NCBI GenBank assembly: GCA_963850905.1 | Contig: CAWKMU010000003.1 | Location: 384,001-448,000 of the forward strand | DNA: 64,000 nt | Reading direction: 5' to 3' | Source of the DNA: an uncultured Gemmatimonadales bacterium | GTDB lineage: Bacteria; Gemmatimonadota; Gemmatimonadetes; Gemmatimonadales; Gemmatimonadaceae | Shown here: piece by piece, positions 1-64,000 of the stretch | Layout: each line of letters begins with the position of its first letter | How positions within the stretch are numbered: the first letter of the stretch is position 1 | Translations under genes and position numbers: made by a program | Notes under the pieces: generated by a model | The model's input: the letters and a program-made list of their open reading frames with translations, nothing else | What the model was told of the DNA's origin: nothing | The model's database searches: none

Positions 1-137
1 TCGACGAGCTCACAGTCGATGCAGGATCGGGTGAGACCGACGACGGCGGAGCCGCGCCCGCCGATGCGTCCAACACGCTCGCGTGGACGATTCGTGTGCA
101 CGGGCTGTATGCGACATTGGACGACGCACCCCGGTGA
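1..137 (+). CDS. 3' end of probable T2SS inner-membrane platform protein (GspM-like), partial
   Basis: Frame from base 3 reads DELTVDAG...TLAWTIRVHGLYATLDDAPR*. Its TGA (135-137) overlaps the GTG of the next gene (GTGA). Assignment is from position in the gsp cluster and the C-terminal beta-strand pattern. Confidence 0.5.
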   Translation, partial: DELTVDAGSGETDDGGAAPADASNTLAWTIRVHGLYATLDDAPR

Positions 138-643
138 ACGCCAACCGGGGGTTGTACGTCGTGGCGACGCTGCTCGCCGCAAGCGGGTTGGCTTTGCGAC
201 TGGCGCCCGTTGGGCCGCCGGCTGCCTCCCTACGCCCCACCGAGCCAGAACGCGCCGCCGACCACCAGATGCCGGTTACCGTACGCCCAGCGTCGCGCGA
301 AAGCGGCCACGCCGCTGACGATCCGATCATCGCGGCCGACATCTTCACTCAGTCTCGGGTCGCCCCGAAACCGCGGTCGGCTGCCACGAGTGCTCCAGCA
401 CCGCAGCGCCCGCCTGCGCCACGACCACCGACGCTCGCGCTCGTCGGCACCACGATCGGACCGCGCGGCGCGGTCGCTCTGATCACCACCGGGGGCGGAC
501 CAGGAGATGCTCAGGTCCACTCCATGGGTGACGTGATCGCCGGCGCTCGGCTGGTGGCGATCACAGAATCCACCGTCACGCTGCTCCGCCCATTGGGACC
601 AGTCATCCTCCATGTGGCACCCGCGGTGCGGCAGACGCCATGA
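134..643 (+). CDS. gspC: T2SS protein C-like (TM anchor, Pro-rich linker, HR domain, no PDZ)
   Basis: N-terminal TM segment, then LALVGT...ALI...MGDVIAGARLVAITESTVTL (HR-domain pattern). Lies directly upstream of the secretin. Confidence 0.7.
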   Translation: MNANRGLYVVATLLAASGLALRLAPVGPPAASLRPTEPERAADHQMPVTVRPASRESGHAADDPIIAADIFTQSRVAPKPRSAATSAPAPQRPPAPRPPTLALVGTTIGPRGAVALITTGGGPGDAQVHSMGDVIAGARLVAITESTVTLLRPLGPVILHVAPAVRQTP

Positions 644-2524
644 CACATTCGCCCTGTGCCCCGGTCGTCGACGGCCGCCACCCCTACATACTGTGCGGCG
701 CTCGCTTGGCGCTCCTGCTGTCGCTCGGCAGCGCGATCCTGCCGGGTGCCGCGCACGCTCAGACGCCGGTCACGCCAGCCTCCGCATCGCAAACCGCCGC
801 GCTGCGCATTGACTTCGTCAACGCGGATCTCTCCGATGTCATTCGCTCGGTGGCGACGGCGCTCGGAGTGAACATCGTCGTCACCGACGTGCCACCGCGC
901 CGTATCACGTTCCGGACACCGGAGCCGGTGCCGGCCACCCAGGCCGGGTCGGTCCTCGAGGGCATTCTCGCCAGCCAAGGGCTGGTCCTCGTCGCAAACG
1001 GTCCCGTGTTTCAGGTGCTCCCCACGGACAAGCGGCCGCCGACTGGCCCCCTGCACGCCGGGAAGACCCTCCCTGATCCACCTCCGCTCGGGCTCATCAC
1101 GCAGATCGTCCCGCTCGACTACATGCGGGCCGATGAGGCCGTGTCGCTCCTCCACGACGTCGCTGACAAGGAGGCGCGAGTCGAAGTCGTGCCCCGGTCC
1201 AACGCCGTGTTGATCACCGACCGCGGCGTGAATGTCGCGCGCTATCTGGAGCTCCTGCGCCAGATTGACGTCAAGACCGGCGGCGAGGCGGGCCTCAGCA
1301 CCTTCGTCTATCCACTCAAGCACGCGAACGCCACCGAGTTGGCCACGACGCTCGGTCAGGTGTTCGGCGCCACGGTGGTCGCCCCCACGAGCCGGGCCCG
1401 CGTACAGGCGCTCGAGGGCAAGGGATTGTCGAACGCGCTCTCCAACCTCGAATCGCGTGAGCTGGAGTCCGTGCAGCAGCGCACCGATGTTCCCCTGCAG
1501 GCTCCGGGTGCGGCGCCAGCTGCAGCCGAAAGCGCGCAAGCACAGGGTCGTGGAGTGCCCGGCGGATTGCTTGGCGGGACGACGATCGTCCCCGACCAGG
1601 CGACCAACTCCCTCGTCATTCGCACGGCGGCACCGAATTTCTCGATCCTGCAGAGCACGATCGAGCAACTCGATATCCGCCCCGCGCAGGTGCTGCTCGA
1701 GGTGTTGATCGCCGAAGTCACGCTCGACAAAGCCAGTCAGTACGGCGTCAACTGGAGCGTGTTCACCCACAACGGATTCAACGGCACCGATACCACGCGG
1801 GGGGTGCTGGCGATGCTCGGGCCACAGGTGGCCGACTCGCTCCTGAGCTCCATACCGGGGCTGGCGCTCCGCGTCGTCAGTCTCGGGAGCGTGAACGTGC
1901 GGGCCGTGCTCCAGGCGTTGGCTGCGCGCACCAACGTTCGCGTCCTCTCGGCACCACATGTGCTGGCGCTCAACAACGAAAAGGCGCGGATCCTCGTCGG
2001 CAGCCAGGTCCCGTTCAACTCGGCCACCATCACCGGCCTTGAACGCCAGCGTCGATCAAGTGGTCCAATATCAGAACGTCGGCACCCAGCTCACGGTACT
2101 CCCGACCGTGAACACGGACGGGTACGTGACCTTGCGATTGTTACAGGAAGTCAGTGAGCTCTCAACCGAAACCGTCCCCACCGCCCAGAACGCCCCGATC
2201 ATCACGACGCGCGAAGCGGAAACGAGCGCCATCATCAAGAATGAGCGCACGGTCGTGATCGGTGGGCTGATTAGTGAATCGCGCAGTAATCTCGAGAGCG
2301 GCATCCCACTGCTCAAGGACATTCCGCTCCTCGGCGCGCTCTTCAAGACCAAGAGCGTCGATCACACGCGTACCGAGCTCGCGATCTTCCTGACACCGCG
2401 CGTCGTCATGAGCGATGAGGGGGCCGATTCGTTGCTGCAGTCCGAAACGAAGCGGCTGCAGATCCTCGGGCCACAAGTCGACAGCGCGGTTTTCCATACA
2501 CCACCCGTGCCCCCACCACGGTGA
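640..2524 (+). CDS. gspD: T2SS secretin GspD (frameshift near 2040)
   Basis: ORF 640..2157 has a signal peptide, IDFVNADL, LDIRPAQVLLEVLIAEV and LNNEKARILVG. ORF 1958..2524 continues with QYQNVG...GIPLLKDIPLLGALF...ELAIFLTPRV. One extra base near ggccttgaac joins them. Confidence 0.92.
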
Positions 2525-4107
2525 CCGAGCCGGCGCTGGACATCGGTGCGCCGTGGACGGCACCCCTCGGCCCCACGTCCCCAACGGCTCACACCGCAAC
2601 GGACCTGCGCGCGGGAGCCGCCGGGTCACTCGCACAACGGCTGTCGCCCAAGTACCTGGATGAGTATTGCCTGATCCCGTTGTCGATCACGGACGCCAAC
2701 GAGTTGCTCGTGGCAGCTGGCGGGCCGCTCGACCCGACCGTGCTCGATGAGTTGGCGTGGACGTATGAGCGGCCGGTGCATGTGATCGAGGCACCACCCG
2801 CTGAGATCCACGCGGCCATCATGTCGGCGCAGACAGAGGACACCGCCGACGGCGGAGAGGACGGCCGCGCAGCTGGCGTCGAGCTCGTAGCAGACGACGA
2901 TGTCACCATCGATGACCTGCGCGCACTGGCGAACCAGACACCGGTCATCAAGCTGGTCAACCTGCTCATTCTGGAAGCATTGCGCGCGCGGGCCAGCGAC
3001 ATCCACCTGGAAGCCGGCGCTGATGGCCTCCGCGTTCGGTATCGGATCGACGGGGTGCTGCAGGAGATGGCCAACCCGCCGCGCCAGCACCAGGCGGCCG
3101 TGATCAGTCGTGTGAAGATCATGGCGTCGCTCAATATCGCCGAGCGTCGGCTGGCCCAGGACGGACGCATCCGTCTGAGGCTCTCCGACCGGGATCTCGA
3201 CCTCCGCGTCTCGATCACGCCGACGCTGCACGGGGAGAGCGTCGTGCTCCGCATCCTCGACCGCGGCGCCGGCGTGCGCGATCTCCGTGAGCTGGGCTGC
3301 GAACCGCTGCTGCTCGATGAGCTCGAGGGGTTGATTCGGCAACCACACGGGATCGTGCTCGTGACCGGTCCGACCGGCTCGGGTAAGACGACGACCCTGT
3401 ACGGCGCGATCGCCCGACTCAATCAGCCGGGCCTCAAGATCGTCACGGTCGAAGACCCCGTGGAGTATCAGATCCCCGGCGTCACGCAGATTCCGGTCAA
3501 CACAAAGATCGGGCTGACGTTCGCTGCGGCGTTGCGCTCCATCCTGCGCCATGACCCGGACGTGATCATGGTCGGCGAGATGCGCGATCGTGAAGCGGCG
3601 GAGATCGCCATTCAAGCGGCCCTGACCGGTCACCTCGTGTTCTCGACGCTCCACACAAACGATGCGGCTGCCGGCGTCACTCGCCTGGTCGATATGGGTA
3701 TCGAGCCGTACCTCGTGGCCGCGACAGTGCTCGGGATCGTCGCGCAGCGCCTGGTCCGCGTCGTCTGTGACCGCTGCGCCGTGGACGTTGACCCGGACTG
3801 CGATGTGCTCGCACGCGCCGCGATCGGGCAAACAGTCGTGCTCGCGCCCCGATTCCGACGCGGACGCGGATGCGACGCGTGCGCCGGCACCGGGTATCGG
3901 GGCAGGACGGGCGTGTACGAGCTCATGCCCATGACCCCCGAGCTCCGGGATGCAGTCGTGCGCGGCGTCCCGCTCGCGACGTTGCGGACGTTGGCCGGTG
4001 AACGCGGGATGACGTCCCTGCGCGCGGGCGCGTGGGCGAAGGCGTGCGCTGGCGTGACGACACTCGACGAGGTCCTGCGCGCCACGCGCGACGAGGCGCT
4101 GGCGTGA
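2521..4107 (+). CDS. gspE: T2SS ATPase GspE
   Basis: RASDIH, Walker A GPTGSGKT, TVEDPVE, LRHDPDVIMVGEMRD, LTGHLVFSTLHTND and two CxxC Zn motifs. Confidence 0.95.
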   Translation: MTEPALDIGAPWTAPLGPTSPTAHTATDLRAGAAGSLAQRLSPKYLDEYCLIPLSITDANELLVAAGGPLDPTVLDELAWTYERPVHVIEAPPAEIHAAIMSAQTEDTADGGEDGRAAGVELVADDDVTIDDLRALANQTPVIKLVNLLILEALRARASDIHLEAGADGLRVRYRIDGVLQEMANPPRQHQAAVISRVKIMASLNIAERRLAQDGRIRLRLSDRDLDLRVSITPTLHGESVVLRILDRGAGVRDLRELGCEPLLLDELEGLIRQPHGIVLVTGPTGSGKTTTLYGAIARLNQPGLKIVTVEDPVEYQIPGVTQIPVNTKIGLTFAAALRSILRHDPDVIMVGEMRDREAAEIAIQAALTGHLVFSTLHTNDAAAGVTRLVDMGIEPYLVAATVLGIVAQRLVRVVCDRCAVDVDPDCDVLARAAIGQTVVLAPRFRRGRGCDACAGTGYRGRTGVYELMPMTPELRDAVVRGVPLATLRTLAGERGMTSLRAGAWAKACAGVTTLDEVLRATRDEALA

Positions 4108-5306
4108 CGGCGGCGGCCGGACAGTTCCGTTACCGCGCGGCGACATCCGACGGTCGCCTGGTCGAGGGCGTGATCCAGGCCGCCTCCCGTCAGGGCGTCC
4201 TCGAGGGATTGCGGCGCCAGCAGCTGTATCCCGTTCGCATCGATGAAACGCGGCCTGGTCACACCGGACCGGTCGGCCGGAGACTCGGCCGCCGTCCCGC
4301 CGTGGTGCTGTGGACCCGAAACCTGGCGACGCTCCTTGGCGCTGGTGTGTCACTCGATCGCGCGCTGGCCTTCACGACACAGCATGCGGGGCACGATGGT
4401 CTTGCCGGCGCGCTTCGCGACGTCCGCAAAGCCGTGCACGGCGGAGCCACGCTCGCCGCTGCGCTGGCCCGCCAGCCTCGCTATTTCGATCCGCTTTTCG
4501 TAGCGATGGTCTCGGCCGGCGAATCCAGTGGCGCCCTCAATGTGGTGTTCACCCAGCTCTCGTTGCAGCTGGAGGAACGAGCGGAACTGACGTCACAGAT
4601 GCGATCGACCTTGCTGTACCCGGCGTTGATGGCTGTCGTCGCCGTCGTCGGCATCGGCGTGCTGCTCGGGTTCGTCATTCCACGCTTTGCATCCGTCCTC
4701 GCCGATATGGGCGGTTCTCTGCCATGGAGCACGCAGCTGCTTCTCACCGTGAGTCATGTCGCCACGACCTGGTGGTGGCTGTGGCTCGCGCTCGCCATTG
4801 GCGCGGCAGTCCTGACTCCGCGCCTGTTGGCGCGCCCCGAGGTGCGTCTCAGGTGGCACGCCGCCCGACTGGCGTGGCCGGTCGTCGGCGACATCGAACG
4901 CAAGTACGCCACAGCACGCGTGGCGCGGACGCTGGGCCTCCTGCTCAGGAGCGGCGTCCCCGCCCTCCCCGCACTCAGGATCGCCCGGACATCCGCGCCG
5001 AATCTCGTCATCCGGACTGCCCTCGACCGCGCGGCGAGCGCGCTCGCAGAGGGAAGCGCCCTCGCCCCCGCCCTGGGGGGCACGCTGCCGCCACTCGCCG
5101 TCCAGATGATGGCGGTCGGCGAAGAGACCGGCCGACTGGACGAGCTCTGCCTCCGGGTCGCCGAGAGCTACGACGGCGAGGTGCGCCGCGCAATGCGGAC
5201 AGCGGTGACGCTGATCGAGCCCGCGCTGATCCTGACCTTTGGCGGGCTCGTAGGGTTCATCGCCCTCGCAATGCTGCAGGCGATTTATGGAATAGATCTG
5301 AAGTAG
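4104..5306 (+). CDS. gspF: T2SS inner-membrane protein GspF
   Basis: FRYRA...G N-terminus, AMVSAGESSG, LLYPA, QMMAVGEETG, LIEP. The GTG start overlaps the gspE stop. Confidence 0.93.
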   Translation: MTAAAGQFRYRAATSDGRLVEGVIQAASRQGVLEGLRRQQLYPVRIDETRPGHTGPVGRRLGRRPAVVLWTRNLATLLGAGVSLDRALAFTTQHAGHDGLAGALRDVRKAVHGGATLAAALARQPRYFDPLFVAMVSAGESSGALNVVFTQLSLQLEERAELTSQMRSTLLYPALMAVVAVVGIGVLLGFVIPRFASVLADMGGSLPWSTQLLLTVSHVATTWWWLWLALAIGAAVLTPRLLARPEVRLRWHAARLAWPVVGDIERKYATARVARTLGLLLRSGVPALPALRIARTSAPNLVIRTALDRAASALAEGSALAPALGGTLPPLAVQMMAVGEETGRLDELCLRVAESYDGEVRRAMRTAVTLIEPALILTFGGLVGFIALAMLQAIYGIDLK

Positions 5307-5314
5307 CCGCGACG

Positions 5315-5397
5315 CTCGCACCAACCTGGCCCTAGACCGCTAGGGCGACGCATCGCGTCGGCCTCCCTTCCAACAGGTCTCGCACCAATCTGGCCCT
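5315..5397 (+). repeat. Degenerate REP bracketed by 19-bp direct repeats
   Basis: CTCGCACCAAYCTGGCCCT at 5315-5333 and 5379-5397 flanks CTAGGGCGACGCATCGCGTCGGCC (5340-5363). Confidence 0.7.
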
Positions 5398-5417
5398 GGT
5401 TTCGTCGCCGATCCCCC

Positions 5418-6260
5418 TTACCTCTCCCTCTCCTCCCAACTCATCAACCGTAGGCGCCCCGCCTGCAACCCGTACACCGCCTGAATCTCATGTGTCACCG
5501 GCGACCCTCGCTGCCACCCTCTGCTCACAATCATGAGCCGTGTGGGCGCGACGGTGAGCCGCATGCCGCCCGTCGGCACACGCTCCCGCGACCCCGGCGT
5601 CGGTCTGAACGCATCGATCGACACCAGCGGCCCCCGCTCGCGCGCCGCAATGATCGCCCGCGCCTTGCCCGGTCCGACGCCCGGGAGCGCCGCGAGCACG
5701 ACCTCAGGAGCCGAGTTCGCGTTCACGAATCCGTCGCTGCCGACCGTGATGTACGGGGCCGCCGCGAGCGCGAGGGCGTCGTCTGCCCCTGGCACGCGCG
5801 CGAATTCCGCAAAGCGCGTCACTGGCTCGGACCGCAGGGCACGAGCGACGACACCGGCGCGCTCGGAGGATGTGAAGTTGGCGAACAGCGCGTGCAACGC
5901 CTCCGTGTCCGCATGCGCGAGATCGAGCCGCGCGTTGAGGTCGAGCACCGCCACCGCGCACTGTGACTCCGCCGTCGCGAGACGCGACGCGTTGCGACCG
6001 AGTGTGTCCAGCCGGCGCGTCCGAGCCGCCACCTCGGCCGGCTCCGACGCCGAATCGAGCAGCACCTGCAACGCGACGGTGGTCGCCAGCACGCCACTCT
6101 CGGCCGCGTACTGCGCCACCGCGCGCGACTTGAGCGTCATCACAGCGTGCGATTCGGCCCGCGCCCGCGCGACGAGCTCGCTCACCGCCAGGCCCAGGAG
6201 CGTCAGCATCAAGAGCACGAAAATGAGCGCCACCCCGCGCCGTCGTCGCGGCGTCACCAT
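5418..6260 (-). CDS. gspK: T2SS minor pseudopilin GspK
   Basis: MVTPRRRRG|VALIFVL (prepilin site without E5), DLNARLDL, VNANSAPEVVLAALPG helix-hairpin-helix. Confidence 0.85.
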   Translation of the reverse strand: MVTPRRRRGVALIFVLLMLTLLGLAVSELVARARAESHAVMTLKSRAVAQYAAESGVLATTVALQVLLDSASEPAEVAARTRRLDTLGRNASRLATAESQCAVAVLDLNARLDLAHADTEALHALFANFTSSERAGVVARALRSEPVTRFAEFARVPGADDALALAAAPYITVGSDGFVNANSAPEVVLAALPGVGPGKARAIIAARERGPLVSIDAFRPTPGSRERVPTGGMRLTVAPTRLMIVSRGWQRGSPVTHEIQAVYGLQAGRLRLMSWEERER

Positions 6261-6622
6261 TGCTCGCTCCCGTCCGGCGCGATGTGTTCGAGCCGCTCGA
6301 CGTCGAACCGTCCCCCGCCGGGCAGGAACACGGTGACGGTCACCAACTCGAAGCTGACGTCCGCCGCGGCGGGGCGCCGCACCACTTGCCGCCGAAACCC
6401 GCCGGGAAGCACGTCGCCCGGCGGCCCATGCAGCGCGCCGCTCCCGAGCTTGACCAGCTCCATCCCGTCTTCCGCGTAGGTCACCGCGACCGACCACTCG
6501 CGTGCATTGGCGACGAGCGCGCCGCTCTCGTGGGCAAGCCGCAGCGCGCCCAGCGCCACGAGACTCAGCACGATGAGGGCGACCATGACCTCGAGTAGGA
6601 CCAGCCCACTGCGCCTGTTCAC
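6254..6622 (-). CDS. gspI: T2SS minor pseudopilin GspI-like
   Basis: VNRRSG|LVLLEVMVAL type IV prepilin motif, ~122 aa, located between J and K. Confidence 0.75.
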   Translation of the reverse strand: MNRRSGLVLLEVMVALIVLSLVALGALRLAHESGALVANAREWSVAVTYAEDGMELVKLGSGALHGPPGDVLPGGFRRQVVRRPAAADVSFELVTVTVFLPGGGRFDVERLEHIAPDGSEQW

Positions 6623-7260
6623 GGGGCGTTCCCCGCGTTCGCCAGTTGCTGCGCCCCAGTGCCCAACGGCAACGAGTCGGTCGTCGTCGGCGTCGAGCCC
6701 GGCCAGAGTGCCAGGTGCAGCGGCCAACCGGACAGGTGGTCGCCCTGCCAGAATGCGATGACGATCGCGCGGGGCATGATCTCCGGATCGCTCCACTCGG
6801 CTTGCCAGGTGTGTCCGTCCGGCGCCAGCATCCACACGCTCCACTGGGTCACGTCAGGCACGGAGAACGTGACCTGGGCAGGGGCGGCGTGTCCGACCGC
6901 GCTCGCGCTGACCTGCAGATGCCCGCGGTCGGGCGCGATGGTGAATCGCCAGTCGTAGTCGGGGTCGAGCGGTGTCGCGCCGCCAGCTGCGACGAACGAC
7001 AGGGCGTTGTTCCTGAGGATGAACCCGCCGCGTGGATCGCCCGCCTCCTGGGGTGCACGCGCGTTCCGGAGAGCATCGCGCAGAATCTCGCGGGCGGCAC
7101 GACTTGACTGAACGGCATCGAGACCCGTCGTCACGCGGGTGCGGGCGTCGATGCCCGCCTGCGCCGTCGCGTAGGCGACCATCACGACCAGGCCCGTGAG
7201 CATGAGTGCCACCATGACCTCGAGCAGGGTGAAGCCAGCGAACCGGGCGCGCAGGGGCAT
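6619..7260 (-). CDS. gspJ: T2SS minor pseudopilin GspJ-like
   Basis: AG|FTLLEVMVALML and C-terminal W...MPRAIVI motif. Confidence 0.8.
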   Translation of the reverse strand: MPLRARFAGFTLLEVMVALMLTGLVVMVAYATAQAGIDARTRVTTGLDAVQSSRAAREILRDALRNARAPQEAGDPRGGFILRNNALSFVAAGGATPLDPDYDWRFTIAPDRGHLQVSASAVGHAAPAQVTFSVPDVTQWSVWMLAPDGHTWQAEWSDPEIMPRAIVIAFWQGDHLSGWPLHLALWPGSTPTTTDSLPLGTGAQQLANAGNAP

Positions 7261-7383
7261 TTGCCGTCATCATACGTCACGACTGTGCACGGGCGACACA
7301 CGCACCTGTAACAGTTCGACGACGCGCATCGTGGCGACCGGGCTCGTTCGGACGAGGCCGACTGGCACGCGGCCGGCACGACT

Positions 7384-9393
7384 GTGACGCGCTTTTTGCT
7401 CGCTCGACGATCGGCCGTGACGCGTCGCGGCCTTCGTGCAGTGATGGCCTCGAAGGGGAATGTGCTCCGCGCGTGTCGTACTGCGGCGTGTGTGGCGGTG
7501 ACGGCTGCGAGCGCTGTGGCCGGCGCCCGCGCAGGGGCTCCCTCTCGCGGACCGTCGGCCCCACTCGTCCGCGCGATGAACGGAAACGTCCCGCTGCCGG
7601 CGGTGAAGAGCCGGTTCGAGTCCCAGCTCGACTCGCTGCTTGCAGCCATGGACTCTCTGTCGGCGCGGGTCGCTGCCGGCCGCACCGCGGAGGCGCAGCA
7701 CGCCTTTCGCCTTGCGCGAACAAGCTACAAGCGCGTCGAGGGCATGCTCGCCTACTACGCACCGGACGCGGCGACGGCCCTCCAGGGTCCACTGGAAACG
7801 GAAGGCGAGGATGACGTTCGGCCGCGTCCGTACAATACCCCGGGCGCGTTTCCCGCGATTGAGGGCGACATTTTCCCTCAAATGCCCGATTCCGCCCGGC
7901 CAGCCGTGCTGAGTCGCCTCGAGTCCATGCACGAGCGCCTCACGATCCTGCGGTCGTTGACTGGCACCCTCCAGGTGGACGAGGTCACAGTGTTCGACGC
8001 GGCCCGCGCCGAAATCGCGCGGGTGAGTACCCTGGATATCGCCGGGTTTGATTCCGACCGGGAGGACGATGCGTTGCTCGATGCCGCGGCCGCGCTCGAG
8101 GGAGTCCGGGCGACACTTGGATCACCGGTCGCGACAGAGGAGGACCCAGCGTCCGTGATCCGAGCTCGCCTCGATCGAGCCCTGCGTGGCGCCGCCGACT
8201 ATCTGAGGACCCATGCCACATTCGAGAGCATGGATCGATTGACCTTCGTCGCGCGCTACAGCATCCCCGCGGCACGTGCACTCGCCGAGCTCCGGTCCGC
8301 ACGGTCGGTGCCGCCGAGTCCCTCCAGGCCACACCTCTGGAGCGACGACGCAGCCTCCGTCTATGACAGCGGTGCGTTCGACGCGACAGCGTATGCCGGC
8401 GCGTACCGTCTCCGGCCGGACATCCGCCCGCCGATCGTTGCCCTCGGGGCCCAGCTGTTCACCGACCCGCGCCTCTCCGGGCCGCGCACCCGCGCGTGCA
8501 GCACGTGCCACATCCCCGCGCGCGCGTTCACGGATGGCTTGTCGAAGCGGGCATCGCTCGCACCGCTCGCCCCAACGCCCGCCGGGGCGTCGCCGGCGCG
8601 CCACACGCCGACGCTGATCAATGCGGCGCTACAGCCGGCGCTATTCGACGATGAGCGCGCGAGGACGCTCGAGGAGCAGGTCGCCATCGTCCTGGCCAAT
8701 CCGGACGAGATGAACAGCTCCACCGACACCGTCGTCCGCCGCCTCGCGGCCGATTCGAGTTATCGCGCGGCGTTCGCCGTGGCCTTCGGTGCGCCACCGG
8801 ATCGTGCCATCACGCCAGTGACCGTGCGCGTCGCGATCGCGGCCTACGAACGCTCGCTGGTAGTGCTCAACTCGCCATTCGATCGCGCAGTCCGCGGAGA
8901 CAGCGAGGCAATGAGTCCGGAGGCGCGACGAGGATTCACGGTGTTCATGGGCAAGGGCCGGTGCGGCACGTGCCATTTCGCGCCGCTGTTCAACGGGACG
9001 CAACCGCCCACGTTCCGGACGACCGACCCGGAGATCATCGGCGTTCCGGAACAACCCGCACTGCAGCACGCGCGACTGGACCCCGACCCCGGCCGGAGCG
9101 CGATCGATCAGGTCCCGACCCACGCGTTTGCCTTCAAGGTGCCGACCGTCCGCAACGCGGCGCTCACCGCACCCTACATGCACAACGGCGCTTTCCACAC
9201 GCTCGAAGAGGTGATCGCCTTCTACAACGCGGGCGGCGCCTCGGGTATCGGGATCACGCTCCCGTATCAGACGCTGTTCGATCAATCGCTCGACCTGACG
9301 CAAGCCGAGCAGAGCGAGTTGATCGCGTTCATGCGGGCTCTGACGGACACGAGCGGCGTCACGCACCCGCCTACGTCCATTGCAGTTCATTGA
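7384..9393 (+). CDS. Di-heme cytochrome c peroxidase/MauG-family protein with N-terminal helical (imelysin-like) domain; true start uncertain (possibly ~7444)
   Basis: Two CxxCH motifs (CSTCH, CGTCH), LFTDPRLSG, RHTPTLIN, FKVPTVRN, APYMHNG. About 300 aa N-terminal extension containing FRLARTSYKRVEGMLAYY. Confidence 0.88.
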   Translation: MTRFLLARRSAVTRRGLRAVMASKGNVLRACRTAACVAVTAASAVAGARAGAPSRGPSAPLVRAMNGNVPLPAVKSRFESQLDSLLAAMDSLSARVAAGRTAEAQHAFRLARTSYKRVEGMLAYYAPDAATALQGPLETEGEDDVRPRPYNTPGAFPAIEGDIFPQMPDSARPAVLSRLESMHERLTILRSLTGTLQVDEVTVFDAARAEIARVSTLDIAGFDSDREDDALLDAAAALEGVRATLGSPVATEEDPASVIRARLDRALRGAADYLRTHATFESMDRLTFVARYSIPAARALAELRSARSVPPSPSRPHLWSDDAASVYDSGAFDATAYAGAYRLRPDIRPPIVALGAQLFTDPRLSGPRTRACSTCHIPARAFTDGLSKRASLAPLAPTPAGASPARHTPTLINAALQPALFDDERARTLEEQVAIVLANPDEMNSSTDTVVRRLAADSSYRAAFAVAFGAPPDRAITPVTVRVAIAAYERSLVVLNSPFDRAVRGDSEAMSPEARRGFTVFMGKGRCGTCHFAPLFNGTQPPTFRTTDPEIIGVPEQPALQHARLDPDPGRSAIDQVPTHAFAFKVPTVRNAALTAPYMHNGAFHTLEEVIAFYNAGGASGIGITLPYQTLFDQSLDLTQAEQSELIAFMRALTDTSGVTHPPTSIAVH

Positions 9394-9442
9394 CCCGATG
9401 GGTCGTATCAGATCGAGCATGATGCACGAGAGGAGACGAGAC

Positions 9443-9898
9443 ATGTTCGTGACCTCCGTAACACCTCGCCCCACCACACGGCGCATGGGCGGCTTCACGC
9501 TGATCGAGTTGCTCGTCGTGATCATTGTCCTTGGAATGCTGGCCGCGCTCGTCGGCCCGCGCATCTTGGGACGGGTCTCCGAGGCGAAGAGCGCCACGGC
9601 CAAGACACAGATCGAGTTACTCGGCGCGGCACTCGACAACTACAAGTTGGACAACGGCTCCTACCCGACGAGTGATCAGGGCCTGGCTGCACTCGACGCG
9701 AAACCGACTCGTGACCCTGTCCCGCTCGATTGGCGAGGACCCTACCTCAAGCGCGGCGTGCCGGCCGATCCGTGGGGACGCGCATACCTGTTCAAGAATC
9801 CTGGAGAGCACAACCGCAGCGGCTACGACCTCTGGACCCTCGGCCGGGACGGTAAAGAGGGCGGGGCTGACGAAGACGCCGATATCACGAACTGGTAG
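9443..9898 (+). CDS. gspG: T2SS major pseudopilin GspG
   Basis: GG|FTLIELLVV, YKLDNGSYP, WRGPYL, DPWG, G.DG..GG...DADI.NW. AGGAG RBS precedes the ATG at 9443. Confidence 0.95.
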   Translation: MFVTSVTPRPTTRRMGGFTLIELLVVIIVLGMLAALVGPRILGRVSEAKSATAKTQIELLGAALDNYKLDNGSYPTSDQGLAALDAKPTRDPVPLDWRGPYLKRGVPADPWGRAYLFKNPGEHNRSGYDLWTLGRDGKEGGADEDADITNW

Positions 9899-10298
9899 GC
9901 CGAGGCGGCGGTCGGAGCGTACAGGTCAACGGATCGAGCGCGATCAGGCGCGCGGCGCCGGCGCTCCGCACATCGAACGCGCAGCTGCCGGATGGGGCGA
10001 CCAGCAGTGTGACGGGGACCGAAGCGACCGGCGGAATCCGGCCTCCCGCGCTGTCACCCTCCAAAGCGGAACCGCCGCCCGTCATGTGCCACGCGCCAGT
10101 CGACTCGATGCGGAGATAGATGATCTCCCCACGCGCGGCCGCCGCGGCGCGCGCGCGCTCGACGAGCGATTGTAACGGCTGATCCCCGATGCGAGCGCGC
10201 AGCACCGCTGGCAGCACCAGGGCAAATGCCAGCGCGAGGATCGCAAGCACCACAAGCAGCTCGATGAGCGTGTATCCGGCGGAGCGTCGCTGGCGCAT
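9885..10298 (-). CDS. gspH: Minor pseudopilin GspH/FimT-like
   Basis: MRQRRSAG|YTLIELLVVL, ARAAAAARG. Confidence 0.75.
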   Translation of the reverse strand: MRQRRSAGYTLIELLVVLAILALAFALVLPAVLRARIGDQPLQSLVERARAAAAARGEIIYLRIESTGAWHMTGGGSALEGDSAGGRIPPVASVPVTLLVAPSGSCAFDVRSAGAARLIALDPLTCTLRPPPRPTSS

Positions 10299-10524
10299 CG
10301 AGAGACATCGTATCCAACGACCCGCGATCGTGCAACAGCCGTGCGACGACCGTGACGTGATGCACGCGATTTGTATCACGACTTCAAGACGAGTACGTGT
10401 CATCACACGGTCGCATTGGTGACCGCCCTGTTATCAGCCGACACTAGCATGTCAGACTGCCCCGCCGTCCGCGGGGTGAGCGCGATGGGGAGTCAAGCAG
10501 CATCCACCCAGTGGAGGACTGAGT

Positions 10525-12468
10525 ATGCACGGACTGAACCTGCGAAGGGCGGTCACGAGGTGTGTGATCGGCGCCGGGGCGATCGGGATCCCCGCGCTGC
10601 TTCACGCGCAACCGAAAGCGTCGGTCACCGCACAGAGCGATGACCAGCGCGGCGGAGAGAAGAGCGCTGGGAAAAACGATCGGTTCACGACCTCGCCGAT
10701 CAAGCACGTGATCTACATCATGGGCGAGAACCGCACGTTCGACCACGTGTTCGCGACCTACGTCGCACGGCCCGGACAAAGTGTCTGGAATCTCCTCTCG
10801 GAGGGCATCATCACGGCGGATGGCAAGCCCGGCCCGAACTGGAACAAGGCCAGGCAGTTCATGGCAATCGACAGTGGCGCTTTCTCGATGAATCCGAAGA
10901 AGGTTGGCGCGTACAGCACGCTGCCAGCCGTAAACACGGACGGGGCCCCCATGACGGCCCACTTCCCCACGATTGCGGCCGCAAAGGACACCGAGCCCGC
11001 GCTCCCCAACGGCTCCTACATCGAGCTCACGACCGGCGGCACGGGACAAATGAGCGACGTGCCCGACACGCGCTTCCCCGCGAAGCTGGCGAATGGTCCG
11101 TTCCAGATCAGCCTGTATACGTCGTACGACTCGTATACCTCGAGTCCCGTACACCGCTTCTTCCAGATGTGGCAGGAGATGGACTGCAACACCAAGAACG
11201 CGACGAAGCGGAATCCCAGTGGGTGCCAACAGGATCTGTGGCCGTGGGTCGAGACGACGGTCGGCGCCGGCACCAACGGCAAGCCGCTCCCGGCGGGGTT
11301 CACCGACGAGACCACCGGCGAAGGCGCCACCTCCATGGGCTATTGGAACGTGCAAGCCGGCGACGCGCCCTACTTCACCAAGCTGGCAGACGAGTACGCC
11401 CTCGACGACAACTTCCACCAGGCCATTGAGGGTGGGACGGGCGCAAACCACATCTTCGTCGGCTACGGCACCGCGATCTACTACGCCGACGCGAAGGGCA
11501 ACCCGGCGACACCGCCCAGCAACCAGATCGAGGACCCCGACGCGCAGAAAGGCACGAACAACTGGTGGGTACAGGATGGCTACAGCGGCGGATCGTACGT
11601 CGGCTGCTGGGACGCGACGCAGCCGGGCATTGCGGCAGTCCGCAAGTACGAAGCCGGCCTGAAGTACAAGGTGCTGGATGCGTGCCGCAAGAACGCCTAC
11701 TATCTCGTCAACAACTACAACCCCGGCTATTTCGGAACCGGCGTCGCCGCCCCGCTCGGCGCGAACATTTTCACCATTCCTGGCTCGACGCAGAACAACC
11801 TCGGTCTGGCGCTGAGCGCCCACCAGATTTCCTGGAAATACTACGGCGAAGGCTGGGCGGGCGGCACCGAGACGGGCGAGGCCAGCACGTATTGCAACAT
11901 CTGCAATCCGTTCCTGTACTCGACGCAGATCATGACAACCCCGAGTCTCCGTAAGAACCTGCAAGACATCCAGAACCTGTACGACGACATCGACAATGGC
12001 TCACTGCCCGCGGTGTCGATCGTCAAGCCGGACGGCTATCTGGACGGCCACCCGGCGTCGTCCAAGTGGGACCTCTACGAAGGGTTCGTCAAGAAGATCG
12101 TCGACAAGATCAAGGCCAATCCCGACGTCTGGAAGAACACGGCGATCTTTATCACGTGTGATGAGGGCGGCGGCTACTATGACTCGGGCTACATTCAGCC
12201 GCTCGATTTCTTCGGCGACGGCACTCGGATCCCGTTGCTGATCGTGTCCCCCTTCACGGAACACCGCGGTGTGGTGCACGCGTACGGCGACCACGTGTCA
12301 TTCCCCAAGTTCGTCGAGGCCAACTGGGGTCTGGAGACCCTCTCGGATCGGTCGCGTGACAACCTGCCCAACCCGATCACGCGTCACGACAATCCCTGGG
12401 TTCCGGTCAACAGCCCGGCGCTCAGCGACCTGATGGAGGTGTTCGATTTCCACCGCCATGGCGGCTGA
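10525..12468 (+). CDS. Secreted phospholipase C / acid phosphatase (phosphoesterase family, PlcH/AcpA-like)
   Basis: IKHVIYIMGENRTFDH, DNFHQ..GGTGANH, DGHP, TCDEGGGYYD, GTRIP, DHVS. N-terminal signal peptide and GGAGG RBS. Confidence 0.9.
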   Translation: MHGLNLRRAVTRCVIGAGAIGIPALLHAQPKASVTAQSDDQRGGEKSAGKNDRFTTSPIKHVIYIMGENRTFDHVFATYVARPGQSVWNLLSEGIITADGKPGPNWNKARQFMAIDSGAFSMNPKKVGAYSTLPAVNTDGAPMTAHFPTIAAAKDTEPALPNGSYIELTTGGTGQMSDVPDTRFPAKLANGPFQISLYTSYDSYTSSPVHRFFQMWQEMDCNTKNATKRNPSGCQQDLWPWVETTVGAGTNGKPLPAGFTDETTGEGATSMGYWNVQAGDAPYFTKLADEYALDDNFHQAIEGGTGANHIFVGYGTAIYYADAKGNPATPPSNQIEDPDAQKGTNNWWVQDGYSGGSYVGCWDATQPGIAAVRKYEAGLKYKVLDACRKNAYYLVNNYNPGYFGTGVAAPLGANIFTIPGSTQNNLGLALSAHQISWKYYGEGWAGGTETGEASTYCNICNPFLYSTQIMTTPSLRKNLQDIQNLYDDIDNGSLPAVSIVKPDGYLDGHPASSKWDLYEGFVKKIVDKIKANPDVWKNTAIFITCDEGGGYYDSGYIQPLDFFGDGTRIPLLIVSPFTEHRGVVHAYGDHVSFPKFVEANWGLETLSDRSRDNLPNPITRHDNPWVPVNSPALSDLMEVFDFHRHGG

Positions 12469-12635
12469 TCACGCACCAGGAACGCACTGTTCGACCAGCC
12501 GGGGCGGCGATGCCGCCCCGGCTGTGCGTTTTGAGCATGTGCAGGCGCGACGGTATCACCTGGCACGCGTTGTGACGGCTTGTGACCGTCACTCACGCGA
12601 GCGAGTCTTCGACTACTCACGTTCCAACGGGACGG

Positions 12636-14511
12636 ATGGCAGCTCTCCTGCGGTGCGCGATCGCGATAAGCCTTGCCGCCGTCCTCCACGGATGCGCCGA
12701 TTCGCCAACGACACCTGTGGCATCGGCCAATGTCGCCGTGGTGACCACGCTGTCCGCCCCCGGCCAATCCGCGGCCTTCCTCACGAGCCCGGCGTTCGCC
12801 ACGAACCTCGAGCTCGAGCCCGGCGCACGCTATCTGATCGCGATCGTCAACACCGGCACCGACGACGCGACGACCGAGAACTTCACGTTGGTGGGGTCGT
12901 ATGCGCCGACGGGGTCGCCTGAGCGAGCGCCAACCCTCACGGCCGGAGTGCCGAGCGGGACGACGATTCGCTACCGGGCGTCGGTTGCACCCGACCCGCG
13001 CTATCAGCTCACGAGCGACGTAACCAGACGGATCGCGTCAATGCGAAAGCTGCAGCAGCGGCACCTCGCGATGCTCGATCGCGATGCGCGCATTCTCGAG
13101 GACCACGCGAGCTTCGGCACCGTGCGCCCCTCGGCAGCGCCACGCAGCGCCGTCGTGCAGTCGCGGTCGATATCGTCGACGGTGGGCACGGTGCAGCAGG
13201 TCTACATCGCCAAGGGGTTGGTGGGCACGTGTACCGACGTCGACTCGGTCGGCGCGCGTACCGTCGCCGTCGGCCAGCACGTCATCGTGTTGGCGGACAC
13301 CGATCGGACCCGCTGGCCGAATGCGTTCCGGCCGGACTCGTCGTTCTATCGAGCCTTCGCCGACGAATACAATGCGATCACCTGGCCGCATCTCCTGACA
13401 TACATCGGCGACCCGCTCATCCTCAATGCAGCGTTGTCGCGTGTCGGCAAGGTGTCCCTGGTGATCTCACCGGTCTTGAACGGGTTCGCCGGCGGCGTCG
13501 CGTCGTTCGTCGACGCGTGCGACTTCAACCAGGTCCGGCCAGGACTGTCGCTCGGCAACCACACGGAGATTTTCTACTACTGGACACCAGATCCCGCGCA
13601 AGGCTGGCCCGTGCAGGCGTGGGAGGATTTCCTGCGGGCAACCGCGGCGCACGAGAGTAAGCACATCGTCTCCTTTGCCGAGCATCTCCTCAACAACGAC
13701 TTTCGAGTGCGCGAGCTGACGTGGCTCGAGGAAGGATTGGCCCAGGAGTCCTCGGAGATCTGGGAACGGCACTTCAATGGTGCGAGAATGGAAGAGCCGC
13801 GCGACGTTTGACCAGACCGTCGCATGCGAGCTCGAGTTGATGGCGAGGAGGTCTTCCTGCGATGCGAACGGCACGAAGCCGATCGCGCTCAGCGTCAGTC
13901 ACCTGCCGTTCCTGTTTGAGTACCTGCAGGAGGAAAGCACCACACCGATGGGTCGGGGCTTGGGGAGCGACACACCGTCCAACTACGGCGCGGGGTGGCA
14001 GTTTGCCCGCTGGACAACCGATCAATACGGCTCCAGCGAAGGGACGTTCATCAAGTCACTCATCAATGAGGCGGCCCTCAACGGCCTGCCCAATCTCGCC
14101 AAACACACGGGGCGCTCGATCCAGGAGCTTCTCGTCTACTGGAGCCTCGCGTCGGCCATCTTCGATACGACGTCCTACACCGCCGCGGATGAGCGCACCA
14201 CCAATCCTTCGTTCGATTTCGGCAACATCTTTCTCACCGGCCAGACCATGGTCGGGTGTTCGCCGATGCGCTGCGGTCTCTTCTCGGGCACCGGTTCCCC
14301 GACGCCAGCCTACCCCGTGCAACCCGTGATCGACAGCGCCACCGTCAGCCCGCTCCGTACGACGGTGAGGGGCATCCCGGGGACCGCTGCCTACTACGTG
14401 CTGCTGATCGCGCCAAACGCAGGAACCGAGCGCCTCGAGCTCCAGAGTGGGAGCGGCGGCGCGATCGCTCCAGGCAGCGCCCTCCGCGTCGGCGTGCTGC
14501 GCGTCAGATAG
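12636..14511 (+). CDS. Putative Zn-metalloprotease lipoprotein (frameshift near 13785)
   Basis: Lipobox LHG|C, AHESKH followed by WLEEGLA (HExxH...EG, gluzincin-like). ORFs 12582..13811 and 13777..14511 read as one protein. Confidence 0.65.
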
Positions 14512-14624
14512 CTCCGAAACCACCATCCCGCGACGGGCCGACGCCACGACGTCGGCACACCGCCAGTGGCAAGCGGGGTGAAGCACGCGAGCATTCCCGC
14601 CGACTCGCGCGTAACAGGGGATAG

Positions 14625-16250
14625 GTGTGGCGTGGTGCTTGCCTGTCGCCCTTCCTGGCCATGATCACGGGATGTCATCTGCGTCGCGCCTTGAAGCGCT
14701 GCGCACTGGTAGCGGTTGCCAGTGGGACGACTGGTTTTTGGGGTAGCGACGTCCTGAGCGCGCAGGTCACCACGACGCCGCCCGCGGTCCCCGGCATGCC
14801 GGGACAGGCGAGCGGTCAGGCATCCGTCTTCTCGCTGGACTCCGCGATGCGCGCCGCCGACACGGTCACGTTTCGGCCCGATACCACCATGGCGCTCCAC
14901 GACATCGTCCAAAATGCGCTACGGGCGAGTCCCATCACCGCTGGCGCCGTCGCCGATCTCCGGACCGCCCGGTCCGACGAGCAGGTCGCCGCTGGCGAGT
15001 TTCTGCCGACGCTCGATCTCACCTCCAGCGCGCTCCATCACGGGACGCCGTCGTTTAGTGGCATCACGACGGCCGGTGCGGTGACGGGGACGATACCGGG
15101 CGCAACGGTCAGCGGCAGTAGCGTGACCGGGCCGAGTGCGCACCAAGCGGTTGATCCCCTCACCGCCGCCCGGCAGGGCCTCGGCCTACAGCTCCAGAGC
15201 GCCGTGGCGTCCAGCGCGCCGGTCGTGATCGCCGGGCCCTACGCCACCGGTCTGGTCTCCGGCGTCGCCGCGTGGGACATCTTTACCGCCGGTCGGCGCG
15301 GTGCAGACGTACGGTTCGGCCGCGCGGAGACGAGGGCAGCCCTGTCCTCGCAGGTCGAGCAGAACTTCATCGTCATGGCCGACGTCAAGACGGCGTTCTT
15401 CAATGTGCTGCGCGCCGAAGATCTCGCGGCCGTGGCGCAGGTCGAGATCCAGCGGGCCCAGGGCGATCTTCGGGCCGCACAGCATCGTCGAGAGGTCGGT
15501 ACGGCCACGCCAGCCGACATCCTGCAGTTCGAGCTGAATCTCGCGACAGCATTCCAGACTCTCATTCAGGCCCGCATCAACCAACGATCCAACGCATACG
15601 AGCTCGGACGGCTGGCCGGTCTCGACCTGTCCGTGGACGCTCACCGAGAGGGCTCGTACGACCCCACTCCGTTGGCGCTCTCGGACTCGGGAGTCATCGC
15701 CCTCGCATTGCGCGCGGCACCCGGCCTGCTCGCGTCGCGCGACTCCTCTCACGCAGCCGACGCAGCGGTCGCCGCCGCGAAGACGCAGTACCTGCCCACG
15801 CTCACCTTGGGCGGGAGCTACACCTGGTACAGCGCGCCGATCGTGGCCGCCAGCCCCGCCCCAGGATGGGCCGTCGACATCGGCACGACCTTCCCGATAT
15901 TCAATGGCTTCCTGCGCGAAGCGGTTGTAGAGCGCGCATCGGCTCGTTCGTACGCCGCGCGGTACGCGGCTCGCGACGCAGAACGCTTCACTCGCTCGCA
16001 AGCGCAATCGTTGCTCGGTGCCGTGATGCTGGCGGCGGAGAACGTCGCGGTCGCAAAGGGCTCGCTCGCCGTCGCCCAGGAGAACTACCGGGTGGTCAGC
16101 ACCCGCTACGGCGTCGGCGTCGCCACGGTCCTCGACTTGTCCGTGGCCGAGCAAACCCTGGCGAGCGCCGAGCAAACACTGGTGAACGCGCGCTACGACT
16201 ACCAACTGGCCCGTGCCAACCTCCAGACCCTCCTCGGCCGTGAGATCTAA
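14625..16250 (+). CDS. TolC-family outer-membrane efflux protein
   Basis: Two OEP repeats (FLPTLDL / YLPTLTL, PIFNGF, RYGVGVATVLDL). Confidence 0.88.
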   Translation: MWRGACLSPFLAMITGCHLRRALKRCALVAVASGTTGFWGSDVLSAQVTTTPPAVPGMPGQASGQASVFSLDSAMRAADTVTFRPDTTMALHDIVQNALRASPITAGAVADLRTARSDEQVAAGEFLPTLDLTSSALHHGTPSFSGITTAGAVTGTIPGATVSGSSVTGPSAHQAVDPLTAARQGLGLQLQSAVASSAPVVIAGPYATGLVSGVAAWDIFTAGRRGADVRFGRAETRAALSSQVEQNFIVMADVKTAFFNVLRAEDLAAVAQVEIQRAQGDLRAAQHRREVGTATPADILQFELNLATAFQTLIQARINQRSNAYELGRLAGLDLSVDAHREGSYDPTPLALSDSGVIALALRAAPGLLASRDSSHAADAAVAAAKTQYLPTLTLGGSYTWYSAPIVAASPAPGWAVDIGTTFPIFNGFLREAVVERASARSYAARYAARDAERFTRSQAQSLLGAVMLAAENVAVAKGSLAVAQENYRVVSTRYGVGVATVLDLSVAEQTLASAEQTLVNARYDYQLARANLQTLLGREI

Positions 16251-16262
16251 CCCCTTGTTGTT

Positions 16263-19200
16263 ATGTGGATAGTTCGCCTGGCGCTCCGTCGGCCATACAC
16301 CACGCTGTGTATGGCACTGCTGATGTTACTGGTCGGTGTGTTCGCCGCACTCTCGATGTCGACGGACATTTTTCCGACCACCAACATCCCGATCGTCTCC
16401 GTCGTCTGGTTCTACAACGGCCTGCAGGCCAACGACATGGCCGGCCGCATCGTGACGATCAGCGAGCGCGCGTACACGACCGGGGTGGCCGACATCGAAC
16501 ACATCGAATCGGAGTCGCTCGACAACGTCGCAGTGATCCGCGTCTACATCCAGCCGAGCGGCAATATCGCGTCGGCGATCGCGCAGGTCACGAGCACGTC
16601 CCAGGCTATCACGCGCCTGTGCCCGCCGGGCACCACACCGCCGTACGTAATTCGCTACAGCGCGACCGACGTGCCAGTGATGGAGGTCGGCATCACGAGC
16701 GAGACGGCGGGGGAAGGGGAGCTCAACGACAACGGCAACAACTTCGTGCGCCCGTTCCTGGTGACCGCGCAGGGCGCCAATCTCCCGCCGGTTTTCGGCG
16801 GCCCGCCGAAACAGGTCAACGTCGACATCGACCTCGCGGCACTGCAATCCAAGGGGCTCTCACCGATCAATGTCAGCACGGCGATCAGCCTGCAGAACAT
16901 CATCCTGCCGGCCGGCACACAGAAGATGGGAACGCGCGAATACCAAGTCGCGCTCAACTCGAGCCCGGAAGTCCTGAGCCGCCTGGCCGACTCGCCGATC
17001 CGGATGGTCAACGGCCAAATGGTGTTCATCCGGGACGTAGCCCAGATCCGCCTCGGCGCCGGCGTGCAGACCAACATCGTTCGCATCAACGGTCGCCGCG
17101 CCGCGTACATCCAGGTGCTGAAGTTCGGGGCGGCTTCAACCATCGCGGTGGTCAACCGGATCCGGCAGCTGCTGCCAGCGGCGCAGGCGGCCATTCCGCC
17201 GGACATCCATCTGAACGTCGTGCAGGATCAGTCACTCTACGTCCGCAACGCGATCAGCGGGGTCATCCGCGAGGGGGTCATCGCCGCCTGTCTCACGGCG
17301 CTCATGATTCTGCTCTTCCTGGGCAGCTGGCGTAGTACCGTGATCGTCGCGATCTCGATCCCGCTCTCCATCTTGTCCTCGATCATCGTGCTGTGGGCGT
17401 TGGGCGAGACCATCAACATTCAGTCGCTCGGCGGTCTCGCGCTCGCTGTCGGGATTCTCGTGGATGACGCAACGGTCGAGATCGAGAACGTCCACCGCAA
17501 CATGGCGCAGGGCAAAGACCTGCTGCAAGCCATCATCGACGCGGCATCGCAGGTCGCCGTACCGGCCATCGTCGCGTCGCTCTCGATCTGCATCGTGTTC
17601 GTTCCAATTTTCTTCCTGAGCGGCGCATCGGCGTCGCTGTTCAAGCCGCTCGCGCTTGCAGTCATCTTCGCGATTCTCGCGTCCTATCTCCTCTCGCGAA
17701 CGCTCGTCCCGACAATGGTGCGATACATGTTGGGCGGTGAGCTGGAGATGTATCGGGGGACCGACGAAGAGCAGATCGAGAAACGGCGGAACGCGAACTG
17801 GCCGTGGCGCGTCAACGCGTTCGTCGAGGTTGGCTTCGGTCGGTTTCGCGACCGCTATGCGTCCTTGCTCAAGCTCGCGCTCGACCACAAGGTCGTCACG
17901 CTGGGGGTCGGCGCGGCCTTCATCGGGCTGAGTATGCTGCTCATTCCCGCGATCGGAGAGGATTTTTTCCCCGCCGTCAATGCCGGGGTGTTCCAGCTCC
18001 ACGTTCGGGCGCCGTCGGGGACACGCCTCGAGGAGAGCGAATTGGTGTTCGGCGCCGTCGAGCGGACGATCCGCCGGCTCATCCCCGCGGACGAGATCCA
18101 GCTCCTGCGCGACAACATCGGGCTTGCGGGCGGTGGCGTGGCGCTCGCGACCGGCGACCTCTCGGTCATCGGCCCGGCCGACGGCCAGCTTCTGGTCGTG
18201 TTCAGCCGCAAGCGCAGTCACCCAACCGCCGAGTATCAGCGCCTGGTGCGAGACACACTCGTCCGCGAGTTCCCCGACGATCAGTTCTGGTACCAGCCCG
18301 CCGACATCGTCACGCAAGTGCTCAATCAGGGGCTGGCGGCGCCCATCGACGTGCAAATCGCCGGGCGGGCCAAGGATAGCAATTATGCACTGGCCCAGGA
18401 GATGGCGAGCGAGATCAAGCGGTTGCCGGGTGCCGCGGATGTGCGGATTCGCCAGGTCATGGATGAGCCACAAATCTTCTTCAGCGTCGACCGGGATCGC
18501 GCGCAACAGGTCGGTTTGACGCAGCAAAGTATCGCCCAGGCGATGCTGGTCTCGCTTAGCGGAAGTTTCCAGACGGCCCCGAACTTCTGGCTCGATCCGT
18601 CGAATGGGGTGAACTACAGCGTGTTCGTACAGACTCCGCAGTACAAACTCACGAACCTCGCCGAGCTCGCGCAGACGCCGGTCACGAGTAGCGCCGCCGG
18701 AACGAACACGACGGTCACGCCGCAACTGTTCGGCAACCTCGCCACCACGGCGCGTCGAGCAGTGCCCGCGGTCGTCAACCACTACAACATTCAGCAATCC
18801 TTCGACGTGTACGCCGATCCCGAAGGCCGGGACCTCGGCGGCCTGGCGAGTGACGTCGACCGCTTGATTGACGACATGCGGGCCAAGCTCCCCCGTGGGT
18901 CCTCGATCGTGCTGCGAGGGCAGGTGCAGAGCATGCGCTCCTCCTTCAGCGGGCTCATTGGTGGAGTCCTCGCGGCGTTGGTCCTCGTGTTCATTATCCT
19001 GATGGTGAACTTCCAGACATTCCTCGATCCGCTCGTCATCATCATGGCGCTCCCCGGCGCGGTCGCCGGCGTCCTCTGGGCATTGTTCGTGACGGGCACG
19101 ACGTTCAACGTCCCGTCGCTCATGGGGATGATCATGGCGCTCGGCGTCGCGACGTCGAATAGTGTGCTGTTGATCACGTTCGCCGATGACGCGCGGCAAG

Positions 19201-19562
19201 GCGGCTTCAACGCCCACGACGCCGCGATCGAGGCCGGCACGACACGACTCCGGCCCGTCATCATGACGGCGCTGGCGATGATCATCGGCATGGTGCCAAT
19301 GGCCCTGGCGTTGGCCGAAGGGGGCGAGGAGAATGCGCCATTGGGACGCGCGGTGATCGGCGGCCTGCTCGTCGCCAGCGTCTATACGCTCATTCTCGTG
19401 CCGGTGATGTACGCCACCATCAGGACATCGATGCCTCTCGAGGAGATCACACTGCCCGACGCGACGCCAATTGATGTCCAGTTCGCCGCGCCCGGACACG
19501 TGCCGCGTTCACAGACCAGCAGCGGGTCGGGCACGCCGGACGGGACGCCGCACCATGGCTGA
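16263..19562 (+). CDS. RND efflux permease (AcrB/CzcA superfamily)
   Basis: 1099 aa; GILVDDATVEIENVHR, RLRPVIMT, PLGRAVIGG. Confidence 0.95.
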   Translation: MWIVRLALRRPYTTLCMALLMLLVGVFAALSMSTDIFPTTNIPIVSVVWFYNGLQANDMAGRIVTISERAYTTGVADIEHIESESLDNVAVIRVYIQPSGNIASAIAQVTSTSQAITRLCPPGTTPPYVIRYSATDVPVMEVGITSETAGEGELNDNGNNFVRPFLVTAQGANLPPVFGGPPKQVNVDIDLAALQSKGLSPINVSTAISLQNIILPAGTQKMGTREYQVALNSSPEVLSRLADSPIRMVNGQMVFIRDVAQIRLGAGVQTNIVRINGRRAAYIQVLKFGAASTIAVVNRIRQLLPAAQAAIPPDIHLNVVQDQSLYVRNAISGVIREGVIAACLTALMILLFLGSWRSTVIVAISIPLSILSSIIVLWALGETINIQSLGGLALAVGILVDDATVEIENVHRNMAQGKDLLQAIIDAASQVAVPAIVASLSICIVFVPIFFLSGASASLFKPLALAVIFAILASYLLSRTLVPTMVRYMLGGELEMYRGTDEEQIEKRRNANWPWRVNAFVEVGFGRFRDRYASLLKLALDHKVVTLGVGAAFIGLSMLLIPAIGEDFFPAVNAGVFQLHVRAPSGTRLEESELVFGAVERTIRRLIPADEIQLLRDNIGLAGGGVALATGDLSVIGPADGQLLVVFSRKRSHPTAEYQRLVRDTLVREFPDDQFWYQPADIVTQVLNQGLAAPIDVQIAGRAKDSNYALAQEMASEIKRLPGAADVRIRQVMDEPQIFFSVDRDRAQQVGLTQQSIAQAMLVSLSGSFQTAPNFWLDPSNGVNYSVFVQTPQYKLTNLAELAQTPVTSSAAGTNTTVTPQLFGNLATTARRAVPAVVNHYNIQQSFDVYADPEGRDLGGLASDVDRLIDDMRAKLPRGSSIVLRGQVQSMRSSFSGLIGGVLAALVLVFIILMVNFQTFLDPLVIIMALPGAVAGVLWALFVTGTTFNVPSLMGMIMALGVATSNSVLLITFADDARQGGFNAHDAAIEAGTTRLRPVIMTALAMIIGMVPMALALAEGGEENAPLGRAVIGGLLVASVYTLILVPVMYATIRTSMPLEEITLPDATPIDVQFAAPGHVPRSQTSSGSGTPDGTPHHG

Positions 19563-20976
19563 TCAGATCGTACCGCCCCCTCGCCCCGAACCCGATCGCC
19601 ACCGGTTGTGGATTGGGACGGCAGTGGTGCTCGGCACGCTGATCGTCCTGCTGCTCGCGGGCCTTCTTCCGCATCGCGCTCGCCAACGCGAGCTCGCGAC
19701 CCGAGCTCGGCAGGCGGCGCTCGATGACAGCATTCCGCGCGTCGGCGTCGTGCGCATCGCGCGCGGCACGCCCGAAGCGGATTTGATGCTGCCGGGGACA
19801 CTGCAGGGAAACCATCTGACGTCGCTCTACGCACGATCATCAGGCTATGTCGAGCGGTGGTATGCCGACATGGGCACGCGAGTCCACCGAGGAGAGCTGC
19901 TGGCGACTATCGAGGCGCCCGATGTCGACCAGGAATTGGCGCAAGCCCAGCAACAGGCGGCCAACGCACGCGCAACGCTCCAGCTGAATCAGGTGAACCT
20001 CGCGCGCTGGAAGGTGCTGTACCGCGACAGCACCGTTACGAAGCAGGAGCTGGACACCTTTCAGGCCAATTATGACGCCTCGGTGGCGAGCGTCGCGGGC
20101 GCCGATGCCAACGTGCACCGTTTGGAGGCTCTCGTCGGCTTCCAACGGATCACCGCACCCTTCGATGGTGTCATCACCGCGCGCAACGTCGACAACGGCG
20201 TGTTTGTGACCGCGGTCGGGACTACCAATACCCCTCAACCCGCTGGCACCGGAGGCAACACACTAATCAACACCAATGAAGCCACCGAGCTCTTTCGCCT
20301 CGCCAGCACGGACACCGTCCGCCTCTATGTCGGCGTGCCGCAGTCGTATGCCGTAGCCCTGCGAATCGGTATGCCTGCGACACTCTCCCTTCGAGACTTG
20401 CCCGGCCGTGTGTTCTCCGGCCGCGTCACCCGCACAGCCAACGCGGTCGACGCGGCATCCCTCACCCTGCTGGCCGAGGTCGACGTCATCAATTCCGACC
20501 GGTCCCTGCTCCCGGGGATGTTCGCGCAGACGCACTTTCGTTTCGAGCGGTCCAACCCGCCGCTGCTCATGCCCGGCACAGCGATGATCTTCCGCACGTC
20601 CGCACCGCAAGCAGCGGTCGTCGGCAGCGATTCCATCGTGCACTTCCGCACCGTCCAGATCGGCCGCGATTTCGGCACCGTCATCGAGGTCGACTCGGGA
20701 CTCGCGGACGGTGACTACGTGGTCGCCCAACCCAACGACGCGCTCCGCAATGGGCAACGCGTGCGCGCACGCCTCGAGGCGGAGAATGGCGTACCAGGCG
20801 CGGACACCGCGCGGGGACAACCGGTCGCGCCGCCACGGACACCAGGCCCGCCGACGACGACGTCGCGAGGCAGTCCACCGGCAAGCCCGCCCACGCCGCC
20901 AAGCGGCGCGACGTACAAATCTCCGCCGCAAGTGGAGAGCGGATTCCCAGCCGCTTCGCCTCCGGCGAAGCGGTAA
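19555..20976 (+). CDS. RND periplasmic adaptor (membrane fusion protein)
   Basis: TM anchor, lipoyl halves (ARSSGYV...; ITAPFDGVI), LLPGMF, Pro-rich tail. Confidence 0.92.
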   Translation: MADQIVPPPRPEPDRHRLWIGTAVVLGTLIVLLLAGLLPHRARQRELATRARQAALDDSIPRVGVVRIARGTPEADLMLPGTLQGNHLTSLYARSSGYVERWYADMGTRVHRGELLATIEAPDVDQELAQAQQQAANARATLQLNQVNLARWKVLYRDSTVTKQELDTFQANYDASVASVAGADANVHRLEALVGFQRITAPFDGVITARNVDNGVFVTAVGTTNTPQPAGTGGNTLINTNEATELFRLASTDTVRLYVGVPQSYAVALRIGMPATLSLRDLPGRVFSGRVTRTANAVDAASLTLLAEVDVINSDRSLLPGMFAQTHFRFERSNPPLLMPGTAMIFRTSAPQAAVVGSDSIVHFRTVQIGRDFGTVIEVDSGLADGDYVVAQPNDALRNGQRVRARLEAENGVPGADTARGQPVAPPRTPGPPTTTSRGSPPASPPTPPSGATYKSPPQVESGFPAASPPAKR

Positions 20977-21001
20977 GTAGGGGCGACGCCATGCGTCGCC
21001 C
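20977..21001 (+). repeat. GTAG-family REP
   Basis: GTAG-GGGCGACGC-CAT-GCGTCGCCC immediately after the MFP stop codon. Confidence 0.85.
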
Positions 21002-21017
21002 GCGTGTTTCCCGGTGA

Positions 21018-21911
21018 TCAACCGAAACGGACGATCGCGAAAATCCCGAGGACGATCACACCGGAGCCCAACAGGCGCAGCGCGCTGAATCGTTCACCCA
21101 GTATGAGCCAGCCCGCGACGGCGGCGATGACAATGCTCACCTCGCGCGTCGCGCCGACATAGGCGACCGGCGCGAGCCGAAACGCGACGAGCACCGCGAC
21201 GTATCCCCCCGCCATGGCCGCCCCGACGAGCAGGATGCGGCGCCATCGGCGGGCCCAGGTCGGCCCGACCCGCGTCCGACGGCTACCCCGCAACACAATG
21301 GGCGCAGTCATCGCCGCACCGAGCCAAAAAACCGCGCCTTCGTACCCCGCCGCTGTCACGAACGCGCCGGCCGGCGCGCGACGCATCGCGGCGCCGTCCA
21401 CGACGGAATAGGCGGAAATGCAGAGCGCCACGCCCAACGTCAATCCAATGTCGGCCCACTGATCAGCGCTCAACGCGCGCTTCCCCGTCGCGTCAGACTG
21501 GCGCTGCATAGTCCAAGCGACCATGACGACCCCGACCCCGAGCGCACAGATACCCGCGAGTCCGGCGGCACGAGGCGGCTGCGCGAGGAATACAGTCGTC
21601 CACACCGCGAGCAACAACGGCGCCGTTCCCCGCGCGATGGGATACACCACCGACAGATCGCCTCGCTCATACGCGGCCGTCAGCAACAGCACATACACCG
21701 CCTCGGCCGCTGCGCTCGCGATGACAAACGGCCAGACCGACACCACGGAATGCCATGCCGCGACGACGGCGGGGCCGAGCAACACGCCGCCCATCGCGAG
21801 CGCGAGCCACGTGAGCAACTCGCGGTCGACCTGCGTCTGTTTGACCAGGAGATTCCAGCCGGCGTGTATGACCGCCGCGGTGAGGACGAGTGCTAGAGCC
21901 GCCGCCGACAT
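21018..21911 (-). CDS. EamA/DMT-family transporter
   Basis: HAGWN, GDLSVVYPIARG, ATREVS, about 10 TM segments. Confidence 0.88.
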   Translation of the reverse strand: MSAAALALVLTAAVIHAGWNLLVKQTQVDRELLTWLALAMGGVLLGPAVVAAWHSVVSVWPFVIASAAAEAVYVLLLTAAYERGDLSVVYPIARGTAPLLLAVWTTVFLAQPPRAAGLAGICALGVGVVMVAWTMQRQSDATGKRALSADQWADIGLTLGVALCISAYSVVDGAAMRRAPAGAFVTAAGYEGAVFWLGAAMTAPIVLRGSRRTRVGPTWARRWRRILLVGAAMAGGYVAVLVAFRLAPVAYVGATREVSIVIAAVAGWLILGERFSALRLLGSGVIVLGIFAIVRFG

Positions 21912-22154
21912 ATGCAGCGCGAACCTACGACGTCACCGTGGCCACCCGAAAGGGGCAACACAATCGGCCGATCGGCTGAGCGCCGTAGGGACCGCGCCAC
22001 CCGAACGGTTTCCCGAGATGCGCGTGTTGGCGGCGAGCACACGACGCGAAGCGGCTATTTTGCGATAAAGTTGCAGCCTGGCAACTGCCGCTCTGAGTTG
22101 TTGCGGTTACCCCAAACCCCAGACCCCAAACCCCACACCCGCTCTTCGCCTCTA

Positions 22155-24070
22155 ATGTCCGGCCCCGCACTGCCCCTACCGCTCCTCGTGTCTCAGCGGT
22201 CGAATCGCGGCAACAATCCAGAGCAACCCACCGGTTGGCGAGAAAAACTCGCGGTACTGGGGTCATTGCCCAGGCTTCTTCGCCTGGTCTGGGCGACCCA
22301 TCGCGGCTACACGATGACGATGGTGTTGCTCCGCATCGTCCGCGCGTTCATTCCATTCGCCACGCTGTGGATCGGCAAGTTGATCATCGACATGATCCAG
22401 TATCCGCGGGGACGACCAATCGCAATGCTCTGGCGCCTCGTCGCCATGGAATGGCGATCGTCTTGGGCGGCGAGTTCCTGGCGCGCGCGTCGGCTCTTGT
22501 CGAATCCCTCCTGGGCGATCTCTTCTCGAACGACATCAGCGTGCGGCTTATGCGCCATGCCGCCACACTGGACCTCGCGCAATTCGAGGATCCAGCCTTC
22601 TACGACCACCTGGAACGAGCCCGTCAACAGACGACTGGTCGCATTGGTCTGATCGCTCAACTGTTGGGAATGGGCCAAAACACACTGACGCTCGTGACGC
22701 TGGCCGTCACGATTGTCGCGTATTACCCCTGGCTGCTGTTGCTCCTCGCAGCGGCAGTTTTCCCGAGCTTCATCGGCGAGACGCACTACGCCGCACTCAG
22801 TTACTCGCTACTGTTCCGACGGACGCCTGAACGGCGCGAGCTCGACTACCTCCGATATGCCGGGGCAAGCGATGAGACGGCGAAGGAGGTTCAGATGTTC
22901 GGCCTCGCGCCGTGGCTCACCCAACGGTACCACGACCTGGCGCGCCGATACTTCGAGGAGAACAAACACCTCTCCGTCCGACGCAGCACCGTCAGCGCAG
23001 CGTTGTCCGTTCTCGCCACGGCCGGCTACTACGCGGCGTACGTCATCATCCTTCGCGCAACCGCGACCTCGCAGATCACCATCGGCACCCTGACGCTGCT
23101 CGCCGGCTCGTTCAAAGGTAGTCGCGACCTGATTCAGCAACTGCTCCTGGCAGCCAGTGACATCTACTCGCAGAGCCTCAACCTGCGAGATCTGTTTGCA
23201 TTCTTCGAGATCCAGCCGACGATTGCGACGGGCGCAGGCGGAGTCGTCGTGCCGCGGCCGATCCGCGATGGGTTCGTCTTCGAGAATGTCGGATTCCAGT
23301 ATCCGGGCAGCGATCGGTGGGCCGTCCGGAACGTCAACTTCGCCATTCGGCCAGGAGAACGGGTCGCGCTGGTGGGGGAGAACGGTGCGGGCAAGACGAC
23401 GCTCACGAAGCTGATCGCTCGCCTGTACGATCCGACCGAAGGGCGTGTCCTGCTGGACGGACGCGATCTGCGAGAGTACGACCTCGCCTCGGTGCGGCAG
23501 GCGATCGGAGTCATCTTCCAGGATTTCGTCCGCTACGACATGCGCTTCGACGAAAACATCGGCGTGGGCGAGATCGGGCTGACCAGTGGCTATCTCGAGG
23601 CGCTCAACGCGGACAAGGCCAATGCGGTGAGCCCCGATCGCGTGCCGCCACCCATCACCAATGCCGCCGCGCGCTCGCTCGCGACCTCGCTGCTCGGTCG
23701 CATGCCACACGGGTACCGCCAGATGCTCGGGAGACGTTTTGCGGATGGCGTCGATCTGTCTGGTGGCGAGTGGCAGAAGGTCGCGTTGGCCCGGGCATAC
23801 ATGCGGACAGCGCAGTTGCTCATTCTCGACGAACCCACTGCGGCACTCGACGCACGTGCCGAATACGAGGTCTTCCTGCGATTCTCAGAGCTCATGGCCG
23901 GCCGGATGGCCGTGATCATCTCCCACCGGTTCTCGACCGTGCGCATGGCCGACCGCATTGTGGTCCTGGAAGGCGGCCACGTCGTCGAGGAGGGCACCCA
24001 CGCTGCCCTCGCCTCCAACGGGGGCGTGTACGCCGAGCTCTTCGAGATGCAGGCCGCGGGTTACAGGTAA
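22155..24070 (+). CDS. ABC exporter, fused permease/ATPase (frameshift near 22450)
   Basis: GENGAGKT, LSGGEWQ, ILDEPT, ISHR. The N-terminal TM part lies in the 21912..22652 frame. Confidence 0.88.
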
Positions 24071-24129
24071 GAGGTGAACGGCGGGGGTCCGGGAACCGGG
24101 TAATCACAATGACGCCTGCTTTTCGGCGG

Positions 24130-24309
24130 GTAGGGGCGACGCCGTGCGTCGCCCTCCGTTGCCAAAACAACGCGCAATTCGGCGGCGCCCCCCCACGCGG
24201 ATGGCCCGGCACCCTGCACGGCGCCGGCAACCCCGGGCGACGCATTGCGTGTGATCTCGGCGCGCCGTGACAGGCCTTGGACCGGTAGGGGCGACGCATT
24301 GCGTCGCCC
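24130..24309 (+). repeat. Cluster of GTAG-REPs (24130-24154, partial ~24235-24250, 24285-24309)
   Basis: Repeated GTAGGGGCGACGC-N3-GCGTCGCCC. Confidence 0.85.
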
Positions 24310-24538
24310 GTTTGTTTACCCGACAGGGGGACGACGGATTGCGACGCCCCGACCCGCTGTCGCCCCCTTCATTAGAAGACACCGAGGCGGCCTGGACCCC
24401 ACCGTTTAGCCCTTAACTTGTGATCAGCTAAGTGACCATTTACTAAACACTTACGCCACGAGCTCATCCGTATCGCGTCCGCCAGCGAGGTCGTCTTACA
24501 GACGCACCCCCCGAAGGCATCCTCCAACAGCGATCCGT

Positions 24539-24781
24539 ATGAGCCGACACGAGTTTACTCACAGCTACGACGGCCAGGAGACGTGGGTGTTCCAGATGGA
24601 TCCCGTCGCCGGTCCGAAGGGCCTCCGCTACCGCGTCCGCTACGAAAAAGGCACGACCTGGACCGAGTGCCTCCTCCGCAACGCGCCCGTCGGCGCGTCG
24701 GCCGAGACCCTCCAGCAGGCGATCATTGATTGGGAAGGCCGAATCCTGAGGCCGACTGGTACCCAGCAACCCGCAGCTTAG
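24539..24781 (+). CDS. Small hypothetical protein (80 aa)
   Basis: High third-position GC and globular composition; AT-rich promoter-like tract upstream. Confidence 0.6.
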   Translation: MSRHEFTHSYDGQETWVFQMDPVAGPKGLRYRVRYEKGTTWTECLLRNAPVGASAETLQQAIIDWEGRILRPTGTQQPAA

Positions 24782-24785
24782 GGAT

Positions 24786-24919
24786 CGAACGGCGGGATCA
24801 GGGGTCAGGGGTCAGGGAACCGCAAAGAACAGAGGGCCAGTGCGCGTCGCCGCCACTGGCCCTCACGGTTTTCCCCCGACCCCCGACCCCCGACCCCTGA
24901 TCCCCGACCCCGCCGTTCG
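24786..24919. repeat. Heptamer-armed inverted-repeat element
   Basis: CGAACGGCGGG(ATCAGGGG)(TCAGGGG)..GGAA ... TTCC(CCCGACC)n..CCCGCCGTTCG with an internal hairpin GAGGGCCAGTG/CACTGGCCCTC. Confidence 0.8.
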
Positions 24920-24924
24920 GTCTT

Positions 24925-26922
24925 TTAGAAGATATTGCCCAGCCGCAGCTGTCCCTGCCCTGCGCCCTGCGCAATCTGCTGTTTCTTCTTCACGACCGTG
25001 ACGGTAATCGTCGACGGATAGGCCTTGGAGTGGTGCACCTCGTTGTGCGCGATCAACGAGGTCGTTTCATCGAAGTTGTTCCCGCCCGTATTCAGGTTCC
25101 GGTCGAAACGCGGGAAGTTGCTGCTCGTGACCTCGAGCCGGATGCTGTGACCCGCCTCGAAGTAGTTGCTGGTGTTCATGGGCTGGAACGTGACCTTGTA
25201 CACTTTGCCCGGCTCCATCCAGGCGAGCGGCTTGTCGTAGCCGTCGCGGTACCGGAGTCGCTGGATCGTTTCATCGAGGTTGTACGCGTGGCCGTCCGGG
25301 TAGACGTCGATGAGCTTGATGCTGAAATCGGTGTCCTTGCGGTCCGATGACACATAGAGGGTGACGGTGACCGGGCCACTGACCTCCATCCCCTCTTTCA
25401 ACGGCGCCGTCGTGTACGTGAGGATGTCGGGTCGCACCTCCATCTTGCGCTGATCCATCGAGCCGCCGACCAGTCCGGGCTCGCAGCACACGTTGCCGCC
25501 ATACGAAGGCACCGGATTCATCGGGTCGTAGGTGAAGCCATCCGGCTTGTCGCTGCCCGTCGCCTTTGGAGTCAAGGCGCCATCGCCATTCATCGTGTTG
25601 GCCTTGCCGTTGCTCGTCAGGAAGAACGACAGCGGCTGCGCGCCGCGCGGCGGCCACACGTCGGATGTCTGCCACTTGTTGACGCCCATTGTGTAATAGC
25701 GCACGTGGGGCAGTGTATCGAGCAACCCGTTGTTCTCGCCCTTGAGGAAGTGGTCGAACCACCCATACGTGAGCGAGGCGTAGTCCCACCGCGCGTCGCC
25801 TTCGTCCCGCTCGCCGACTACCGTGTGATCCGTCGCCCGCGTGTACGAGCAGTGCAGGGTCGGTGCGATGATCGCGTACTGGTCCTTGGACGCCGACGTT
25901 GCGCGAACGTGGTTGAACAGCGCGAGATTCGGACCGACCGACACGTCATACCAGGACATAAAGTACAGTCCCGGGACATTGATAACCATGTCGTCGTGGT
26001 ACAGGCCACCGCGGTACCACGCGGAGTCGTTCGGTGTGCGTTGGATCATCCGGCCGCCGGTCGCGACAGGCATGGAGTCCGAAAAGATGCCGCGCGGCCC
26101 ATCGACAGCCTTGATGATGTCTTGTTCGGGCAGGTGCTTGAACGCGTCCATCCAATCGACTCGTGGCGACTGCTGAGCGAGGTCGAAGCTCTTCGAGGCG
26201 CGGATCAGGTCCTCCTGCGATGCGTTCGCCGGAAACATCGGACGGACCTGGTTCTGCTCACCGTACAGCCAGTCGATGAACAGCATCTGGACGGCGCCGC
26301 CGCGATACCAGTTGCCTTGCTCGTAGTACGGCTTGACGCGTCCGACACCAGCGCCGAAGCCTTCGGGAATGATCGTGGCGAGACCCGGCGGGGCCGTCGC
26401 CGCGACGCCCATCTGCCATTCGGCGGTCGATGAACAGCCGATCAGTCCGACTTTGCCATTCGACCATGGCTGCGTGCTGATCCACTGGATCGCGTCGTAC
26501 CCGTCCGTGCGCGGCGGCCCGAGAATGTCGTAGTTGCCTTGAGAGAAGAAGTGGCCCCGCTCGTTTTGACCGACGTACGCATACCCGCGCTTCACCGCGT
26601 CGAGAATCGCCGTCATGTCGGACGGGACACCGTCTCGTACGTCCCAGAAGTTGAAGTTGTACGGGGTCCGAACGAAGATCGCCGGCACCTTCCCCGTGGC
26701 GTTCTTCGGACGATAGATATCGGTTGCTAGCCGCGTCCCGTCTCGCATCGCGACCATTTCCTTGCGATCGACGACGGCCACCGACTCTAGCTCTGCCTCC
26801 AGCGCAAAGCGACGCGCTTTCGCCGCGGAGTCGAGCGGCGCCCGCTGCTGGGCGATGAGTGCTGGGGCGCAGGTGATCGCTCCGATCCCCAGCACCGCAA
26901 GGCAGCGGATGGTGTTGTGCAT
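24925..26922 (-). CDS. CocE/NonD-family (peptidase S15) serine hydrolase, exported
   Basis: [43 protein letters not shown]. Signal peptide and GGAGG RBS. Confidence 0.9.
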
Positions 26923-27130
26923 CTTCCCTCCTGTAAAAAGGACGCTCAGTTGAGGCCGCCGGCCCCCGCACCGCACCCGAGCGACCCTCGACAGCCGGCC
27001 GCCATCCCCCTTCCCCCCACACCCTCCGCCAGACAGCAGACGGGTGGGCCCAGCCACTAGAAGCTACGCTCCGAGGCATCCAATCGCTGCATTGATTGCG
27101 CACCCATAGACCCACCCCGATCCTGCCCCT

Positions 27131-27310
27131 GGCCGGTACGGCCGAAACCACACCGCTCGACGCAACCACGTCCCACGCCCGGCGGATACGGTCGAACCCG
27201 TCTGGCTCGATGCAACCGCGATCTCGCCCCGGGCGGATACGGTCGAAACCACACCCCGGGTCCAACCACGATCCCACTCCCGGCGGGTACGGGCGACGCA
27301 TGCGTCGCCC
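27131..27310 (+). repeat. Degenerate ~50-bp tandem array ending in a REP
   Basis: Units start at 27131, 27181, 27232 and 27282 with GGCSGRTACGGBCGA. The last unit carries the full palindrome GGGCGACGCATGCGTCGCCC. Confidence 0.7.
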
Positions 27311-27346
27311 TCCGTGCCCAACCACGACCGTGTAATCTTGTTGCAG

Positions 27347-27386
27347 TTCCCTGACCCCTGACCCCTGACCCCTGACCCCTGACCCC
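27347..27386. repeat. (TGACCCC)5 heptamer tract
   Basis: TTCCC followed by five perfect TGACCCC units. Confidence 0.9.
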
Positions 27387-28535
27387 TTGCAGGAAGGCAG
27401 CCTGAGTTCCCTGTCGAACACCTCGGGCATCGAAGACCTGGAGTCGCCGCTGGCGGCCCTGCCGCCCGGTGTCGTGTGCCTCACCGACTTTGAGGTCGCG
27501 GCGCGGAGCGTCTTGCCCGACATGGCGTACGCCTATGTCTCGGGCGGCGCAGGAGATGAGCTCACGCTCCGGTGGAACGTCGAGGCGTTTCAACGTATCC
27601 GCCTGCGCGCCAGGGTCCTCACCGACGAGCAAGGCAGTGACACGCGCTGCACGATACTCGGCACGCCCCTCGCCTGCCCGATTTTCCTCGCCCCGACCGC
27701 GTATCACCGCCTGATGCACCCCGACGGTGAGTTGGCCACCGCGCGTGGCGCCGCCGCGGCCCAAGTCCCGTACATCGTGAGTACCGCGACGACGACGCCC
27801 CTCGAGGAGATCGCCGCCGCCGCCGATGGCGTGCGGTGGTTTCAATTGTATCCGCTCATCGACCGACGCCGGACACAAGACCTCGTCGCAAAGGCCGAAG
27901 CGGCGGGCTGTCGAGCGGTGTGCCTCACGGTCGACACTCCAGTCGCCGGCGCGCGCAATCGCGAGCAACGCGCGGGCGTCCGGCTGCCCGGCGGTCTCAA
28001 TGCGCCCTACTTCCACCACGTTGTCGATGCGCAAAATGTGCGCACGCCCTTCATGCCGCTCACCTGGCGCGACGTCGCGTGGCTGCGGTCGGTCACGTCC
28101 CTGCCGGTGTTGTTGAAGGGGGTACTCGACGCCGAGGACGCCCAGCGGGCCGTGCAGGAAGGAGTGAACGGGATCATTGTTTCGAACCACGGTGCCCGGA
28201 ACCTCGACACGCTCCCCGCGACCGTTGAGGCGCTCCCGAGTGTCGCGGCCGCTGTCGATGGCCGGATTCCGATTCTCCTGGACGGCGGCGTGCGTCGCGG
28301 GACGGACATCCTCAAGGCGATCGCACTCGGCGCCTCCGCGGTCCTCATCGGCCGGCCATACCTCTTTGGTCTTGCCGTCGCCGGCGCCGCCGGCGTCGCA
28401 GCCGTCGTCCGCATCCTCCGCAACGAGCTCGAGGCCGCGCTGGCGCTGACTGGCCGGCCGTCGATCGCAGCGGTCGACAAGACGGTGTTGTGGAGTCAGG
28501 GAACAAACCGAAAGGCCGATCACGGTGCAGAGTGA
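27387..28535 (+). CDS. FMN-dependent alpha-hydroxy acid oxidase/dehydrogenase
   Basis: YVSGGAGDE, RWFQLY, TVD, LLKG, SNHGAR, DGGVRRGTD, GRPY. Confidence 0.93.
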   Translation: MQEGSLSSLSNTSGIEDLESPLAALPPGVVCLTDFEVAARSVLPDMAYAYVSGGAGDELTLRWNVEAFQRIRLRARVLTDEQGSDTRCTILGTPLACPIFLAPTAYHRLMHPDGELATARGAAAAQVPYIVSTATTTPLEEIAAAADGVRWFQLYPLIDRRRTQDLVAKAEAAGCRAVCLTVDTPVAGARNREQRAGVRLPGGLNAPYFHHVVDAQNVRTPFMPLTWRDVAWLRSVTSLPVLLKGVLDAEDAQRAVQEGVNGIIVSNHGARNLDTLPATVEALPSVAAAVDGRIPILLDGGVRRGTDILKAIALGASAVLIGRPYLFGLAVAGAAGVAAVVRILRNELEAALALTGRPSIAAVDKTVLWSQGTNRKADHGAE

Positions 28536-28622
28536 CTGGCCTTGGACCGGTAGGGGCGACGCATCGCGTCGCTCGCCGTTGTCGTTGTGGTTGTCGTTTC
28601 CTGACCCCAGACCCCAGACCCG
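28492..28622. repeat. Composite heptamer-arm + REP element (paralogue of 41642-41808)
   Basis: GTCAGGGAACAAA.CGA.AGGCCGATCAC...TTGGACCGGTAGGGGCGACGCAT...GTTGTCGTTG.GGTTGTCGTT..CTGACCCC is shared with the copy at 41.65-41.8 kb. Confidence 0.85.
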
Positions 28623-28625
28623 CAG

Positions 28626-29846
28626 CTACAGGTATCGCGGCCTCCCCTGCACAATCCCCACGAGTAGCTCCGCCGGTCGTCGCTCGCCGACACCGACGGC
28701 GATGGATTCACGCAATGCACCGCGCCACTCGCGCCGGATGCGGATTACGTGCGAGCGGCCGCATCGACACATCCATCGGTGGTAACTCACGGCATCGAAC
28801 GTCGGCAGCCGATAAGGACCGGCCAATGCCGACATCGGGCACTGCGGCGAGCACGCGAACACGACCCATAGCACGCCCGGCTCCGGTTCGACGGGCATGC
28901 GGCCCCGCGCGTCGAGCTCTCTGAGCTGCAGACGCACCTGCCGAGGACCTAGCGCAACCACGCGTTCCGGCGGGGCGCGGACGACACGCACCACGGCGGC
29001 CCCGTCAACCGCGTCTGCGCCGGCCGCGAGCAACGCGCGCGCGCACGCCTCGAGCGTCGCGCCGGTCGTCATGAGATCGTCCGCGACGATGATCCGCCGG
29101 CCGCGCACAGCTCCACGCCACGCGCGGCGGACGACATAGGCCCCCTGGCTCTCGCGCAATCGCTCGGTCCGCGACAAGCCCTTCTGCGTAAAGTCGCGAG
29201 TCTTCTCGAGGACGCCGAGCCGGAGGACCGCGTGCGAGAGTTTGATCGCGGCGAGCGAGACCAGCATGTGGACGTGCGGTCGGCGGTTTTCGAATGATGG
29301 CACGGGCACGAGTAGCGGCCGGTACGCCCGGTCGTCGCCACGAAATGGCCGTGCTCGCATGACCTCGCACACACTCGCCGCGAGCGCACGCGCAAGGGGC
29401 ACGGCGAGCGACGGCCAATCCGTACGACGCTCCTTGAAGGCGACGACCGCGCGGTAGGCTTCGCCGAGCGACCGCCGGGGCGATCCCGCGCGCCCATGAT
29501 ACGCGGCGACACATCGCCCGTACGGCAGCGCACCACCCAGCGCCGCCTGACTGCAATCCGGGCAGACTAACCGACCGCCGACGCCTACCCACCCGTCGTG
29601 CGCGACGTCGTCAGTGCAGCAGAGATGGCAGCGGCGCGCACCGATCGGCTCGCCGAAGCCCCGCCACAGACCGGCCGCCAGGTGCACGGGGTCCTCGCGC
29701 GAGCGGTGATCCCGGTTCTGCACCGCGAGATCGCCCGCGAGCACCCACGCCGTCCGCCACGCTGCACCTCGCGCCTCAGGCGGGAACGTCCGGGTCGCAC
29801 GCACGACCCGCCACCACACATCGACCCCGCGGCGGCGCTGCCGCAT
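28626..29846 (-). CDS. ComF-like phosphoribosyltransferase with Zn-ribbon and C-terminal extension
   Basis: CHLC...CPDC, FKE, LLVPVP, Q.GL...ER, IIVADDLMTTGATL. About 110 extra C-terminal residues. Confidence 0.7.
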   Translation of the reverse strand: MRQRRRGVDVWWRVVRATRTFPPEARGAAWRTAWVLAGDLAVQNRDHRSREDPVHLAAGLWRGFGEPIGARRCHLCCTDDVAHDGWVGVGGRLVCPDCSQAALGGALPYGRCVAAYHGRAGSPRRSLGEAYRAVVAFKERRTDWPSLAVPLARALAASVCEVMRARPFRGDDRAYRPLLVPVPSFENRRPHVHMLVSLAAIKLSHAVLRLGVLEKTRDFTQKGLSRTERLRESQGAYVVRRAWRGAVRGRRIIVADDLMTTGATLEACARALLAAGADAVDGAAVVRVVRAPPERVVALGPRQVRLQLRELDARGRMPVEPEPGVLWVVFACSPQCPMSALAGPYRLPTFDAVSYHRWMCRCGRSHVIRIRREWRGALRESIAVGVGERRPAELLVGIVQGRPRYL

Positions 29847-29919
29847 CCCGGTATCCTGTCAGGCCGCGCTCCCTGCTGCGCCATCATGGGAGCGCGGCGA
29901 GACCAGTGGAGCGCGAGAG

Positions 29920-30978
29920 CTACCGCACCGCCACCTGCTCCACCAACGGCATCACGTCTTCCGCAAAGCGCTCCATCTCCTCGAGCTGCGGGCTGCATTG
30001 CAGCAACAGGAGATCGACGCCTGCGTCGGCGAACGCTCGAACACGCTCGGCCACCATCTCCGGAGTCCCGACCAGACCCGCGCGCAGGCCGCGGTTCGAC
30101 ACCGAATAGTCCTCGAGGCTCACCTGCTGGTCGAGTTTCGTGTGCGCAATCCAGTCGCGGTAATTCCCGTAGCCCGGCGAGCCCGGCGCGACGTTGGTGA
30201 TCCGGGCGCGCTCGCGCTCGGCTTCCTCGAGACTCGACCGGACGATGACGTAGGCCGCCATGCCAAACGTCATGGGAGGAAGATCGAGCGCTTCGCGCCG
30301 TGCGCGCATGTCGGCCACTTTGGGTGCGACCCGCTCGGGGGGATCCCCGTGCATCACGTACGCGTCACACTTCTGCGAGATGAGCGACTTGGCTGCCTCC
30401 GATTCGCCGCCGGCATAGACGACGGGAAGCGGGTCTGGCTTGGGAAACAGAACCGTCTCGTCCGTGGCGTAGTAGCGCCCGCGAAACGAGAAGCGTGGCT
30501 GCGTCCAGACACCGCGCACGACGGACAGCCACTCGTCCGTGCGCGCGTACCGGTCATCGTGTTCGTCGAAGCGCACCCCGTACCGTCGTGCCTCGTCAGC
30601 CCACCAGCTGGACACGACGTTCAGCGAGATCCGTCCCGGCGCGACCCCCGCGATCGTCGCCGCCTGTTTCGCCAGGATCGCGGGCTGATGAAAGGTCGGC
30701 CGCACGGCAATCATCAGCTCGAGATGGTCCGTCACCGCCGCCAGGGCGGCGGATAGCGACCATGCGTCGAGTGACGGCGCATCGATGCCCTTGATGTCGT
30801 TGAGAAACAGCTCGGCCACCAGCGACAGATCGTACCCGATCTCCTCGCTCCGCCGCGCGAGCCGCTTCACGTACCCCCACGAGGTTTCCATCTGCTCGTC
30901 CGGCACGTTCCGCAGCCAGCCGCCGAACACCGGCATCCAGTAGCCGTACCGCATCACCGGTCGCTCCCGATCGCTCAT
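29920..30978 (-). CDS. LLM-class flavin-dependent oxidoreductase (SsuD/SfnG-like)
   Basis: YWMPVFGGW, LDAWS, AVRP, GRISLNVV, YAGGESE, LVGTPE. Confidence 0.9.
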   Translation of the reverse strand: MSDRERPVMRYGYWMPVFGGWLRNVPDEQMETSWGYVKRLARRSEEIGYDLSLVAELFLNDIKGIDAPSLDAWSLSAALAAVTDHLELMIAVRPTFHQPAILAKQAATIAGVAPGRISLNVVSSWWADEARRYGVRFDEHDDRYARTDEWLSVVRGVWTQPRFSFRGRYYATDETVLFPKPDPLPVVYAGGESEAAKSLISQKCDAYVMHGDPPERVAPKVADMRARREALDLPPMTFGMAAYVIVRSSLEEAERERARITNVAPGSPGYGNYRDWIAHTKLDQQVSLEDYSVSNRGLRAGLVGTPEMVAERVRAFADAGVDLLLLQCSPQLEEMERFAEDVMPLVEQVAVR

Positions 30979-32021
30979 GACTGCCCCCACCCGCTCTCGC
31001 CAGCAGCCGCCGTGACTCCCGCATCGACAACGGGCGCCGAAGCGGATCGTCCGTGCCGCGTCGACCCGCCTTCGTCCGCGCGCGCCAGGAGGTAGTCGAC
31101 CAGCCGCTCGTGCGGGTCGAATCCCACCACGCGCCGTGCATCCGCGACGAAGTTCGAGAGTGCATTGACGTCGTAGAAGTAGTGCTGTCCATCGCGATCA
31201 TCGATCAGATACTCAATGCCGCCCACATCCAGGCCGACGTGCCGCGCGATCTGCTCGACTTCATCGATGATCGAGGCCGGCGGGTCCGCCCGTTCCACCC
31301 GCATCCCAGTCTTCGGCGCGTCGAGCGCACACGCGGCCCGCGACAGGGCACGACCGTCGGTGGTCTGGCATACATCCGCCGGACACAGGTTGAAGAGGGA
31401 GTCGGGCGCAGGGAACACGTTGATCGCGTACAGGTACCGGCCGCCAAGGACCTCTACTCGGGTGATGTGACCCGCGCGCAGTGGGGCCATCTCCTGCACC
31501 AGCGCGACACCGTCGACGCCCAAGTCGAGCGCGCCGTCGCTCGCCGCCTGTTCGAGCGCGGATCGATTCTCGAAGCGCTCGATCCCGGCCCCGCTGCCTC
31601 CGACATTGGCTTTCACGAGCACCGGATACCGGAGACCTCGCGCAGCCTCGAGTACCGCCTGCGCACTGTTGGCGAGCCGCGTCACCGGGTACGGGACTCG
31701 CAGCGACTCGAACGCTTCGATCTGTAACGCTTTCGTAATGTCCATCTCGTAGGCCGAGGCACCGTTGACGACCGCGACGCCGATGCGCTCGAGGTAGCGA
31801 AGCCACTGAAGTGTGTAGAAGGTCGATTGTCGATGCCCGCGCAGGTACGCCGACGGACTGGCGCGATTGAACACGAGCGAGTACGGCACAGTTCGCTCGC
31901 TCGGGTCGTAGTGGTGCGAGGCCGCATCCAGACGCACGTATGCCACAGCGCGGCGATCGAGCTCGGCAAAGAGTGGGCGGAACCAGTCTGGATGCTCGTG
32001 GAAGATGGCGATCGGTAGCAT
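30975..32021 (-). CDS. ATP-grasp (RimK-like) ligase
   Basis: FNRASPS, KANVGGSGAGI, LVQE, GGIEY, YDVNALSNF. Confidence 0.85.
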   Translation of the reverse strand: MLPIAIFHEHPDWFRPLFAELDRRAVAYVRLDAASHHYDPSERTVPYSLVFNRASPSAYLRGHRQSTFYTLQWLRYLERIGVAVVNGASAYEMDITKALQIEAFESLRVPYPVTRLANSAQAVLEAARGLRYPVLVKANVGGSGAGIERFENRSALEQAASDGALDLGVDGVALVQEMAPLRAGHITRVEVLGGRYLYAINVFPAPDSLFNLCPADVCQTTDGRALSRAACALDAPKTGMRVERADPPASIIDEVEQIARHVGLDVGGIEYLIDDRDGQHYFYDVNALSNFVADARRVVGFDPHERLVDYLLARADEGGSTRHGRSASAPVVDAGVTAAAGESGWGQS

Positions 32022-32155
32022 CACAACGGAGGGTTGGGGATGGGGACTTCGGAACGGAGAGCGCGACGACGAATCCCACGCGGGCGTGTACCAATCACGA
32101 GGGCCAGGAACAAAGTTCCTGGCCCTCGGTCCCTCGCTGACCGCCGACCCTGTCG

Positions 32156-33586
32156 TTACGGCAAAGAGTCCAGCGCGACGATCGGTGCGATGTGGGCTGC
32201 CGCGAGGCCTGGCTCGACTGCCTTGCGGTCCCCAACTACGACGATGGTGAGATGGTCAGGATCGAGATGCTGCTGCGCCGCATCCTGGACGGCCGCGAGC
32301 GACACGTCCTCGAATCGCTCAGTCAGATGGTCGTAGTAGTCGAGCGGAAGCCGAAAAGCGAGGACTGCGCGCGCCGCGTCCGCCGCCTCCGGGACGGTAG
32401 CGAATTGCAACGGGAGCGACAGCGTTTCCGTGCGCTTGGCGAACGAAAGTTCCGAGTCGGTAACGGGTCGCGTCGAACGGATGTCCCGGAGCTCCGCCGT
32501 CAGGATGACAATCGAACTGTCCGTCGTCGGTGTCGATACGTCCGTCTGGATCTCGAATGTCGATGGTTGCGGGATCCGCCGGTACGCGAAACCGGAGTTC
32601 GCGCCATAGGTGTAGCCGTGCACCTCACGCAACGACAGGTTGAGTCGGCTATTGAACGCCCCGCCCAGGACCGTGTTGAGCAGTTCCAGCGCGTAATAGT
32701 CCTTGCTGTCACGCGGGGGGCCGAGCTCGCCAGCCAGGATCACGCTCTGCGGTGAACCGGGACGATTGTAGACGTAGATGTGCGTCGCGCCGGCTGGCTG
32801 CGGGAGCGGTGGGGTGACCCATCCATCTTCGCCACCCGGTTGGAGGTCGCCCACGACCTGCTCGAGGGCTGCGACGGCGCGATCAGCCGTGATGTCGCCA
32901 GCGACAATGAAGCTGATATTGCGCGGGCGATAGTAGTCGCGATGAAACGCTACGAGGTCGCCACGCGTGATCGCAGCCACGCTCTGGGGCGTCTCGGTGC
33001 GCGCGTACGGGTGCGCGGGACCATACAGCTCGGGCGCGAACACACGCGACGCCAGATAGTCGGGCTGACTCTTTGACCGCTCGAGACGGGCGATCGTGTT
33101 CGCCTTGATGCGCGCAAGCGAAGAGTCCGGAAACGCAGGGTGTGTGAGCTGATCCACCATCAGGGTCAGGGACCGCTCGAAGTAGGTCGGAATGGTGAAG
33201 AACCCCAGCGCGCCCACCTCCGTCCCGAGATCGGCCTCGGCTCGTGCGATCTCGTTCGCGCTGCGCGACGTCGTGCCCTCAGCCAGCATCTGGCCGGTCA
33301 GTGCGCTGACACCCTCCTTGCCGACCGGGTCGAGCAACGCGGGCGCCACGACCAGCGCCGACACGTCGATCACGGGGAAGTCGTGATTCTCCAGCACCGC
33401 GACGCGAATGCCGCTTCGAAGCGTGCGCATCTCGATCCGCGGCACGCGGACCGCCGGAGCAGGCCCCGGGGTCGGTCGCGGCGGCGATGCAGGCTCCTGA
33501 CCGGAAGCTGCCCGGGTGTCGACGGAGACGCAGGCCATCATCACCCACAGCACGGCGACGCCGGCTCGATACGCAAGGCGGGACAT
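32156..33586 (-). CDS. M16 family peptidase, non-catalytic subunit
   Basis: M16 fold motifs (FHRDYYRP, LGGAFNSRLN..LRE..GYTY); lacks HxxEH. Confidence 0.88.
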   Translation of the reverse strand: MSRLAYRAGVAVLWVMMACVSVDTRAASGQEPASPPRPTPGPAPAVRVPRIEMRTLRSGIRVAVLENHDFPVIDVSALVVAPALLDPVGKEGVSALTGQMLAEGTTSRSANEIARAEADLGTEVGALGFFTIPTYFERSLTLMVDQLTHPAFPDSSLARIKANTIARLERSKSQPDYLASRVFAPELYGPAHPYARTETPQSVAAITRGDLVAFHRDYYRPRNISFIVAGDITADRAVAALEQVVGDLQPGGEDGWVTPPLPQPAGATHIYVYNRPGSPQSVILAGELGPPRDSKDYYALELLNTVLGGAFNSRLNLSLREVHGYTYGANSGFAYRRIPQPSTFEIQTDVSTPTTDSSIVILTAELRDIRSTRPVTDSELSFAKRTETLSLPLQFATVPEAADAARAVLAFRLPLDYYDHLTERFEDVSLAAVQDAAQQHLDPDHLTIVVVGDRKAVEPGLAAAHIAPIVALDSLP

Positions 33587-35145
33587 CAGGTAGCCCCCTT
33601 GGGCGCGCGTTCTGGCGCCTTGGTCACGTTGACGTAGGGGCTGGTGGGCTTGCTCGCGAGGTCCAGGTGCCCGGCCGGGACCATACTCAGAATCACTCGC
33701 CCGGGTGTGAGGTACTGCCGCGCCACTCGCTCGACATCGGCCGGCGTGACCGCCTGTGCTTCCGTGAGGTCCACCTGAAAGTGGAGCGGATCATTGAAGA
33801 AGGTTTGCCCTTCAGCTAACTGGTCTGCCCGCGACTCGGTGGACTCGAGACCGGTGATCGTACCGACGACCGCGAACCGCTTCGTGCGGTCCACCTCTGC
33901 CTGCGACGGCGCCGTCGTGCGCAGCGCCGTGAGCACGCTGTCGGTGAGCTGCTCCAGTCGTGTGAGCGACACACCGGGTCGCGGGCTGATACTGATGCTG
34001 AAGACGCCCTCGTTCTCGTGCTCAGTGTTGCCAGCCGACACGCTCGTGGCCATCTGGCGGTCGTACACCAGCAGCTTGGTGAGCCGGCTGATACGATCCT
34101 GCGTCAGCATGTCCCCCAGTGCGTCGAGCGGCGCCGCATCGCGGCTGTGCACGCCGACCGTCGGCCACGCCATTTCCAGCCGCGGAAGTGTCGCCTTCGC
34201 ATCTTCGAGAACCAGCCGATGCTCGCTGGTCAGCGTCGCGGGCGACACGACCGGGCGTTGGATCTCGGGGCCTCGCGGAATCGACCCGAAGTACTGCGCC
34301 ACTAGAGCGTGGGTATTCGCGATGTCGAAATCCCCGCAGATCGACAGCGTCGCATTCTCGGGCGCGTAGTAGGTCCGGAAAAACGACTTGACGTCGTCGA
34401 GACTCGCGGCCGACAAGTCAGCCATCGAGCCGATGACCGGCCACGAGTACGGGTTTGTCGGCGGGAACAACGCCGCGTCCAGTGACTCGCCCGCCTGGCC
34501 GTACGGCTGGTTGTCCACACGGTAGCGCCGCTCGTTCTTCACGACGTCCCGCTGGTTGTCGAGCTTCTCCTGCGTGAGTGCCGCCGCCAGCGTGCCCATG
34601 CGATCGGCTTCGAGCCACAGCACCGTCGCCAGGTAGTTGGCCGGCACCGTCTCGAAATAGTTCGTGCGATCGTTGTTGGTCGTCCCGTTCATCGTGCCGC
34701 CAGCGTCCTCGATCGTCTTGATGTGCTCCCCTTTTGCCGCGTGCGCCGAACCCTGAAACATCACGTGCTCGAAGAGGTGCGCAAATCCCGTCCGCCCGAC
34801 ATGCTCGTTCTTCGAGCCCACGTGATACCAGATGGCGACTGACACGACGGGCGCACTCGTATCGCGCGACAACACGACGGTCAAACCATTGGGCAGCGTG
34901 AACCGATCGACAGGAATCTTCGGAATCGGTAAGGAATCGGGACCGCCACGTCCATTCGCCGACCGCACGGTATTGTCAATCGGCGGGTAGGGGCGACGCA
35001 TGCGTCGCCCGCCGTTGTCGTTCACACCAACGCCGCTGCCGTTGACATCATTGCCGGCAGCGGCGGCGCTCTGCGCCGGAGAAACGAGAAACGCGGAAAG
35101 GAGAGAGGAGAGGAAAAACAATCGCCAACGGGCTCGCTCGCTCAT
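33586..35145 (-). CDS. M16 family Zn peptidase, catalytic subunit
   Basis: GFAHLFEHVMF, NGTT..DRTNY, LWLEADRM, VKNERR, signal peptide. Confidence 0.93.
   Translation of the reverse strand: MSERARWRLFFLSSLLSAFLVSPAQSAAAAGNDVNGSGVGVNDNGGRRMRRPYPPIDNTVRSANGRGGPDSLPIPKIPVDRFTLPNGLTVVLSRDTSAPVVSVAIWYHVGSKNEHVGRTGFAHLFEHVMFQGSAHAAKGEHIKTIEDAGGTMNGTTNNDRTNYFETVPANYLATVLWLEADRMGTLAAALTQEKLDNQRDVVKNERRYRVDNQPYGQAGESLDAALFPPTNPYSWPVIGSMADLSAASLDDVKSFFRTYYAPENATLSICGDFDIANTHALVAQYFGSIPRGPEIQRPVVSPATLTSEHRLVLEDAKATLPRLEMAWPTVGVHSRDAAPLDALGDMLTQDRISRLTKLLVYDRQMATSVSAGNTEHENEGVFSISISPRPGVSLTRLEQLTDSVLTALRTTAPSQAEVDRTKRFAVVGTITGLESTESRADQLAEGQTFFNDPLHFQVDLTEAQAVTPADVERVARQYLTPGRVILSMVPAGHLDLASKPTSPYVNVTKAPERAPKGAT
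34987..35010 (+). repeat. GTAG-REP located inside the M16 peptidase CDS
   Basis: GTAGGGGCGACGCATGCGTCGCCC, read on the minus strand as GRRMRRPY. Confidence 0.85.
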
Positions 35146-35224
35146 CGCCGTTCTCCTTTCTGCGGGTCTCCTGTCTTCAGGGGCCGAAAACGCCCCTTCA
35201 GCGTCCAGCGTCTAACGTCTAGTC

Positions 35225-36172
35225 TCACTCGATATCGTCGATTGATCGAGGCCAGTCTTGTTTGAGCAGACGAGAGAGCGCCCGATCGGCGAGCAAACGG
35301 CCTCCCGTCTGACACCTCGCACAGTAATTGGTTTCGTTGGCCGCGTAGCGAATGCGCTGGACCGGTGCTCCGCAGACCGGACACGGCTGTCGGAATCGAC
35401 CGTGCACGGCCATGCCCTCTCGGAACGCGGTGACCGTCTCCGGGAACCCGGCGCCGGCCTCCGCCCGAAGACGCGCAACCCACTCGCTCAAGACCGCACG
35501 AGTCGCCACATACAGGCGCTGGATCTCATCCGGCGTGAGTCGGCTCGTGAGCGCGAGTGGCGACAGCTGAGCGCGATGCAGGATCTCGTCGGAATACGCG
35601 TTGCCGATGCCGCTGAACAGCTGCGGGTCGGTGAGCGCGCGCTTGAGGGTATGGTTCTCGCTCCGCAGTCGCTGCGTGAACTCGAGGGGGCTCGCGTCCA
35701 ACACTTCGAGTCCGCCCCGGTCGAACGCCGCGAGGCTCGCGGCGCCGCGCACGATGTGCAGGGATGCCCGCCGGGTCGTCCCCGCCTCGGTGAAGTAGAG
35801 CGTGCCGGTCGGAAAGACAAAGGTCGCGAGCACCAGTCGAGCGGGTACGGCGGCCGGCCCTCGGCCTCGCTTTGCCCCGCCGCGGGGACGCTCGGGCTCG
35901 CCGCCGTTCGTGGCCTCGGCCGGCACGCGCCACCGAAGGCGCCCTGCGATCATCAGGTGGATCACGATGTAGAGATCCTCCTCGAGCGCCAGAACGATGC
36001 GCTTCCCCAGGCGACGGACGTCCAGGACCTTTCGCCCTTCGACCAGCGCGACCGGCGGCTCGACGGTCCGAAGCACGAACGGCTTGTCGATCACGAGCCG
36101 CTCGAGACGTTGGCCCACCGCAACGGCGGCCAACCGCTCGACGTACACCGTGACGTCCGGCAACTCGGGCAT
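35225..36172 (-). CDS. Fpg/Nei-family DNA glycosylase/AP lyase
   Basis: MPELPDV N-terminus, [21 protein letters not shown]-terminal CxxC...CxxCQ Zn finger. Confidence 0.9.
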
Positions 36173-36215
36173 TTGCTTGATCATGCTCACGTGCGGCCCT
36201 ACATTGCCAGTCTCG

Positions 36216-36289
36216 GCGCGAGTAGCTCAGCTGGATAGAGCGTCGGCCTCCGGAGCCGAAGGTCGTGGGTTCGAATCCCGCCTCGCGCG
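36216..36289 (+). tRNA. tRNA-Arg (anticodon CCG); CCA not encoded
   Basis: Acceptor stem GCGCGAG/CTCGCGC, D-arm GCTCAGCTGGATAGAGC, anticodon arm TCGGC-CTCCGGA-GCCGA, T-arm GGGTTCGAATCCC. Confidence 0.96.
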
Positions 36290-36450
36290 TTCGGCCAAAA
36301 GCCGGTGGACACAGCCGAGGCCCAGCAACGGTCCTCGTTCGCCCACTGTGTCTGTCCGCTGGCGTGTGACTTGCCCTCCACCCCCGCATTGTTGCCGCCG
36401 GCCTGCGGCCCTCAGTTCCTCTCGTTTCGGCCGATTCCCACTTCCCCCCC

Positions 36451-37407
36451 TTGCCCAGATCTCCTCGTTGGTCGGGATTGCTCCCGGGCCTTGGCGTCGC
36501 CGCTGCGGTGGTGGCTGCAACGGCGGCCGCGCTCATCTTCGGGCGACTAGGCGTCGTCCACGGCCGCACCATGCGCCTCTATCTCGCGACCAATCGCGGC
36601 GGGGGCGTCATCCCTGGAACGGAAGTCTGGCTGGATGGAGTCAGGGTTGGTGCGGTGCGATGGGTTCGCTTCCAGCCCCCGACCGCCGACACGACGCGGC
36701 GACTGTTGATCGCACTCGATGTCATCGAGAGTGTGCGCCCACACATCCGGCGTAACACCCGTGCGGTCCTCGAGCCAGGTGGGGACCAGCTCGGCGCGCC
36801 AGTCGTGCAGCTCTCGGGTACCGACCCGCGCGCGCCGGCGATCGAGGACGGCGACACGATGGTCTCGAGCCATTCGAGTCAGCTCCGAGAAGCGCGTGAG
36901 CGGGTCGCCGCCGCAGCGCAAACCCTACCAATCGTTCTGGACAACATTCAAGCCGTCCGCGACCAGGTGGTCTCGCAGTCGGGCACGATCGGCGCGCTCG
37001 GCAGCGACAAGGAAATCCGCTCGCGTCGCACGCTCCGTGACGAGGCCGCGCGCCTCGCACGCGATACCGCGTATCAAGGCGGGACGCTGGCATTGGCGTT
37101 CAGCGCGAGCTTTGCCGATCGGGTGCGCGCCGTGTTGGCCCGGGCCGATTCCCTCGTTCGGAACGCCACGGCGCCGCGTGGCCCCATGCGCCCCGGGGGA
37201 TCGGCGCAACGCCTCGCGCGTTCCCTTGACGACGTCGACGGCCAGCTTTCCACCCTGTCCGCGAATCTGGCGCAGATGCACGGACCAAATGCCACGGATT
37301 CGATCGCAGCGACCTCACTGCGCGACCAGATCGACCAATCCCGTGACCGACTCCACTCCTTGATGACCGACGTCGCGCACCGGCCGTTACGCTATATGAG
37401 TTTCTGA
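36451..37407 (+). CDS. MlaD/MCE-domain protein
   Basis: TM anchor, [14 protein letters not shown], then a helical coiled region. Confidence 0.75.
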
Positions 37408-37462
37408 CACCGGTGGCCGGCGCGATTGTCTCAGAGCCGGTCCCTCCTCACCTTATTTCGTC

Positions 37463-38716
37463 GTGGACATCATTGATCTGAAGCGGAAGACCGTCGCCGA
37501 GCTGCAGACGGTCGCCGACGACCTGCATATCGAAAACGTCGCTGGATTGCGCAAGCAGGATCTCATCTTCCGCATCGAGCGGCACCTGCTCGGCACTGCG
37601 GTGGAGTTGCACGCGAGTGGTGTGCTGGAGATCCTCGATGAGGGCTACGGGTTCGTCCGCAGCCCGGACTGGAGTTACCTCGCGGGTCCGGACGACGTGT
37701 ACGTGTCGCCATCGCAGATCAAGCGATTCGACCTGCGCACGGGAGACAGCATCACCGGCCAGGTCCGACCCCCGAAGGATTGGGAGCGTTACCTCGCCCT
37801 GCTGCGCGTCGACACGGTCAATGGCGATCCGGCGGTCGCCGGCGCGCCGCGTCCCGTCTTCGACAGCCTGCGTCCACGCTATCCGGACCAACGGATCCAC
37901 CTCGAGACGAACAGCGGCGATCTCAGCATGCGCGTGGTGGATATCGTGGCACCCATCGGCAAGGGTCAGCGGGGCCTGATCGTCGCACCGCCTCGAGCGG
38001 GCAAGACCATCCTGCTGCAGAAGATGGCCAATGCCATCGTCGAGAATCACCCGGAGATCGTCTTGATCGTCCTGTTGATCGACGAACGCCCCGAGGAAGT
38101 CACGGATTTTCGAGAGAACGTTCTCGGTGCCGAGGTCGTGAGCTCCACTTTCGATGAGCCTCCGCACCGCCACGTGCAAGTCGCCGATATGGTGATCGAG
38201 AAGGCCAAGCGGCAGGTCGAGCACGGCCGGGATGTGGTCATCCTCCTCGACTCCATCACGCGGCTGGCGCGCGCGCACAACACGGTCGCGCCGCACTCGG
38301 GCAAGATCCTGTCGGGCGGAGTCGAAGCGCAGGCACTCCAGAAGCCGAAGCACTTTTTCGGGGCGGCACGCAAGATCGATGGTGGCGGATCGCTCACGAT
38401 CATTGGCACCGCGCTGGTCGAAACCGGGTCCCGCATGGACGAGGTGATCTTCGAGGAGTTCAAAGGGACGGGCAACATGGAGCTGGTCCTCGACCGCAAG
38501 ATCTCCGATCGGCGGATCTATCCCGCGATCGACATCGGTCGGTCCGGCACGCGTCGGGAAGAGTTGCTATTCGAGCCAAGTGAGGCCAATCGGGTGTTCC
38601 TCCTTCGCAGCTTCCTGGGCGATATGCCGGAAGACGAGGGCATCTTTTTCCTGCTCCAGCGGATGATGCGCTCCAAGACGAACAAGGAGTTCTTTGCCAC
38701 GATGGCCGAGGGCTGA
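37463..38716 (+). CDS. rho: Transcription termination factor Rho
   Basis: [55 protein letters not shown]. Confidence 0.98.
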
Positions 38717-39163
38717 TTGACGGACGTCCGTGCAACAGCATCGGGCTCGCGACGGCTGCTGGCGATCGACTACGGAGATCGTCGAATAGGACTCGCCGTA
38801 AGTGATCCCACCGGTATGATCGCCTCGCCCGTCGGTCATCTCGAGCGGCGTGCGGGCAAGCGCCCGCCGGTCGCCGAGCTGGCGCGCCGGGCTATCGCCC
38901 TCGAGGCGACGGGTATCGTGCTCGGGCTGCCACTCGACGCGAACGGCGACGAGACGCCGCGGGCCGCCGACGTGCGTGCGATGGGTACCGCGCTCGCCGC
39001 GCGCACCGGGCTTCCCGTCCGATATGTCGACGAGCGATTCACGACCGCCGCGGCGTTGCGCGCCGTCGAGGCGATGGGCGGTTCGACGCGCGGCCGGAAG
39101 GGTGACGTCGACGCGCTCGCCGCGACTGTGCTGCTGCAACATGCACTGGCCCTTCCCGAGTAG
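38717..39163 (+). CDS. ruvX: Putative pre-16S rRNA nuclease / Holliday-junction resolvase-like RuvX (YqgF)
   Basis: LAIDYGDRRIGLAVSD, VLGLP, VDERFTT, DALAA. Confidence 0.93.
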   Translation: MTDVRATASGSRRLLAIDYGDRRIGLAVSDPTGMIASPVGHLERRAGKRPPVAELARRAIALEATGIVLGLPLDANGDETPRAADVRAMGTALAARTGLPVRYVDERFTTAAALRAVEAMGGSTRGRKGDVDALAATVLLQHALALPE

Positions 39164-39206
39164 ACCGGCCGATCGGATCGCGAGCGCCGGTCGCCGCCGC
39201 CGCGAC

Positions 39207-40172
39207 GTGGCCGTCGGCGCCGTCACGGCGCTCGCGATGGCCGCCTGCAGTGGGCGCCCCAGCGGCGTACCCCGGCGCGTCATCATTCCGCCGGGCGCGA
39301 CTCTGCGCGCCGCAGCCGACTCGCTTGCCAACCACGAGGTAGTCGATGCCCCGTGGCTGTTCCGCCTATACGCCGGCCTTGCGCGACACGATGCCGACCT
39401 GAAGCCGGGGACGTATATGCTGCAGCGCCATCTCGGCTGGCATGCGGCACTCGACGCGATCACCCGCGGCAAGGGCCTCGTTCACGTTGTCACGATTCCC
39501 GAAGGATGGGAGTTGCGCGAGATCGAGCCGCTGCTCGAGCGCGTGCTGGACGTACCGGCGGATTCGCTCGATGCCGCCGTCCGCGACTCCGGCTTGCTCA
39601 CCAGCGTCGGCGCCGCGGGTCCAACGCTGGAAGGCTTCCTCTTCCCGGACACGTACTTCTTCCCCGACGGCGTCTCCGCGCGGGCAGCGGTCGCCGAGAT
39701 GGTCCACGAGTTCGAGCGAGAGTGGCGTCCCCAGTGGGACAGCGCCGCGCAGTCCCTGGGCCTGTCACGCACCGAAGTCGTGACCCTCGCATCGATCATC
39801 GAGAAAGAAGCACGCCTGGCCGACGAGCGCCCGCTGATCTCCGCGGTCTATCACAATCGCCTGCGTCGGCACATGCCCCTGCAAGCCGATCCCACGATAC
39901 AGTACGCCCTCGGCCATCACGTGGAGCGGATCACGTTCAAGGATCTCGAGGTCAGGTCCCCGTACAACACCTACCGCCACCGCGGCCTACCGCCCGGGCC
40001 CATCGGATCACCAGGTGTGGCGAGCCTCGACGCCGCCCTCGCGCCCGCGGCCGTGCCGTACCTGTACTTCGTCGCCGCACCGGACGGTCATCACGAGTTC
40101 CGAACGACGTTTGCGGAGCACACGGCCGCCCGCCATGCGCTGCGCCGTCAGGCGCGGCAGGAAACGCGATGA
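39207..40172 (+). CDS. mltG: Endolytic transglycosylase MltG
   Basis: TIPEG, LEGFLFPDTY, ASIIEKE, LQADPT, SPYNTY..GLPPGPI, YLYFV. Confidence 0.95.
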   Translation: MAVGAVTALAMAACSGRPSGVPRRVIIPPGATLRAAADSLANHEVVDAPWLFRLYAGLARHDADLKPGTYMLQRHLGWHAALDAITRGKGLVHVVTIPEGWELREIEPLLERVLDVPADSLDAAVRDSGLLTSVGAAGPTLEGFLFPDTYFFPDGVSARAAVAEMVHEFEREWRPQWDSAAQSLGLSRTEVVTLASIIEKEARLADERPLISAVYHNRLRRHMPLQADPTIQYALGHHVERITFKDLEVRSPYNTYRHRGLPPGPIGSPGVASLDAALAPAAVPYLYFVAAPDGHHEFRTTFAEHTAARHALRRQARQETR

Positions 40173-40855
40173 ACGAGACCGCTCGGAATGCCTGTCGACT
40201 GATTGCGATCACGGATGACATCCGCGATGGACGCGAGGGAATCACCGCGCGAGCGCTGGCGGCCATGCGCGGCGGCGCGACCATGATCCAACTGCGTTTG
40301 AAGCACGTCGACGCTCGATCCCTGGCGGATATCGCGCGCGCGCTCGTGACCGCGCTCCCAATCCCCGTCGTGATCAACGACCGCGCGGACGTCGCCATGG
40401 CCGTCGGCGCGGCGGGCGTGCACGTGGGCAGCGACGATCTGCCCGTGGCGGCCCTGCGGCGCATCATCCCGGCGGGATTCATTGTCGGCGTCTCGGTCGG
40501 ATCGGAGAGCGAGGCCGCCGGCGCCGCGGGGGCCGACTACGTGGGAATCGGCCCCGTGTACGGGAGCGGCTCGAAGCTGGACGCGGGCGCGGCCATCGGC
40601 ATCAGCGAGTTCGGGCGCCTCGCCGACATTGTCCGACTGCCCGCCGTCGCGATTGGCGGCATTACAGCGGAGACGGCGCCCCCCGTGATCGCGGCCGGCG
40701 CGATTGGCATCGCCGTCATCGCGGCGATTTTCGGTCGCCCCGACCCTGAGGGCGCGGCCCGCGCGCTGCGGGCCGCGATCGACCGCGTGCAGCCGGCGAC
40801 GCGGACCGCGACGGGGCCTGAGCCGCCAACTCCGTTGTCTGCCAGCGAAAGTTGA
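40169..40855 (+). CDS. thiE: Thiamine-phosphate synthase
   Basis: IQLRLK, IND, GVHVGSDD, ADYVGIGP, VAIGGI. Confidence 0.9.
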   Translation: MNETARNACRLIAITDDIRDGREGITARALAAMRGGATMIQLRLKHVDARSLADIARALVTALPIPVVINDRADVAMAVGAAGVHVGSDDLPVAALRRIIPAGFIVGVSVGSESEAAGAAGADYVGIGPVYGSGSKLDAGAAIGISEFGRLADIVRLPAVAIGGITAETAPPVIAAGAIGIAVIAAIFGRPDPEGAARALRAAIDRVQPATRTATGPEPPTPLSASES

Positions 40856-41633
40856 CGTCGGGCGTCTCGCCGCGCCGCGTCCCCTGCGGTCGGCGACGCT
40901 CGGTGTGGCGTGGCGGATCGTGCGAGCGGCGCAACGCGACCGCGAGCGCCCGCTGGACGTCCTCCCGCAAGAACACATTGACGAGGTGGGGATCGAACTG
41001 GGTACCTCGACCGGCGCGAATCGTCGCCACGCCGTCGCGAAACCCGCGTGCTCTGCTGTAGCGACGGTGCTGCGTGACGGCGTCGAACGTATCGGCCACC
41101 GCGACGACCCGTGCAGCGTAAGGGATGCGAGTCCCGGCGAGCCCCTCCGGGTAACCGGTGCCGTCCCAGCGTTCGTGGTGCGCCAGCACGCCGATCGGGA
41201 GGTCAGGGTAGAACGCGGCGAGGGGCGCGAGCACGGCTGCACCGCGTGCGGGGTGCGTCGCAATCGCCTCACGCTCCGCGCGGGTCAGGCGCGCGCGTTC
41301 GTGAATGATGTCGAATAGCGCCTCATGGATCTTGCCGATGTCGTGAAACAGCGCCACCCGCTCGATCTCGTGTTGCGTCGATTCGTCGGCGCCATCCGCA
41401 TTGGCGAGAATGAGCGCGTATCGCGCCACCCGCCGCACATGGGCGCCGGTCTCTTGATCGGTGGCGTCGATCGCGTTGAGCAGAGTCTCGGACAAGGCCG
41501 CAGCGAGCCGTTCGGCACGTCGCCGCCCCCGTCGCTCGCGCGCTAGCAACGCAGCGCCGAGCGTCGCCGCAGACGCTCCGAGCGTCGTCAGCGGTCGTTG
41601 AGGCGCACTGCGGTCGGAGTCAGGCTGAGGCAT
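40716..41633 (-). CDS. HD-GYP domain phosphodiesterase
   Basis: TGAHVRRV, FHDIGK, HHERWDGTGYP, ADTFDA, GTQFDP. Confidence 0.88.
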   Translation of the reverse strand: MPQPDSDRSAPQRPLTTLGASAATLGAALLARERRGRRRAERLAAALSETLLNAIDATDQETGAHVRRVARYALILANADGADESTQHEIERVALFHDIGKIHEALFDIIHERARLTRAEREAIATHPARGAAVLAPLAAFYPDLPIGVLAHHERWDGTGYPEGLAGTRIPYAARVVAVADTFDAVTQHRRYSRARGFRDGVATIRAGRGTQFDPHLVNVFLREDVQRALAVALRRSHDPPRHTERRRPQGTRRGETPDVNFRWQTTELAAQAPSRSASPAARGRSRPAARGPRPQGRGDRKSPR

Positions 41634-41641
41634 GCAGAAGA

Positions 41642-41808
41642 TTAACTACGGGGGTCAGGGGTCAGGGAACAAATCGAGAGGCCGATCACTGCGCACGGTG
41701 ACCGGCTTGGACCGGTAGGGGCGACGCATTGCTTCGCCCGTTGTTGTCGTTGCGGTTGTCGTTCCTGACCCCTGACCCCGACCCCTGAGTCCCGACCCCC
41801 GTTGTTAA
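41642..41808. repeat. Composite heptamer-arm + REP element
   Basis: Inverted termini TTAACTACGGGGG/CCCCCGTTGTTAA, (TCAGGGG)n and (TGACCCC)n arms, internal REP at 41715-41739. Confidence 0.87.
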
Positions 41809-41818
41809 CCTTCACCAC

Positions 41819-42988
41819 GTGACCGACGCGCACGCCACCATCACCACCCGAGGCGAGAAACGGGTGACGCGCGGCCATCCGTGGATTTTCCGCAGCGATC
41901 TCGTCCACCCGCCCTCGGCGCCGGCCGGGCCGGTAGCAGTCCGGGACGCGCACGGCCACCCCCTCGGCTGGGCGCTGTGGAGTCCCGAGTCCGTCATCGC
42001 GCTGCGGATGCTCGATCGGGATCCGAGCGCATGCATCGACACCCGCTGGTGGCGACAGCGCCTGGCCGCGGCCATCGCGCGCCGTCGGGGGATCGCGGCC
42101 GAGACGACGGGCTACCGGCTCGTGCACGCCGAGGGCGACAGCGCGCCGTCGCTCATTTGCGATCGATATGATCGCTGGCTCGTTGTGCAGTTGCTGAGCG
42201 CCGGCCTCGAGGCCTGTCGGCCGCATATCGTCGACGCGCTCGCCGACATCGTTCAGCCGGCGGGCATCCTGGCCCGCCACGATGCCGCCGTGCGCCGCAA
42301 GGAAGGACTGACGACGACCGTCGAAGTGCTCCTGGGCGAGGTCCCTCGCGAGATCGAGATCATGGAACATGGGGTGCGATACATCGCGGCCCCCTGGGAC
42401 GGCCAAAAAACCGGTGCCTTCCTCGATCAACGAGAGAACCGCGCGATCGTGGCGACCATCGCGCGCGGCCGCGCGCTGGATTGCTTCAGCTATCACGGCT
42501 CCTTCGCGTTACACCTCGCACGACGCGCCACGCACGTGACCGCGCTCGACAGCTCCGGTCCAGCCCTCGAGCGCGCGCGCGCCAACGCGGCACTCAACGG
42601 CGTCGAGGCGATCAGCTTTGTCGAGACCGACGCGTTTGCGTTCCTGAAGTCGGCTGAACGCGCTCGCGAGCGATATGATACCGTCGTGCTCGATCCACCA
42701 GCGTTCGCCAAGACGCGGGCGGCAGTGCCCGATGCGCTGCGGGGCTACAAAGAGATCAATCTCCGCGCCATGCGCCTGCTGACCCCTGGTGGATGGCTGT
42801 ATACGGCGAGTTGCAGCTTCCACGTGGGACGCAGCATGTTCCTGGAGATGTTGATGGACGCCGCGGCCGACAGCGGCCGCCGGCTCGCCCTCCGACGCGT
42901 GCTTGGGCAGGCAAGCGACCACCCGGAGTTACTCACCGTGCCGGAGACTGGCTACCTGAAGGGTGCGCTGCTGGAGGTCGTGGAGTGA
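41819..42988 (+). CDS. rlmI: Class I SAM-dependent rRNA methyltransferase (RlmI-like)
   Basis: GHPWIF, RLVHAEGD, GQKTGAFLDQRENR, LDCFSY.G.F, LDPPAF, ASCS, ETGYLK. Confidence 0.88.
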   Translation: MTDAHATITTRGEKRVTRGHPWIFRSDLVHPPSAPAGPVAVRDAHGHPLGWALWSPESVIALRMLDRDPSACIDTRWWRQRLAAAIARRRGIAAETTGYRLVHAEGDSAPSLICDRYDRWLVVQLLSAGLEACRPHIVDALADIVQPAGILARHDAAVRRKEGLTTTVEVLLGEVPREIEIMEHGVRYIAAPWDGQKTGAFLDQRENRAIVATIARGRALDCFSYHGSFALHLARRATHVTALDSSGPALERARANAALNGVEAISFVETDAFAFLKSAERARERYDTVVLDPPAFAKTRAAVPDALRGYKEINLRAMRLLTPGGWLYTASCSFHVGRSMFLEMLMDAAADSGRRLALRRVLGQASDHPELLTVPETGYLKGALLEVVE

Positions 42989-43024
42989 CTCGCGTCGCCC
43001 GCTGCACCACCCTGCCTTGGGCCG

Positions 43025-43048
43025 GTGGGGCCGACACATACGTCGCCC
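43025..43048 (+). repeat. Degenerate REP
   Basis: GCCTTGGGCCG-GTGGGGCCGACACATACGTCGCCC matches the REP family and its 5' flank. Confidence 0.55.
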
Positions 43049-43079
43049 GTCGTCGGGCGCACTGCGGGACCGTTCATCC

Positions 43080-44007
43080 ATGACGGCGCCCGATCCGACG
43101 CGTGCGCCGCGAGCGACGCCGGACGCGGTGGCACTTCCCCGGGATTGGGCCAGCCACCAGCCGGCGGTGCGACGAGCGCTCACTGTCGTCCTGATCATTA
43201 ACATCGGCGTCGTCTGCGCCAAGCTCGGCGTCGGATGGGGGACGGGCTCGCTGACTGTGTTGGGTGCAGCGCTCGAATCCGGACTGGATCTGCTCAACTT
43301 GATCATCGGCATGACGCTGGTGTCCATCGCCGCCCGCGCCCCGGACGAGGACCACCCCTACGGGCACGACAAGTTCGAGTCGCTCGGCACACTCGCCATC
43401 GTCGGATTTCTGTCCATTCTCGTGCTTCGAGCTCCTGCGTGAAGCAGTCGGCCAGGTCGTCCACCGCGTCGCACCGCTGCGCCCGTCGCTCGCCGATGTC
43501 GCCGTCTTGGCCGGGACCGCACTCTTGAACGTGGTCATTATCTGGTATGAGAAACGACGCGGTCGCGCCCTCGAAAGTGCCTTCCTCATGGCGGACGCGG
43601 CGCATACCAGCAGCGATTTCTACGTGACGGTACTGGCGGTCACCTCGCTGGTATTGGCCATGCTGGGTCTCGCGAACTTCGACGCGCCGCTCGCCATCCT
43701 TGTCGCGCTCATTATCGCCCGCAATGGCTACGTCATTCTCCGTAGATCGGTCCCCGTGCTCGTTGACCAGCGTGCGGTCGACGCAGCGCGCATTCGCCAG
43801 CTCGTGGGAGACGTGCCGCGCGTCCGAGATGTCCGCGTCGTCCGCTCACGGGCCACACAGTCGGGCCTTCTCTTTGCAGAGGTCACCATCGGGGTCGCCG
43901 CCGGAGCGACCGTCGCCGACGCCCACGCCATCGCCGATGCGGTGGAGGCCCGAATCCGTCAAGCCCTCGGCGCGGCGGAGGTGACCGTGCATGTCGAGCC
44001 CGCCTAA
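43080..44007 (+). CDS. Cation diffusion facilitator (FieF-like; frameshift near 43425)
   Basis: ESGLD, PDEDHPYGHDKFE, ADAAHTSSD, AHAIAD, VTVHVEP, split across ORFs 42963..43442 and 43507..44007. Confidence 0.87.
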
Positions 44008-44074
44008 CAACTTGCGAATCAAGCGTGATGCTCTACTTTCCTAGCGGGCGATAGCGGACCCCAACCGTCACGCA

Positions 44075-44839
44075 TTGCGAGCGCGCTCACTCAAGCACGA
44101 GTACGAAGACTACGTCGAGCGGGAGATCGAGAACTATAAGGACTCTCTCCCGCGCCACGTCCTCCTGAGCATCGGGGACGAGGCGGTGGCGGCCATGCGT
44201 CAACAGTCGCAATTCGTGCTCACGGAGCTCGTGCTGTGGGAAGAAGTGGACCGCATCATCATGCGCCGCCTGCGAATTCCGACGTACCCGACATGGCGCA
44301 GGCGATGCTTCCGCACCCTGGAGCAGTATCGACAGCCCGAGCACTGGGGCCTGCGCCCCGAAAGCGCGTTGGTGCGATCGATTCAACCGGACGGCGAGGC
44401 GCACGTCCTGGTAACCGGTGGCGCGGCTGAGCGCGCGGCGTTGTACCTCGCGGCGCGCGGCTGCGATGTGACAGCGGTTGGGGAATGCGCAGATGTGCTC
44501 GACCGCGTGATGATCGCGGCGGGTGCCGCGGGACTGACACAGCGCGTTCGAGGGTGCGCGACGGACATCAGCCATTGGACGCCAGACGGGCCGCTCACCG
44601 CCGTCGTCTGCACACCGGCCGCATTCGCCGGCCTCACGCCATTAGAGCGCAAGAATGTGATCGAGTTGCTGCAGCAGGCGACGACCGATGGCGGCGTGCA
44701 TCTCGTCGAGACCATCGTGGCTGGTCAGGAAGCCATGTCGGTGGCCGAGCTCCGCGATCGATATGCGGGCTGGGAGATCAGCATCGAACGCGACGGCACG
44801 CAGTCGCGCTCGTTCCTCGCGCGCAAAGGCGCCGCGTAG
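44075..44839 (+). CDS. Hypothetical protein: helical N-terminal domain plus degenerate class I SAM-methyltransferase-like domain
   Basis: ALYLAARGCDVTAV and ATTDGGVHL resemble TehB-like motifs; the glycine motif is degenerate. Confidence 0.55.
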   Translation: MRARSLKHEYEDYVEREIENYKDSLPRHVLLSIGDEAVAAMRQQSQFVLTELVLWEEVDRIIMRRLRIPTYPTWRRRCFRTLEQYRQPEHWGLRPESALVRSIQPDGEAHVLVTGGAAERAALYLAARGCDVTAVGECADVLDRVMIAAGAAGLTQRVRGCATDISHWTPDGPLTAVVCTPAAFAGLTPLERKNVIELLQQATTDGGVHLVETIVAGQEAMSVAELRDRYAGWEISIERDGTQSRSFLARKGAA

Positions 44840-45218
44840 CAATCAGACACGCCAGCCCCGGCGAATGGCGTGTCGAATTGCGACACGCGTGGGGACACCG
44901 TCCGAACGGAAGAATTCCAACCTCTGACCTGCCAACGAGTTGACGCGCGACGTCCTCGTGGCACCAACGATGCCTATTAGTGGGCCCGACGGGGCCGCAC
45001 CGGCCTCGCCTCCACCGCAAGCGGAGACTAGCCGATCATGAAGGAGATACGTCAACCAACCGTCGCGGACGAGCCGGTCGGGATCATCATCTCGCGTGGC
45101 ACGCGCGAGGAGGTCTCGCCCCGAGTGGTCGCATACATCTGGGGACCGGTGCCGGTCGAGGACGAATCGACGTCGCGCGCGGCATGAAATGATGCCCTAG
45201 GCTGTCGGCGACACGGAC

Positions 45219-45265
45219 AAACACCGCGGGCCAGTCTCGTACAGTGAGACTGGCCCGCGGTGTTT
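45219..45265. terminator. Perfect 20-bp hairpin, probable (bidirectional) intrinsic terminator
   Basis: AAACACCGCGGGCCAGTCTC-GTACAGT-GAGACTGGCCCGCGGTGTTT, downstream of the micro-ORF. Confidence 0.75.
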
Positions 45266-45307
45266 TGTCGCATCGACAGCCTGCTTCGACTGTCGACTAC
45301 TCTGTGG

Positions 45308-45400
45308 CTAGCGGCGCCCTTTCTTCTTTGCGCCCTTGCGAGCCGTCTTTCTGCCGCCCTTACGGGCAGACTTCTTTCTGGCACCTTTCTTCGCTGCCAT
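45308..45400 (-). CDS. 30-aa Lys/Arg-rich micro-protein (histone H1/protamine-like)
   Basis: MAAKKGARKKSARKGGRKTARKGAKKKGRR*. GGAG lies 8 nt upstream of the ATG, and a terminator follows. Confidence 0.75.
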   Translation of the reverse strand: MAAKKGARKKSARKGGRKTARKGAKKKGRR

Positions 45401-46142
45401 ACGATCAGCTCCAGTTCTGGAGTGGAGCACCCGTCCGATCCCCCGGTGGATCGGCGGGCGCGGATCCGCACGTCGCGGCGTGAAACCGCAGCGAGCGGAG
45501 CCGATGGTACGCGGCCGCATCGCGGCGCGCGGAGTCGGTGCGCGAACAGCGTTCGCGCATGAAGGCCAAGACAATGGTGCGAGTCGACATCATCTGCTGT
45601 CGACGACCGGTAGCGCGACTTTGTTACCGCGCAATGCGGCGCGGACCGTCTGCCCGCGCATCATGCACGCCCGGATCGTGCTGCCCGGTGCGCCAACTCC
45701 CGACATCAAAGTCGGCTGGCAGCACCGGGGCACGTCGATCGGGCGTGAGATCATGCAATATCGAATCGGCAGGAGAGAGACGTCAGCCGCAACACCCAGC
45801 GAGATGCAGTTGGTGGTGAATCGACCACCCGTTCATTGACCTGCGGCACTGCGTTGGTCGCACAATTCGAGTCGCTGTTCGGCATCACCGTGCACAATGC
45901 TCGTTGCGCGAATATAGATAGCACCAAAATGCATTGCAATACGCAATGTTGGCGCCGTGCAACGACATGAGGCGCGAAACGCGCCAAATGCGCATCCGTT
46001 TGAGCGCTGCGAAACCGCCGCGCGAGGTCGCGCGACCGCCCGCGCACGGCGCCAGCACACGCCCCTCACGTACTGTATCTTCCCCTCGCGCCGACGTCCG
46101 GCGCGTTGGTTGTCGACCCGATACTCCGCCGCTGAGGGGCAT

Positions 46143-47168
46143 GTGCGAGCGCTGGTCAAGCGAGCAGCGGAACCCGGCATGGTACTGACCGAGGTTCCCG
46201 AACCGACGATTCGAGAGGACGAGGTCTTGATCCGTGTCCGCCGCGCCGGCGTGTGCGGCACGGACCTGCACATCTACCAGTGGGATGACTGGGCCCGACG
46301 GCGCGTCAAGCCGCCGATCATCGTCGGGCACGAATTCGCGGGCGACGTCGTGCGCGTCGGCCGACTCGTCACCGACGTGCACGAAGGTGACCGCGTGACG
46401 GCCGAAGGGCACATCGTCGACGGCCGGTGTCTGCTCTGCCGGACGGGCAATTCACACGTGTGCCCCTACACGAAGATCATCGGGGTCGACCGCGACGGGT
46501 GTTTCGCCGACTACATCGCCATGCCGGCGACGAACGTCTGGCACCTCGACGCCGAGACGTCATACGAGGTCGGCGGCATTCACGACCCCATGGGCAACGC
46601 GTTTCATACCGCGCTGACCGCGCAAATCCCTGGGGCGTTCGTGCTGATCACGGGGTGCGGTCCGATCGGGCTGTTCGCCGTCGGCATCTGCAAGGCCGCC
46701 GGCGCGGCGCGCGTCATCGCCTCCGACCCGAACGACACGCGCCTGGCGCTCGCCCGGCGCATGGGGGCCGACGACGCGGTTCATCCGAGCGGCGTCGAGC
46801 GCGTCGTGCGCGACGCCACCGACCAGCTCGGCGCCGATGTGGTGCTCGAGATGTCGGGCGTCCCAGCTGCCGTGCACCAGGCGCTCGCGCTCGTTCGCGT
46901 CGGCGGACGCGTGCAGATGCTCGGCATCCCATCCCGGCCCATCGACATCGATTTCGCGACCGAAGTGATCTTCAAAGGCCTCACGATCTACGGCGTCGTC
47001 GGCCGCCGAATGTACGACACCTGGATCCTCATGAGCCGCTTTCTGCGCGCCGGTCATTTCGACCCAACACCCGTCATCACCCATCGCCTCCCGCTCGAAG
47101 CCGTCGACGAGGCGATGCGGCTGATTACGTCGGGTGAAGCGGGGAAGGTGGTGTTTGAGATTGCATGA
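46143..47168 (+). CDS. tdh: L-threonine 3-dehydrogenase
   Basis: CGTDLHIY.WD.W, GHEF, AEGH, DPMGNAFHT, GCGPIG, LEMSG; adjacent to kbl. Confidence 0.93.
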   Translation: MRALVKRAAEPGMVLTEVPEPTIREDEVLIRVRRAGVCGTDLHIYQWDDWARRRVKPPIIVGHEFAGDVVRVGRLVTDVHEGDRVTAEGHIVDGRCLLCRTGNSHVCPYTKIIGVDRDGCFADYIAMPATNVWHLDAETSYEVGGIHDPMGNAFHTALTAQIPGAFVLITGCGPIGLFAVGICKAAGAARVIASDPNDTRLALARRMGADDAVHPSGVERVVRDATDQLGADVVLEMSGVPAAVHQALALVRVGGRVQMLGIPSRPIDIDFATEVIFKGLTIYGVVGRRMYDTWILMSRFLRAGHFDPTPVITHRLPLEAVDEAMRLITSGEAGKVVFEIA

Positions 47169-47290
47169 ACCGCAGGGGTCAGGGAGGGGTCAGGGGTCAG
47201 GGGTCAGGAACAAACCGCATGCGTGATGCGTCGCAACTCGCTATACGATTTGTTCCCTGATCCCTGACCCCTGATCCCTGACCCCTGCCC
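47168..47290. repeat. Heptamer-armed inverted-repeat element between tdh and kbl
   Basis: (GGGGTCA)n-GGAACAAA ... TTTGTTCC-(CTGAYCC)n. Confidence 0.85.
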
Positions 47291-47307
47291 TTTGTTATCC
47301 TTCCCCC

Positions 47308-48543
47308 ATGACCGCCTCCCACACCACCTCGCCACTCGCCGCGGACCTCGCCACTGAGCTCGAGCAGCTCAAGCGCGACCGCGTGTACAAGCACCTCAAC
47401 TATCTCGACTCGCCTCAGGCCGCCCGCGTGCAGATGGATGGTCGCGGCGAGGTGCTGATCATGTCGTCGAACAACTACCTCGGACTCTGCACCGAACCGA
47501 GCGTCATCGAGGCGGGGATCGGCGGCCTGCGCCGCTATGGCGCGGGCACCGCGAGCGTTCGCTTCATTTGTGGCACCTTCACGGCGCACCGCACCCTGGA
47601 GGCCGCGCTCGCGCGGTTCGTCGGCACGGAAGCGTCGCTGACCTTTCTCTCCGCCTGGAACGCGAACGAGGCCCTCACCCCGACGCTGCTGCGCGAGGGC
47701 GACTTCGTCGCCTCTGACGCGCTCAACCACGCCTCGATCATCGACTCGATCCGCCTCGCCAAGGCGATTACCAAGTGCACCACCGCAGTGTATCGCCACG
47801 GCGATATGGATGATCTCGTGGCGAAACTGGAGGGCGCCCGCGCGGCGCCGCGCAAGCTGATTTGGACGGATGGGATCTTCTCGATGGAGGGCGCCATCGC
47901 GAAGCTCCCCGACATCGTCGACATCGCGCGGCGTTTCGGCGCGACCGTGGTGCTCGATGACTCGCACGCGACGGGCGTGCTCGGCGCCACGGGGCGCGGG
48001 ACCGCGGAGCACTACGGGCTCCTCGGCGAGATCGACATCATCACATCGACCCTGGGGAAAGCGCTGGGTGGTGCGGCCGGCGGCTTCGTGGCAGCTGCGG
48101 CGCCGGTCTGCGACATGCTGACGCAGCGGTCGCGGCCGCAACTGTTCTCCAACGCACTGCCGCCGACCGTCGCGATGAGCGCACTCGCCGCCGTGGAGTA
48201 CATCGAGCAGCACCCAGAGCGCGTCCGCAAGCTGCAAGACAACGCGCGCTACTTCCGCGAACAAATCAGCGAAGCCGGCTTCTCACCGATCCCGGGCGAC
48301 ACGCCAATCGTGCCAATCATCGTCGGCGAAACCGCAACCGCCATCCGCATGAGTGATCTGCTGCTCGAGGAAGGCATCTTTGTCACGGGTTTCGGCTACC
48401 CCGTCGTCCCGCACGGCGTCGCACGCGTCCGCTGCCAGTTGAGCGCCGGCCACTCGCGCGACGACATCGATCAAGCCGTCGCCGCGTTCAAGCGGGTTGC
48501 GAAGAAGGTGGGGTTGAAGCCGGGCGAGAAGCCGGCTGCATAA
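47308..48543 (+). CDS. kbl: Glycine C-acetyltransferase (2-amino-3-ketobutyrate CoA ligase)
   Basis: SNNYLGL, SVRFICGT, LNHASIID, DDSHATG, TLGKALGG, RSRP.LFSN, RVRCQ. Confidence 0.95.
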   Translation: MTASHTTSPLAADLATELEQLKRDRVYKHLNYLDSPQAARVQMDGRGEVLIMSSNNYLGLCTEPSVIEAGIGGLRRYGAGTASVRFICGTFTAHRTLEAALARFVGTEASLTFLSAWNANEALTPTLLREGDFVASDALNHASIIDSIRLAKAITKCTTAVYRHGDMDDLVAKLEGARAAPRKLIWTDGIFSMEGAIAKLPDIVDIARRFGATVVLDDSHATGVLGATGRGTAEHYGLLGEIDIITSTLGKALGGAAGGFVAAAAPVCDMLTQRSRPQLFSNALPPTVAMSALAAVEYIEQHPERVRKLQDNARYFREQISEAGFSPIPGDTPIVPIIVGETATAIRMSDLLLEEGIFVTGFGYPVVPHGVARVRCQLSAGHSRDDIDQAVAAFKRVAKKVGLKPGEKPAA

Positions 48544-48561
48544 CGCCGGGCCCCGGGGGCG

Positions 48562-48755
48562 GACGGCAAACCGCGGGGTCAGGGGTCAGGGAATGAAAAA
48601 GGGCGACCGCCTACATCGGTCGCCCATCTGATTGTGCAACTAATCTCGCGGTCATTTATCCAACCAATGAAGCCTGGCGACAACGTCGCCGGGCTTCATT
48701 CGTTCCCTGACCCCTGACCCCTGACCCCTGACCCCTGACCCCGCCGTTTGCCGTC
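48562..48755. repeat. Heptamer-armed inverted-repeat element with two internal hairpins
   Basis: GACGGCAAAC..(GGGGTCA)2GGGAA ... TTCCC(TGACCCC)5GCCGTTTGCCGTC. Internal hairpins GGGCGACCG/CGGTCGCCC and AATGAAGCCTGGCGAC/GTCGCCGGGCTTCATT. Confidence 0.88.
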
Positions 48756-48913
48756 TCCTGCCCTTAGCCCAATCTGACCGATTGGCCCCCGCCATACTGC
48801 TGAGCCCGTGACCCGCCGCCGCTGGTCCTCGTCAGAACCCAGGAAACGGCGGGGTTTGGTTGCCCGCCCGACGGGAACTCCGACCCTTTGGCATTCAATA
48901 GAGGTCCAGCGCC

Positions 48914-49627
48914 ATGCGCCCCATTCGAAGCCTGACCACAGGGCTCGCCCTAAGTGTGTTGCTGCCCGTCGCGAGCCAGGCACAACAGGGCCGGCTCTTC
49001 GACAACTCATGGTTCTGGGGGGTCGGCGGTGGCGCCCTCACCTACTGGACCTCGACGACCGCACACGCGGAAGCGCCCTCAGTGAGTCTGGACTGGCTGA
49101 TCACCCGACAGCACTTCGCGTTGCTCGTCGGCTTCGACCAGACCTTCTTCGTCGCGCACAACTTGACGTATGTCGACCAGGGGCGGTTCTACACCGACAC
49201 GACGCTCAGCAATTACTACAACGTTGCCTATTACGCTCAGGCGACCATCCGCAACTCGCGCCACCTCACGGCGAGTTTCCTGGCCTTCCCCGGCCACGGA
49301 CCGATTCGCCCGTACGCCGGGATCGGCGTCAGCATGAACTTCATTCAGGGCGGCGTGACGACATCAGCCGCACCTCCCCTGACCCCGGCCGATCAGTGGT
49401 ACCCGCAATACTACGGCTCGCAGTACCGAGACGAAGCGGCCGACTGGGTGAGCCCAGTCCTTACCGCAGGTCTCCAGCTGCAGCTGAGCCGATTCTCCGT
49501 GTACGGACAGGCGAAGCTCTTCCCGATGTCCGTCAATACGTCGCAACCGTACTTCTTCACCGATCAGGGCTTCGTGATGCTGCAAGCCGGCATCCGCGTC
49601 AACGTCGCGTCGCTGGCGAAGTTGTAA
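48914..49627 (+). CDS. Exported protein, probable small outer-membrane beta-barrel
   Basis: Signal peptide (ASQA|Q), alternating aromatic beta-strands, IRPYAGIGVS motif. Confidence 0.6.
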   Translation: MRPIRSLTTGLALSVLLPVASQAQQGRLFDNSWFWGVGGGALTYWTSTTAHAEAPSVSLDWLITRQHFALLVGFDQTFFVAHNLTYVDQGRFYTDTTLSNYYNVAYYAQATIRNSRHLTASFLAFPGHGPIRPYAGIGVSMNFIQGGVTTSAAPPLTPADQWYPQYYGSQYRDEAADWVSPVLTAGLQLQLSRFSVYGQAKLFPMSVNTSQPYFFTDQGFVMLQAGIRVNVASLAKL

Positions 49628-49660
49628 GGGGCCAGACGCTGGACGCTAGGCGCTAGAGAA

Positions 49661-49708
49661 AAACCTCGAGGGCCGGCCACGGTGCATCTCGGCTGGCCCT
49701 CGAGGTTT
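49661..49708. terminator. Bidirectional terminator hairpin between convergent genes
   Basis: AAACCTCGAGGGCCGGCC...GGCTGGCCCTCGAGGTTT. Confidence 0.7.
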
Positions 49709-49727
49709 GTTATCCAGCGTCTAGCGT

Positions 49728-50378
49728 CTAGCTGCTCCGCGCACGCGAAACGAACTCGTTGCCCTTCACGAAATACCGCAACATCCCCTCCGTCGCACGC
49801 GTGATCCCCACGCGCCGTGAGACTGCCACATCCGCGTCCGCGAGCTCCCGCCCGCGACGTACCACGAGCGGCGGGCGTTGCAGCGGCAGGCCGCTGAAGT
49901 GACCGTCAATGCCCAGGGCCTCGCAGAGCTTACCGGGGCCGTTCGTGAGGGTGCGGTCGGTCCTGGATAGCACGCTCGCGCTCCCACCCGCCGACCCGCG
50001 CCGAGCGCGCATGAGCGACAGCCCCTCCAGCGGCTCGATGGCGCGCACGAGCACCGCTGCCCCACCATTCCGCCGCCCGCTCACGGCGTTGAAGCACCAA
50101 TGCACGCCGTATATGAAATAGACGTAGGAGGTGCCCGGCGGTCCAAACAGATCGCGCGTCCGATCGGTGAGTCCGACGACCGCGTGGCTCGCAAGGTCTG
50201 TCGGCCCGAGGTACGCCTCCGTCTCCACGATTCGGCCGGCGGCGCGACCGGCGGAACTCTCGCACTCCAGCACAGTGCCGAGCATGGCGCGCGCGACCAG
50301 TTCCGTTTCGCGTGCATAAAACCCGCGCGGCAGCGGCCGACGACTGTCGGCCGCTGCGCCGCGCACCCGCGTCGTCAC
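49728..50378 (-). CDS. mpg: 3-methyladenine DNA glycosylase (AAG/MPG family)
   Basis: GRIVETEAY, YVYFIYGVH.CFN, AVLVRA.EP, GPGKLC.ALGI, RVGI. Confidence 0.92.
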   Translation of the reverse strand: MTTRVRGAAADSRRPLPRGFYARETELVARAMLGTVLECESSAGRAAGRIVETEAYLGPTDLASHAVVGLTDRTRDLFGPPGTSYVYFIYGVHWCFNAVSGRRNGGAAVLVRAIEPLEGLSLMRARRGSAGGSASVLSRTDRTLTNGPGKLCEALGIDGHFSGLPLQRPPLVVRRGRELADADVAVSRRVGITRATEGMLRYFVKGNEFVSRARSS

Positions 50379-52237
50379 TGGTCCGTTGACTTCGACGCCG
50401 CTTTGCCCCGTCCCGCCGCGCGCTTCTTTGGCGTCGATTCGCTCGCCGCCGGCGCCGCGCGTTTGGTCCGCGCTCGCCCTCGCTTCGCCGCCGCCGCACG
50501 CCGCGCCGGCGGCGGAGCGCTTGCCGCCACTGCCGGCTCAGTCACGGCGGTTCCATGCGCCGCGGCACCAGGTGTCGGCGTCCGCGACTCCGCATGAGGG
50601 ACGAGCTCGACTGGGTGGTCCAGCGCGTGCCCAGCCTCCTGCGACGGTTCCGACGCGCCTGCCGGCGAGCCGGGCCGCACATCGACGATCCCGACCGAGA
50701 GCAACTCTGCCGGTGGCGCAGCCAGGCGCGCGTGCAACCCGCCACGTCGTACTCCCCGGACACCGAGTCCGCGCGGCGGCGCAGGGCCGGACGCGCCGGC
50801 AGCAGAAGCCGCCGGCCGAGTGTTCGCGGCAGCGGCAGCGTTGAGCTGTTGCGCCACCGGCGCAGCAGCTGCGGCTGGTACGACCTCGTAGTCGTCGCCA
50901 CGACGGCGCAGGTCGATCACGTCCGCATCGTGCGCATCGCGCAGAATTCGCGCGAAGTTCCGCTCGCTCAAGCTCTCGCTGTCGCGTCCGAGGATCTCGA
51001 ACGCCCTGCCGCGAATATCGGACGCGCGTACCGCGTCCTCGCCGTGTTGCAGCGCCGCCACGGCGCGCCGCACGAGGTCGAACGCTTCATCCCGCGTCAG
51101 TCGCTCGCCTGAAACACCGACCGCCGCAGCGGCCTCCTGCTCTCCCTGCTCGACGGGGCTCGTCGCCGGTACGGTCGGAACAGCCGCCACAGCCGGCACC
51201 GCCGCCGCCTCGGCCGGCACGTCAGCGGCCGGACCCGAGTCGCGTGCGGCCCTTGGCTCACGACCACGCCCACGCCCACCCCTCCGACCGCGCCGGCCAC
51301 GCTCTTCATGTGCCTTGGCCTCGCGGTCGGCTGGTGCGGACGCACGCTCTTCGGGCGCACTCGGCGTTGCGGGGGCTGCTGGCGCGCTCTCAGCCGCGCC
51401 CGGTCCCGCGCGAACAGGTCCGACTTCGAGTTGCCCGTTGTCCATCTTCGAGAGCGAGATCAGCCCGCGTTGTGCCGCTTCCTGCACGAAGCGTGAGAAC
51501 TTGGACATCCCGAGGTTCTTCTCGTCGAACGTGCTATCGATGTCCTGCATGACCTGCTTCAACCGATCGGCACGCATAACATCGCCGTTCCGCACCATGC
51601 GCGCGATCGCCTCGCTCACCAGCTCCCACGGGTCGCGCCGTCCTCCAGCGCCCGCTTCATCCTCCCCACCCGCACGCACGAGCCCGGCAAGCGCGTTGTA
51701 GCTGTAGTACTCGTCGCAGTTCATGACCAACAAGTCGCTGGACGACTCGCGAATGCCGACGCCGATCACGTACTTCCCGTACTCCTTGAGCTTGATCACA
51801 AGCGTCGAGAAATCGGAGTCGCCCGAGAGCAGGATGTACGTCCCGATCTCCGGTCGCGTGAACACCAGCTCCAATGCATCGATCGCCAGCCGGATATCGG
51901 TCGCGTTCTTCTTCGATGACCCGTACGCCGGCGCCATGATCATGTCGATCGAGGACTCGGCGAGTGGCGCGACGTACTGCGGGTAGCGGCGCCAGTCGGC
52001 GTAGGCACGCCGCAGCTGAACCTTCCCTTTGATGATGTCCGACGCCAGCAGCGTCCTCAGCTCCGTCTGCAGATCGGAGCGAATCCCCATCGTGACGTTG
52101 TCAAAATCGATGAGGAGCGCTGCGTTGGGCGCGAAGGTGAGTGGGGTCGGGACCGGGATGGGCGGCTGAGCGGACGGTGGACGGTGGACCGCTGGGGCGG
52201 CGCGCGAGGGCGTGTGGCGGGGGGAACGTGAGTTCAT
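50375..52237 (-). CDS. NYN-domain (PIN-like) ribonuclease with OST-HTH/LOTUS domain(s) and low-complexity linkers
   Basis: LLIDFDN, KNATDIRLAID, SGDSDF, CDEY, FDEKNLGMSKFSRF. Confidence 0.88.
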   Translation of the reverse strand: MNSRSPRHTPSRAAPAVHRPPSAQPPIPVPTPLTFAPNAALLIDFDNVTMGIRSDLQTELRTLLASDIIKGKVQLRRAYADWRRYPQYVAPLAESSIDMIMAPAYGSSKKNATDIRLAIDALELVFTRPEIGTYILLSGDSDFSTLVIKLKEYGKYVIGVGIRESSSDLLVMNCDEYYSYNALAGLVRAGGEDEAGAGGRRDPWELVSEAIARMVRNGDVMRADRLKQVMQDIDSTFDEKNLGMSKFSRFVQEAAQRGLISLSKMDNGQLEVGPVRAGPGAAESAPAAPATPSAPEERASAPADREAKAHEERGRRGRRGGRGRGREPRAARDSGPAADVPAEAAAVPAVAAVPTVPATSPVEQGEQEAAAAVGVSGERLTRDEAFDLVRRAVAALQHGEDAVRASDIRGRAFEILGRDSESLSERNFARILRDAHDADVIDLRRRGDDYEVVPAAAAAPVAQQLNAAAAANTRPAASAAGASGPAPPRGLGVRGVRRGGLHARLAAPPAELLSVGIVDVRPGSPAGASEPSQEAGHALDHPVELVPHAESRTPTPGAAAHGTAVTEPAVAASAPPPARRAAAAKRGRARTKRAAPAASESTPKKRAAGRGKAASKSTDQ

Positions 52238-52419
52238 GTGTCGCTAGGGATTCGGAGCGCGCGCTGCGCCAAACCTACACCCGGCGGGGGCACGCAAAAC
52301 CGGTGCACCCAGGAACAAGCGCGGCCTCCTCAGTATACCCGGAAATGTACGCGGGGGCTGGGACGGGGGTAAGGGACAGCAACCTACTAGGTGGCACAGT
52401 CGGGCAGTATACTGGACCC

Positions 52420-53796
52420 ATGGCACCACCGCGGTTTCGTACGCGCTTGTTCCTCACGCTGTCGCTGTTTGCGGTACTCCCAGCGGCCATTCTGACGCTG
52501 CTCTGGGCTGCAACATTGAGTACCGCGCTGCCGTTGCTGAGCGGCAGCGATGCGTGGGATCGCGTGGCCGCGAGCGGAGAGCGGGCGTTCGCCAGCGCGC
52601 GCTCGGAGGCGCTGACACCCGCGACGCGCACCGCGCTGGCTGCGCATGAGCAGGAGCTGGCGGCGTCGGTGACGCAAGCACGACGGTACCGGTATCTGGC
52701 GGTGCGCGCGGTGCCGATCGTCCTCGTGGTCGCCGCCGGCGCGCTCCTCCTGCTCGCGATCATCGCGTCGCGCGTGGCAGGACACCTCGCGAGGCAACTC
52801 AGCCGCCCGCTCGATGAGCTCGTGGGATGGACGGATCGCATCGCGCACGCGTTGCCTCTGCCGGTGACACCGCCACGGAGGGGCGCACCCGAGTTCGAAG
52901 TGCTGCGCCGCCGGATGCGCGCGATGGCCACGGATCTGGATGCCGGCCGCGCACGGGACCTGGAAGCCGAGCGGCTCCGCGCCTTCCGCGAAACCGCCCG
53001 CCAGGTGGCACATGAGTTGAAGAACCCGCTGACGCCCATCCGTCTCGCGGTCGGCCGCCTGCAGCGCGAGGCTCCCCCGATGCTACGTGATACGGTCGAC
53101 GTCTTGGCGACCGAGTCCGCTCGTTTGGAGGAGATGGCGCGGAGCTTTTCACAGTTCGGCAGGCTGCCAGAGGGACCGGCAGCGGACATCGACGTCGGTG
53201 AGATGGCCCGGTACACCACGCGAGCAGCCGTGCCCTCTCACATACCGGTCTCGGTCGAGGTCGATCCGGGAGTGCCACTCGTTCGCGGTCACTACGACAC
53301 GCTGGCGCGCGCGCTCACCAACGTGCTCCTCAACGCCTGCGACGCCTGTGCGCAGGGTGGGACCATCGAGGTCCACGTCACCGGAGCGACCTTGAACGCG
53401 GCAGGCACCACCGACGCCGTTCGGATCCTCGTCCGGGACGGAGGGACCGGCATCCCGGCAGACCGCGTGGCGCACGTGTGGGAGCCCTATGTGACGAACA
53501 AGCCGGGCGGCACGGGCCTGGGCTTGGCGATTACCCGCCAGGCCGTTGAGGCGCACGCGGGCCGCGTCGAGCTGACAAGTGTCGTGGGTCAAGGCACCGA
53601 CGTGTCGTTCACCCTGCCGGCCGCCCCCGCCGCGTCTGCCACGGCCAACGGAGCGGCACTCGCCGACCCGTCGCGCTCGGGCGTTGCGGCGTCGCCGGCC
53701 GAACCGTCGTCAGCGGTGACGTCCGAGCGCTCTCCACGTGATCCACAGCCCCGCCCAGGAACCGCCGGACGCCGCGTTGGCGGAGCAATGTCGTAA
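52420..53796 (+). CDS. Membrane sensor histidine kinase (NtrY-like HisKA/HATPase)
   Basis: Two TM segments, ARQVAHELKNPLTP, NVLLNA, DGGTG, GTGLGL. Confidence 0.92.
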   Translation: MAPPRFRTRLFLTLSLFAVLPAAILTLLWAATLSTALPLLSGSDAWDRVAASGERAFASARSEALTPATRTALAAHEQELAASVTQARRYRYLAVRAVPIVLVVAAGALLLLAIIASRVAGHLARQLSRPLDELVGWTDRIAHALPLPVTPPRRGAPEFEVLRRRMRAMATDLDAGRARDLEAERLRAFRETARQVAHELKNPLTPIRLAVGRLQREAPPMLRDTVDVLATESARLEEMARSFSQFGRLPEGPAADIDVGEMARYTTRAAVPSHIPVSVEVDPGVPLVRGHYDTLARALTNVLLNACDACAQGGTIEVHVTGATLNAAGTTDAVRILVRDGGTGIPADRVAHVWEPYVTNKPGGTGLGLAITRQAVEAHAGRVELTSVVGQGTDVSFTLPAAPAASATANGAALADPSRSGVAASPAEPSSAVTSERSPRDPQPRPGTAGRRVGGAMS

Positions 53797-56700
53797 TGGC
53801 ATCCGTCCTGATCGTCGACGATGAGCAGAACATTCGCCGCATGCTCGGCGCGTTGCTCATCGCCGAAGGGCACGAAGTGCGCGACGCACCTACCGGAGTG
53901 GCCGCGGTCGCCGCCGCAAAGGACGCCGCGCCAGATGTCGTGCTGCTCGATCTCATGATGCCAGGGCCGCTCGACGGCTTGGGGACGCTGGCCCAGCTCC
54001 GCGAGAACGACTCCGATCTCCCCGTCATCATGATGAGTGGGCGGGCCGGGTTGAGTGACGCGGTGCGTGCGACCAAGCTCGGAGCGTTCAACTTTCTCGA
54101 GAAACCGCTGTCGCCCGAATCGGTGCTGCTGGCCATCTCCGCCGCATTCGACCTCCGACAGGCACGGGCCGCGGCCAAAACGCTGCGTGTGGAGCTCGGA
54201 CTCGACGGCCCACTCGTCGGCGCAAGCGCCCCAATGCGACGAGTCGCCGAGCTGATGGCGCGCGTCGCACCCAGCGACTCCGGAGTGCTGATCACCGGCG
54301 AGTCGGGGACCGGCAAGGAGCTCGTCGCCGCCGCGATTCATGCCGGGAGCCGGCGACGGGACCGCCCCTTCGTTCGGGTCAATTGCGCCGCCATTCCGCG
54401 TGACCTCGTCGAAAGCGAGATGTTCGGACACGAGCGAGGTGCCTTTACCGGCGCGACCGACCGCCGCATCGGCCGGTTCGAGTTGGCGCACACCGGCACG
54501 CTCTTTCTCGACGAGGTCGGCGACCTGGGAGCGGAAGCGCAGGCCAAGTTGTTGCGCGCCATCGATGCGAAGGAAATCGAGCGTGTCGGAGGAACGCGCA
54601 CCATCCGTACGGACTTGCGGATCGTTGCGGCGACCAACAAGGACCTGCCCAGAGCGGTCGCCGAGGGCGGCTTTCGGGAAGATCTATATTTCCGCATAGC
54701 GGTTATCCCCATCGCCCTACCGCCCCTGCGTGACCGGTCGACCGATATCCCAGCACTCGTTCAACACTTCACCACGCTCCACCGAGCCCGCACGGGACGC
54801 GCCGTTCGCGGATGGAGTGACGACGCACTGCGTGTGCTCACGACGTATCGCTGGCCCGGCAACGTTCGCGAGCTCGCAAACATCGTCGAGCGCATCACGA
54901 TCCTGCACGCCAACGACCTCGTGACCGAGGACGACGTGCTCGCTGTGCTGCCCCTCGAGAACAGTACGGAGCCTGCGTGGTGGCGAGGCGATGTCGCATC
55001 GGCAACGGCGTGGCCGCGGGAGGCCGACGCGCGCCCGCGTCAGACCGCGCACGATGGCGCACACGGGCACGCGGCGACCCTGCCGACCGACACGGCGCGC
55101 GATGGAACCCGCCTCACGGCCCCGACCTCGGCGGACCCTCAGATCCCACTCGCCGACGCGCTCGACGCCTACGAGCGCCAGTTGATCGCGGAGGCGCTGA
55201 CGGACACGCAGGGCAATGTCACCGAGGCCGCTCGGCGCCTGCAGACTGATCGGCCCAATCTCTACCGCCGCATGCGGCGACTCGGCATCGCGCTCGGTGT
55301 GGTCCTCGCGTGCGCGCTCGCCATTACGGGAGCACTCGGCCTCACACCTGGGCGCGCCGCCGCCCAACGCCCGGACACCGCGGCCAGTAGTCAAAGTACG
55401 CCGCAGGTCCAGGAGGTGCCATCGTCAGCCGCCGCGTCTGGGGACTCGAGTGCGACATCAAACAACAGCGACACCACCGCGCTGGGCCACGCCGACACGG
55501 CGAGTCGCGCGGACAGTACGCCGCCGAGCGGCGATGCGTGGTGGCGTCGATGGCTGCTCCCGTCACATCCACCGAACTACGTCTCGTTCTCGCTCACCTC
55601 TGCCCACACCTACAACCGCGTCGAGGGCTTCCCGATCTATGCCGGCCCGACCGGGCGGCGAGTCTTTCCCTGGGGAAGCGTGTCGGGCGAGGCATACGGG
55701 ATCCTGCGCATTTCCGACAAGCTGCGCTGGGACGATGACCATATTGGAAGCGCTCTACACGGCCAGGTCACGGTCAACGCAGGGCCCGACCGCTCGTTCG
55801 CGGTCGGCGCACGCGTCTACGACGAGATCGACCCGGTCGAGTCCTGGCAGCTCTCGGACGCCGAAGTCGGCCTCGCCACCCTCTTTCTGCACCGCGACTA
55901 CGAAGACTACTTCGGCCGGCACGGGGCCATGGGGTACGTGGCGTTCAACCTCAACGCGAGTACCTCCTTCTCGCTCTCGTACTCCGACGAGCGCTGGGCC
56001 TCGCGCCCCGACCGCGACCCGTTCTCGGTGTTTCGCAACACCGCGGAGTGGCGCTTCAATCCAAACGTCGACGACGGACTGTTCCGCATCGCCGGCGCTC
56101 ATTTCGGGTTCGATACCCGCAACGACGAGACCGACCCGTGGGCCGGGTGGTACGTCTCCGCCGACCTCGAAGAAGGAGCCGGCGTGGTGACGAGCTTCGG
56201 CCCACGCACGGATGGAACAACCCCCATCGCGCCGGCCGGCGGAGCGAATGTCTTTTATACCCGCGGCTTCCTCGATGCACGGCGCTATAATCGGGTCGGC
56301 CCGACCGAGCAGCTCAACCTGCGACTCGTCCTCGCGGGCTGGCTCGCCGGCGATCAGTTGCCGCTGGAGCAACGCTTCTCGATGGGCGGCGCAGGCACGC
56401 TCCCCGGTTTTGATTTCCGGAATCCGGGCGCGGGCGCGGATGTGGCGACGTGCTCTGCCGGATCCCTGGTGCCGCCCGGTGCGCCCGCCCAATGCGAGCG
56501 CATCGCGCTTGCGCAGGTGGAATTCCGGCACGACCTGCGGGTCGGCCTCGCGGATCTCGTGCGCGGTGTGCCGCTCGACGGTGCGTGGATTCTCTTCGCC
56601 GACGCCGGTCGGGGGTGGCTCGTTGGTACGCCCGATGGATCAGTGACCTACCATGCGTCCACGCTGCCCCCGCTGGCCACCTTCCGGACCGACGCCGGTG

Positions 56701-56810
56701 TGGGCCTGGCGCTCGGGCCGTTCGGTTTCTACGTCGCGCAACCGATCTCGCCGTGGACCGGGGGCGCCGGCGGCCCGCGCTTCGTCATCCGCCTACAGCA
56801 ACGGTTCTGA
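53796..56810 (+). CDS. Sigma-54 response regulator (REC-AAA+-HTH) in frame with a signal peptide and an Omp85/BamA-TamA-like beta-barrel
   Basis: REC (LIVDD, LLD, KP), GESGTGKE, GAFTGA, LFLDE, WPGNVREL, Fis-type HTH. Then a hydrophobic segment ending RAAA|Q, followed by YNRVEG, FDTRN, QRFSMGGAGTLPGF, LFADAG and terminal IRLQQRF. Confidence 0.85.
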   Translation: MASVLIVDDEQNIRRMLGALLIAEGHEVRDAPTGVAAVAAAKDAAPDVVLLDLMMPGPLDGLGTLAQLRENDSDLPVIMMSGRAGLSDAVRATKLGAFNFLEKPLSPESVLLAISAAFDLRQARAAAKTLRVELGLDGPLVGASAPMRRVAELMARVAPSDSGVLITGESGTGKELVAAAIHAGSRRRDRPFVRVNCAAIPRDLVESEMFGHERGAFTGATDRRIGRFELAHTGTLFLDEVGDLGAEAQAKLLRAIDAKEIERVGGTRTIRTDLRIVAATNKDLPRAVAEGGFREDLYFRIAVIPIALPPLRDRSTDIPALVQHFTTLHRARTGRAVRGWSDDALRVLTTYRWPGNVRELANIVERITILHANDLVTEDDVLAVLPLENSTEPAWWRGDVASATAWPREADARPRQTAHDGAHGHAATLPTDTARDGTRLTAPTSADPQIPLADALDAYERQLIAEALTDTQGNVTEAARRLQTDRPNLYRRMRRLGIALGVVLACALAITGALGLTPGRAAAQRPDTAASSQSTPQVQEVPSSAAASGDSSATSNNSDTTALGHADTASRADSTPPSGDAWWRRWLLPSHPPNYVSFSLTSAHTYNRVEGFPIYAGPTGRRVFPWGSVSGEAYGILRISDKLRWDDDHIGSALHGQVTVNAGPDRSFAVGARVYDEIDPVESWQLSDAEVGLATLFLHRDYEDYFGRHGAMGYVAFNLNASTSFSLSYSDERWASRPDRDPFSVFRNTAEWRFNPNVDDGLFRIAGAHFGFDTRNDETDPWAGWYVSADLEEGAGVVTSFGPRTDGTTPIAPAGGANVFYTRGFLDARRYNRVGPTEQLNLRLVLAGWLAGDQLPLEQRFSMGGAGTLPGFDFRNPGAGADVATCSAGSLVPPGAPAQCERIALAQVEFRHDLRVGLADLVRGVPLDGAWILFADAGRGWLVGTPDGSVTYHASTLPPLATFRTDAGVGLALGPFGFYVAQPISPWTGGAGGPRFVIRLQQRF

Positions 56811-56812
56811 CG

Positions 56813-57514
56813 ATGCGCGCCAGGTTGATCACCGCCACCATGCTAGCCCTGCTCGCGGCAGCCACGCCAGCGCACGGCCAGCATCCGCGCGTGGCCCTCG
56901 ATCTGCCCCCCACAGCAGATACGTTGGCCCCTGGAGCCGGAACCACGGGAGAGGCCGGGAGCTTCGGCCCCACCGGCCCCATCGTCATCGGCCCGACCGT
57001 GCGAGCAATCGACGTGCTGTCGGACGGCCAGACGCGCGACTTGCTGCGCAACGGCTTCCCCGCCCGACTCCACTATCGCTTGGAATTGTGGCGTCAAAAT
57101 GGAGTCTTCAGCGCCATCGACAATACCAAGGAATGGGATGTCATCGTACGATTCGATCCGCTGACCAAGCGATTCCGTGCGGCGCGAGTGACCGGCGACA
57201 CGGCCACGGTCTTCGGCGATTTCCCGCAGTTCCCGGCGCTCGCCTCGGCGATGGCCGCGCCCTTCGTCGTCCCGCTCGTACCGAAGCGCCGCGGCGGCCG
57301 GTATTTCTACAACGTGGTCCTCGATGTGGAGATGCTGTCCCTCAGTGATCTCGATGAAGTCGAACACTGGCTGCGCGGCGAGTTGCGGCCCGCCGTCCAG
57401 GGCAAACGGAACCCCGCCGGCGTCGTCGGCCGCGGACTCCGCACGCTCTTCGTCCGCCTCCTCGGCGCCGAGCGCCGTCACTATGAGGTGCGATCGAAGG
57501 AGTTCAAAGGGTAG
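56813..57514 (+). CDS. Exported protein, DUF4390-like
   Basis: Signal peptide (AHG|Q), LLRNGFPARLHYRLELWR, VRFDPLTKRF. The family call comes from motif recollection and proximity to an NtrY/X-like pair. Confidence 0.55.
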   Translation: MRARLITATMLALLAAATPAHGQHPRVALDLPPTADTLAPGAGTTGEAGSFGPTGPIVIGPTVRAIDVLSDGQTRDLLRNGFPARLHYRLELWRQNGVFSAIDNTKEWDVIVRFDPLTKRFRAARVTGDTATVFGDFPQFPALASAMAAPFVVPLVPKRRGGRYFYNVVLDVEMLSLSDLDEVEHWLRGELRPAVQGKRNPAGVVGRGLRTLFVRLLGAERRHYEVRSKEFKG

Positions 57515-57778
57515 GGGCGACGCCATGCGTCGCCCGGCGTGCGGGGATTCGACACCTGATTCGGCGGCGATCGGAACGCCGACCTGCCGACACCATGCCT
57601 TGATCTACCAGCGGCGACGACACGCGACGACGAAAAAGGGCGGCCTAAAGGCCGCCCCTACATGTCGGATCGACGGTGACACTCCCAGCGAGCCGTACCG
57701 ACGATTGCAATTACGGGTCGATGAATCTGGTTCTTATGCTGCCCGCAGCGACATGTAGGGGCGGGCTTCAGCCCGCCC
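57511..57778. repeat. Three GTAG-REPs in alternating orientation (57511-57535 +, 57638-57661 -, 57755-57778 +)
   Basis: GTAG-GGGCG...CGCCC palindromes. The last two share the 14-bp inverted flank GCCCCTACATGTCG/CGACATGTAGGGGC. Confidence 0.82.
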
Positions 57779-57831
57779 ACCTTGCCGAATCGTCGCTGTT
57801 GTGGTTCCAGACCCCTGACCCCCGTTAAGCC

Positions 57832-58420
57832 TCACCCCACCGCCCGAATCACCTTCCGCTGTTCCAGTTCCTCCAACTGGTGCAACGTCTCCGCCCCGTA
57901 GAACAACTTGATGTACCGCGCTTGGGTGGGCGTGAGACGGCGCACCGCCCAGCTCAGATGCACGAAGTGCGGCTCCACGGGCAGCGTGAGCGGATGCATG
58001 CCGATCTCCTCGGGGAGGCGATTGGCCTTCCGCGTGTTGCAGGGCGCGCACGCGGTCACGACGTTGCTCCAGTCGTTCGTGCCGCCCCGGGAGAGCGGAA
58101 TCGAGATGATCGCGCGTCAAGCCCTCGCGCGGCTTCAAGTCAGCCGCGGAGCGCCCGCAGTACTGGCAGCGATAGCGATCGCGCGCGAAGAGGAACGTGT
58201 TGGTCACCTGGCGGCGGAACCGGCGGGGCACGTGGATGAACTTCGTGAGGCGGATCACGACCGGGCGCGGCAACGTCAGACGCTCGGACCGCACCACTCG
58301 CTCAGCGTCGCACTCGACGACTTCGGCCTTGCCATCAATCACCAGGCGCAGTGCTCGCCGCATCGGCACCATCGTGAGCGGCTCGAATGACGCGTTGAGC
58401 GCCAGACACCCGGCGATCAC
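57832..58420 (-). CDS. HNH endonuclease (McrA-like; frameshift near 58105)
   Basis: LALNASFEPL, FARDRYRCQYCG, TRDH, then in the second frame VTACAPCNTRK. Confidence 0.87.
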
Positions 58421-58443
58421 ACGCACTCCGGCCGCGCCCGCGG

Positions 58444-59387
58444 TCATCTCGCGGCGACAGCGGGCTCGGGAACCGGCTGTCAGCCACCCGTACGGATCGG
58501 GGTAGCGCCCGCGGGCAATGCCGAGATACCGGTCCTGCACAGCTTTGCTGATCGGGCCCTGGCTTGCCTTCGCCGACCTGAATGTGGTCGACCGACCGGA
58601 CCGGCGTGATCTCCGCGGCCGTGCCGCTGAAGAAAATCTCGTCGGCCATGTACAGGAACTCGCGCGGGATCAGCTGCTCCCGCACGTCGTGCCCCAGATC
58701 CGCGACGAGCCGCATCACCGTGTCGCGTGTGATCCCACCGAGGATGCCGGCCGACATGGGCGGCGTATAGACGACCCCTTCGCGCACGACGAAGATATTC
58801 TCGCCAGTGCCCTCGGAAACGAAGCCGGCCGCATCGAGCATGATCCCCTCGACGTACCCATTGGCTCGTGCCTCCATGAGCGACAACTGGCCATTCAGAT
58901 AGTTCCCGCCGGCCTTCGCCAGGGTCGGGAACGTGTCCGGTGCCGCGCGTCTCCAACTGGACACACAGACATCGACGCCTCTGGCCAACGCATCGTCACC
59001 GAGATACTGGCCCCACTTCCATGCGATGATGAACGTCTCGATCGTCCCTGGCTTGTCCTCGGGAAGCACCCCCATCCGTTCCCCGGTCCGGATCACGACC
59101 GGGCGAAGGTAGCACTCCTCGAGATCATTGGCGGCTACCGTGTCCACGCACGCCTGGATCAACGCGTCGATCGTGTACGGCAGCGGCATGCGATAAATGC
59201 GCGAGGAATCGACGAGACGCCGGACGTGGTCGCGCAGGCGAAAGATCGCCCCGCCCTGTGGAGTCTTGTAGCAGCGGAGACCCTCGAAGACGCTGGACCC
59301 GTAGTGCACGACGTGACTGAGCACGTGGATCGTGGCGTCGGGCCAGTCCACGAAGTGGCCATCCCGCCAAATCTTTTGGGTGCGCAT
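58444..59387 (-). CDS. ilvE: Branched-chain amino acid aminotransferase (frameshifts near the 3' end)
   Basis: HYGSSVFEG, YLRP, KAGGNY, EGTGENIF, LGGITR, SGTAAEITP. The C-terminus QDRYLGI...GWLT is in another frame. Confidence 0.9.
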
Positions 59388-59396
59388 CGTCCAAAG

Positions 59397-60748
59397 TTAA
59401 CGTGCGGGCAAGCGCTGGCGCCACGCCACGAGAGCGGCGGCGGACGCCGCGACACGCGAACGCAAATCGGCCGTGTCGACGCCCTGCAGGCACCCGTCGC
59501 GCACGAGCTCCCGACCTGCGACCGTGACCAGGATGGCGGGCCGGCCGGCCGCAGCGAGCGCTGCGTCCCAGGGATCCTCGGTGGCCAGCAGCCGGTCCGA
59601 CCCGAGTGGAAAGGCCGCCAGGTCAGCCTCTTTGCCCGGTTCCAGCGTACCCACGCGCGCCTCGAGTCCCAGGGCGCGCGCACCCCCGACGGTCGCCAGT
59701 GTCACGGCGTCCGCGCTCGAGAGCGCGGTCGGATCGGTTGAGGCGCGCGCGCTGCTGGAGTAGCGCCTGCCGCCCCTCCGCCAGGATGTCGAGGCGGTCA
59801 TTGCTCGCCAGCGAATCAGACCCGAGGCCTACGATCACACCCGCATCGAGCATCTCGCGCAACGGCGCCATGCCGTGGCCCAGGATCGCGTTGGACGTGG
59901 GGCAATGGGCCACCGGACACCCGTATTCGGCAATGAACGCGATGTCCGTTTCGTCGACCCGTACGCAGTGAATGAGCAACGGCCGCGCCAGCACGACGCC
60001 CAACTCGACGAGCAGGTGTACCGGCGAGTGCGACCGGCGGACCACCGGTAATCCCGCGTGCACGCAAGCCGTCTGCAAACGGGCCGTCCCCTTCGCGCAG
60101 AAACCGCATCTCCGCATCGCTCTCGGCCAGGTGGATCGCGACCGGCATGCCGGCGCCAATGCGCAAACGCGACGGCGTCGATCAGCAAGTCCTCGTGCAC
60201 CGTGTACGGCGCGTGCGGTGATACACCGAGCCGCACGAGGTCGGATCTCCCAGGGACGCAGCGCATCGATCTGGGCGCGCAGCGTCGCGAGCGCGGATTC
60301 GCGCTGCGTCGGGCGAGGGCCCGAAGATTTCCTGGTACATGATGCCTCGCACATGCATCTCGTTGAGCGCCTGGACCACGACGCCCGAGGCCGACGTGTC
60401 CGCGTACGTAGTGATACCCGCCACCAGCCCTTCGACGATCCCCCACCTCGCCCGTCCAGCATCGAGGCGTCGGTCAACACCGCCGACCGCGCCTCGCGTG
60501 AGCGTACGGATCCACGGGACGAACGGCATACCGTCGAGCAGCCCACGCATCGCCGTCAGCTCGAGGTGCGTGTGGGCATTGACGAGACCCGGCATCAACA
60601 CCGCGTCGCCCAGATCGACGTCCTCGCCGGCCGGTGCGTGCTGCGCGCTGCCCGACGTACGCGATTTGCCGGCCCGCGACCTCACCGTGCCGTCGCGCAC
60701 CGGATGGCTCGCAACCGGGAGGACCCAGCGGGCGTGGTAGTTGATCAT
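59397..60748 (-). CDS. Amidohydrolase (MTA/SAH-deaminase-like), multiply frameshifted
   Basis: Fragments in successive frames: PGLVNAHTHLE, SPHAPYT, IHLAES, IHCV, HCPTSN, LGSDS, GTLEPGKEADL. Confidence 0.82.
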
Positions 60749-60839
60749 CGACGACGCGTCGCGCCGCTGACTTCCGACATGCCTCGTGCGCGGTCATTGG
60801 CCGGAAGCAGCGGAAACGACGCAATCTGGCCATGGCCCT

Positions 60840-60864
60840 GTAGGGGCGACGCATGGCGTCGCCC
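60840..60864 (+). repeat. GTAG-family REP
   Basis: GTAGGGGCGACGCATGGCGTCGCCC. Confidence 0.85.
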
Positions 60865-60930
60865 TCTTGCGCCGCGCGCACCGGGGTGGGCGATGCCTTG
60901 CGTTGCCCCCCGCCGCGTCGCCGTTCGCAC

Positions 60931-61743
60931 TTAACCTATGGTCACGCCGACGCGCGGCCTGCGCTCTGGATGGGCGCCGGTGCGTGAGCCGTGACGGAAG
61001 GGATCATAGAGATCCTCATCGCGCACACCTATGGATCGCGCGAGGGCGAGCGGCCACGCGATGTCCCCGACGCCCTCCGCGGTGTGTCCGTCCGAGCCGA
61101 GCGACAACCGCACCCCCGCTGCGTGCGCACGCTGCACGAATCGCTCGTGCGGACGGTAGCGATTCGAGATCTCGAACGCGATGCCACGGCCACGCAGCGC
61201 CGCCACGGCGCGGGCTTCCCGTGCTTCCGTCCAGAGAGACTCGAGCGGCAGCGCGCGCAGCGGGACCGGGAGCAAGGTCGGGATGCGCCAGGATGTCGAC
61301 GGGCATCTCGATCGCGAATTGCTCCAGCGCTGCCACATGGAAATCCATGTACAGCATCGGCCGAGAGGCCTGCCGGCAGCGGACCGTGAAACATGCTGAC
61401 CATCACCTCGTCGACCGGGATCGCGTGTAGTGAACCAAGGCGATGCGTGAATCGGCGCACGACGGCGGGCGGCAGCTCCCGCCACAGGAGGTCGTGCCAA
61501 CAGCACTCACCGCCGATCGCAAGATCGTCATCACCGAGCGCCTCGAGTGCGTCGAGATACTCCGTGATCCGCTCGATCGAGGTCAGACCATGGGTGGTGT
61601 CGTGCGTCACATGATCGGAGATCGACGGTCGCACCCCCCGCGCGCGGACGGCGGCGACGAGCGCTTCAGGCGACAGGTCCCCGTCGGACCACGTCGTATG
61701 CGCGTGGCAATCGCGTGGCTGCCACGCGCGCACGCAGCGTCAT
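60931..61743 (-). CDS. PHP-domain phosphoesterase, frameshifted
   Basis: DCHAHT..SDG, ISDH, GSLH, ILAHP, FEISN, GSDGH spread over three frames. Confidence 0.8.
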
Positions 61744-64000
61744 GGCCGCCCGGCGGGACGCGCACCGTTGGGCGGCACGCGCACGCCCACGGCTGCCGGA
61801 GCCGCACCAGCCGGCGGAGTATTGGCTCGCGCACTTGGCGGCGGACTCGCCGTGCTCGGATGTGCGGGAGTCGCGTTTGGCGCAGCCACCGCCGGATAGC
61901 TGCCTCCGGCCGGCGCAGGCGCCTGCCCCGGCGCCGCGGCGATTGGGGCCGGAGGGCCACCACTGACGGGCATCTCCATGTGCAGCGTGTCGCCGACACT
62001 CGTGTCTGCCGCCGTATGGAGCGTGCACGGCTCCACGGGCTCGGTCCCGGGGATGTACCACTCGGTGTACACCACAGCTCGTTGGACAAAACTGGTTGCG
62101 CAGCATGCCGGTCGTGCGGTCGATGTCGCGCGCGACTAAGTCCTTCAGGGCGCGGCCAATCAGGTGGCGGCGGCTTCCGACGATAGACCTCGGTCATGAA
62201 GGCCGTCCACGCCGGTCCGGCGAGTCGCCCGCCCTGCGCATCGTGCATGATCTTCACCGGACGGTCCATTCCCATCCACACCCCGGCGACGAGATCGGCC
62301 GTGTACCCGATGAACCACACATCGTTGTAGTCGTTCGTCGTGCCCGTCTTGGCTGCGGCTGGCAGGTGGAATCCCGCGGCCCAGACCGATCCGTAAGCGG
62401 TGCCGTGCTGCACGACATCCTTCATCATGTCGACCATCTCCCACGCTTCTTCTGGCGAGAGGACAGGCGTGACGGTCGGCGCGGGCTCCCAGAGCACGTC
62501 GCCCTTGGCGTTCTCGACCCGGGTGATCGCCATCGGCGTGCTACGCGAGCCGAGCGTGGCGAACGCGGTGTATGCCGAGATCAGCTCCAGCGGATAGACG
62601 CCCTCCGAGCCGATGTAGATCGACGGATAGGGATGGATCGGCGTCGTGATGCCGAATCGCCGGGCCTCGTCGATCACGCTTTCCGGTCCCGAGCTCCATG
62701 CCGACGCGGATCGCGACCAGGTTGCGCGAGAGATACAGGCCGCGCCGCATCGTCATGACACCCTGAAACGTCCCGTCATAGTTTTGCGGCGCCCAGGTCG
62801 TGCTGTCGGGCTGCGGCACCTCCAGCGGCGAATCGTCGACCATGTAGGACGGCGGGCGGCCATTCTGGATCGCGTCGGCGTACACGATCGGCTTGAACGT
62901 CGATCCCGGCTGGCGGAGCGCCTGCGTCGCTCGGTCGAACTTCGAGTCGTCGAAGTCGCGCCCGCCCACCATGGCGCGAACCGCACCCGTTCGCGGGTCG
63001 AGCGCTACGAAGCACCCTTGCAGATACGGCGACACGGCGGCGCCACTCGGCTCGCCCGCCGACGCGTTGCGCGCGACGTAATCCTCGTAGCGTCTCGTGC
63101 GGGAACTTCCCGTACTTCCCGCCCTCGATCGCACGCAGCTGCTGCTCCAGCGCGCGCTCCGCGGCAGTCTGCATGTCGGGATCGAGCGTCGTGTACACCT
63201 TGAGCCCCTGCTCGTACAACTGCCGCCCGAACTGCGCGTCGAGCTGCTGACGAACCCATTCGACGAAGTAGGGTGCGACCTCGCCGCCGCCGGCCGGCCC
63301 CTTGTGAGCCAGCTGCAATGGGTAGGCGCGCGCCAGGCTCGCCTCGGCGTCGCTCACCGCTCCGGCACGGCGCATGAGCTCGATCACCGTGTTGCGTCGT
63401 GTAATCGCCCGTTCTGGATAGCGTCGCGGATTGTAGCGCTCGGGCCCCTTCGGCAACGCGGCGAGTGTCGCCGCTTCAGCGAGGTTGAGCTCGCGCGCGG
63501 ACTTGCCGAAATACTGCTGCGACGGCCGTCTCGACACCGTATGCGCCGTTGCCGAGATAGATCTGATTCAGGTACAGCTCGAGAATGCGATCCTTGGAAT
63601 ACTGGCTCTCGATCTCGCGGGCGACTTTGGCCTCTTTGAGCTTGCGGACCAGGGTCTTCTCCCGGGTGATCGTCTCAGGGAAGAGGTTACGGGCGAGCTG
63701 CATCGTGATCGTCGAGAAGCCCTGCGCGTACTGCCGCGCGATGACGTTGCGCGCCGCTGCGCCGACCACGCGCGTCCAGTCGATGCCGTGGTGCGAGAAG
63801 AACCGCTTGTCCTCGGTGATGACGAACGCGTTGCGAACCGGCATCGGGATCTCGGCCAAGCGTCAGCAGCGTCCGCCGCTCCAGTCCCAGCTCAGCCAGG
63901 AAGCTGCCGTCGGCGGCGTACAGCTTCGACGTCTGCCGCGGCTGATACGTGTCGAGGACATCGACGGCCGGACAGCGGCCGCTGTCGCAGACAAGCGACC
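61740..64000 (-). CDS. Class A penicillin-binding protein (PBP1A-like), 5'-partial, multiply frameshifted
   Basis: Transglycosylase motifs EDKRF..H.G, GFSTITMQL, RKLKE, YLNQIY. Transpeptidase motifs STFK, SRN, KTGT. Confidence 0.92.

Follow-up and report, generated by a model that had tools for sequence, protein, structure and literature searches.

A conserved gene fusion between a sigma-54 activator and an Omp85-type barrel, joined at a signal-peptide-like segment, in uncultured soil bacteria

How can one reading frame encode both a transcriptional activator and a beta-barrel, two products that would go to different compartments, the cytoplasm and the outer membrane? The question is raised by a locus in a 64,000-nucleotide stretch of Gemmatimonadaceae DNA (the window), where an earlier note, made from the letters alone, had described one 1004-codon frame in which an intact REC-AAA+(GAFTGA)-HTH regulator runs into a barrel. 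Translation and Pfam searches confirmed that description: the frame holds regulator, signal-peptide-like segment, linker and barrel and contains no internal stop. The features of the locus are as follows.

52420..53796, + strand: sensor histidine kinase gene (HAMP, HisKA, HATPase_c; Pfam), its start being the chosen ATG (MAPPRF...)
53796..56810, + strand: single fusion ORF, 1004 aa, ATG start, stop at 56808-56810 (ORF listing, translation, Pfam)
53805..54137, + strand: Response_reg (REC), PF00072, residues 4-114 (Pfam, E 3.6e-26)
54213..54947, + strand: AAA+ sigma-54 interaction domain and lid, residues 140-384 (Pfam, motifs)
55167..55280, + strand: Fis-type HTH (HTH_8), PF02954, residues 458-495 (Pfam, E 2.8e-9)
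55272..55364, + strand: signal-peptide-like segment, Met493-Ala523, MRRLGIALGVVLACALAITGALGLTPGRAAA ((-3,-1) pattern, AF2 helix)
55365..55541, + strand: Ser/Thr/Pro/Asp-rich disordered linker, residues 524-582 (low pLDDT, alignment)
55542..56807, + strand: POTRA-less Omp85-type 16-stranded beta-barrel, residues 583-1004 (Pfam, AF2, Foldseek)
56813..57514, + strand: gene for a secreted DUF4390-like (PlrP-like) protein (Pfam PF14334, E 0.007, below the cut-off)

Two protein halves in one frame

The regulator half carries LLDLMMPG in its REC domain (residues 50-57), followed by matches to Sigma54_activat (PF00158, residues 140-306, E 7.8e-68) and AAA_lid_14 (PF25601, residues 312-384, E 1.5e-21). 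Its Walker A motif GESGTGKE (residues 168-175, 54297-54320), Walker B region (54501-54521) and GAFTGA motif (residues 215-220, 54438-54455) are intact. The best NCBIfam models are ntrC, AtoC, a PEP-CTERM regulator and NtrX, with scores under every equivalog cut-off (ntrC 411 bits vs 558.6, NtrX 379 vs 600). Like the NtrC/NtrX family, the regulator has REC, AAA+ with GAFTGA and a Fis-type HTH and is paired with an adjacent HAMP-HisKA kinase, and rpoN is present in the genome. Known NtrC/NtrX members are soluble and their chain ends a few residues past the HTH, a habit that we also see in the unfused relatives; the present protein, in contrast, extends 506 further residues.

The last HTH_8 helix, ...RPNLYRRMRRLG, is the source of the signal peptide's Arg-rich n-region. 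The earlier note was right that the end of the HTH and the n-region of the signal share their codons: across 23 fused proteins RRMRRLG varies little or not at all, and the columns L489-G497 of their alignment are invariant (LYRRMRRLGI occupies residues 489-498). The ATG at 55272 (Met493) is a candidate internal start, and the signal peptidase I site is predicted at Ala523/Gln524 (between 55364 and 55365; AAA/Q, residues 521-524). Beyond the linker, the barrel ends in IRLQQRF. Its identity, for which HMM and structure checks had been proposed, was borne out by a match to Omp85 (PF01103, residues 767-985, 37.1 bits vs a cut-off of 24), by a 16-strand AF2 model (pLDDT 84) and by Foldseek, whose top matches were BamA barrels (E 5e-10), with TamA and Sam50 found too. 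The AF2 model of P0002 has a helix at its residues 2-21, the signal-peptide segment, and pLDDT <50 over residues 27-90, the linker; the model of the full-length fusion was too poor to interpret (pLDDT 47.7). In the alignment, the linker occupies the place of a bactofilin-like beta-helix domain found in unfused orthologues.

Conservation and origin of the fusion

This DNA has 67-68% G+C, a composition at which accidental long frames occur, so that an open frame by itself is weak evidence; a 943-aa open frame is present in the unfused relative L016 as well. The reality of the fusion rests instead on three points: homology supports coding in one shared frame to either side of the join, the stop-less join is conserved, and both halves are under purifying selection. 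The earlier note had suggested searching related genomes and had named, as one refuting case, two separate genes at all orthologous loci together with no read support for the fusion. We found the same stop-less in-frame join in all ten genomes of the genus, including the multi-contig assemblies G003, G006 and G009 (completeness 92-98%), and fused forms also in three other genera (g28, g83 and g82); at least 28 of the 401 sampled family genomes have the fusion. Among the barrel homologues listed from the protein collection, the 23 best all carry regulator domains and the remaining 97 are stand-alone barrels of 562-667 aa; the 23 fused protein clusters come from NCBI, JGI, ENA and Logan. Both halves are under purifying selection, with dN/dS of 0.06-0.13 for REC, 0.07-0.17 for AAA+, 0.03-0.23 for the HTH and 0.12-0.26 for the barrel (six pairs from four intact genus loci, dS ~0.55-1.5). 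The gene fusion is thus real and conserved, and fused genes occur in several groups of uncultured soil bacteria.

In most relatives, regulator and barrel are two separate genes, the regulator stopping 4-10 residues past LG(I) and the barrel having its own start and N-terminal signal peptide, usually with a bactofilin-like domain. The separate genes of sister genera (L010, L012-L020, L031, G400) differ from the fusion in these respects; their proteins are orthologous, their order is kinase-regulator-barrel-DUF4390 as here, and they share the HTH end LYRRM(R/K)RLG and the AxA/Q end of the signal peptide. In the unfused relatives nearest the fused groups, the barrel starts (MRRLF in P0124, MIRRLA in L031, MSRLGI in L020) resemble the regulator's MRRLGI. 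In L031 a stop codon is followed by MIRRLA... in the same frame, and in G400, which lies within g82, the separate genes show an ATGA overlap and a GGAGG motif. The separate genes and the MRRLGI-like barrel starts lend support to the earlier suggestion of a deletion-fusion at MRR microhomology. Fused loci fall into three starred groups of the locus tree with unfused loci beside each, and an AU test rejected a single fused clade (p=0.0026). Together with differing junction details, these sequence comparisons indicate about three independent fusions within one family, each having arisen where regulator and barrel were ancestrally a pair of tightly coupled genes. Small in-frame deletions probably joined this translationally coupled pair on each occasion, within an NtrYX-like envelope module of kinase, regulator, Omp85-like barrel and DUF4390 protein.

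Expression of the fused frame

Given a single gene joined by the barrel's export signal, the cell most likely must cut the chain into two proteins. We favor, at a probability of about 0.55, a scenario of one Sec-targeted precursor that signal peptidase I cleaves, with the barrel bound for the outer membrane and the regulator released through clearance of the signal peptide. Translation from 53796 must run through all 1004 codons, and the regulator (REC-AAA+-HTH) would be made first, in the cytoplasm. The hydrophobic stretch past RRMRRLG would act as an internal Sec signal and, because the Arg-rich HTH helix would serve as a positive n-region, would insert N-in/C-out. Linker and barrel would be translocated, signal peptidase I would cleave past Ala523 (A-A-A/Q) and the barrel would then be inserted in the outer membrane. 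The signal peptide would stay on the regulator, tethering its C-terminus to the membrane, and the regulator would probably become a free DNA-binding sigma-54 activator only once a site-2 protease or SppA clears this tail in the usual way. Sec targeting, cleavage, regulator release and the physiological role are all inferred, release from the membrane purely so. Signal peptidase I is encoded three times in the genome, which also has an M50 site-2 protease, and removal of leftover signal peptides by an RseP-type S2P is described for E. coli (PMC8144685).

Among the expression routes, this polyprotein reading, which the earlier note had offered beside internal initiation and a deletion-fusion (the three being compatible), appears best supported, by a retained cleavage pattern and by the distribution of Shine-Dalgarno (SD) motifs. 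Judged by sequence rules: (i) all 23 fused proteins have A, G or S at -1 (18/4/1), A, L or V at -3 (14/7/2) and Q at +1; (ii) P or G occurs at -4..-7 in 22 of them, with -2 and the h-region variable; (iii) the independent g83 and g82 fusions also retain A-x-A-type sites and (iv) unfused orthologues have the same AxA/Q at an ordinary N-terminal signal peptide. Counting against a precursor, a folded 490-residue cytoplasmic domain before a Sec signal is unusual in bacteria.

Ribosomes might instead start mainly at ATG 55272, whether the message is that of the operon or an internal or leaderless one, and produce a barrel precursor of the usual kind with its signal peptide at the N-terminus (MRRLGIALG...AAA/Q), full-length read-through being a tolerated by-product or identically processed. 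We consider this unlikely. The sequence from Met493 is a well-formed signal peptide, Met493 is invariant in 23/23 fused proteins and in g82 RLG is followed by a Met that may once have been the start of the barrel. However, the internal Met is equally conserved in unfused regulators and is therefore an HTH residue and no evidence of a start. The remark that 55272 has no obvious SD holds more widely: none of 20 fused loci has GGAG, GAGG or AGGA within 30 nt upstream of the internal ATG, but of the separate barrel genes 9 of 11 carry an SD motif 5-12 nt ahead of their ATG. Synonymous variation before the internal ATG resembles that of unfused loci, and a search for a sigma-70-like promoter near the junction found none. 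Moreover, since there is no stop, the regulator would always be made as a full-length chain, even with internal initiation.

It is quite improbable that the hydrophobic stretch stays uncleaved as an inner-membrane helix of a single chain, giving a membrane-tethered sigma-54 activator whose C-terminal part lies in the periplasm or even forms an outer-membrane barrel; if true, this would be a one-polypeptide trans-envelope link. The uncharged stretch does lean toward an anchor: its median length is 23 in fused forms (range 15-28, n=24) against 16 in the signal peptides of unfused ones (range 10-29, n=157), although the sequences are related and hence non-independent, and the LGI inherited from the HTH accounts for some of the excess. 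The disordered linker, ~60 residues in this genome, could also span part of the periplasm. Against an anchor, the (-3,-1) pattern, the +1 Q and the -4..-7 helix breakers are kept while the h-region drifts, in the independent fusions too; g82 (L027) has only ~40 residues between the hydrophobic stretch and the first barrel motif, which by our estimate from periplasm widths is short for spanning the periplasm; and purifying selection on the HTH is strong, although its recognition helix would then lie right at the membrane with no linker between them.

Finally, an artefact (an assembly indel that removed a stop) or a recent non-functional accident or decaying gene is extremely improbable. The assembly (completeness 82%, 6 contigs) does have frame breaks elsewhere, two activator genes and the gene for the M50 protease being split between frames, and 55086-55302, junction included, is not covered by the Logan contigs from four soil-metagenome runs. 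This reading is nevertheless contradicted by the genus-wide join, also seen in high-completeness assemblies, by the 23 clusters across four sources and by dN/dS values that stay well under 1 for each half at dS ~1.

Related systems and gene neighbourhood

The favored precursor has a parallel in FbcH of Bradyrhizobium japonicum, reportedly (Thony-Meyer et al.) a precursor of cytochromes b and c1 that is cleaved at a signal peptide inside the chain. As in FbcH, one ORF would give two mature proteins, joined by the downstream protein's signal peptide and with signal peptidase as the proposed separating enzyme. The upstream part of FbcH is a polytopic membrane protein and both FbcH products stay in one complex, whereas in the present fusion a soluble DNA-binding ATPase comes first and the two products would be destined for the cytoplasm and the outer membrane. 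The cleaved regulator would also have the topology that is described for RseP substrates, N-in proteins that have one membrane helix, at the C-terminus, and hardly any periplasmic tail (PMC8144685, PMC10470546), and in this would resemble S2P-released tethered regulators (RseA/sigmaE, FecR). Unlike in these analogues, a signal peptide that has done its work would form the tether in place of a dedicated anti-sigma domain, and the cargo would be an enhancer-binding protein. For another pair of genes in this genome's assembly, tatC terminates at a stop codon and an LptD-like ORF is in a different frame.

The barrel itself resembles the POTRA-less 'noNterm' Omp85 proteins (Heinz and Lithgow 2014, PMC4104836; Leptospira paralogues, PMC11358297) in being a 16-stranded Omp85 without a POTRA domain. 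It differs from them, as they are described in these sources, in its link to a two-component system and in the N-terminal bactofilin-like domain of most of its orthologues.

The kinase TAA stop and the fusion ATG share one base (TAATG), and the ATG of the DUF4390-like gene lies 2 nt past the fusion TGA. Adjacency of kinase and regulator, and a DUF4390-like gene downstream of the barrel, are each kept in 6/6 order-level loci. Proteobacterial PlrSR-PlrP / NtrYX systems are described as having a periplasmic DUF4390 third component (PMC13001219), and here too a kinase and an NtrX-like regulator stand beside a secreted DUF4390-type gene. In the systems of that account the DUF4390 gene is 5' of the kinase, whereas here it is 3', with the Omp85-like barrel gene in between. 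The window's DUF4390-like protein scores 16.3 bits for PF14334 vs a cut-off of 27, and among the matches listed 37 of its 120 homologues carry a precomputed PF14334 assignment.

A sigma-54 activator and an Omp85-type barrel in one reading frame

The ORF at 53796..56810 on the forward strand comprises 1004 codons with zero internal stops, according to both the ORF listing and the translation of the window, and Pfam places domains on both sides of the junction. The claim from which we started, that a regulator is joined in frame to a barrel, was thus borne out.

Pfam domains of the fused ORF (53796..56810, + strand)
Residues 4-114, +, receiver domain (Response_reg, PF00072), E 3.6e-26
Residues 140-306, +, sigma-54 interaction/AAA+ domain (Sigma54_activat, PF00158), E 7.8e-68
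Residues 312-384, +, AAA+ lid (AAA_lid_14)
Residues 458-495, +, C-terminal Fis-type HTH (HTH_8, PF02954), E 2.8e-9
Residues 767-985, +, Omp85 barrel (PF01103), 37.1 bits against a cut-off of 24

Judged by its domains, the first half is an NtrC-family sigma-54 enhancer-binding response regulator, and the REC-AAA+(GAFTGA)-HTH core described in the earlier note is complete: Walker A (GESGTGKE, 168-175), GAFTGA (215-220) and the Walker B region (LFLDEVG, 236-242) are all intact. The receiver domain carries LLDLMMPG at residues 50-57, where Asp52 is presumably the phospho-acceptor, as in the rest of the family. None of the NCBIfam equivalog cut-offs was reached (ntrC TIGR01818, 411.3 vs 558.6 bits; NtrX NF051870, 379.3 vs 600 bits). 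The genome has one rpoN locus for sigma-54 (PF04552, 215 bits) and about ten sigma-54 activators of this kind. What the ORF shares with NtrC-family regulators is the order of receiver, AAA+ domain with GAFTGA and Fis-type HTH; it differs from them in what follows. In unfused relatives the stop comes 4-10 residues past LG(I), in line with the earlier statement that such activators end soon after the HTH, whereas the fused ORF goes on for 506 residues past Ile498. At the junction the end of the HTH (LYRRMRRLGI, 489-498) runs into IALGVVLACALAITGALGLTPGRAAA|Q, then into a stretch rich in Ser, Thr, Pro and Asp, and finally into the barrel, which ends in IRLQQRF.

A long open frame is in itself weak evidence because the DNA of the locus is 67-68% G+C, and an unfused relative with a 943-aa open frame illustrates that such frames arise without fusion; our case is therefore built on homology and comparison. 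As to termination of the regulator by frameshifting, reading by eye showed that the +1 frame has no stop close to the junction and that the +2 frame has a single one about 40 codons downstream.

The second half is predicted to be a 16-stranded Omp85-type barrel. In addition to the PF01103 match, an AF2 model built from a 76-sequence alignment (pLDDT 84) has 16 strands and a helix for the signal segment, and its barrel matched those of BamA, TamA and Sam50 in Foldseek with E values down to 5e-10. No POTRA family was among the Pfam matches at E<=0.1, and in the model the region ahead of the barrel (residues 27-90 of P0002, a protein-collection entry) is disordered. The BamA equivalog TIGR03303 scored 12.1 bits vs a cut-off of 297. 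The aromatic-ending C-terminus IRLQQRF, which we take to be a beta-signal, is as reported in the earlier note, and four of its residues, R999, Q1002, R1003 and F1004, do not vary among the 23 fused proteins.

In most unfused orthologues, as in the fused forms of genus g83, the POTRA-less barrel is separated from the signal peptide by a bactofilin-like beta-helix domain (loci L010, L012-L018, L020, L023-L026 and L031; collection entries P0043, P0046, P0068, P0071, P0084 and P0122), an assignment that rests on weak or precomputed PF04519 matches. Such a module is unusual in the periplasmic part of an Omp85 protein; g1/g28, g82 and g12 no longer have it or carry a disordered linker in its place.

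Conservation and origins of the join

The fusion is genuine; it is also old and recurrent, and selection acts on it. In the window's own genus, g1, regulator and barrel are in a single frame, uninterrupted by a stop where they meet, in every one of the ten genomes (G000-G009), which include multi-contig assemblies with completeness of 92-98%. The barrel part matched 1331 entries of the protein collection at E<=1e-3. Among the best 120 of these 1331, the top 23 (51-96% identity) all bear regulator domains, and the remaining 97 are stand-alone barrels of 562-667 aa. The 23 fused homologues are drawn from NCBI, JGI, ENA and Logan assemblies; most are 954-1011 aa long and two are truncated N-terminally. 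For four intact g1 loci (six pairs; L022 was left out) dN/dS was 0.06-0.13 in the receiver domain, 0.07-0.17 in the AAA+ domain, 0.03-0.23 in the HTH, 0.15-0.83 in the signal segment, 0.15-0.41 in the linker and 0.12-0.26 in the barrel. With dN/dS this low at a dS of about 0.55-1.5, both halves must have been kept functional long after the fusion.

Because the ten genomes of the genus, the 23 database proteins and the dN/dS of both halves agree, we dismiss an assembly error, and we regard an artefact or a decaying gene as extremely improbable. The window's assembly does have frame breaks at other sites. Reads were silent on the matter: the Logan contigs of four soil-metagenome runs (X1-X4) that lie over 54900-55800 leave 55086-55302 uncovered and so neither confirm nor contradict the junction. 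DNA bearing the locus was found in eight soil-metagenome runs from four studies, with no RNA run among the matches.

Several side observations concern the quality of these sequences. In G000, the window's own genome (six contigs, 82% complete), an M50 protease gene (C3:2649684-2650752) and two sigma-54 activator genes (C3:1831262-1831762 and C3:1667711-1668228) are split between frames, which suggests indel errors typical of long-read assemblies. At L038 of the same genome (C3:2437237-2440875), a tatC ORF (1459..2250) ends in a stop and is overlapped in another frame by an LptD-like ORF (2247..3638) bearing the signal-peptide-like WGVWLVALAAIVGHPRDARAQ; this may be a two-gene state or an assembly indel. 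Some collection entries for the locus are likewise unreliable, as in P0167 (605 aa), where a broken barrel is joined to the DUF4390-like protein through frame errors.

Looking beyond the genus, we searched the family with the junction peptide and matched 386 of 401 genomes; among the matches listed, a stop-less junction occurred in four of 77 genera. Orthologous loci are thus not uniformly two genes, and the architecture recurs in related genomes, at least 28 in total.

Genomes with the fusion, by genus (lower bounds, from the matches listed)
g1: at least 10 of 10
g28: at least 2 of 3; G042 without a match
g83: at least 5 of 5; 4 checked by translation
g82: at least 11 of 14; 8 from the family-wide search, including the unpublished G271, and 3 more

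Within g82, G400 has separate genes, the ATG of the barrel overlapping the TGA of the regulator (ATGA) behind GGAGG; G386, a low-completeness assembly of three contigs, has a frame break at the junction; and G354 offers a contig-end fragment only. In G042, which is 96% complete, neither the junction peptide nor the barrel was matched, and this could be indicative of module loss or of a divergent copy. Two separate genes were found at ten loci from ten other genera of the family (one of them, L012, from the unpublished genome G016). There the barrel gene starts independently, encodes a typical N-terminal signal peptide with AxA|Q at its end and usually has the bactofilin-like domain ahead of the barrel, and in 9 of 11 separate barrel genes GGAG, GAGG or AGGA lies 5-12 nt before the ATG.

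These counts alone are compatible with one old fusion followed by several fissions, and such a history may have occurred. We consider it likely, however, that there were about three independent fusions. In an IQ-TREE analysis of 23 loci, which used regulator and barrel columns and left the junction out, the fused loci fell into three starred groups: g1 with g28, g83 beside the unfused g50, and g82 beside the unfused g12. A single change was all that was needed in 0 of 200 bootstrap trees, and a tree with one fused clade was rejected by the AU test (delta lnL 39.3, p=0.0026), a p-value to be read with the knowledge that a quick barrel FastTree had been viewed before the fused group was named. 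A pairing of P0167 with P0161 in that FastTree carries no weight because P0167 is a frame-broken ORF. Details of the junction track the tree: g83, which still has the bactofilin-like domain, mostly reads RRL-A; in g82 the sequence is RLG-M, and in g1/g28, where the linker replaces the domain, it is RRLGI-A.

How the joins arose is hinted at by the unfused loci. In L031 the regulator ends ...RRMRRLGIGGN and a stop, 24 codons follow, and the barrel begins MIRRLAAC..., all in the same frame; other unfused barrels start (M)RRLF (P0124) and MSRLGI (L020). This suggests that small in-frame deletions between such near-repeats, at the end of the regulator's HTH and the start of the barrel, would yield the observed joins exactly, and it lends support to the earlier proposal of a deletion-fusion at MRR microhomology. 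Loss of the stop codon with read-through of the spacer was rejected, since spacer residues are kept in no fused form. Locus L019 (G020, genus g12) is intermediate-looking: it is unfused, has no bactofilin-like domain, lies next to the fused g82 and has 7 nt between the regulator stop and a possible barrel ATG.

Fate of the fused product

Judged by sequence, the segment that follows RRMRRLG shows every feature expected of a signal peptidase I substrate. Its n-region is RRMRR, its uncharged stretch spans 15-28 residues in fused forms, and the cleavage pattern is present in 23 of 23 fused proteins: (i) -1 is A, G or S (18, 4 and 1 cases); (ii) -3 is A, L or V (14, 7 and 2); (iii) +1 is Q; and (iv) P or G occurs at -4 to -7 in 22 of the 23. 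Elsewhere the segment varies, with ten different residues at -2 and a drifting h-region. The independently fused g83 and g82 forms also retain signal peptidase I-type sites. By these sequence rules the signal is as well formed from Met493 as the earlier note had held. Within the ORF it starts at residue 493, and it would be N-terminal only with initiation at ATG 55272.

Since the junction lacks a stop, each copy of the regulator can only be made as part of the full-length chain. The most likely mode of expression is polyprotein processing, to which we assign a probability of roughly 0.55. In this working model the internal signal would insert N-in/C-out, the linker and barrel would be exported, signal peptidase I would cut after Ala523, and the barrel would be built into the outer membrane. 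The signal peptide would stay on the regulator as a tail holding its C-terminus in the membrane, until normal signal-peptide clearance took it off and left an ordinary activator. Our reasoning for this last step is that the HTH recognition helix, which is strongly conserved, would otherwise abut the membrane without a spacer. Three signal peptidase I genes and one M50 site-2 protease are present in the genome, and PMC8144685 describes RseP as clearing remnant signal peptides in E. coli. A full-length AF2 model (23-sequence alignment; mean pLDDT 47.7, pTM 0.30) placed a helix over 475-515 at pLDDT <50 and was not used as evidence.

Internal initiation at 55272 would give a normal barrel precursor, and we consider it unlikely: the earlier remark that no obvious SD precedes this ATG holds generally, an SD-like motif being absent from all 20 fused loci inspected, and the full-length chain must still be dealt with. 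Met493 is moreover an HTH residue, equally conserved in unfused regulators. A scan for sigma-70-type promoters returned no site in 54900-55400 or in 51800-58000, a weak result as the promoter types of this organism may differ. An uncleaved signal anchor is less probable again. The uncharged stretch is longer in fused (median 23, n=24) than in unfused proteins (16, n=157), a comparison in which related sequences are not independent; the cleavage pattern is nevertheless conserved, and the linker of some g82 forms is only about 40 residues. The earlier note's three readings (polyprotein, internal initiation and deletion-fusion) appear, from the sequence comparisons, to be supported as a set.

More tentatively, the fusion might serve as a control device and not be a merely tolerated merger, although we are doubtful of this. 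Each activator molecule would be born tethered to the inner membrane by the signal peptide of the barrel, and would bind DNA only after export of the barrel, the signal peptidase I cut and removal of the tail by an intramembrane protease. Sigma-54-dependent transcription from this NtrYX-like module would then depend on the cell's capacity for export and envelope proteolysis. Regulated intramembrane proteolysis would be the activating step of an enhancer-binding protein, an arrangement that would have evolved about three times.

Precedents and gene neighbourhood

Bacterial signal peptides are regarded as N-terminal and sigma-54 activators as soluble. The closest precedent is FbcH of Bradyrhizobium, in which one gene reportedly encodes two proteins that are separated at an internal signal peptide. 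Common to that type and to the present one is a single ORF for two proteins, in our case predicted ones, joined by the signal peptide of the downstream protein. For the proposed release of the regulator, site-2-protease substrates appear to be the closest precedent. Known superfamilies account for each part taken singly, but the literature searched yielded no description of the combination, a sigma-54 activator-Omp85 fusion in which a Sec signal comes behind a DNA-binding ATPase that is soluble and 490 residues long. In at least 28 genomes of four genera, the DNA-recognition helix of an activator doubles as the charged start of a putative export signal. The join is a natural test case because it arose repeatedly and survived divergence at a dS of about 1. 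It raises the questions of how bacterial Sec handles a signal that emerges after a large folded cytoplasmic domain, whether signal peptidase can turn one chain into two proteins destined for different compartments, and whether a transcription activator can be delivered via a membrane-tethered intermediate.

Upstream of the fusion lies a gene for a HAMP-HisKA-HATPase kinase (52420..53796), the stop of which overlaps the fusion's ATG, and a gene for a secreted protein (56813..57514) starts two bases after the fusion's stop. The latter product matches DUF4390 (PF14334) at E 0.007 and 16.3 bits, below the cut-off of 27; among the 120 homologues listed, PF14334 is assigned to 37, and NCBI gives the name DUF4390 to one. 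All six genomes sampled from two other families of the order keep the sequence of kinase, regulator, barrel and DUF4390-like genes, with none of them fused. There is precedent for such a partner in proteobacteria, where, according to PMC13001219, the periplasmic DUF4390 protein PlrP behaves genetically as a third component of the NtrYX-family system PlrSR. Given the conserved neighbourhood and this parallel, the module resembles an envelope-related system of the NtrYX type, a role suggested by gene neighbourhood only; it has its kinase and regulator beside a putative DUF4390-type protein and adds an Omp85-like barrel. The tie between a POTRA-less Omp85 barrel and a two-component system that is NtrYX-like and has a candidate DUF4390 partner provides a lead on the functions of both. 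Further downstream, a 268-aa ORF (57734..58540, - strand) with no Pfam match at E<=0.01 contains a CQYCG...DH stretch that is HNH-like by eye.
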